NCBI RefSeq assembly: GCF_001194135.2
Contig: NC_068987.1
Coordinates: forward strand, 89,685,805 to 89,749,804
DNA length: 64,000 bases
Direction: 5' to 3'
DNA from: Octopus bimaculoides
Taxonomy: Eukaryota
Shown: one piece after another, positions 1-64,000 of the stretch
How the letters are laid out: each line of letters opens with the position of its first letter
Position numbering within the stretch: the first letter of the stretch is position 1
The notes under the pieces: generated by a model
What the model was told of the DNA's origin: nothing
The model's input: only the letters and a program-made list of their open reading frames with translations
The model's database searches: none
Position numbers and translations under genes: made by a program

Positions 1-12555: not shown

Positions 12556-13441
12556 AATCAATGTAAAACTTTCTAATAATTTAAAACCTAAAATCTCTAA
12601 TATTTGCTTCTAACAGAAGAACAAAACCAGAAATTTATGGTGAGGTATAAGTCAGTTAAATTGATCTTAGTATGTCCTGTGTTTTGTTTTACTGGGTCCC
12701 CAAGGGATGAAAGACAAAGTTGGCCTTGATGAGATTTGTACTCAAGAAGCCTCTATGTAGTTGCTTGATCTAACAGAAGCAGTAGCTGAATCTCCCTCAA
12801 TCATTTTGTTACCATATTTCTGTTGAGGTGCTCTGTGTTTCTTTCAATTAATTTTAAATATAACAAAGAATTTATCAAAATAACATAATTTGTGATTAAG
12901 GTTTGGAGGAAGATTTCAATTCAGAACTTTTGAAAACAAGACATTTATACTCAGAGCCAGAGGTGGTTTCAACTGGGTTGGTATCAAAAGGGTTAAATCA
13001 TACTTGAAATAAGGGTGTCAAATTCGTTTGGGTTTGCAGGCATGGTTAGAGGCTAAGAAGGTAATTTTCCAATCATGTGGTTCTGGTTTCAACCCAACTG
13101 CACAGCACCTTCGGCAAGTGTGCGTTTTATAAATTTAGGTTGACTAATGTCTCCTGTCAGAGGAATTTGACAGACAAAACTGTGTGGAAACCTTCCATTC
13201 ATACATGTGTGTATCTTTCACTTGTATCAGTCATTGGACTGTAGCCATGCTGGGGCACTGCCTTGAAGGGATTTAGTTTAATGAATCAACCCCAGTATGT
13301 ATATTTTTAAGCTTGGTATTTATTCTGTTAGCATGCTGCCTAAGTTACATGGATGTAAACAAACCAACTCTGGTTGTCGAGTGGTGGTAAGAGATAAAAA
13401 TGAAGACACACACACAGATTAAACGATGATGATGACACACA

Positions 13442-13483
<42 letters not shown>

Positions 13484-15959
13484 AGTACATATATATATAG
13501 AGAGATGGGCTTCTTTCATCATCATCATCATTGTTTAATGTCCACTTTCCATGCTAGCATGGGTTGGACGATTTGACTGAGGACTGGTGAACCAGATGGC
13601 TACACCAGGCTCCAATCTGATTTGGCAGAGTTTCTACAGCTGGATGCCTTTCCTAACGCCAACCACTCCGAGAGTGTAGTGGGTGCTTTTACGTGCCACC
13701 GGCACGAAGGCTAGTCAGCCGTGAAGACATCTGCTCTAGGTGAAATGCAGTGGGATTGAACCCAGAACCATGTAGTTGGGAAGCAAACTTCTTATCATAC
13801 AGCAATGCCTGTGTCTTATATATATATATAACTCCAAGGTGGATGGTTATACCGCAGGNNNNNNNNNNNNNNNNNNNNNNNNNNNNNNNNNNNNNNNNNN
13901 NNNNNNNNNNNNNNNNNNNNNNNNNNNNNNNNNNNNNNNNNNNNNNNNNNNNNNNNNNNNNNNNNNNNNNNNNNNNNNNNNNNNNAATAGAGTATTATGT
14001 ACTCTTAACTGTGAAACAATTGTACTAAATTAACTAAAGGCAAGTGTTTTTTACTCTTCTCTATTGTTTTTTGTTCTGTGTGTATCAAAAATATCGCTAT
14101 CAATCTGGAGTAATAATTTGTAGTTTTGAAATCAGTAGTTCTTTGACTGCTATTTCTGAATTCTCAGTATGTTGGAGAAGCAGGTTACTGTCAATCCCTA
14201 TATATTTATGATTATAAATTATTTACCGAAGAAGGTTTTTTTCATACTGAGCTACCCGGCAGAATTGTTAATTATTAATTTTATTACTAATTCATGATTC
14301 CCTGCCCTGCATATATATATATATATATATATATACACCTTTCACTAATGTATAGAGATGAAGGATGTAAAGCATTGGTAAGAAACCCGAAAAGCAACTG
14401 CTTTTCAAAACAAACCCTTTGTGATATTTGTTCAGCATAGAGTCACACAGGCACTTCCTTAACACTTCTGCAGTTAAAAATGCCATGAATCAATCACTGA
14501 CTCATTGTAGACCTGTAACTATCAATGCTATTATTCTCCAATTGCGATATAAAATATGAGGTCACTCAAATCTAACAAAGGAAAATGGAAAACAAAACAT
14601 GACAAAGTTTTACAAAATATCTATAGACACATTCATGGCTGTGTGGTTAAAAAGCTCTCATTGCAACCATGTGATTTCAAGTTCAGTTCCAGTGTGTGAC
14701 ACATTGGGCAAGTGTTTTCTACTACAGCCCTGGGGTTGACCAACACCTTGTAATTGGATTTGGTAGACAGAAACTATGTGGAAGCTCATAGTGTATATAT
14801 GTGTGTGTATGTGTGTCCTTGTTTGTCATCTCCACTTGCTTCACAATAAGTGTTGGTTTGTTTCTGTTCCCATAACTTAGCAGTTCAGGAAAAGAGACTG
14901 ATAGAATAAGAACCAGACTTTAAAAAAAACAGAAGCAATTTGTTTGGTTAAAATCCTTCAGTCCAGTGATCCAGCATGGCCACAGTCCAATGATTAAAAC
15001 AAGTAGAATATACAAGATACATCTGCTTCCAACATAGGTTGGAAAGCTTCCATATTAACGAAGCAGATGTTCACAAATGAACAAGAGAAGTGAATTAAAA
15101 TGAGAAATGTTTGAGATTAGGATTATACTTTACTATTCTTAGATCAACATGCTACTAATTAAATACAAAATTGATATTTTCAATCATAATCGCAAAAGCT
15201 TGCTGGAGTTATAAATTACTATTTTCACGATTGAGTTTCAGTGGATAATTAAGCAGATTATAAGCTTAAGACATCTTATCTGAGTTGTTGGAATTAAAGA
15301 AGGAAAGAGATTACAACAATGCAAAATTATATCTGACTGTAAAGACAACAAATGTATGTAGAAATATATACACATAGGCAATCTCTGTAATGAAATTATA
15401 ACAGAATTTAATCTTGAATAAACAAAATAATGACAAATACAATACTGTCCAAGTAACCACATGTTAATTCTCTGGATTTTAAGTAGCAAGTGGATCTTAG
15501 AAAATCATAATGAGCTAAACTTCTCAGCAGTATGAAAAGTCCGTTTGTTGGAGAGAAAAGTAAGGGGTAGAAACATAAAATAATCCCCTATTTAGCTGCC
15601 ATGTAATCAAATCATATATTTTATGAAGAACACGATAATTGCAGGTCAGCCACTTAAAAAGTAATCTGGTTCCATAGCAGGTTTAGATGATTTTCTGAGG
15701 GATTGAACTACTGTTGTTTAAAGCTGATTGCACAGAAAAGTAAGGTCAGTGCTGTGCAACACTTTATCCACTCAAAACATGTTCATACACAGGAAAATTC
15801 TTGGACTCCGAATGTTTGCATGGACTTACTGAGATTAAGAAGAGGTCTTAGTCACAAGTTGACTTCAGCCATGTATGTACACACACACACACCAGTAAGC
15901 ATATAAGTGCAAAACAAGGTGGAAAAAATAGTACACAAATACCAAAAGCAGAGTAATCT

Positions 15960-16145
15960 ACTATTTTATTAATGCTGAAAAAAAAATCTTCACAAACTGT
16001 TACTCAGAAGTTCATGTGATAGTTCATCACACAGTTGAGATAATATGGAATTATTCCATATTCCTAACCCTAACCATCTGATGAGCAGTCACATGAACTT
16101 CTGAGTAACAGTTTGTGAAGATTTTTTCAGCTTTAATACAATAGT
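15960..16145. mobile_element. Short fold-back MITE with ~60-bp arms and internal CCTAACCCTAACC
   Basis: Arms CTATTTTATTAATGCTG...AGTTCATGTGA and their reverse complement. Confidence 0.75.
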
Positions 16146-17054
16146 GTTTGTGTGTGTGTATATCATCATCATCATCATTTAACGTCCGTTTTCCATGCTA
16201 GCATGGGTTGGACGGTTTGACTGGGGACTGGTGAGCCAGATGGCTGCACCAGGCTCCAATCTGATCTGGCAGAGTTTCTACAGCTGGATGCCCATCCTAA
16301 CGCCAACCACTCCGAGAGTGTAGTGGGTGCTTTTACGTGCCACTGGCACGAGGGCTAGTCAGGTGGTACTGGCAACAGCCACACTCAAATGGTGTATTTT
16401 ACGTGTCACCTGCACAGGAGCCAGTCCAGCAGCACTGGCAACGCCCTCGCTCGAATGCTGTTTTTCATGTACTGTGCAGTGGGACTGAACCCAGAATCAT
16501 GTAGATGTGAAATTAACCACTCAACCATATCTGTACCTATATAGGTAACTCTATACTGCTACTGATGCAAAAAAAAAAAAAAAAAAAAATTCACCCAATA
16601 TATTCCTGTGAAGTGTTTGATGTTAGGAAGAGCATCCTACAGCAGGGAGCAAGCCCAAACTAATCTGTTGGAACAAAACATGGTTCTCGGGCCTATCAGA
16701 TTTGTTCAACTATCCAACTTATGTCATAATGGAAAGCAGACATAAAATGATGATGATATACATAGGTGATACATTTAGACACACTGTACTGTAGACTCGT
16801 TCACTTTATACCAGCGGATGTCAATAATAGAATCTTCTCAAGAGAATGTTTAAATAAGCTGTATTGAAATTACTCCAGGAGGGGATAATGGCAAATATGG
16901 AGATAAGCACTTAATCTACTTTTGCCAACAGTGAAAACCGAACATTAAGCTGGTTGTGGTAGTCTTTCTTTCTGACTGCAATGCATCTGGTTCTGACTAG
17001 GTCATTTCATGTGAAATACATAAAATGAATATACAAACTAGATTTCAAGATATA

Positions 17055-17085
<31 letters not shown>

Positions 17086-17409
17086 NNNNNNNNNNNNNNN
17101 NNNNNNNNNNNNNNNNNNNNNNNNNNNNNNNNNNNNNNNNNNNNNNNNNNNNNNNNNNNNNNNNNNNNNNNNNNNNNNNNNNNNNNNNNNNNNNNNNNNN
17201 NNNNNNNNNNNNNNNNNNNNNNNNNNNNNNNNNNNNNNNNNNNNNNNNNNNNNNNNNNNNNNNNNNNNNNNNNNNNNNNNNNNNNNNNNNNNNNNNNNNN
17301 NNNNNNNNNNNNNNNNNNNNNNNNNNNNNNNNNNNNNNNNNNNNNNNNNNNNNNNNNTTTTCATTTTATCTAGTTTCAGCTCATGAGCTATGGCCATGCT
17401 GGGGCACCG

Positions 17410-17555
17410 CCATTTAGTGTTGCTACACAATTTTACTTCAGGAATTGACATTTGGTGCATGAGAGAGTTTGATGTAGCTGCTCTCATCTGTGCCTCCTGC
17501 CGTGAAGTTGGTTCATCTGGGACACCTGACAGGAAGAGGTCCAGCCTTGTCTTGA
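17410..17555 (-). mobile_element. CR1/L2-group LINE 3' end
   Basis: FKTRLDLFLSGVPDEP...RAATSNSL. Confidence 0.65.
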
Positions 17556-19458
17556 AGACATCTACATATATATATCTATCTATATATATATCAGCCATGA
17601 CTGCACCTATATATATCATCATCATCGTTTAACGTCCGCTTTCCATGCTAGCATGGGTTGGATGATTTGACTGAGGACTGGCGAGCCAGATGGCTGTACC
17701 AGGTTCCAATCTGATTCTGCCAAATCAGATTGGAGCCTGGTGTAGCCACCTGGTCCACCAGTCAAATCGTCCAACCCATGCTAGCATGGAAAGCGGACGT
17801 TAGACGATGATGATGATATATATAGGTGCAGTCATGGCTGTGTGGTTAAGAAATCTGCTTTGGAACCATGTGGTCGGTGGTTTGGTTCCACAGCATGAAT
17901 ATTGTTGGCTAATGCTCCATAACAACAGTCATGAGAAATATATAGAGATGGTGCTGCTAGACAAACTGTTGTTATGAGGGGAAAGCAAGAGAGTGCTTGT
18001 CCCATTCTACTTTTTTCTCTAATTAAAAATTCTTTTCTACCTTTCAAGCTGAAATTATCCTTTTACAGATACTTATTTCAAAATTTCAATTTCGTTTTTC
18101 CCATACCTACTTGATATTTTAGTAGCATCAGCGACCACGAGCAACTTAATAAAAATTCATTTGATTTTTGAGTTGGATAAACTGGATTTCTGAAATTTTT
18201 TAAAAATGTGAATTACGAGTATCTCAGAATGTGCAAATTGGTAAAATGAAAGAAAATATTTTAAAAAAGATTAATTTTAATCGTGACATCTATTCCGAAA
18301 GAATAATGAAGTTTGAAAAAAAAAAAAAATTAAGTGTAGTACATAAATTATAAAATGACGACAGATACAACGGTGGTGGGGTGTAAAAATAAAAGAAAAA
18401 CTCCAAGAAATTCCATTTTATTCGCGACAGCTATTCCGAAAGTCAGCCCTTTCACTTTTAGGAGTAGGATGGGATTTGATGATTAAGCAGTTATTTCTAA
18501 CAGACAGAACGGCCAATACCGGCTTCCTTGTTAGGCTTGTATTGTAGTATCACTGAACGGTTTAGTTTAGTGAATATTTGAACTTTCTTCCTTATGCAAG
18601 TCTCACAAGCTAGAATAATCTAGATTGTGTGTTGAAGCCTCGTGCTAATTGTAAACCAAATCTAGTAATTCATCATTCGCATATTGAATTGTTTTCACCT
18701 TAATATATATTTTATATAAATATAATTTAAGACGACAGTAGTTATTCAAAAGAAAGTTAATAAAATCACCTTCGTTCTACATTAAACTTCACTGTAGTTT
18801 GGCATCGTTTGTTGGAGTGATATTACTTGGTAATTCTAATTGTATATTATTTACATTAATAAAAGATGATAGATATTATCACTATTATTATTGGTTTCAG
18901 CCAGAGACTGTGGGCATGTTGGTGATTTATAACGCTGACCAACAGCTGATTTATAGGTTGATTTATATATAAATAAAATTTTAGTCATTTCAGAATGGTC
19001 AGAGATTTATAAATAATATAATTATGAAAAACGATCAGTTTATTTTAATAAGTTTCAATGTATGAAGAATACGACAGCAAAAAAAGCCGGTTTGAGCCCT
19101 TTTTTGGGGGACGAACAATCAGAAAGTATGAATAGACGGAATCAGATTTATGAATAAATGGAAGAAAAAAAAATATTGGCGGAATTTTGGAATATCAATT
19201 CTTTGAAGTCCCACACGTTATGGGAAAGGTAAAATTACAAAAGTGGGGAATAGAAATTGTAAAAACAGTGAAATTTTGAAAATAAAATATTTTCTCCGAA
19301 TTGTAATTTCCGTCATTTAGCAGAAATACTAAGACAGGAATATTAAGAAATGAAGGGGGAAAAACTACCGTTTTACTTTCCCATGAAGTATAGGAATTCA
19401 GGGGAGAACTTATGCAAAACTCTGCCAAAAATCAAACATGAAGTTAAAATCTACTTAC

Positions 19459-19530
19459 AAAAGATGAGACAAAAGTTAGAGAAAATATTAAGAGAAGACA
19501 AAACATGTTTACATCAAAGTAAGTTGCCAT
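19459..19530 (-). CDS. EMC10: EMC10 coding exon 1 (signal peptide MATYFDVNMFCLLLIFSLTFVSSF)
   Basis: ATG in AAGATGG context at 19530, hydrophobic signal-like 24 codons, phase-0 GTAAGT donor; frame joins the downstream exons. Confidence 0.85.
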
Positions 19531-19838
19531 CTTGATTAGCGCAGCCTACTTTTATGAACCAATCAAATCACGTGGAACATATAAATTCTTAAAGCTCGAC
19601 CAATCAACGTTGATGTTACAGAAGATAAATGTTCATCTGAGAAGGATGGCTGAGAAGGTTCCATAAGTATTTTGATTGCAAAGTGCTCGGATTGTATTGT
19701 TTAGTTTCTCTCGAAGATGGTGGCGATGATGCCTACGAAGCTCACAATAAATCTGAATTAATTCATTTACTTTTTATTGGTTCACAACTATAAAATCAGA
19801 TCATCGGAGCAAGTTATTATTTCATTCAATTCTCCAGA
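19531..19838. promoter_or_regulatory. Probable bidirectional promoter and 5' UTRs between EMC10 and the SDR gene
   Basis: Divergent ATGs 308 bp apart; CCAAT at about 19559 and 19600; CACGTG E-box at 19569-19574. Confidence 0.65.
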
Positions 19839-20133
19839 ATGGATTTCGATCTTACAGGCGAAAACAGCGACTACATGTTCTACTCGTTGCTCTACTGCAG
19901 TGTTACCATCGTATTTGCTACGGCAGTACTCACTAAATTCCTCACCAATGAGATCCGTTTCGGTTTCCGCTCTTTTTTAAGTTTGGTTACATTGTTTCTC
20001 GGCGAACCATTGTGCCAGTTCCTTGTCAAAGGTCCTCATGGAGTTGGAACCTTCGCCCTGGCTTGTATGCTGGTCTACTGGATTTTACCAGCAAGCCGCC
20101 TCCCCGCTAAAGACAAAGTTGTCCTCATCACTG
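19839..20133 (+). CDS. SDR9C-type dehydrogenase exon 1 (hydrophobic N-terminal membrane segments through KVVLITG)
   Basis: ATG at 19839, hydrophobic stretches, ends in KDKVVLIT-G at a phase-1 GTACGT donor just before the Rossmann glycine motif. Confidence 0.9.
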
Positions 20134-20651
20134 GTACGTATATATACCTAAACTCATTTCCACTGATTTTCTTCAGACATGCACTTACAGACGTTCGACC
20201 AGTGCATTGTCATGTATTTTTATTCATTTCCTTTTTATTAAAGCAACAACTCAAAGAATTAACACTGACCAATTCTGTGGCCAGTGGCATGTATTTGAAT
20301 AACAGATGAATACAGGTATTTGCCATATATAGTCTGAAGATTCCCAGTCCGGGATGAAACAGCGGTTCTCTGTGAAACTTCGAGTCTTCAAATTCCCACA
20401 ATAAATGTTTACTCTCTGAACGCAACGAGTTCTCTCTTAGTTGTACATGCCGTGGGCCCTTCTCCTTCTTTCCATGCACAATTACATTCATGTTTGGATA
20501 TACAAACAGAGAACAAGTAGTCTACATAGAACATAGCTTATTTATTTGTTCCAAGGTGATAATTTACTCCATTGCTAGTCAGAGTTTGTTTCAATTTCTG
20601 TACATGTGAAGAGCATCGGAATGGGTCATAAGTTTCAAATGTGTGTGTGTG

Positions 20652-20690
<39 letters not shown>

Positions 20691-23081
20691 TCAAAGAGAG
20701 AAGCGTATCTATTTTACTAATGAGAAAGAATTAAAATGTTAGCGAACAAGGAACGTGTAATCTACAGTTTTCACATTAACTAATTATTGATGAAATTTAA
20801 GAAAAATTACATCTTGTATGTGTATTTTTTATTGCTAGTCAGTAGCAATTTTATCTGCATTAATAAGTATGTTTGGATCTCTGTTTTTTATTAGCTGGTC
20901 ATTTAAACAACTCAGTAGAGTTGTTTGTGTCATAAAAAGCAGTAACTTCTTTTTCTTCCGTCTTTAACTTCAGTAAACATTAACATGGCTTCTCCACCAA
21001 AAAAATCTTATGTGCCGTTAAGTCGCGTTTCCGTTATCATATCCACTCTGGGTAATTAATAGCATTCTACCATTATCTTTTATTTGTTTCAGTCGTTGGA
21101 CTGCGGCCCTGCTGGTGGGGTACCGCCTTGAAAAATTTTAGTCGAACAAATTTACTCCATTACTTATCTTTTAAGTTTGGTACTTATTCTCTCTCTTTTC
21201 CGGGGACTAAACAAACCAACACCGGTTGTCACGTAGCTGTGGGGGACAAACATGTATAGAGTGAGTGGGTGAGAGCAAAATAAGCTAAATATAGATAATA
21301 CAGTAAGTCACCTCCTGAAACAGCTGTCGAGATAAGACATGTAATGTTTCCCCCCGTCATTTTACAATCTGTATTTTGTGCTCCATGTAAATATGCCCGA
21401 AGCTTGTATTTGCGATGAGCTTCTTTCAGTTTATGTCTATTCATTTACATAGCTTAGCCCGAGGCGATAATAGAAGTGGGACGGAACCCGGAACCCTGTA
21501 GTTAGGAAGCAAACTTTTTACCACACAGCCTATAAAGGTTATGAACTGTTTCAACCTTTTATTTTCAAGGTTTAATTTTATATGGTTCCATTACACCTTT
21601 CTTACTGCGTGTTCCCTTGATGGGTTTGTAGTGCTTATAGAAATCTCATGCCTCTTTAGTAATAGTTTCAGATCAGGCAGACATGAAGGAACTATTTCTA
21701 CTAAATAGTAGAAATAAGTACTTGTAATAAGACATGATTAGGCGAGGGGATAAGTTTTGATATGGGTGAGAACTTTTATTTAGAGAATTCTCTTTCGGAC
21801 GATAAATGTTAAGTTTAATTGTATTTACATATGGCATACATACGTAGCAGTTCTTTCAGACTCGCCGTAGTAAATACGTTGTATTCTAAATTTGTAGACG
21901 TCTGAGTAGTAGAACAAATATAAGACATGATCAGCTGAAGAATTCTTCGATCCAGTTTGTGAGTTACGGAGAGAGATAGGTAGGCTAAGTTCCATTCTCC
22001 AGCGTAGAATTTTATATAATTTTAATTCTTTTTCCCAATTTTTTTTCTTCTCTCAAACATAAATGTAATGGTTAGTTTATCTGTCACTAAGGGGGAAAAT
22101 GCTTTTTAACAGCCTCTGTGACTACAGAAGCTTCTTTTTCGGCATTGTGACTAAAGTTTTATTTTCAGAATGATTAGTGCCCAGAAAATTGCCACCAGTT
22201 TACCCACCGGAATGTTAATACTGTCTCCATTCTTTCATCTGTATCAAATATTTTTAATGGTAAACAACAAAATCTTGTCGACTTTGGTATTGTAGTATGC
22301 AAAGAACCCAAGCACCCATTGTAATTCTTTAGTGTTGAAAGATAAGTAGATTCTTCATCAAGAGGGCGAAGGCGTTGTGGATTGGAGCATAATTCTCTAT
22401 CTAAAATTAGATCAGCCAACAAGTTGATAGATGTTAGGCCTTTATTTACGTTTATTTTAGATTAACACATTCGACTGCTTTGAAGAAATTTGAGTCGTAT
22501 CATGTTCTGGTTTTGTTTCACGATAAACTTCATAGTTTATTGACTGAGAGCATGAGTCCTGTTACTTGAAAAGGCTGTGTATGATACCTCAATGATTTTA
22601 CTAACTTTATAGTAAGCGCTATTTAGATCAATTATGTTAATAACACTTGTTAGAACAACATTGCCCTCTCAATCATCTATAGTTAAACAGATCAGCGTCA
22701 AGCTCTGTAAAACTGTCAATAATTTAAGAGAAATCTGCGGATCTTTTTGTTAACGGAATTGACAATAACAACCAAAACCTGCGCCCACAGAGGCTTTTTA
22801 AAAATTTTTTTGAAAGAAGTTTTGAAATTTCTGGAAGTTTTTTTCTCTTTCAAACTGGACTGGCGAATTTTAGTTGCAACAAGTTTGCACTTGAGAGAGA
22901 TATTTCGATAAGGCTTAGTAACAAGTTTTCTAACCACTTATATATGTGAATAAAATCACAAATTAAAAAAAAAAAAGAATTCAGATTCTGTATAAATTAA
23001 ATTTCTTTGTGATCTCTTATCAGCTCAAAGTTGTGAAAGAAGAAAAAGTATTTTTTAAAATCTATTTTTGTAGATATTCTA

Positions 23082-23287
23082 CAGGGTGTCCACAAAGTCT
23101 GGGTACATGGAGTAAATAAAATCATAGCATAAACAATTAAATATAAAAAATAATTTCTTAAAGTATGTGTTAATCCCCATGTGGGTACATGGAGTTAATA
23201 AAATCATAACATAAACAATTAAATGTGAGAAATAATTTCTTAAAGTATGTGTTAATCCTAATCTACTCAGACTTTGTGGACACCCTG
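23082..23287. mobile_element. Tc1/mariner-type MITE with an internal ~80-bp tandem duplication
   Basis: TIR CAGGGTGTCCACAAAGTCTG, TA TSD at both ends. Confidence 0.85.
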
Positions 23288-24157
23288 TAGTTTATAAAGA
23301 CGGCATGAAATTTGTGCTGTTACTTCAGAATTAGCCAAGGAAACAACACTTATTTTTGGGATATATTTCCAGGTCGATTTGATTAGCTAAGTGTTGACAG
23401 GTGAACATTACAGATGAACCTGCGTCTTTGAGAATTTTGATAAAAATAATTTTCTCAGTTATCATACATGTAACAAGTACCAGAAAAGGGAGTTATCAAA
23501 GAAATAAATCCGGATTAAATAACCTTAGAAGATACTTTTTTTTGTGAGACAGAAGAGTTGTGGTCATCAGACCGGCAAACAGTGGCTCACAGTTCTCCCT
23601 TTTTTTACAGTTTTCACAGAACGTGGCACAGGAATGGATCTTGGGTTTGCCACTGAAAAAGCATCTTCTCCACGTTTAGTGTTTGTTGTGGTAGATTACT
23701 CAGATTATATTTATCATTATTTGTGGCATTGGTGAAACCTCAAGCATTTGACATGATTGTGTATTACGTTCTAAAACACCTTGTCTGTTGGACAGATGGC
23801 TGAAGCTTGATTTAGTGAATAACACTTAAGTATCTCTTAATATATTGATACAATTTCTGTGGAAAAGCTACAAATAACTTTTGAAGTCGTCAGGGGATCC
23901 GCATCAATTTACTCAAGTACCTAATATTTCAGCGAGCCATCAATACCAAAATCAATCAAAATACAAATTTGATACCTTTATGATGTAAGGGACATAACTG
24001 CGGTTACACATAAGCAGCTCTTGCAATATTCCACTAACTTTTTCTATTATTGCAACTCAGTGTGTTTTTAGAACTTGTATATCCTTGGTTCTAGATCAGC
24101 TTTGTTTGAATAGAATTATTGATCAAAGCCGTTTCATTCGCGTTCATCTTATATATA

Positions 24158-24508
24158 GAAATGGAAACCAAAACAATATATGATTTAACAATTAAATAAT
24201 TTAATCATTAACAATTCAATTTTATTATTTTATACAAATGACATCTCATAAATTACAGATGTTTCAACTCCATTAATAAAATCAAGTTTTTCAAGAATAA
24301 TAAAATACCGTTCATCAGATCAGCTTATCTTCTTAGATATCTCATGCAAAAAACGGTATTTTATTATTCTTGAAAAACTTGTTTTTATTAATGGAGTTGA
24401 AACAGCTGTACTTTATGAGATGTCATTTGTATAAAATAATAAAATTGAATTTATTATTTAATGATTAAATTATTAAATTGTTAAATTAATTGTTTTGGTT
24501 TCCATTTC
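24158..24508. mobile_element. AT-rich fold-back element, ~155-bp arms, ~40-nt loop
   Basis: 24158-24312 is a near-perfect reverse complement of 24352-24508. Confidence 0.8.
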
Positions 24509-24701
24509 CAATTTATATTTTTATATTGATAAACTATAAGTTTATTTATTTATTTACCTGTTTAAGTGCGATAGTTCATAACATTCTTCAAAACATTTAT
24601 TTGCCAATAAAAACCATTGGGTTTTTATTGGCAAAAGAACTCAATAAATTCTTTGGATATTTAATATCCCTTAGGTGGTTATTTAACACCTAGCTAAATT
24701 G

Positions 24702-24737
<36 letters not shown>

Positions 24738-26059
24738 GACTACTTTACCCAATGCATAATCTTTGACAGCAGGATGTATTTTTGAGTGAGATTTAGCTTC
24801 CTTTTCTACAAAGTCGAGCAACTGCAGAGAAAGCTTCCTTGTGTTTGCTAGAGCTATTTTACATGTGTTAATACCTGTGATATACAGGTAAGAGTTATGC
24901 CTGCAACAAGGCTTTATTTAAACAAAAGTATCTTTGTCTTACATAAGGTGTTAATGTCACAGAATTGTTTAAAGAATAGTTTTTATTTTTTTTTTAGAAG
25001 TGTTCTTTGGAAGTATTGCACGGAATAAGGAAAAAAGAATTATAATATTCTTCAAATTTCCCTGTTTAGTGCTTATTATCTAATTCAACATTTGGTAAAT
25101 GTCTTTTTGCCTGTTGTTACCAATGCCTGAATAAAAAATTATAAAAGGAAAGATTAATTAATTAATTAATCAATCAATTGATAATAAACTGAAATGAAAT
25201 ATCAGTCCATATGTTGGCAACATGATCCTCCCAATGTACAACAAATATATATTATAGCAAAAAACCTGTGCTTGTCTTGCTATCATCTTTAGCCTCTCAA
25301 CACCTGGCATAAAGCCACCTCCTTTCCCACCTCCCAAATACTCCCGCCTTCACATAGTCGAGAGGTTTTTCTTTTCCTGTTCTTGAAAGTTACTTGGCGT
25401 TCTCAGTAGTGCCAGTGATGCAAGAAAAGCACCCAGTACACACTGTAAAGTGGTTGGTGTTAGAAATGGCATCTAGCCATAGAAACCATGCCAAAACAGA
25501 CATTGGAGCTTGGCACTGCTTTGCAGCTTGCCAGATCCTGTCGAACCGTCCAACCCATGCCTGCATGGAAAGTGGATGTTAAATGGTGATAATAGTAATG
25601 TATAATACTAAAGAAATAAACAAATTTTTCCAAGCTTAACTTATGCATACTAAAATTCATAACTCTGGGTAAGTTGATATTCTGTGAATAGTCAAGAATC
25701 CTAATGTTTTAAACAAAGCATGTTTTTGGAGGAAGAAAAAAAGTCTCTCTTTTCAGTGAAGGATTTTATGAATTTATTCTGATTTACAAGCTTTGCTAAA
25801 TAATTTTTGCCCACCTCTGCTCAGCAGAAATTATTTGCTGTCTTTGTGTGTGTGTTTTGTAACCTGTTCAATGTATCAATTCTTGAATTAACCCTTTTGA
25901 TACCAACCTGGCTGAAACCGCCTTTGGCTCTAATGTACAAATGCCTTGTTTTCTTAAGTTTTGAATTAAAGTCTTCCACCAAACCTTAGTTACAATTTAT
26001 GTTCCTAACACTAACTTCATGATAACTAAGTTATTTTAATAAATTCTTTGTTATATACA

Positions 26060-26822
26060 TTATTTGCATTTGATGGAAATGTGCCACACCCTAGAGGTTG
26101 AGGGAACCTGTGGAAGAGGTAGATTCAGGAAGACCTGGGATGAGGTGATGAAGCACGACCTTCGAACATTAGGCCTCACTGAGGTAATGACTAGCGACCG
26201 AGACCTTTGGAAATATGCAGTGCATGAGAAGACCTGGCAAGCCAAGTGAGACCATAACCCATAGCCTATGCCAGTGGAGTAACCAGCCCACTTATGCATA
26301 CCTTTCCTTCATTTAGACACTAAACTCTGCTTGCGAAGACCTGTTGAGGCAAGTGAGATCGAAATCAAATTTGATGACTGGAACCCGTGCCAGTGGAACA
26401 CCATCCGAGCATGATCGTTGCCAGAGCAGCTGACTGGCTTCCTTGCCGGTGGCATGTAAAAAGCACCATTCGAGTGTGATCGTTACCAGTGTCGCCTTAC
26501 TGGCACTTGTGCTGGTGGCATGTGAAAAAGCATTCGAGCGCGGTCATTTCCAGTGCTGCTTCACTGGCTCCTGTGCAGGTGGCACGTAAAAAAATACCAT
26601 TTGAGCGTGGCCTTTGCCAGTACTGCCTGACTGGCCCTTGTGCCGGTGGCATGTAAAAGCATCCACTATACTCTGAGTGGTTGACATTAGGAAGGGCATC
26701 CAGCTGTAGAAACTCTGCCAGATCAGATTGGAGCCTGGTGCAGCCATCTGGTTTGCCAGTCTTCAGTCAAATCGTCCAACCCATGCTAGCATGGAAGGTG
26801 GATGTTAAACGATGATGATGAT
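26060..26822 (+). mobile_element. RTE LINE 3' end with tandem hairpin-unit 3' UTR and (ATG)n tail
   Basis: CHTLEVEGTCGRGRFRKTWDEV then the same 3' UTR as the 6.3-8.3 kb element. Confidence 0.85.
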
Positions 26823-27594
26823 GGATATTTGTCCTCATCTTGTTTGTTGTTAACACAACGTTTCGGCTGATATACCCTTCAGCCCACGGGCATATGGCGT
26901 AGTGGTTAAGAGCACAGGCTACTAACCCTAAGATTCTGAGTTCGATCCCAGACAGTGACCTGAATAATAATAATAGTATCGAAAAATACCTTGGGAATGA
27001 AAACCCAGGTTTGAAATTTCTCCAAGACACCTGATGAAGGCTGGAGGGTATATCATCTGAAATGTTGTTAACAACAACATTTTGGCTGATAACAAAATGT
27101 GTTAACAACAAACAAGATGAGGACAAATATCCGTCAAATGTAAATAATGTACATAATTCCTCATCTCTTAAATATAGGACTGTCTTTGTTATATTTAAAA
27201 TTAATTGAAAGAAATACAGAGCATCTAAACAGAAATATGGTAACAAAAGGGTCAAACAATTTAGAAGAAAGTGGGTATTACTATACATGCTTTCCACAAA
27301 TCGTCTAATCTATCTTTACACCCACTCTACTGCCCCCCCCTCTCTCTCCAATGTCATTTTAGAAATGATCACATTGAAATCTTGAAGCTATGAGATAATG
27401 CATGACTACTTCAAAGCAACAATACAGTTCTATATTTAAGAGATGAGGAATTATGTACATTATTTACATTTGACAGATATTTGTGCTCATCTTGCTTGTT
27501 GTTAACGCGTTTCTGCTGATACACCCTCCAGCCTTCACCAGGTGTCTTGGGGGAAATTTCGAACCTGGGTTCTCATTCCTATGGTATTTTTCAA

Positions 27595-27627
<33 letters not shown>

Positions 27628-27864
27628 AGTCACTACCTGGAATAAGGCTACTAATCCCAATATTCTGAGTTTGATTCCAGCATTGACCTGAATAATAATA
27701 ATAGTAATAATAATAATATCAAAAAATACCTTAGGAATGAGAGCCCAGGTTTGAAATTTTCCCCAAGACACCTGATGAAGGCTAGAGAGTATATCAGCTG
27801 AAACATTGTTAACAACAAACAAGATGAGGACAAATATCTGTCAAATATAAATAATGTACATAAT
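26823..27864. mobile_element. Cluster of four alternately oriented copies of a tRNA-head + hammerhead-like element
   Basis: Shared AAGACACCTGATGAAGGCTGGAGGGTATATCAGCCGAAACG...AACAAGATGAGGACAAATATC in -, +, -, + orientations; A/B-box head at 26888-26960. Confidence 0.75.
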
Positions 27865-27899
27865 GTACTTCAAAGCAATGTGCATAATTAATGCATTAC

Positions 27900-28290
27900 A
27901 TTTGACAGACTAATTTGAATGCTAAAGGGATAAAGCAGTTTTTTGCAGATTGGTGAAACTGCCATATCTGATCATATTAAGCCCTATGAAAATTATTGTT
28001 CCTGCTACAAGACCTGGAATTGTAGCTAATAAATTGGTCACTTTACCAAATATTACCATTATGATAACCATAACTTTTGCAATATGACTTGCAAGCTTTG
28101 TTATACTAATAATGGTAGTGTGCATGCTGTATGAAGTAGGGGCATGAGAGACCCCCATAAGTCTAGCTAATACATCCACTAGACCCTCAGGAAACAGCCC
28201 ATGGTTAATAATAGCTTCAACCCCAAAGGTGAGGGTATTATTTTTCATTTATCTTGAAGTAGGTGCCCAGAACAAAATGTCAGTGAATTG
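27900..28290 (-). pseudogene. SLC23/NAT (nucleobase-ascorbate transporter) gene fragment in SDR intron 1
   Basis: ORF 27922-28248 gives INHGLFPEGL..VLARLMGVSHAPTSYS...ITKLAS...GKVTNLLATIP..VAGTIIFIGLNMI...TNLQ, matching the SLC23 INRGIFxEG...TSYSENIG.I.ITKV.S...GK..AL.ATIP...SNLQ region; signature degraded and flanks frameshifted. Confidence 0.7.
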
Positions 28291-29249
28291 TTTGGCAGAT
28301 AGATGAATAAGGCAGCTTAGAAGTTTATTCTTTCAGTTGGCAGTTTTAATTTTTTTTTAGCCCAAGGGTTCATGTGGCCAGTTACTCAGTTTTCATAGCA
28401 TATAACTCACTGAGATCACAATATTCTCTTGAATGGGACACCAGTCCATTGCACAGTTTAGAGCCAGCAGTTTTCAATGGAAGGAGCAGATTGATTACAT
28501 TAATCCCAATACTTTCTGCTACTTTATTTTATTGGCAAAGTTGACCTTGGCAGGATTTGAACTCAGAATGTAAAGAACAGCAAGAAATGCTGTTATACAT
28601 TTTGCCTGACGTGCTAATTCTGCCAGCTCATTAGCTTATGTTGGCAGTTGTTCTGTCAAAATAAGCAAAGAATTTGTTACCCTCAACACAGTGGCAAGGA
28701 TCTCAGTTGACATGAAGCTCAGCCATGTGTATAAATTGTCGAAATGAGGCCAAATAGCTAGTGATGGAGCAACAAGGAGATTCCTGACAAAGTACCATTT
28801 AGAAAGAATTGCTAACGCTTGAAGTAATTCATTTGGCAATATTGCAATTAAGGCTTGTTGAAAACTTACAGGCCACTAGCTGTGTGTTGCATAAAAGCTG
28901 CATTTGGCTGCATTCGAAAGCTTAAATGAGGTTAATAGGAAAACTGTTTAGTTGTTGCCAGTGAGTCATTGCAATATTAGTTGATGAAGCAATTTTTAAC
29001 TTGTAAACAAATTATACTCCCAGTCCTCCTATTTTCACTCATCTCTTTCTCCAAGACAAAACTCTGTCTCCATCAGTAAAACTTGTTGCTACAAAAATAA
29101 CACCTTCCTGTATTGTTATCTAATTTCTTGCAAAAACAGTCATCTTTCACAAAGTGCAAGTTTCCAAGGATTTTTGCAATAGTGAAATATAGATTCATTA
29201 CATCTTTATGTCACAATCATACCTCTAAATTGTTATTACTTACATACAT

Positions 29250-29480
29250 AAGCCCTTCATTCCCTATAGAGCAGGGGCCATCAACAGCTTTTCTCTATTG
29301 TTCTAGACTTTGGGTTGTCTTTTCTGTTTCTTTCCAGTTGGATCCCTGCTTTTGCAACTCTTATCTTTTCCTCCATCTATTTTTAGGGTGTCCTCTCTTC
29401 CACTTCTCTTGTGGGTTTCAGGTCAGGACCCAATATGTAATACTGGATGTTGGTTTCTTTAACGTGTGGCTTATCCTTTT
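29250..29480 (-). mobile_element. Older RTE-family 3' end
   Basis: LTWNPQEKWKRGHPKNRW, resembling the RTE C-terminal W.P.G.R.RGRPK.TW motif. Confidence 0.55.
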
Positions 29481-29866
29481 GGATTTTGTTGCACTGCACC
29501 ATTTGTTTCCCCCACCCCAAAGGCCTTTATCTCCTCCAAAACCTTGTTGGTTTGGGATTGTCATCAATGCTTCTGTAACATTGTTTTTGTCCTGAGTAGG
29601 GGTGTTGATCATATACGACCTCATTTTTACCTCTGAGAAGAAGCAGTCCATATTAGCCTGGTCTCTATCGTTTGACCTGTCCAGTGTGGGAGTCCCTAAT
29701 AGAAGCTTGTTCCCTGTTGACATAGCTTTGTGTCTTTGAGACACACAAACCACCACAACACAATAGGGATTTGACCTTGTGGTGGACTAAATCTCTATAC
29801 ACTCCTAAAATAAAATTGGTAGCAGATCGAAGCAGTAGACTGTGGGACAAAATACCTTGTATGTTA

Positions 29867-30091
29867 TTGGGTTGGTGCATAATTATTGTGGCTTTTCTCA
29901 ACAAATTTTATTCAACAAAAACAATAACATGTAACAAAAACATCTTTAAATGATTATTCCGGAGCATATTCACCATCTACTTCAATTACTGCTTCCCATT
30001 TGCTTGGCAGATGGTCAGACTGTCATTTAAAGATGTTTTTGTTGAATAAAATTTGTTGGAAAAAAGCTGCAATAATTATGCACCAACCCAA
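29867..30091. mobile_element. Non-autonomous mariner MITE (MADE1-like ends)
   Basis: TTGGGTTGGTGCATAATTATTG ends in inverted orientation, TA TSD, extended internal inverted arms. Confidence 0.85.
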
Positions 30092-31842
30092 TAGCTTACA
30101 TACTCTTTTATCTTCAGTTTTCAGATCCCACCCAAATTGACTTTGCATTCATTCTTCTGAGCTTGGTAAAATAAATACCACTTAGTAATTAAAAAAAATG
30201 TTGATGTATTGGGAAGCAAACTTCTTAACCACGCCCCTACATCTCAGCCTATCAACTTATATCTTGATCAGAATCGACTTGACTACTTCCTGTGACAGTT
30301 TATCTAATCCTTCCTTTTTTAGCCGAGTTCCTTGTCCAGAATTCTCTTTCCACATCAGCCTTATTTTTCTTTTTAATACATAGATGCAGGTATGGCTGTG
30401 TGTGTAAGAAGTTTACTCTACAAGCATGTGGTTTCAAGTTCTGTCCCACAGCACAGCACCTTCAGCGAACGTCTTGAACTATAACCTTGGGCTGACCAGG
30501 CCTTATGAATAAATTTGGTAGACAGAAACTGTGTGGAAGCCCATATATGGATGTGTCTTTATGCCTGTCTTCAGCATCCCCTCCCCCAACTGTCTGAGAG
30601 CTAGTGTTGGTTTACTTACCTCCCTATAACTTAGCAGAGTTTGGCAAAAAGAAACTGATAGAATAAATACCAGTCTTAAAAAGAACAAAAAACAAAATGA
30701 CTGGGACTAATTTGTTTGACTAAACCATTGCAAGATGCTGCCCCAGCATGGCTGTGGTCCAATGACTGGAACCTTTAAACTAAGTTTAGCATGTCTTGTG
30801 AACAAAAACCAGATTGTGAGGAGTCTGTGGTCTGTGATGGTAATAAATAATAGGGGAAAGTTTGTGTGTTTGGATCAGTTTGAAGAGAGGAATAGAGCAG
30901 ACACTGACCTTTTGTGTCGTTTTATCTGAGAAAGAGAAGAAAATATTGGCTTTGGTGGTGATGGTGGGAAAATTTCTTTCCCACAAACGGAGGGAGAATT
31001 CTAAAAGGTCAGATTCCCCCCCCCCCCCAACATGTCAACTTAGATACACTCATCAACTTCATTGCAAATAACTAAATCTATTCAAGTCCCATGAATATCT
31101 TTCCAGGTCAAAAAATGAAGTTTCATGCAAACATTCATTTCAATGACAATCAATCATATCTCACTTTAAACGACTGCTGTTCATGTCTAAAATTCCTTGT
31201 GAAACTTTCGGAATGCCTCTTATTTTAAACCGAACCAATAAATTGTTTTTACAGAAGACAGCTTCTGTTAACGTTTACTTAACTACAAAGATTAAAAAAA
31301 AAATTTTATCTTTGAAGCGTTCATTAACAGCAATGCTATTTTTTTCTTTTTTAAAGTTTATTAGTCTCTTTTGCAGAACTGCTGTTACAGAGATGTAAAC
31401 AAACCAATATTGGTTGTCAAGCCATGGGAAAAGAATGACAAACACACATTTATAATACAATGGGATTCCTCACAGTTTTTCTGTTTACTAGATTCACTTA
31501 GATTGGTTGGCCCGTGGCTATAGTAAAAGACACTTTCCCAAGGTGATGTGCAATGGAACTGAACTCAAAACCACATGGTTGCAAAGCAAGTTTCTTAACC
31601 ACACAGCCATGCTTGTTCTTATAGTATAATTACTTTAAGGCAGCAGATTAATGATTTAGAATAGTCTGAGTTCAAATCCCACTTGGGTTAGCTTCACCTT
31701 ATCTCATTTTGGGAAGATATTCAGTGTCTGTAGTAACCCCCAAAGAATAAGAGACCCTGCTGACATTATTATCAAAACCTTATATTGAAATTTTCAGTTT
31801 GTATTTTATGCATTTTTAAAAATAGAAATTTATTATTTTCTG

Positions 31843-32418
31843 GTATGGTCATGTGTTGCGTATGGATGAGGACAGCTGTGTGAAAATGTGTCACACCCTG
31901 GCAGCAGAGGTAACCTGTGGAAGAGGTAGACCCAGGAAGACCTGGGATGAGGTGGTGAAGCATAATCTTTGAACATTGGGCCTCACAGAAGCGATGACAA
32001 GTGATTGAGACCTTTGAAGATATGCTGTGCTTGAGAAGACCCTGCGAGCCAAGTGAGACTATTGCCTAAGTCAGTGCAGCATAACTGGTCTATTTAAGGG
32101 TATCCTTCAATCATTGGGCAATAAACTGTGCTTGCAAAGACCTGTTGAGTCAAGTGAAGTCTTTGTCGTGGCATGTAAAAATCACCATTTGCGCATGGTC
32201 AATGCAAGTGCTGCCTGACTGGCCCCATGCCGGTGGCACGTAAAAAAGCACTCACTACATTCTCAGAGTGGTTGGTATTAGGAAGGGCATCCAGCTGTAG
32301 AAACCTTGCCAGATCAGATTGGAGTCTGGTGCAGCCTCCTGGCTTGCCAGTCTTCAGTCAAACCGTCCAACCCATGACAGCATGGAAAGCAGACGTTAAA
32401 CAATGATGATGATGATGA
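31843..32418 (+). mobile_element. RTE LINE 3' end with UTR and (ATG)n tail
   Basis: Same GHV...DEDSCV...GRGRPRKTWDEV sequence and tail. Confidence 0.85.
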
Positions 32419-32816
32419 ATGCACTTAACTATAACACCAGTGTACCACCGCACATCTAACTACATCTTGTGGTGCAGTATAGTGTAGTTGGGAACCAATG
32501 ACCTGGAGAGATGGAAAGTGAAGTCAACCTTGTCTTTGAACACAGAATATAACGGTATAACTAGATAATAAATGATAATAATAAAAATACTAAACTTATT
32601 ATATACAGTGCTTAGGGGCTCTACGATTCTTCAGCAAAAGTAGCCAAAAGCTCATGAACAGTACATAGAATAATGCACAGGAAATGAACTGTGAACGAGT
32701 CATTTAAATGAAAAAAAAAGAAAGAAAATAGTGTATATAGCTGCAGAATATTTTGCCATTATTTTGATTTTTAACTTTTTACTGAATTTGATGAATTTCT
32801 TTTCTCTTTTTCCAAG

Positions 32817-32943
32817 GTTGTGATAGCGGATTTGGTTTTGCAATTGCTCAAAAATTGGATAGCATTGGTATGAAAGTCCTAGCTGGCTGTCTGGACCAGT
32901 GTGGTAAAGGAGCAACGAAATTAAAAAGTTCTTGTTCAGAAAG
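32817..32943 (+). CDS. SDR exon 2 (GCDSGFGFAIAQKLDSIGMKVLAGCL...)
   Basis: AG acceptor, GTGAGA donor, 127 nt; completes TGCDSGFG, the NAD-binding motif typical of the RDH/HSD17B2/HSD11B2/BDH1 group. Confidence 0.95.
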
Positions 32944-33062
32944 GTGAGATGGTACACATATTTTTAAAGTCAATACTTTAACCCTTCTGCAGAAGGTGAA
33001 TGTTGTTGATCCTTCAGCTGTGGGCCGAGACCATTTGTAATGTACCCAGAGTACAGTAATGT

Positions 33063-33448
33063 GGAGGCGCAATGGCCCAGTGGTTAGGGCAGCGGACTCG
33101 CGGTCGGAGGATCGCGGTTTCGATTCCCAGACCGGGTGTTGTGAGTGTTTATTGAGCGAAAACACCTTAATCTCCACAAGGCTCCAGCAGGGTATGGTGG
33201 CGAACCCTGCTGTACTCTTTCACCACAACTTTCTCTCACTCTTATTTCCTGTTTCTGTTGTGCCTGTAATTCAAAGGGTCAGCCTTGTCACACTGTGTCA
33301 CACTGAATCTCCTTGAGAACTATGTTAAGGGTACATGTGTCTGTGGAGTGCTCAGCCACTTGCCCGTTAATTTCACGAGCAGGCTGTTCCGGTGATCGGA
33401 TCAACTGGAACCCTTGATGTCATAGGTGACGGAGTGCCAATAACAACA
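33063..33448 (+). mobile_element. Full-length, young tRNA-derived SINE
   Basis: A box TGGCCCAGTGG, B box GGTTTCGATTCC, (AAC)n tail, 10-bp TSD ACAGTAATGT at 33053-33062 and 33449-33458. Confidence 0.88.
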
Positions 33449-36199
33449 ACAGTAATGTACTTGGATCTTCACTTACAAGGCATTGGTTGGCCTGTGGCTA
33501 TAGTAAAAGACACTTTCCCAAGGTGATGTGCAATGGGACTGAACTCAAACCCACATGGTTGCAAAACAAGCTTCTTAACCACACAGCCATGCTTGTTCTT
33601 ATAATATAATTACTTTAAGGCAGCAGATTAATGATTTAGAATAGTCTGTTGGTCATTGAGGCACCACTGAAGACATTGTCTTGTGAAGGTCTATCAAGGG
33701 CAAGTCAGGCTAACAGAACCCACTTGTTTACCAATTATAAATCTTATGATGTGGTCTTGAAATGCTGTATGTTTTCAAGTTTTTCTTTTTCAGACCATGT
33801 GACACAATTTAATCCAATACATGAGCAGAGGGATAATTTAAATGTTCGTTTTTAACTTGCATTCAGTTTGATTTCAAGAAGCTGTTCATGCCAGCAACCT
33901 TGTTATTGCTTAATCCATTAATGCTTATTTATTTACATTGTTTTGGAGCGTGGTTGTTGCCAGTGCCCCTGGACTGGCTATTGTGCGGGTGGCATGTAAA
34001 TTACACCATTTTGAGCGTGGCCGTTGCCAGTACCGCTGACTGGCCTTCGTGCCGGTGGCATGTAAAAGCACCGACTACACTCTCGGAGTGGTTGGTATTA
34101 GGAAGGACATCCAGCTGTAGAAACTCTGCCAAATCAGATTGGAGCCTGGTGTAGCCACCTGGTTCGCCAGTCCTCAGTCAAATCGTCCAATCCATGCTAG
34201 CATGGAAAGCAGACGTTAAACGATGATGATGTGTTATCTGATGGCTTTGAGATTTTGACGATGTGATTGCTCATTTTTAGAATGACATTTCAGAGTATGT
34301 CTGAGAGGCCAGATCTGGCTAGTTTGCACATAGAACAAGTAGAATATTTTGGCCGGATGTGTCTTGTTTAAATGCTAAAGAGCTAAGCTGATAACATATG
34401 CTCTACATACATTTATAAGTCTGCCATAGATTGTTATGTCTGGGTTTGGCTGAGTCTTATCTGTTGTAGTGATGCATTTGGTCTCATAAACATTAATTCG
34501 GAGACCCATTTGTTTTGCATTTGCAGCTGAGTAATGAAACCTTGATGGTTAGCAATGTTATTGTTAATAGTTAGCAAGATCATCTGCATTAACATAGATT
34601 AGAGATTATTTGACATGCAATAGAGAATCCAGTATCATTTATTTCTTTCATTTTTATGGTCACTGCAACAAAATGTTTCCTTGCTTGACCTCTTTCATTA
34701 TGTCCATGATCATACTTGTACCAACATTGATCTTGAGAATGTGAATTAACTTTCATATTTAAATATATGGAGGCCACTTTTGGGCCTGCTATATAACCCG
34801 TTTTAGTGGGGCAGCAAATGTGGTACATACTCCAGCTATGTCACTGGACCAAACAACAATAGACACCACTTTTTTCTCTTAAGTGTTGTGTTGTGTTGGT
34901 TTTCAACAGGTGAATCAATAGGTATCAGATAGTTGTTCTCATAAATTACGCAAACGTTATTCAGGTATGATTTATTATACTTTGTGGCAAAACACATTTA
35001 TGTCAAAATGTAACAAGCAATTTGTCTTATGAAACTTGATTGAGTATTAAGTTATCGGCATGTTTTGTCCTATTAAGTATTAGTTTCCAGTTAAGAATTG
35101 AAAAAGTTATAGTTTGGTGTTATAATAATGTTAAAACTGGTAATTTCTCTCAGGCCAAGGAGTAAGTTTATACTTGACTTGTTAGAAATAACAGCCAAAA
35201 AAAGGAAGCTTCTATGCAGCCACTTGACCTGCTAAAACAGTAGCTAGTTTACCTCCTTACACACGACTGATTAACACACATTGAAGATGGGTAACCACCC
35301 AGAAACCCAGGTCTGTGTGTATTATGTAAGGCTAGAGATGGGATCGATGACTTCCCTTGCAAATACTAATTGGACACAGATTGTGTGTTGTTGGCCAGAT
35401 GGAGGAGATGTCTTCCTGGGGCTAAAAACAATAGTAACATCATCCTCTCTAGGACTGCCACATTTAGTTGGCAAATATATTTTATGAAACCCAGATTGTT
35501 GAAAATTGACAAACTTCTTTTAAACTAGCAAGGGTAGGGATATAGTTACAGTATGTGCTGCCCTTATGTTTGACCCCCCCCCCTCACACACCAGCAGTAT
35601 AGCCTCTACAGGTTTATTTAGCAGAACTAAAGTGCCTCCCTAATAAAAGCCTTGCTTGGAGTGGACAGCTCCCCCTCCTCAGTTATTGAATGAGAAAGCT
35701 TTTATTTGGTCACTTGATCTGTTAGAAATAGTAGCCTGAGCAACAGAGGGAGCCTCTTCTAAATAGAGGTTCGACCTGTTTAAAATAGCAACCAAATTTC
35801 CTCTAATCACATCCTTAAAATAAAGAACACACATTGGCGAATGTACTTATTGACATGCAAAATGGTGTGATGGCCATAACTGAAATGTCATTTTTTATCA
35901 GTTAATCTACACGTAAATGACAACTGTTACCTTCTGTTTGACTTTGTGTATTGAGAAGTGTTAGGGGCCTCCCTCCTCTCATTGTCTTGTAGGTTTCAGT
36001 CATTGGGTTGCTGTTGTGCTGAGGCACAGCTTTGGAAGGTTTCAGCTGACCAGGTTGACCACAGTATTTATTTTTTTAAAATTTGGTATTTTTTCTATTG
36101 GTCTCTTTTGCCGAACCACTTCAATGCAGGGCCATAAACAAACCGACATCGATTGTCAAGAGCTGGTGAGGATACAAGTACTGCAATACCACTGGATGG

Positions 36200-36500
36200 G
36201 TGATGTCAGTGTGCACACACAACAGAGCGTAAGTGATGATTCAAGAGGAAAACTGGGTATAACAGGCATTAGATGTTGTGTGCAAGAGAGAAGACTACAC
36301 TGGCTTGGTCATGTGATGTGTGTGGATGAGGACAGCTGCATAAAGAAGAGCCAGTCTCTAATTGTAGAGGGAACCTGTGGAAAGGGTAGGCCCTGGAAGA
36401 CATGGGAGTAAGTGGTGAGAAAGGATCTTCAGATACTGGGCCTCACTGAGGAGATGACAACGAACCAACACTTGTGGTGATTTGCTGAACTTGAGAAGAT
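36200..36500 (+). mobile_element. RTE LINE 3' coding fragment
   Basis: VQERRLHWLGHVMCVDEDSCIKK...GTCGKGRPWKTW. Confidence 0.75.
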
Positions 36501-36829
36501 ATGTCAAGTTGGATATATTGACAGGAGTTGGCAAGCTGGAGAGGTGCACCAGGCTTCAATTATCTTTTTTGGCATGGTTTTTGACAGCTGGATGCTTTTG
36601 CTAATGCCAACCACTTTGCAGAGTGCACTGGGGGCTTTATACATGGTACTAGCTTGGTTGCTTTATGCTTTGCACCTGCAGAGGTGCCGTATACATGGAG
36701 ATCCCCTTTCGGTCATGAATGACCATGGGATTGCACCTACAAAGTTACCCTCCCTGGCACAAGTCTGGGCAAGGTTGTTTGTGAAAGGCCAGCAGTCGCC
36801 CATGCATACCAGCCTCCCCTCTGTATGCC

Positions 36830-37030
36830 AGTGATGTTATCCAAGGGAAAGGCAAAGGGGCCGATACAGCTTGTCACCTGTGACGTTGCAACTCATTTCT
36901 ACAGCTGAGTGAACTGAAGCAACGTGAAATAAAGTGTCTTGCTCAAGAACACAAGATGCAACCCGGTCCGGGAATCAAACTCACAACCTCATGACTGTAA
37001 GCTTGACGCTCTAACCACTGAGCCATGCTG
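36830..37030 (-). mobile_element. Further tRNA-SINE family (CORE/V-like body); second copy at about 38640-38840
   Basis: Shared CTGAGTG.ACTG.AGCAA.GTGAAAT.AAGTGT.TTGCTCAAGAAC.CA and CTCTAACCACT..GC.ATG (reverse complement of a tRNA head). Confidence 0.65.
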
Positions 37031-37239
37031 TATACATAGCATAAATATTAATGGTGTGGTTGTATTTTCGTGGCAGGATCAGAAAATAAAAATATTTTTG
37101 TAATATTTTAATTAACAAGTCTTGTTTTCTGTTATCTACTGTGTTGTTTGGCTTTTCAAAGAAATGATAATTATATATTTATTTTAATTACAACTGGAGC
37201 AGCAATAATCTAATTTATATATCTTATATTTCTGTATAG

Positions 37240-37325
37240 GTTAGTGGTATTAAAATTGGATGTTACGAACCATAGGGATATTGAAAATGCGAAAAGCTAC
37301 GCACAAGAATTACTTGGAGAAGATG
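37240..37325 (+). CDS. SDR exon 3 (LVVLKLDVTNHRDIENAKSYAQELLGED)
   Basis: TAG acceptor, GTAAG donor, 86 nt; LDVT motif. Confidence 0.93.
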
Positions 37326-37507
37326 GTAAGTGCACCTTAGGTTGGTGTATGTAATGTCTTTTGTAATGTTGTTGTTTAACTTATAATTCCCTGATTGAAT
37401 AAATCTACGGGATAAGGCATTTTAATCTGACCATCCTATTATTTTTGCAAGCCTAGTGTTAGAAATAACTTCTTGTAACCGTTATATTTTTGCTTCCAAT
37501 TCTTCAG

Positions 37508-37690
37508 GTCTGTGGGGTCTTGTCAACAATGCTGGGATTTCTTACTTTGCTGAGACTGAAATGACATCTGAAGAAATATTCCAGAAGACAATTAATGTTA
37601 ATCTTTTTGGTACAATTCGATTGACAAAAGCATTCTTACCTTTCATTAGGAGAAGCAAAGGTAGAATAATCAACATGGCCAGTTTCGTTG
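37508..37690 (+). CDS. SDR exon 4 ([10 protein letters not shown]...VNLFG...[10 protein letters not shown])
   Basis: CAG acceptor, GTAATT donor, 183 nt; LWGLVNNAG and GRIINxxS motifs. Confidence 0.96.
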
Positions 37691-39416
37691 GTAATTTCCT
37701 TTTTTTCTTTGTTTCTTACTTTCTTGAATAGCTTTATTGGAAGACAGTTTGCCAATTTCATGTTAAAACATTCTATCAAAGAAAACCTTCTGCCGTTGGT
37801 TACTCGGGGATGCCATCTGCATGTGAAACAGCAGTTGAGTTATTGTTAATATATTTAATTTAACGAGTATCAAAAATCGATTTTAGAAATAGCTGTATGA
37901 TTCAGAAGTTTGCTTCCCAAGCACGTGGTTTCAAATTCCAGCTTCAATGTGCGTCACTTTGGTCAAGTCTCTTCTTCTGCAGTGTCTTGGCATCACATGG
38001 CAGTTGAAAATCTGTGTCATTCAATTCCAATATTGTGTGAAAACATACAGAAATATTATTTTGCTTGGAAACAGGTGAGGGTTGGTGACAGGAAGGGCAT
38101 CCAGCTGTAGAGCATCTGGCTCAATAAACTGTGTCTGAAGTGGACATTAAAGCTATGATGATAGTGATTACCTTTTGGAAATCTTTCTACACTTGTTTGA
38201 AAACTGAGTGTTTAAGTTCAAAAAGTTGGTTGTTTGATTATTTTTAGTCTTACCTGAAAGTCACCCGTTTCACTTCACTTCTTTCTCTCTCTCATCATCT
38301 TTGGTGAAGTCATTGGAACACATCTCTTGGCTCTTACATTCCTCCCAACTGGTGGAGTGATTGAACTGTCTATGCCAGTTTGTATCTCCATCTACCAATA
38401 TTTCTGACCAAACACATTATTTCCTTATCTCCAAACCCAGCCATTACTCACTGGATCTTCTGATCAGGCTATCTTATATTTCCTTCCTCCACTACACACA
38501 CCTTAAAGCCAGATAACCAATTTTATACCAACAGCAAAATATGGTTTAACCTTTTCCCCTTATGAGATAATTCATTACCATAACCTTTGGACATTCTTGT
38601 ATCAAGTCTCAAGATCCAAAGGGTTGGTTGCCTGTTTTCCATGGTGTACACGTGACTGAGATGATAGCATTCCCCCTGGATGGGAAGTCAGTCCCTCACA
38701 GTCACTCACTCATTGTAGCTGAGTGGACTGGAGCAATGTGAAATGAAGTGTTTAGCTCAAGAACGCACCACCTTGTCCAGGAATGGAAACCATGATGTTG
38801 TAATTGTGAATGCAACTCTCTAACCACTAGGCTATGTGGCTGAGAAAACTCAGCAGGTACTTAGAACTCTCCTTCTACATCTCTTACACAAACCTCATAA
38901 GACCAAAGCCCACAGCTTCCAACATTGAGTGCAACTCCACCAACAACAACGAGATGTTGTTTTTATCCACATTGCCTGCAACAGCAGACTTCAAAAAAAA
39001 GCAAGGCCTCACTCAACCTGCAAGCTCCCTTGCTTTCCAAAATGCAGCAGAACCTTCTGCTTTAACTTTTGCTGTTGTTTAGTCCAGATCACTCCTGACT
39101 GAGAAACATGATGAAAGACATTCCATCTTTGACCATCCTATCTTTCCCAAAAGTACAGTGCAGTTGGGATTACAGAGCTGAATATCTTTCTTATTTCTAA
39201 ATTGGTAAGATGCAATATGAAGGAAATTTGGTTCCACTTTTAACTGACTGAGGGCCTTTAGCATAGAGAATCTGTAGTTGGTTTGGTTTTACTTTTGTAG
39301 ATAACCTAAATTAATTTAATTATCTGTATCTTAATACTTTTGATGGTGAACTCTAGTATTCTGTTAAATTCTCTTCTGCATAATTCTATTCTGATTTTCC
39401 CCAACTGTCTTTACAG

Positions 39417-39554
39417 CAAGAATTCCTATCAACGGGACAAGTGCTTATTCTGTTTCTAAAAGTGCCATTGTTGCCTTCTCAGATATTCTGCGTCTTGAAA
39501 TGAAAAAATGGGACGTTCATGTTTCCATCATTGAACCACTTGGATTTCAAACAA
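39417..39554 (+). CDS. SDR exon 5 (catalytic YSVSK; LRLEMKKWDVHVSIIEP)
   Basis: CAG acceptor, GTAAGT donor, 138 nt; YxxxK active-site motif. Confidence 0.96.
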
Positions 39555-41405
39555 GTAAGTTTTTCTTTGCTTTGTAGTTTTGGCAAATCTAACTCAGCAT
39601 TTCATTGTTTGGGGTTTGTTGTTGTTGATGTTTAACCACAGGTCAATCCTGATCCAACAGACCTGTTCAAAGGCACTCCGCTTGTGACTGTGCCATGTTT
39701 TATGTTGCTGTGTAGACATCAGCTCATTGTTTGGTGTTTGGATGTAGATAAAATAAGTAACTGCCAACAACTGTATTTTGGAACACAACAAAAAGGAAAC
39801 CCAGAAGACACTCAGACAAACCATGTGGTTTCAGGTTCAATCCCACTGGACTGACCAATGACCTGTGAGTGAATTTGATAGATGGAAACCATGTGGAAGC
39901 CTTTTGTGTGTGTGTGTGTGTGTCTGTTTGCCCCCCTCCCCATACCAGTGTTGGTTTCTTTCAGTCTCCTAACGTAGCAGTTCAGCAAGAGACTGATGGA
40001 ATAAGTACCAGATTGAAAAGAAAAATAAGTTTAAGGGTTACTGTTTCTGAGTACAAAAATCTTCAAAGTTGTTCTCCACCATGGCCACAGTTCAATGGCT
40101 GAAACATGTAGAAATGTAGAAAAAATGCATTTGTAGTGATTAATAAAAGTTTTTGTATCTTCCATCTCTCTTTTACCACACACACGTACGTACGTATGTA
40201 CGTATGTACGTATGTATGTATGTATGTATGTATGTCGTAATGAGATGCCTGCTCCTCACCAATGTTGATGTGTTCAGCTGCCAGCTCTGGTTTTGCTGCT
40301 TGTCAAGCTGAGGAGGGCAAACCTGTCAAAGTAGCAGTTGCTCTCTGATAGGTTTGTGGTTGAACCTGTAGGGTGGAGAACTCTGGTATTCTTGGCCCCT
40401 GGACCACATCCTGGCTCACCTCTTACAGGGCAGGGATGGCTATCTGCAAGTGTGAGCCCTGTGAATCAGAGTGTCTGTTCCAGTGCAAGCCTTTCGCCAT
40501 CTCTTGGGGCAATGCCCTTTCCATTTTGTCCACTAGGGCCATGAGGCAGATTGACGAACCTCTTTTTTTAGGTAAACACTTAAATTCATGAACCAGTGTC
40601 TGTTCAGTACCATATCCACTTCCATTTTGAACTAAAAAAATGATAATTGATAGATAGTGTTCGTTATTTTGTAAAAATAAAACAAAAAAAAAAAGTATAA
40701 GAAAGACAAAAATAAGCAAAACTATTCCTAAACATATGTGACAGAATTTGACTTCAACAATTTTCTTAACCATTTCAAAATAAATGTTTCCGATTCTTTT
40801 GAAATGTCTTAAAATAATTTTAGTCCATAAACTAATGCTGTTTTTCTCATATGCGAGCTTTATCTTTTTGATGTTCAGCAATAAATCCGTCAATATTTAA
40901 TAAAATGACACTCCCCTCCCCCCCGCCATTTACTTGAAAAAGATATAAATGACATGCCTCTCATTGTTCTGCTATTTCATATCAACAGCAGTGACCACCT
41001 GTTGAATATTTCTGACCACAAAAAGTTAAATAATAATTCCTTTGCATCAATGCAGGGAAGAACTATTAAATTTTTTTTATTTGTTTTCATGTAAAGTAAA
41101 ACCTAGAAAAACATTCATATATAATGTGCATCCTAATTCCCTTGACTGGCCCCCGTGCCGGTGGTATGTAAAAAAACTCTATCTGAATGGGATCGATGCC
41201 AGGCCTGCCTGACTGGCTCCTGTGCCGGTGGCACATAAAAAGCACCCACTACACTCATGGAGTGGTTGGCGTTAGGAAGGGCATCCAGCTGTAGAGTCTC
41301 TGCCAGATCAAACTGGAACCTGGTGCTGCTGCTGCTGGTTCTCCAGACCTCAGTCAAACCGTCCAACCCATGTCAGCATCGAAAACGGACGTTAAACGAT
41401 GAGCT

Positions 41406-41442
<37 letters not shown>

Positions 41443-41443
<1 letters not shown>

Positions 41444-41683
41444 ATCTAATAAAGGTCATGTAAGCCCTCAACAGAAAAAAAGGCTTTCCTCTCCGCATGG
41501 GACTCGCACCCACATTCCTTTGTTAATGCGACTGTGTTATCTTTACACCAGCAAATTAGCTAATTCGCTGGTGTGAAGGTAACACACTTAGTCATGTTAA
41601 CAAAGAGATGTGGGTTTGAGTCCCACGTAGAGAGGAAAGCCTTCTTTTTTCTGTTGAGGGCTTATATGCCCCATTATTAGACT
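41443..41683. mobile_element. Palindromic element built from two inverted tRNA-like sequences
   Basis: Arms of about 120 bp around the AATTAGCTAATT centre; each arm has a D-arm-like GTGT...ACAC and a T-arm GTGGG-TTTGAGT-CCCAC. Confidence 0.75.
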
Positions 41684-41804
41684 ATTTTCCTTAGTCATTG
41701 CACGGTGATCACTATAAGCTTTAAGCTTATATAAATACCATTATTATTATTCACAGGATTGTAAAACATGGTGCCATATAACAAAACCATTTGCACCGAA
41801 AGCA

Positions 41805-41860
<56 letters not shown>

Positions 41861-42248
41861 CAAAATAGCTAATTGTAAAATCTCAAAGAAATCAGAGTAG
41901 TAATTCTAACAAGTCAATCACCATATCAAAGTGGCTGTTCCATGTTACTACTAGTTTAACCCCAGGCAGATCTTCTGCCAGCTGGTCATCAGTGCAATGC
42001 TGCACCCTGTGGTAGCAGGGGGAGCGAACCCCTACCATCCTCTAGCAGACCACAGGATTGTGAGACTGACTTGGTTTCGAGCTGGTTGGCTCATCCTCAG
42101 CCACGAGCACCTAGTCAATTGTTAGTATAGTTACTAATCTGATGTTTTTAATATTTTCAGCCTGGTACTTATCCTATATATCTCTTTTGTCAGACTGCAA
42201 AGTTATAGGGATGTAAACACACTAACACCAACTGCTGTGTGATGGTGG

Positions 42249-42318
<70 letters not shown>

Positions 42319-43032
42319 ACGGGCTTCTTTCAGTTTCCATCTAACAAAGCCACTGACAAGGCTTTGGTCAGCCTGAGGCTATAGCCCAAGGTGCCACACA
42401 GTGGGTCTGAACCCAGAACCATGTGGTTGGGAAGCAAGCCTCTTACCACACAGTCACACTTGCTTTTATATGAAATATTTGTTTAAATCGAAAGTTGGTT
42501 TGTTCTGTGATTAAGAATTGATGGCAGAATCAGGATTTGCTTATTTACGTCCCTTCAGTTGATGGGTTTAAATCTCTCCTTAGGACTTTGTTTTTCATCC
42601 TTACAAAGTCAATAACATAAAATAAGAACTGGGTTTAATATAACCAAACTTACCCTTAAAGCTGTGTCCCAGCTCGGACACGATACTGTGACAGAAAACC
42701 GATCGACGGATAAAAGATTATTTATCCTCTTAAGGATAATTTTTTTTTGTCTCATAACTTCAGGTATGAAGACTTTGATGTCAAATTCCATGTAATTCAT
42801 GATACAATAGTAATTAAAAAAAATACCTAACTAGAACCATATTTATAGCATGGAAAAAGATTCTATGATTCTATTTTCACATTATTAGCCTCGAATTATG
42901 TGCGTCTGCTTACTGAGCAATTGAAAGAAATTACGTTTTAGAATTGGATATTAGAAAATATGTAATAAGGGAGATAACTTGTACTTATTGATCATTAGAA
43001 ATATTTAGTTTTATTTCTTTTCTCTTTTGCAG

Positions 43033-43388
43033 ACAACTTCAATGAACAGGTTTTAGAAAGTCGACTCCAAGAAATTTGGGACTCTCTAGATGAAGAATGC
43101 CAGTTAGTTTATGGAAAACGATACCTTGAAGATCTTTACAAGTCATACAAAGAATTATTGCCTAAGATCCCTACAGACCTGTCTCCTGTAGTTCAAGCTG
43201 TTTCTGGTGCTCTTCTCTCAAAAAATCCACGCGAACGCTACCCTTGCAGCCAAGGAGCAGATATTCTTACAAGTATATACAGCATCCTACCCATCAGACT
43301 TGCTGACAAAATATCAAAATTAGTATCGGTGATTCCTAAAAACTCAAGACCAGTTGCATTGGAACCATCCTCTCATCTCGTACCCTAG
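43033..43388 (+). CDS. SDR exon 6, terminal (W...YGKRY...DLSPVVQAV..ALLSKNPRERY...stop)
   Basis: CAG acceptor, open to TAG at 43386-43388. The six exons total 1185 nt = 394 aa plus stop. Confidence 0.93.
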
Positions 43389-46300
43389 AGGAACTTATTT
43401 CTTGAAATGAGAAGGAAAACATTTCTTGTACTGTTGACTGTAACATTTGGCTGTGTCTGTCATGTGAGGAAAAATTTTGGCATTGGTTGACAATATCTTT
43501 TTATGTTCACACGTGGCCAAATTCATTTTAAAAATTGCTAATGTGTGTTTGTGGTTAGTTTCTGAATTTGAAAGAGAATCCGCAATCGTTTCAGCTTTTT
43601 AATTATTGTATCAAAGATCAAATTATAATGTGGCCAATTCGCTATTGATCATTTACCATTATTCATCATGGGACTGAATTTTTCTATATCAGCATTAGAC
43701 AATATCTCTCATTGAATTAACTCTGCTGTGATATATATTTTAAGTCTTTATATCATATCTGTGAGTTTGTATTATTTTTCCTGCTCGTATGTATGCACAC
43801 ATATCTGATTGTATGTATGTATGTATGCATGTATGTATATATGTATGTATGCATATCTGAGTGTATGTATCTATATGTGTATGTATGTATGTATGTGTTT
43901 GATAATCATTGTGAGAATTGTCATATAACAAACAAATGTATCAGAGAAAACGTCTGAAACACGATAACATTGAAAATGTCATTAACTTTTAAAGACATGT
44001 TGATATGTCACGACATAAAACAAAAAATTAATAAAACAATAGTAATATATTTTTAATAGCTTGACATTTTTTAATGTTACATTAATTATCCTTGCATCAA
44101 TTGTCTCCAACTTCCAAAGTATTAATTAAAGTTATGCTGTTTCCATATTCTACCTCTCACTTTCTTCTCTGGCTTTAAATGTGGAAGAGTAACTGAGCTA
44201 TTATGGTTATTATAATTATTATTATTAGTGCCAATAATGTTGTCGTTGTTGGACACACTTCTTATCAAATGAAGCAATATTCAGTGAGAGATTGTGTCTC
44301 CTATGCATTCCTGTCTCCATCCATCTTTCTCTCTCGTTCATCCCATGAAAACTGAACCCTGCTCTCCTTGCAAGTGATTCTCAAGATATGGAGGGGAAAA
44401 ACATCCCGCACAATCTATTTATTTTAATTTTTTAATCTTTTTCTTTAAACCAAATGAACAAATTTAATTACACTTACCCCTCCCCCCTTGCAAAAAAAAA
44501 ATAAACAATAGCAAAAAAACAAGTGATGTTCTAAACATCATTTGGTTAATGATCTAATTTATTTTATTTTTCTAATTGTAGCTATGTTTATTATTTACTC
44601 CCCCACCACCAATTTCATAAGTATTGCTAATATTGTTTCAGTAAGTATTTAACCCAATTAATATTTGTTAATTATATTTTTCTCCATTTACTTTGATTTC
44701 TAATAAAATAATAATTATAATATAAAATTCCATATCTTGTAATTACTAAATATTTTCTTGTATTTGCTGTTTTTGTTTCATATTTATAATTTCTTTTTTT
44801 TTTTTTTACATGAGATGTGTGTATGTGTGCATGTGTATCTGAGAATTGGGTGAAGAATTGTTAGGTGATCCTAACAATGGAAGAGGATGACTAAAGGAAA
44901 AGTTCGGAAAAGCCTGTTCTTAGGATCTTAAACTTTCATGAAGGAGGTTGGAGAGGACTACAGCAAGTGGTGAAATACTGAGGTGGAGATAACTTGTCTA
45001 ACCTATGCCAGAATGGTAAAACAGACAAGAACGATTTCTAAATTGGATATTGTCATCTTTGTTGTTTTTACATCTACTTTTCCATGCTTTTGTGGGTCAA
45101 ACAAGGATCTGTTGAGGTAGAGTTTCTATGGCCAGCTTCTCTTGGCATCAACCCATTCTTATTTCCAATAATCTCCCAGTCTATGAAACAACAAACAGCC
45201 TGAATATGTGGAGAGCTGGAAACCTGACAGTGTATGAGACCTTTGTTTACATGTCAAGAGATCCCCACATGTTTCTATAATGGGTTGCAAACCAATGACC
45301 CCATCTGAAAGCTAATGTTTACAAACCAGTGGAAATGAAGGAAATACAAAATCTCGCAAACGTTTACATACAGACACTTGAGAGATGTACTATGGACATA
45401 TTAGAACTAGATTCTCTTAAGTGCTTTGGTAGCTCACTAGTAGTACTAGGTAGCTTTTAGTATATAGATGTAATTAGCAAAGAAAGTGGTTTCTCTGAAA
45501 GCATGGTAGCCAGAGTAAGAACAGGTTGGAAAAAACTCAGGGAGCTACTACTGGTAACAAAAGTCTTTCCCCTCCTCTCACTCTTTAATTCTCCATCTCT
45601 TAGTACAAAGTCTTCTCCATCTCCATTGTAGTTCCACTCAATCAAAGATAATCTTAGTCTTGCAAGCTGCATGGCCACCTCACTAGTGCTGGTGCCACAT
45701 AAAAAGCACCCAGTACACTCTGTAAAGTAGTTGGTATCAGGAAGGACATCAAGTTGTGGAAATCATGTTAGAGCGAATATTGGAGCTTGATGCAGGAACT
45801 GGACCCATCAGATCCTGTCAAACTGTCTACCCAAAGCCAGCAATAAACATGGCTGTTAAATGATCATCATGGGGTGTGTGTGTGTGTGTGTATAAAATAT
45901 GGGAAGAGCTGTCATCAATAGTTTATGCTTTTGACCAGAAGTCCTCTTGACCAAAGCTGACCTGGGGCTGGACTACATTGCTATTCTCTATTGTATGATA
46001 CACAAATATAAAATATTTAAAAAAAATTTCTGTTAATAGACTCAAGTTTAAGATGTTGCTAATCCCTATGGGTGCAGTGGGATGGAGGCTAGGAAGGTTG
46101 ACAGGATTGTGTTTATTTGTGTCACTTTATGATCCTGAAGTTCTGGTTTCAATCTCAGTGTGTGGTGTCATAAGCAAGGGTCCCATAGTTAAAATTGGGT
46201 AGATAGACTGTTTAAGCTCAATAGATGAAGTCAACTTGTAAGACTAAGGAACAAGTTTGTCACATTGAATCTACTTGGGATTATGTTAAGGCACACAAGA

Positions 46301-49300
46301 ACATGGCTGTGTGCTTAAGAAGTTTGCCCCCAAACCATGTGGATTTGGGTTCAGTCACATCACGTGGCACCTTGGGCTAGTGTTTTCTTCTATAACCCCA
46401 TGCTGATGAAAACCTTGTGAATGAATTTGGCAGATGAAAATTGAAAGAAGCTGGTGTGTGTGTGTGTGTGTGTGTGTGNNNNNNNNNNNNNNNNNNNNNN
46501 NNNNNNNNNNNNNNNNNNNNNNNNNNNNNNNNNNNNNNNNNNNNNNNNNNNNNNNNNNNNNNNNNNNNNNNNNNNNNNNNNNNNNNNNNNNNNNNNNNNN
46601 NNNNNNNNNNNNNNNNNNNNNNNNNNNNNNNNNNNNNNNNNNNNNNNNNNNNNNNNNNNNNNNNNNNNNNNNNNNNNNNNNNNNNNNNNNNNNNNNNNNN
46701 NNNNNNNNNNNNNNNNNNNNNNNNNNNNNNNNNNNNNNNNNNNNNNNNNNNNNNNNNNNNNNNNNNNNNNNNNNNNNNNNNNNNNNNNNNNNNNNNNNNN
46801 NNNNNNNNNNNNNNNNNNNNNNNNNNNNNNNNNNNNNNNNNNNNNNNNNNNNNNNNNNNNNNNNNNNNNNNNNNNNNNNNNNNNNNNNNNNNNNNNNNNN
46901 NNNNNNNNNNNNNNNNNNNNNNNNNNNNNNNNNNNNNNNNNNNNNNNNNNNNNNNNNNNNNNNNNNNNNNNNNNNNNGTGTGTGTGTGTGTGTGCGTGCG
47001 CGTGCGTGCGTGTGCGCGCGCGTCCTTGTCTTGACATCATGTGATGGTTGTAAATGAACATCACTGTCAAACAAGTGAGGTTGTTTGTATCCAGTATTCC
47101 ATGAACGACATATCTGGACATGAGGAAATATTATCTTGCAGGGAAATGGTGTGGGTTGGTGACAGGAAGGGCATCCAGGCTGTAGAAAATCTGCCTCCAT
47201 GAATCCTGTCTGACTCATGCCAACATGGATCTTAAATGGTGGTGGTGATGGTGGTAAGTGTTTGCTACATTAGAATACAATGAATGGTTATTGATTAGGT
47301 AGCTGCTATAGCTTGTAGTTACAATGGTCAAATGCCAAGAACATGCCTTTGCTGAGACCAACACAAGATTGAATATTGGGGTAAAATGAGTTGAATGGTT
47401 GATTTGTCACTTTATTGATTTAGGAATTCATGTTTCGTGCAACATTTGATTCTGTCCTTTGGTATCAATGCATGGCTGTGGGATCAAGAAGCTCATTTTG
47501 TAATCATGTGGTTTTAGGTTCAATCCCACTGTGTGGCACCTTGAGCTGGTGTCTTCTATGATAGCTTCATGTTGAACAGTGCCTTTTGAACATATTGGTA
47601 GACAGAAACTGTGTGGAAGCCTGGTGTGTGTGTGGGGGGGCTCCTGTGCAGGTAGCACATAAAGAGCACCATTTGAGTATGGTCAATCAATGCCAGTGCA
47701 GTCTGACTGGCGCCCGTGCCAGTGGCATGTAAAAAGCACCATTCTGTCATGGTCAATGCCAGTGCCACCTGACTAGCCCCTGTGCTAGTGACACGTAAAA
47801 AGCACCAATTGCACTCTTAGAGTGGTTGGTGTTAAGAAGGGCATCTAGCTGTAGAAACCTTGCTAGATCAGATTGGGGCCTGGTTTAACCCCCAGTCAAA
47901 CTGCCCAACCCATGCCAGCATGGAAAGTGAATGTTAAACGATGATGATGATGATGATATACATACGTGTGTGTGTGTGTTTGTCCCCCCCCCCAACCACT
48001 GCTTGGTTTGTCTTTGTCCCTGTAACTTAACAGTTCAACAAAGTAACAGTAAGTATCAAACTTAAAGATAAGTACCGTTCTTCAAGGTGGTGCCCCAGCA
48101 TGGCCGTGGCCCAATGATTGAAACAAGTAATAGATATATGTATATATGTGTGGGTGTGTGAACGTATATAACTCCTTATGTCAAACAAGTAGGAAATTTG
48201 CCAGCATCGACTCTGTTTTGGGGGAATCAATCTGGAAATGTTACCAATGGCCTGGGTTGTGATTCTGTGTCCTGTTCAGAAGGAGAAATATCTACATCCT
48301 GTTTACTCACAACTCTATAATATTCTGCAGCTTATTTTATAAGCTGCCTCTTTAGTCCACAACATTTAATAAATCATCGTATATGATATGTTTCAGGTGA
48401 TTCTGGTGACCAAAGCTTATGTTGCTGTAATGGCCATGCTCCAATGAATAGCACAGATGCTTACAGAGAAGTGATTATCAATTCAATGGCTTTCAAGTGC
48501 AAAAAAAGAAGGCCCTAAAATAGCTTTTATCTGTTTAATAATATATATTTTTCTTGTTTTGTTTTTGTCTCGCGCACTCAAGGTCATTGATTGCTGCTGC
48601 TGCTGTTAGTGGTGTAGGAAGGAAGTGTTGTTGGTTTGCTTTCAATGTTTTATGTATTTTTATTTTTGTATATTTAGTTTTTGTTTCTTAATATTAGTTA
48701 TTTTGTGTGGTAGAGACATCACGTTACTCCATTTAATATCATTTACTGTCCCTTTTGTTGAGTTCCCTCTATTATAAACGTTTGAATCCAGCTTCCAGTA
48801 GGAATTACGCTTATCATCACCTCATAACACATTGGCATATTCTACACATTCCTAGATGTCAAAATTTACCACCAAAGCAACATGACATTTCTCCCCCTCC
48901 CCTCTAATACCCGTGGACTCCAATCCAATTTAGGACAGACACATTACCACTTATATCATGCAATTCTCCCACCCTATTCTCACTCAAACCTCTCACCTTT
49001 TATTGTCCATCTCTGCTGTCCAGCTTACACCTCCATATTCAAACTCTGCTTTAAGAAGGTAGTATCTGTGCACGTGTGTAGACACCACTCTTTCTGTTGC
49101 TCACCTGTAAAAGGAGTAACCTCAAAGTCACCTGTATTCACTCACCTGTAAATGAGAAACCCTGTAATGGCCTAGCATCCCATTCAGGGGGAATGTTGTG
49201 ATTTTGGTCATTTAATACGCCATAGGAACTAGGTAACTGGCCCTATGACTCTAAAAACTTGAGGCAGTAATGTCCAGGGGCTTGAGGCTGATGATGTCAC

Positions 49301-49410
49301 TCACCTCACACCTGGATAATCAGTAACAAAGACTTCAACTTAATTCAGCTGAAATTCTTCCTCCCATTTTTTCTAAATACATCACTGTCACCACATCTAT
49401 TTGGTTACCC

Positions 49411-49540
49411 ATCTACTTGCAGGCGGACACAGTCTTGATCATCTAGTTGTTGGTAGCGACAGCCTCGGTCATCTAGTTACTGGTAACGATGGCCTAGGTC
49501 ATCTCGTTGCTGGTAGCGACAGCCTCGGTCATCTAGTTCC
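49411..49540 (+). repeat. 30-bp minisatellite, about 4.3 copies
   Basis: ATCT recurs at 49411, 49441, 49471, 49501, 49531; unit ATCTAGTTGCTGGTAGCGACAGCCTCGGTC. Confidence 0.85.
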
Positions 49541-50709
49541 GATATTAATCTTGGGCATGTACTTACTAGTGCCAGGAATCTTGTCCGTCTGTTTGCTAGA
49601 GGCCTCAGCCACCTGGTAGCTAGCGACAGTCACTTGACAGTGGCTGTCATCTTGGTTGAGAATGAAAGTGAGACTATATTTTTAGAGATGAAAATCTGCA
49701 CAGAGGGAACTTGTTAGGGAAGGTATAAATCTCAAAGCCCTTTCTGACTTGAATGGCTTGTCAAGATGTATCTTTTTGTTTTTGGCAGAGAGCCAAGATC
49801 TCGCATGTGGGGCGCTGCAAACAGCTTAAGGGCCTTCTGTCCACAGACAAAAGGGAGACAATATAACTGCCTGTTGCCAGTATATAAACACAACAGAACA
49901 TTAACAATAGAAGAATGTTGTCACAGAACTAGCAGCAGCAATAACAGCAAAAACTATCTAGAAAAATAATTTTTTGTGAATTTAAATTTAGCAAAAAGCG
50001 AAATGAAACGAAACAAAAAAAAAAAAAAAAAAAAAANNNNNNNNNNNNNNNNNNNNNNNNNNNNNNNNNNNNNNNNNNNNNNNNNNNNNNNNNNNNNNNN
50101 NNNNNNNNNNNNNNNNNNNNNNNNNNNNNNNNNNNNNNNNNNNNNNNNNNNNNNNNNNNNNNNNNNNNNNNNNNNNNNNNNNNNNNNNNNNNNNNNNNNN
50201 NNNNNNNNNNNNNNNNNNNNNNNNNNNNNNNNNNNNNNNNNNNNNNNNNNNNNNNNNNNNNNNNNNNNNNNNNNNNNNNNNNNNNNNNNNNNNNNNNNNN
50301 NNNNNNNNNNNNNNNNNNNNNNNNNNNNNNNNNNNNNNNNNNNNNNNNNNNNNNNNNNNNNNNNNNNNNNNNNNNNNNNNNNNNNNNNNNNNNNNNNNNN
50401 NNNNNNNNNNNNNNNNNNNNNNNNNNNNNNNNNNNNNNNNNNNNNNNNNNNNNNNNNNNNNNNNNNNNNNNNNNNNNNNNNNNNNNNNNNNNNNNNNNNN
50501 NNNNNNNNNNNNNNNNNNNNNNNNNNNNNNNNNNNNNNNNNNNNNNNNNNNNNNNNNNNNNNNNNNNNNNNNNNNNNNNNNNNNNNNNNNNNNNNNNNNN
50601 NNNNNNNNNNNNNNNNNNNNNNNNNNNNNNNNNNNNNNNNNNNNNNNNNNNNNNNNNNNNNNNNNNNNNNNNNNNNNNNNNNNNNNNNNNNNNNNNNNNN
50701 NNNNNNNNN

Positions 50710-50747
<38 letters not shown>

Positions 50748-50842
50748 CATTTAGTGCTACTTTGGCGTGTTATCTACAATTTAAAGGGATATTACTTTGG
50801 GTTATTTTTTAGTTTACCTTTTAATTTTTAAAAACTCTTACG

Positions 50843-51056
50843 ATGTTGGCTAAAGATTTTTACAATATGATCAGCGACGAGACAAAGGCAGTTGCATTTT
50901 TACGAGGAAATGGCCTTTTAGATGATGAAGAAAATGTTGCACCATGTCATCGTTGTGGTGGAAGAAATAACGGAAACTCGAAGAGAAGGGAAAAACAGTG
51001 AAATTTTGCCAACTTTACGTTGCAAAACTGGCAGCTGCCAAACTTGTGTAATCTAG
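50843..51056 (+). mobile_element. Merlin/IS1595-like transposase N-terminal relic
   Basis: AVAFLRGNGLL...PCHRCG, then after a frameshift LRCKTGSCQTC: the CxxC...CxxxxC zinc ribbon pattern of this family. Confidence 0.55.
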
Positions 51057-51487
51057 GCGCTTATTTTAATTATAATATTCTCTATTCTTGGTTTCTGACT
51101 ATTATTTACTAAGACATAAACGAAACATGGTTTTATTATTATTAAAATAGTAAGAATTTTGAAAAAAAAAATGCATTTACAATGCTAAGTATTTTTTTAT
51201 TCTTTTATTTGTTTCCGTCATTTGACTGCGGCTATGCTGGAGCACCGCCTTTAGTCGAGCAAATCGACCCTAGGATTTATTCTTTGTAAGTCTAGTACTT
51301 ATTGTATCGGTCTCTCTTGCCGAGCCGCTAAGTTACGNNNNNNNNNNATCGACCCTAGGATTTATTCTTTGTAAGTCTAGTACTTATTGTATCGGTCTCT
51401 CTTGCCGAGCCGCTAAGTTACGGGGATGTAAACACACCGGCATCGGTTGTCAAGCGATGTTGGGGGGACAAACACGCAAGCATATAC

Positions 51488-51539
<52 letters not shown>

Positions 51540-52691
51540 GTGTGTATACACGACGGGCTTCTTTCGTGGGTTTGCTTCAGTTATTATTCACGCAAACCAA
51601 CAATATTCCGCACGTACACTACAACAATAATAATAAAGCCATCCACTTCGACAATGGCGACTCAGACGTTTGACGTATATTACCATTGGCCGGCTCAACT
51701 CTTAGCAACTAGCACCTTGTGACTGTCCTTTTCCCCAAACTTCTTTGAGCCTAGGTTTAAATTTCTTGTCTTTAATCGACTGACTACATCCTAGAATATC
51801 CTGGTTCGCTGATGAAGTCATAAGACAGAAACATCAAGGGTTATCCTACGTACATACAGGAAAAATGAAAATATTATAAGTCACCCTATGTACGATGAAT
51901 AGCGACAATCATATTTATTCTTAATACGTTCTGGCACATTCGAACTGGAATATGCTAATCGCTGGTGTGTTTCGTCAGAGGAGAACAACATCTCTTTTAC
52001 TGCAAATAAGTGTTCATAACACTCGATTCAGTAACACAAGGGACTCTGGGACAGCGGTTTTCTGATGTAGTTGTATTTCGCAAGCTAGAGGCATCCCTGG
52101 ACAAATGAACCTAACAAAAGGGCCGATTCTTTTGTTTATAACACCAGCGAACAAACTGCTTACTGAATCGTACTGATATCTGTCAACCGACAAATCGTCA
52201 CGTGCACAGTGAACAGTAAGAACAGAGAAAATTTTGTAATGAAAAACAAACAAAAAATAATATTATCTCTCGTAAATTTATTAATGTCTGCATTAAATAC
52301 GTTAACACTGACTTGACTGTTGCGTTTCATACTGATGTTAAACCTAAATTATTATTTATATTAGTTTTATGGCAGACAATGTGACAAAAGATTAAGTCAG
52401 TAGAAGCAACAGGAATCTAAATAAAAGATACCATCTGACTTGTCTCTCAACGCTTCTGCAAAAAATCACCGTAGCATTAGTATCTGTTGAATGGGAGTTG
52501 TGTGTGTGTGTGTGCGTGTGGAGCTAGTTTTATACTATGATATATTCATTTATAAGAAAGTCACTTATTAATCAGATGGGAGTATGTACTGAAAGAAAGG
52601 AATTATTAAAGTCTACAATGACCAGAAAATTCTTAAAAATTCCAATTTTATATTTTTCACATTGTGGTTTATTATTTTATTATTGAAAGTT

Positions 52692-52901
52692 TCAACTACA
52701 CGATTCAGCCAGAAAACTCTTTAAATCACTGTGAGATAGCGGTTTTTTAAAACGTTTTACCACGTTTCCTCTTTGTCCTTTGTCTTTCTCGCACAGTTTT
52801 ACTGTTTCCTTGCAACAATATTTCTCTATCTTTGACTTGACAGTGGAGATGGTGCGAGTACATATGAGAATGTGTTGTCTAATCAATGTTAACACAGAGG
52901 T
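52692..52901 (-). CDS. Tentative terminal exon of the ZnT-like gene (TSVLTLIRQHILICT...KYCCKE...stop)
   Basis: Phase-0 TAACAG acceptor and a 70-codon frame with C/CC reminiscent of the Cys-rich ZnT1 tail; the acceptor is weak. The alternative is read-through to the stop at 53526 (ISPVS*). Confidence 0.35.
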   Translation of the reverse strand, partial: TSVLTLIRQHILICTRTISTVKSKIEKYCCKETVKLCEKDKGQRGNVVKRFKKPLSHSDLKSFLAESCS

Positions 52902-53534
52902 CTGTTACATCTGGGACAGTAAGACCTGTAGGCTACACTTAGTCTTTCGGCCGATTGCTTATGTGACATAAATCTGCTTGATTAAGATCAACCTAGGCCT
53001 AAACAGCAACAGAAGAATTCGAACTGTATACGATCCTACTCTTATCATCACTATTTAACATCCACTTTTCTATGCTTGCATGGGTCAGACGGAATTTTTT
53101 GAGACAGATTTTCAATGGCTTGATGCCCCTTCTGTCGCTAACCCTCACCCATTTCCAAGTAAGGCTATATTTCCCCCATGGCCAAACTTGTTTTTCATGG
53201 AAGACTAGAAACTAACAACCTCTCATGTATGACGATGATACACACACACGCGCATACGCACACACATACACACACATACATACACACATATAGTATACAC
53301 AATGTGCTTCTTTCAGTTTCCGTCTACCAGATCCACTGACAAGGCTTTGGTCGACCCAGGGCTATAGTTGAAGGCATTTACCCGAGATGCCACGCATTCG
53401 GATTGAACCTAAGACTACTTAGTTGGGAAGCAACTGCAATGCCTGGAATCTACATTTGTATTTAGTATCGAGAACGCTTTCTTGATGTAGTTTTTTTTTC
53501 TCAGCCATATTGTCAAGAAAGAAGATCAACTTAC

Positions 53535-53714
53535 AGGAGAAATTTCTGGTTGGATGGAAATGTGTTGTATTCCTGCTTTCTTCATTAATTGTTTGATTTG
53601 ATGAAAAGAGTTGAGGAAATGAGAAGACGTGACAACATAATGCAACGTGATAACAACTGTATTGTCTGTTAGCTGCCATAAATGAAGTTCATGGACATTG
53701 AGAACACCAGGAAC
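53535..53714 (-). CDS. ZnT-like exon (C-terminal domain VPGVLNVHELHLWQL...GIQHISIQPE)
   Basis: CAG acceptor, GTAAGT donor, 180 nt; VHELHxWQL and IQPE motifs of the ZnT C-terminal domain. Confidence 0.92.
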
Positions 53715-55968
53715 CTGAGATGAAAAAATACAATTAGCTTGATTAATAAAGCAAACGGTAGGATTACAGGAAGTTTGAATTAACTGTGTGCATTGTCTTT
53801 CCATTATACTTTATAGCGAGCTGAGGCGGTGAGCTGGCAGAATTATTAGCACACTGGGCGAAATGCTTAGCGGTATTTCGCCCGTCGCTACGTTCTGAGT
53901 TCCAATTCTGCTGAGGTCGACTTTGCCTTTCATCCTTTCGGGGTCGATGGAATAAGTACCAGNNNNNNNNNNNNNNNNNNNNNNNNNNNNNNNNNNNNNN
54001 NNNNNNNNNNNNNNNNCCCAATTTCAGGCCTTGTGCCTTTAGTAGAAAGGATTATACTTTATACCTAGTTAAGGAGGTTGATAAGATTCAAATATGCTTT
54101 CAATATTTGTTGAAAGGAATATCGTAGTTGATAGCATAAAAAATGAGCGGGCGTTTTAGACTCACCCTAATTTCATCAGCGCATATTCAGGAAAAAGTGG
54201 TTTTGATACATTAAAGCATGGGATATTTATGTTCTGAGTTCTGAGTTCAAATTCCGCCGAAGTCGATTTTGTATTTCATTCTTTCGGGGTCGATAAAATA
54301 AGAACCAATTAAACACTGGAATGAATGTAATCGACTTGTCCTCTTCTCCCGAAATTGCTGGCCTTGTACCCACATTTGAAACCAATATTTACAGAAACTT
54401 TACTTATAGGACTCAGGGGGTTGGCTATTTTTGAAACTATTTTGTTAAAAACTGTGTCGTATATGCCATCAAATGCTATAGAATTATAGTGCTAATTATG
54501 CGCGTTAATGTCTTTTACTGGCCGCATTCTTGCTGCTAATAAACCATTTTGATGGCCATTGGCTCAGATATGTTAACATTAACTCAATTTTTAGATAATT
54601 TTATATTCTTTACTTTTGTTTTGTGATTCTGATCACAGCGGGTGGAGTGTTGTTTGTCGTAAGATTGTGTCAGCTGAAGTGGTACAGTGGTGCAGTGAAG
54701 GCTGCAGTGGCGCCGTGTTGTATTGCTTGCAGCGATGTCGAATTAGTTGAAATATCATAGTGTTGGTTGTAGTGGCACAGATAGAGAAGGTAGGATAACA
54801 ATGTCTGCAGTATGGTAACGGTGAGACTTTGGTTGGGAAGGAGTTTCTGCATCAGTGTAGCTGTGGTTGTTTGTGTAGTGGTGTGATGGGTAACGTGGCT
54901 GGTTGTGTGTTGGCTGTAGTGATGGTGTGTTAATGTTGGTTACTACAGAGTTGGTGTCTTTGGAGACCGGGTATAAACCATGGTATTAATGATTGTCATA
55001 TCAGTTCCTCCTCCTCCTCCTCCTCCTCCTCCTCCTCCCCCTCAGCAGCATTTAACGACCGTTTTCCATGCTGGCAAGGGTTGGACGGTTTGACAAGCTG
55101 GTAAAGCCAGGAGCCGTATCAGGTTTTTCCACTGCCGCAGGGTTTTAGAAGCGAGAAGAACGAGGGGCAAAAAAGAGGAAATATGACAATTCACTGGATG
55201 CAACCACAAGAAACACCGGCCTTTCAAGATGTCAAGTTGTCCTCATGGAGGAGGCATGAGTAGATACTTGAGAGTGGACTCTGCAACAAGGACCCAAGTG
55301 TCCAGTGGTGATGATGGTGGGGAAGGATTAAACTGGGTATCTGACTGGAAATGGAAACGAGGCTAATTAGTCACTTCACAGGAACTTAACGTTTTACATC
55401 TCGCACCTGGGAGGTCGTCGTATTACTTTAAAAAAAGGGTTCTTATATCGAAGGAGAGGACTTGAATGGAGATAGGAAGAAAAATAAGTGAGGTGGAGGA
55501 TATCATGCCTTACCAAGAGTATTATCAATGATCCAAAAGAATGATGTTTTTTTTAAAAAAAAACCTGTTAAACCCTGTAATATTGTTGTTGGGAATATTC
55601 TAAAATTGTTTCAAATTTTGACACAAATTCAGCAGTTTTGAAGAGAGGGGCCTCATCGATCGCCGTACTTGACTGGTACTTATCATTTTATCGACCCCGA
55701 AGGGATGAAAGGAAAAGTCAGATCGGGCGGCATTTGAACTCAGAACGCTAAAACGGACGAAATACCGCCAAGCATTTTGTACGGCATGCTAACGATTCTG
55801 CCAGCTCATCACTTTGGAATGTTCTGATATCGAAACGTCATTAACTCTTGTTACTCTATAATTCATCTTAGTCGGATTATGTAATACATTTTATGACCAA
55901 TTACATAATCCATTAAAAAAAAATAATCATCATAACTAACGGTTATTATGAAATAGCTGTTGTCTTAC

Positions 55969-56051
55969 TATTTTCTTAATTTGTTCCATGAAGTCTTCAG
56001 CTCGAATATCATTTGGAAGAGTTTGCAGCATGATGTGTGATGTTCTGTAAA
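55969..56051 (-). CDS. ZnT-like exon (YRTSHIMLQTLPNDIRAEDFMEQIKKI)
   Basis: CAG acceptor, GTAAGA donor, 83 nt; matches the ILLQTVP motif after TM6. Confidence 0.88.
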
Positions 56052-57990
56052 CTGCAAAAGATCAAAGTATCAGAAAGTTAAGAGGTTTTAAAACAAAATG
56101 AAATTATGCAATCACGAAATACGATTCTCTGTGTTAAGAATAGTGAGTGTTACATTGAGACATAAGAGAAGTTATCAGGAGGAAGAGAGTGAACAAGAAT
56201 CTGAAAAGCGATCAATGAGTGCCCACATACATCTTTGACAATAAATGAAGAAATCAGTGAATTGGGTTGATCAGTGGTGTCTCCTTCGCCATACAGACCG
56301 CGACTGACACCTTCCAACTTCTAGCTGTTCGGTTCAACCATCCTAAATTTCTGTTAAGCATTATATATCTAACATGTTTATTATTTCATTTAATTCATTG
56401 CCACATCATCACAAAACGTCGCTATTGAGGAAAGACTAACGGACTCGATAAGAATGCTATCAGCAATAATCTGGTATCCTATCCAGGAGAGGTGAATTAT
56501 TTCTAACTCGCTTTGCGTCTGAGCTCCATAACCATGTAGCACATTTTATACGAGCCACTAAAATATCCTCTATGTAGCTGCTTGAAACAGCAGCCAGATT
56601 TCTCTCAAATTACTCTCTATCGAATGAAGCAGTCCTACATAAAATAAAATATGTGATGGTCATGGATTTGATCGTGGATCCGTACGATTCAGAGCTGACT
56701 CGGGATAAATAACACCGCTTTATGCACCCCGCTCTCTGGTTTGGAGATGTTTACATTAGTTTGGTATTATATGAAAGTAGGTCGTAGTTTGCTATAAAAT
56801 GACCAGTTAGATAAACACCTGCACAAACAACTGCCTTTTCACACAAATACCTATTTTCAAATAAATATAATTTTTTCTCACATCTCGTGAAAGATTTTAT
56901 TATTCGGAAGTCGTAGCTTTCAGGCAATCACTATTTTGTAGCGAGAACCTTACCGAGTTTCGAACCATAGCACTCGGGTTCCCCCGCTCAAGACCTTAGC
57001 CTACTATATTCGTTTTAAATTTTTCCACAAGGCCAGTGATCTTGGAAGAAGGCGTAAGTCGGTTACATCGACCCCAGTGCTCAACTGGTATTTATTTTAT
57101 CGACTCCAACAGGATGAAAGGCAAAGTCGACCCCAAGACGGACGAAATGTCGCTAAGCTTTGTTCCCGGCGTGCTAACGATTCTAACGGCTCGCCACCTT
57201 AACCGTGAATTGCGAATCCAGTTGTGAAAAACTAATTGTGTCGCCCCAAAAATTCATTAACTCCTACGCTAATATGGCTCCGCTAATCAGATCGGGGTAT
57301 AACCAAGTAAGCGGAAATCTTTTCACCCAAATCGTCTGCTCGGACCTTCTAGAGAAACACCAATGGGTTATAAAAACTGGCGAGTTGAACTCCCAGACAG
57401 AGCCATTCAGAATTTCACGAGGAGTCTTATTGCTATGTTCTGTCTGATAGTCTTACCCTTTGGTACGTTTCTTCACAGAATTATATAACTCAATGATATA
57501 TATGTTCTCATTTTTTCTACTTGTTTTGCATTGAACCACTTAAAATGCGACTCGAAGCTATGTTAGTCAGCATATTGATAAAGTGTTCGAATCATTTCCG
57601 CTTAATTTGTTGTGGTAAGAAGCTTGCTTCTCAACTACATGGTTCTGGGTTCAGTTCCACTGCGTGGCTGACCAAAGCCTTGTCAGTGCACTGGCAGACA
57701 GAAACTGAAACAAGCCAATCGTGTGTGTATATATTTGTTTGACTAAAACCTCTTCAAATCAGTGCCCCAGCATGGCCGCAGACTAATGACTGAAGCAAGT
57801 AAAAGATAAAAAGATTATAAAACTATTAATGAGGTTACTGCGAACGTAATATGCATCCTACCAAAATGTATTTCGTTAATAATTATTCACGCTAAGATTT
57901 TATATTGCGTACTGATAGCCCTGATATGACCAATTGAACATGAAAGTACGAGGGCGAGTGAGAATGTAATACAATTTTATTTGTATTACT

Positions 57991-58564
57991 GGATCTTTTT
58001 TAAAACGGGGGCCACATTTTTCATTAACGAAACACTTTGAAACTTGGAACACTGGTAGAATGTGTCATATAAAACATCTTTTTCTCTTAGTCTTCTTAAA
58101 AAAAAAAATCCCTAAGTTATTCCATGTTAAAGTTGTCGTATTTCTGTAATTTCAACCAATCACTGACGTCCATTCAGCCGATATACATTAAGTGCCGACT
58201 ACATAAACAAACGATTTTGAAACAATTCTATCGGTGATAGGGTTAGGGTTAGGATTAGGGTTAGGGTTAGGGTAAAACAGCAAATTTAAAAAGAAAAAAG
58301 CAAAACGAAGCTATGGAAATTAAATACGCTTTACACCGCTTAATCAGCCAAAGGAGTAAATGTAAACAACTGAATACTTGTCAGTGATTGGTTGAAATTA
58401 TCGAAATAAGACAATTTTTTACATGAAATAAATTCGAATACAAAAATATTTTTCTGTTCTATAACACAAAATAGATAAGTATACGAAGTTTGAAAGTCTT
58501 TCGGTACCAAAAACACTACGTAAAACATTAATGAAAAATGTGGCCCCCGTTTTAAAAAAGATCC
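57991..58564. mobile_element. MITE with ~37-bp GG-initial TIRs, 8-bp TSD and internal (TTAGGG)n
   Basis: TIR GGATCTTTTTTAAAACGGGGGCCACATTTTTCATTAA; TSD GTATTACT at 57983-57990 and 58565-58572; telomere-like tract at about 58248-58272. Confidence 0.9.
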
Positions 58565-61192
58565 GTATTACTTTCTGACTCATACTTAGGGAAATACCAG
58601 CACGAAAACGAAACTTCGTCAAGTGGCTTCCTTTTATTACAAATTTCTTTTGCCCAGTTACGATAATTCGATTTTATCGGAAGAATGGTCACAGTAATAA
58701 AAAATACCAGCTGCATTTCGTTATGTCTTTTTGTATTCTGAGTTCACATCTCAGTATGATCAGCTTCGATATTCATCCTTTCGAAGTCGATAAAAAAAAA
58801 AGTACCAGTGAATTAACTGAATCACTACTAACCACTATACCAGGACCAGTAAATCTGATACTAGAGTAAATTATATGCTGTTACCCTTTACTCGGTGCCA
58901 TATGTATGTGCTTATATTGTTCAGTAGCTATTTCAGACTTGATCCATCTCTCCCTTGTGCCTTTATTACGCGAAGAAAGAAAAGGGTATTTCAAACCAGA
59001 CGATAGCAACATAAAAGTGGAATATTCCATTTTGTGCTAAGTGTACATTGTTCTTTTTATTTAACCTCCCTGACGTCAATTACAAAGGTTCCTTTATACA
59101 GATATAGATTTTAATCGTCGTAGATAATGTTCTAGTATCTGTTGCTGATGTTACTTTATAGCCGTGTCAGAGCTGTCGTCACCCTTATCGAATTTACAAT
59201 GATATTGTAAACTGCTTCACTGAAATTCCTTTTTACAAACCTTTGCAATGCGTGGATACCACTGGTTACCTATCTTTGTTTCCTGTTCTGTAAATGGGAA
59301 GGGGAAATAGATCTCTTCCTAAGATATGACACAAGTCTGTAGTGAAATTACCTATCGCCATTAGATACAAAACTACTATCGCCATTACATACAAACTATC
59401 TTCTCATTTATATATAAACAAGCGCGGGCGTAGTGGAAAACATTTTTCCCTGTCATCACGTGACTGATTATTATTTGAAGCGGCAACTGCTTAGTACCGT
59501 TCCCGCCAGAACGCAACCTGACCAATCACGACACCTAATAAGGTCACGTGATAGAGTATTTTACTGATACCTTTGGGAGCCTACTATCAACTATGAATAG
59601 ACCAAATTATACCCGGCAAATTCGTCTCGGTTCAGATCTCTTAGAGACCTGTTCCGTGTACCACACAGATCAGCAGCAGCAGTTCCAGCGACTACTTCAA
59701 CAGCTTCGTCCAGCTACGACTACCACCGACGTCGCCATCAGCAACACGAGTCTACGACTACTAACCAGCATCATCGCCACCAGCATCGCCAACATAGTCA
59801 ACACGACTTTAACTACGAACTACAAGATTCGCCACCGTTGATTTCTACGTACACCAACTAACCAAACTACCGCGGCACATCTCTCTCTCTTCGATNNNNN
59901 NNNNNCAAGAGTTCAGCCTGCGACGAACATCTGTATAACAAGAACCCGGCCCGGCATGGAAGCCACAACATCACAACTAGTGATCGCTCTGCCACACACG
60001 CCTCAACTTCTTTCATATACAGACTCTTCCTATTGTGTACTCTAAGAACTGGTATAAATGCTCACGTGTTACTGACTCTTTCTATCTGCTGTATATAACG
60101 CATACACATACATGTATCACTTACACACACTCTTTTCTTTATACGACGGCCTGTCTTTTATTAGGTTTTCATTATGTCGCATTCACACTCACACACAAAC
60201 ATACATTTTAATGTCACAATAAATATTCCTGTTATCCATCTCAATCGGTTGTCATCTATCGTCTTCATTACTGGTCATTTACGAAATCACTATGTTATCG
60301 TAGTATAACATATTTATATATCATCTTTGATATAATTTTTGTGTTCGACCGTGTGACGCGTTTAAATGAAAGGAGTCCTGTTTTTCCATTCGTCACCATT
60401 TCTCCTTTTTGGGTTCGCACGGTCGTTCTTACAAGTCTACTGCCGAGAAGTTTTTCACAAACAAGATAAATTGAATTTTGCAACTCAAGAAAAATTGAAC
60501 TCAGCAACGGAAACTAACTTTTAAAAATTTGTTTTCCTGTGCCATTTATGGTGTTGTATCAGCAGAATAGATTAAACAGCGAACAAAATGTCTTGCATAT
60601 TTACGTTCTGAGTTCAAATCCTGCCAGTTAATTTTACCCTTCATGTTTTCGATTCAAGGTTTAGCCAGTTTCTTGTGCCTAGTGCAACTTTAAGGTATGA
60701 ATACACTGGTCAGTTACTCGTGGTGGGTAATGGGTTTAGAAATCCAGTGCTAATGTATGCATGTGGTTTGCTGTGAAATACTAGTGTACCTAGTGCATTG
60801 CTTTCCTCCTGGGGCCTATAATACTGTTAAGACGGCTCTGATTGTGACAAATGTTAGAAATCATGGTTTCCATATATCACTTAAGACCATGAATCTACAT
60901 ACGAACAGGGTCTCTCCAAGATGCAAACATGAGCAATTTATGAAGTTTTTATGAACGACAAACAGTTTGAGTGTAGCGTTCTTAACAACCTTAACTACGG
61001 AACACAATGGGAGATATTCTCCAAGTCTTAAACATAAAACAACGTTATGAAAATCTATAAATTTATGCATCAGAATAGAGTTGGGAAAATTTAAGATGCG
61101 TGGAATTTCTACGGGTTTTGCTAATATATTCTAACTAGAATATCATACTTTCTGATAAGTAATGGTAACAAAGCAGAAATCTCTTTACTTAC

Positions 61193-61390
61193 GTAATGGT
61201 AAATTGGTGATAATGATCAAAGAAATAATACAGATTGTAATCAAAGGATCAGCGTAGTGGCACCAGTGACCTTCTCCGAAAATACTGAGAAGTCCGCTCA
61301 AGATTAGTCCAAGAGATGCTAAATTATTCCCGATCACGTGAACACAAAGCAGATATAAATCAACATGACCTTTTTTTGTTTGAACCTGGT
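61193..61390 (-). CDS. ZnT-like exon (TM5 LCVHVIGNNLAS; TM6 YADPLITICIISLIII)
   Basis: CAG acceptor, GTAAGT donor, 198 nt (phase 1 to 1), in frame with both neighbours; YxDP start of TM6. Confidence 0.9.
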
Positions 61391-62612
61391 CTGGAATTCA
61401 AAAGAGAAAACATAAGAGAGAAGAAACAAAACAAACTCAAAAAAAACAAAACAACAAGGAAATCAACCATCCGTCCATTTCCACTGCTCACTATTCCTGA
61501 TATAACCAACCGTCTTCTTCTTTACTCTGCCCTTAGGTCTCCTACTGGTTGGTTCGGCTTGAAGAATCTTTTTTGTGATCCTTTTCTGCGTGTTTTAATT
61601 ACATGTCCATTGTATCGGATCAGATGTTTATTGAACCCAATCCTCCAGTTCAGTCCTGATAGAACAGAACTACAATTAAACGCAATCAAGCCGTGACCAC
61701 CCACTCGTTTTTCTAAACATAGTGTATCTTGATTTAATATGTCCTTCCCATTTAATGACGGTATGATTTGAAAACAGATTGGCTGCTATTACAAGCAGAT
61801 CGAACGACAACAAAGAGGCCCGGACGTTGGCTTGTCGTAGCTGTTTGTCTTAGTGGTTTGGTAACGAGGAACAATTATGACCATATCTTCGTTAGCCATC
61901 CGCGACTGATTAGGGGTCGCTGGTTATGACCCCATCAACTCCCGCTGCACAAACACCAATAGTACATTGCACCTGTTTATGGCAACAAAACAACTCACCA
62001 CTGACAAAATACAAACCACCTACTAGGTCGTCAATAAGATCAATGATAATGTAGCGGTAATTCTAAACTGAACCGCAAGGTAGCCGGTCAAACACCATGA
62101 TCAAACCACAATAGTTTCACGTGATCGGTCTGTTAAGTAATCAGTCAGCTTCAAGCCATCGCATGATTCAATCCTATAGAATTTTCTTCTCGTGCCCTAT
62201 AAAGATGTGTTTTTTGGCGATAATTGCAGAATGTTGAGGCAGTTGCACATTCTCATCGCCACCTCCACTCGTTTAAGACAGATGACAGGTAGCAGACAGG
62301 AATTGTGTCACCACGAATATAGCGCAATTATTTTCCAGTTGTAAAGGGTCAACAACAAATTGCTATATCAGTAAGCTTATCGTAAACTCCAAATAATATG
62401 TCTCTCCCAGTATGTAATTGCTGTTGTTATTTGTAAAAGACCAACACAGTTAAAACTCTACGTGCAGTAGTGAAATCTGTTTATTGTTAGTGGGTGTTGT
62501 TCAGTTATTTCTTCACGCAGCCCAAGAAATACATTTTCATTCAGCAACCCGGTCAGTTATCATCTCAGACCAGCCGGCAACAACAAATCACACCGACACA
62601 ACTCACGACAAT

Positions 62613-62658
<46 letters not shown>

Positions 62659-62702
62659 GTATCTGTTCTTGTAGGATTAATGCATTGTTAACGTTTACTT
62701 AC

Positions 62703-63063
62703 ATGCGATAAGTTTTTCTTCCGACAGCTTTACCGCTTGAGAATGTTTGCTAGTACAAGACAGACTGTTATAGCCACAATCCTTGTCATCTTCATAACAT
62801 TTCAGTTTCTTGTTCTTTCGTCTCTGCCGGTTCAAAGCCACAGCAAGTATAATCAAACAAAGGAGGTTGACACTAAGTCCAACACAACCCATGATAACAA
62901 TTATAGATGGTTGTTTCAGCTCCACTGTTGTGATTAGACGCTTCGCTGTGTGACTGATGATGGATATTGACAGAGCTAAAATGAACGTGGAATTAGCAAA
63001 GCCACCAAGAACGTAGCAACGTCCATAACCGTAGGTGTTTTTTTCCTTTCTATTTCGAGCTAT
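62703..63063 (-). CDS. SLC30/ZnT1/ZnT10-like CDF transporter exon (TM3, TM4, cytosolic loop)
   Basis: TAG acceptor, GTAAGT donor, 361 nt; KNTYGYGR...VLGGFAN...QPSIIVIMGCVGLSVN aligns by eye to ZnT1 KNTFGWIRAEVMGALVN...QPLVVLGVGVAGLLVN. Upstream exons (TM1-2) not found in the window. Confidence 0.88.
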
Positions 63064-63129
63064 CTATTGAATATGAAAATACAAAAAAAGATATCAAGTT
63101 ATAACATATACAGTATTTGGTGGCATATA

Positions 63130-63410
63130 AGACACTTTCCAAAAATATGTCTCAAACAATAAGTCGGTCTCCCTGGGTCCTGTATGTAAAGTTGGGTCTC
63201 CAATAAGCATTAATGCACTTCACACTTTTTCCTGGACATGTGCTACTGGAATTGCAGTATGTCTAATATTCCTGTGTCTTTTAAGGCCATTACATACGGT
63301 ACATTCCTTCACAATGTCTTTAACTCGATTTCTTCGACTTCAGAAATAAAGTGTCTTTTACTCATTAATTGAAGGTTTATAGGCTTGTGGACATTTTATT
63401 TTCTCATTTG
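63130..63410 (-). mobile_element. Degenerate LTR-retrotransposon integrase zinc-finger relic
   Basis: LYF*...VKDIVKECTVC resembles the H2C2 YxW...V..C..C motif; multiple stops. Confidence 0.4.
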
Positions 63411-64000
63411 AAGGACATTAGAAGCAAGGAGTTGAGATATATTAAAACCAAAAGAAAAAAATAAAAGTTTGTGTCGTAGGAAGTTTTCTTATATTGAGAG
63501 ATAAAGTCCTTAGGTACAGCCAGTGGGACTATTTCGGTATTGGTTCAGTATTATACTCGAATATAAATTATCGACTGTCGACACGACACTCTTTACAAGA
63601 GAAATTATATTAGTAATATTGAAATAATAGATAACTTAATTTGTACTAAATTTACTGTTTCATTCATATGAAGATATTCAGCAAGTAACCAGATTTCAAA
63701 ATCAATTCTAAGAGCTATATTTTCCAATAAACTAATATAAGGTTGAGAGAAAGAAAGAGTTAACTAGCTTTGTTTGCATCGGAGAATGTCTTCTGCAATG
63801 TGCTGGCTGAGTAACGTCGTATGGAGAATTTATCTAGTCGAAGAGAAAGATAAATATCTGTTTTTCTGCAGGAATTAACAGAACAATAGCCCCAAAATCT
63901 TGTAGTAGATTAGAAATCGAATCGCTGGATAGCTGTGCAGATACTACGGTAAAATCACTGTCGTTTCACGTGATCGGCGGATTAAGTGACCAATTGACGT

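Follow-up and report, generated by a model that had tools for sequence, protein, structure and literature searches.

The 64,000-nucleotide stretch of Octopus bimaculoides DNA analysed here (the window) carries, on its minus strand, exons 2–5 of LOC106872797, with splice phases that are consistent across the four exons. Their spliced product is identical to residues 59–334 of the O. bimaculoides protein XP_014775396.1 ('uncharacterized protein LOC106872797'), confirming that the host is a coleoid cephalopod, as a preliminary description of the sequence had supposed. Exon A (62703–63063; IARNRKEKNTYGYGR...EEKLIA) encodes TM3, TM4 and a TM4–TM5 loop that lacks a His-rich stretch; it is bounded by the acceptor ttcaatag/ATA and the donor GCA T/gtaagt (phase 1), and HMMER searches against PDB chains aligned it to residues 67–133 of ZnT1 and 69–134 of SLC30A10. 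Exon B (61193–61390; (Y)QVQTKKGHVDLYLLCVHVIGNNLAS...HYADPLITICIISLIIITNLPL) supplies TM5 and TM6 between the acceptor ttccag/AC and the donor TTA C/gtaagt, and its split codons (T+AC, Tyr; C+TT, Leu) match those of the adjoining exons. The end of TM6 and the linker to the cytoplasmic domain are encoded by exon C (55969–56051; (L)YRTSHIMLQTLPNDIRAEDFMEQIKKI; acceptor ttttgcag/TT, donor ATA/gtaaga), and the cytoplasmic ZT_dimer domain by exon D (53535–53714; VPGVLNVHELHLWQL...GIQHISIQPEISP; donor CCT/gtaagt).

The deposited O. bimaculoides model (334 residues) runs past the exon D donor into the intron (GTA AGT TGA; window positions 53526–53534), so that the protein ends ...EISPVS at a stop codon at 53528–53526. 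A last exon (VGEYDEN..., with a Cys-rich tail) is present in O. sinensis, where it follows exon D at a distance of about 4.2 kb (27227–27376 of that locus), and in Argonauta; it had no match within the 64-kb window. We infer that the missing exon probably sits in an assembly gap of 673 N at 50037–50709, which would explain the read-through end of the deposited protein. At the other end of the gene, the TM1/TM2 exon was absent from positions 63064–64000 in all three frames and by tblastn; TM2 was read instead in the gene's deposited protein and at the O. sinensis and Argonauta loci. A word-index homologue search returned no matches with exons A and B only and recovered the octopus orthologues once exons C and D were added.

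Several other features share the window. Exons of a short-chain dehydrogenase/reductase lie on the plus strand at approximately 20170–20309, 37456–37731 and 39437–39496, carrying in turn the motifs KVVLITG, NNAG (Pfam adh_short, E = 1.8e-16) and the catalytic YSVSK. Retroelement-like open reading frame fragments occur at 7089–7941 (minus strand) and 36016–36411 (plus strand); among the retroelement-like frames, one contains a PHD finger (E = 2.3e-05) and one is broken by a run of N. The intron just downstream of exon A contains a run of about 50 T on the minus strand (62621–62672). Microsatellites of the (TG)n/(CA)n type adjoin several N gaps (for example 53230–53320 and 46400–47060), and such borders probably explain these gaps. 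In Argonauta, the downstream neighbour of the transporter gene is a CPAP/CENPJ-like gene (20397–28382 of that locus, minus strand) with Tubulin-bind_CPAP and Tcp10_C domains.

The family assignment made in the preliminary description, a ZnT-like transporter, was upheld by profile searches and by alignment to SLC30A10 and ZnT1. Exons A and B together matched Pfam Cation_efflux (PF01545) with E = 8.9e-19 and 68.5 bits, and the complete O. bimaculoides protein scored E = 3e-27 and 96.1 bits (cut-off 26.6 bits for both), and the ZT_dimer profile matched with E = 4e-07 and 30.4 bits (cut-off 26.7). The best PDB sequence matches were SLC30A10 and SLC30A1, with E = 5e-10 for SLC30A10 when only the two exons were used. 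An AlphaFold2 model of the O. sinensis protein (pLDDT 83, pTM 0.75) predicted helices at residues 4–31, 34–61, 72–102, 110–152, 188–216 and 222–252, followed by a beta-alpha-beta domain, and thus the six transmembrane helices and alpha/beta dimerisation domain that define the CDF/SLC30 superfamily. In Foldseek, human ZnT1 was the top match to this model (E = 4e-19), SLC30A10 gave a TM-score on target of 0.82, and all matches listed at E ≤ 0.001 were ZnT or YiiP structures. By sequence and structure, the protein is nearest to ZnT1/ZnT10 (group 3, which includes fungal ZRC1/COT1) and not to the other ZnT groups. Databases already list it under automatic names ('cobalt uptake protein COT1-like', 'zinc transporter 1-like').

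The TM5 motif of site A, at 61326–61340 on the minus strand, reads H-V-I-G-N (CAC GTG ATC GGG AAT), with Asn where canonical ZnTs have Asp. Its codons are CAC (61340–61338), GTG (61337–61335), ATC (61334–61332), GGG (61331–61329) and AAT (61328–61326), followed by a second AAT (61325–61323), giving H-V-I-G-N-N over 61340–61323. Both the motif with its AAT codon and the G on the 5' side of the first A of that codon were correctly reported in the preliminary description; this A occupies 61328, where the plus strand has T, and the G occupies 61329. In HMMER alignments to all PDB chains, HVIGN falls against HVMGD in human SLC30A10, HVLGD in human ZnT1 and HVLGN in one deposited ZnT1 mutant chain. 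In the aligned TM5 column, all 58 canonical relatives (100%) have Asp, and an 85-sequence alignment shows Asp at a frequency of at least 90%; the Asn is therefore not chance drift at a variable position. An orthologue alignment had been proposed as a check on the residue, and it returned AAT at the same codon in the independently assembled genomes of O. bimaculoides, O. sinensis and Argonauta hians; the bivalve Solemya velum has AAC there. Codons flanking the site vary synonymously between O. bimaculoides and Argonauta (CAC/CAT, GGG/GGA, TTA/TTG, GCA/GCT, TCT/TCC).

Retrieval of the TM2 motif, likewise proposed as a check, yielded RxxxD and not HxxxD. Every member of the clade has D-S-Y-R-(V/I)-L-x-D, in which the Asp is kept and the Arg occupies the position of His in ZnT1 and of Asn in ZnT10. 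Two of the four site-A ligands are non-canonical in consequence of TM2 His to Arg and TM5 Asp to Asn/Ser, and the tetrad is neither the H-D-H-D of ZnT1 nor the N-D-H-D of ZnT10: it is R-D-H-N in O. bimaculoides, O. sinensis, O. vulgaris, Argonauta and Solemya, and R-D-H-S in Sepia esculenta and one further decapodiform-type species known from Logan transcript contigs. To place this tetrad among relatives, we searched 1.84 billion representative proteins exhaustively with HMMER, using the O. sinensis orthologue as query, and aligned the best 150 matches. Among the approximately 165 aligned sequences (the best 150 listed plus others that were retrieved), H-D-H-D was found in 142 and N-D-H-D in six, and R-D-H-N/S was seen only in the mollusc clade. 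Site A has been defined by BxxxB motifs in TM2 and TM5, where B is H, D, N or E (PMC10932157); the TM5 HxxxN fits this pattern and the TM2 RxxxD fails it, as Arg lies outside the set.

Within the clade alignment R42, D46 and H196 are invariant; N201 is also invariant across the cephalopods, with Solemya sharing the R, D and H. Next to the TM2 Arg lie two further clade-specific changes, Phe to Tyr and Met to Val/Ile, and after the TM5 motif Ala is replaced by Asn/Leu. The clade has also lost the TM3 Glu of the RAE motif, the Asn of the LNxRG motif and two His of the cytoplasmic domain, and it retains the TM1 Glu, TM2 Asp, TM3 Arg, TM5 His, TM6 Asp-Pro, HELHxW, QPE and the C-terminal Cys motif. 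In octopods, the His-rich TM4–TM5 loop is missing: three columns of conserved His are A/N/Q in Octopus and L/A/E in Argonauta, and the loop of about 60 residues has a sole His, in SKHS, and none in Argonauta.

The O. sinensis orthologue is 94% identical to the O. bimaculoides protein and that of Argonauta hians 68%. A Sepia esculenta orthologue of 427 residues (43% identical) was obtained as intron-free contigs from 84 RNA-seq runs; for four of the ten runs listed, papers give S. esculenta larvae as the source. Its assembly from RNA-seq shows that the cuttlefish orthologue is expressed, including in larvae. The Sepia mRNA contigs read H-V-I-G-S with the codon AGC, and a second decapodiform-type transcript set (SRR27666085, SRR27666071) has the same HVIGS/AGC and groups with Sepia. 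The Solemya homologue, which matched a profile of the clade with E = 1e-91, reads H-V-L-G-N, and its intron positions are those of Octopus. Cephalopods and Solemya formed one clade with neighbour-joining bootstrap support of 100/100, apart from the H-D-H-D ZnT1-like proteins of gastropods and pectinid bivalves and from lamprey SLC30A10, in a simple distance tree in which the R-D-H-N/S clade sits on long branches. Among named sequences, SLC30A1-like proteins of gastropods, bivalves and amphioxus come nearest. No canonical H-D-H-D ZnT1 gene of octopus was retrieved among the homologues, and the tree is accordingly the basis for paralogy. These sequence comparisons place LOC106872797 in an old, mollusc-wide paralogue clade of the SLC30A1/SLC30A10 branch, and indicate that its TM5 Asn is encoded in the genome as part of a fixed, ancient remodelling. 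We found no paper that mentions the accession numbers of the gene or a mollusc clade with such a site.

The gene is under purifying selection, with Nei-Gojobori dN/dS values of 0.18 against O. sinensis and 0.17 against Argonauta. Among the transmembrane parts, constraint is strongest on the TM5–TM6 exon (dN/dS 0.10–0.13 by the same method).

Comparison with characterised transporters helps to frame what such a site might do. Human SLC30A1 (ZnT1, a Zn/proton antiporter; PDB 8xmf, 8xma, 8zsb), the best structural match and a top sequence match, shares with the clade the six helices and ZT_dimer domain and the motif residues retained from TM1 to QPE and, in the orthologues, the Cys-rich C-terminal motif. 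It differs in its H-D-H-D tetrad, in the His-rich loop that octopods lack, and in the TM3 Glu, LNxRG Asn and two cytoplasmic-domain His that the clade has lost; overall identity is about 23–25%. The PDB also holds double Asp-to-Asn mutants of ZnT1 (D47N/D255N, 8j2g), ZnT8 (D110N/D224N, 6xpd) and ZnT4 (D150N/D281N, 9jj3), which we take to have been made as forms that do not bind zinc at the site. These carry the TM5 Asp-to-Asn change of the clade, but they are laboratory constructs in which the TM2 Asp is changed too and the TM2 His is kept. Human SLC30A10 (ZnT10; PDB 9kvx, 9kvy), the best PDB sequence match and the one with the highest TM-score on target, carries Mn through NxxxD/HxxxD and, like the octopod proteins, has a loop without His (PMC10932157). 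It likewise departs from H-D-H-D, by one polar substitution; in ZnT10, however, TM2 His is replaced by Asn and the TM5 Asp is kept, whereas the clade has TM2 Arg and TM5 Asn, and lamprey SLC30A10 (N-D-H-D) falls outside the mollusc clade. The precedent for a CDF protein that acts only as a partner is SLC30A6 (ZnT6), with plant MTP12: the canonical ligands are lost and the fold and dimerisation domain are kept, and ZnT6 does not transport (PMC10932157). ZnT6 belongs to group 4 and its motif is wholly lost, whereas the clade keeps two ligands and its replacements are strictly conserved. A natural Asn at the end of the TM5 motif in working transporters is known from the plant proteins AtMTP11 and ShMTP8, whose DxxxD/DxxxN sites carry Mn/Cu (PMC10932157); unlike the clade, these belong to the Mn-CDF group, with three acidic ligands and no Arg.

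We consider it probable that the R-D-H-N/S clade represents an ancient remodelling that left site A self-neutralised, and that its members serve as non-zinc-transporting partners or regulators or, less likely, as carriers of an altered substrate. Exchanging a neutral His for a permanently charged Arg, and an Asp for a neutral Asn or Ser, would raise the charge of the site by +2. This shift would equal the charge of the missing divalent ion, leaving the site charge-neutral without metal and, self-neutralised in this way, resembling one that holds a metal ion or two protons. Site A would then be unlikely to exchange Zn2+ for H+ in the canonical way, and the protein would most likely serve, like ZnT6, as a dimer partner or regulator that does not carry zinc, through its retained dimerisation domain. 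The Asn would on this account be an evolved part of the remodelling and no placeholder awaiting RNA editing. We infer the charge compensation, including the placement of the Arg within the site, from sequence.

Two quite different origins for the Asn were weighed against this reading. That it is an assembly or sequencing artefact, or that the gene is a decaying pseudogene, is scarcely credible: the draft sequence of the window contains ten runs of N and the deposited protein is truncated by intron read-through, but the same AAT in three independently assembled genomes, together with AAC in Solemya, led us to reject a base-calling or assembly error. Against decay, the gene keeps open reading frames and sound splice sites in all four genomes compared (those of three octopods and of Solemya), mRNA contigs from two decapodiform species carry the coding sequence at full length and without interruption, dN/dS is close to 0.17 and the cuttlefish orthologue is expressed. 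The preliminary description had also proposed that ADAR edits the first A of the AAU codon (61328) to give GAU (Asp), restoring the TM5 HxxxD as a regulated switch of transport. The host does belong to the coleoid cephalopods, in which RNA recoding is very extensive (PMC8382921), and AAU to GAU takes one A-to-G change; in Argonauta, moreover, the 5' neighbour of the target is A (GGA AAT), which ADARs tolerate better. Even so, we hold such a switch to be very improbable, and on the sequences compared it is unsupported. Because every member has the TM2 Arg, an Asn-to-Asp edit would not restore a canonical zinc site, the edited tetrad being R-D-H-D. The Asn is genomically encoded (AAC) in Solemya, a bivalve, and to our knowledge bivalves are not known for recoding on the coleoid scale; in cuttlefish mRNA the codon is AGC (Ser), from which A-to-I editing cannot make Asp. 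ADARs disfavour a 5' G, the neighbour present in both Octopus genomes read (O. bimaculoides and O. sinensis). Within the local range covered by our checks, beyond which a more distant pairing partner might lie, folding of the surrounding 297 nt gave -54.2 kcal/mol, no better than shuffled versions of it (mean -57.3; z = +0.70), and no inverted repeat covering 61320–61335 was present within 5.5 kb. Conserved coleoid editing sites usually lie in sequence with reduced synonymous divergence, and the dS of this exon against Argonauta is 1.36, not depressed relative to the other exons (0.74–1.61). The searchable supplements of editing papers (Zhang 2023 and the accessible part of Shoshan 2021) contained no entry for the gene or for a zinc transporter, and no transcript-derived octopus protein was present in the 90% cluster. 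Editing of other kinds could still occur: the decapodiform AGC comes from mRNA sequence only and differs from the AAC of Solemya by a single A-to-G change, so that it could reflect a near-complete Asn-to-Ser edit rather than a genomic change, and the Octopus AAU could be edited at either A in some tissue. In an A/G comparison of ten Sepia transcript contigs, just two coding positions varied (one T/G, one G/A). More generally, a cephalopod codon that is one edit from canonical is no evidence of a switch when the rest of the site and relatives that do not edit show a fixed residue. The two other readings in the preliminary description, altered specificity and a non-transporting subunit, gained from the TM2 RxxxD and the change of two ligands, and the restoring edit found no support.

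The more serious competitor is an active transporter of changed selectivity, in which the R-D-H-N/S site still binds and moves something else than Zn2+, for instance a different metal, a proton or monovalent cation, or even an anion drawn in by the Arg. We regard this as possible, though distinctly less likely than a partner role. The invariance of R42, D46, H196 and N201 among the cephalopods, with R, D and H common to Solemya, and the strong constraint on the TM5–TM6 exon (omega about 0.1) speak for it, as does the fact that single tetrad changes switch ions, Asn in ZnT10 conferring Mn and DxxxD/DxxxN in plants Mn/Cu (PMC10932157). Invariance of R42, D46 and H196 suggests a working and not a decayed site and fits a carrier of altered substrate at least as well as a passive partner, and the working plant Mn/Cu transporters that end TM5 in xxxxN count against our preferred explanation. 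On the other side, Arg lies outside the H, D, N, E ligand set of site A (PMC10932157). It would also be a poor metal ligand, in a site left with one acid and no net negative charge, and the octopod proteins lack the His-rich loop, the TM3 Glu and the two cytoplasmic-domain His. We prefer the partner or regulator reading because of the ZnT6 precedent and because of the loss of the His-rich loop and of other conserved residues.

A more speculative idea, to which we give little weight, is that the conserved Arg acts as a tethered cation that has converted the antiporter scaffold, in molluscs, into a new carrier or gated partner (for example for a proton, a monovalent ion or an anion), tuned by the Asn or Ser opposite. 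Lys or Arg is known to take the place of a cation site in transporters of other folds, ApcT and CaiT among them, which offers an analogy.

The four-residue TM2/TM5 site is the accepted determinant of substrate in CDF/ZnT proteins, and most of what is known of its selectivity (ZnT10 and Mn) and of silent subunits (ZnT6) was learned from natural variants. An R-D/H-N site kept under purifying selection from bivalves to cephalopods would amount to a natural experiment in which the charge of a bound metal is built into the protein. A site containing Arg should interest CDF specialists, and it lies within the known range of site degeneration in the family.

Three further sequences met during the searches deserve mention. 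The O. vulgaris model CAI9726333.1 (559 residues) has an aberrant N-terminus, and DDRGCRYQQL repeats replace its Cys-rich tail; it looks like a mis-prediction through a tandem repeat. In the search of representative proteins, OAF71896.1 of Intoshia linei (768 residues) ranked third, behind the query and the Sepia orthologue; in it two complete H-D-H-D CDF units are fused in one polypeptide, reflecting either a tandem-duplicated gene or a merged gene model. A krill ZnT1-like protein (Meganyctiphanes norvegica, CAL4100328.1) has a natural HxxxN in both TM2 and TM5, matching the engineered ZnT1 mutant with both site Asp residues changed to Asn, and degenerate sites seem to have arisen more than once in the ZnT1/ZnT10 subgroup.
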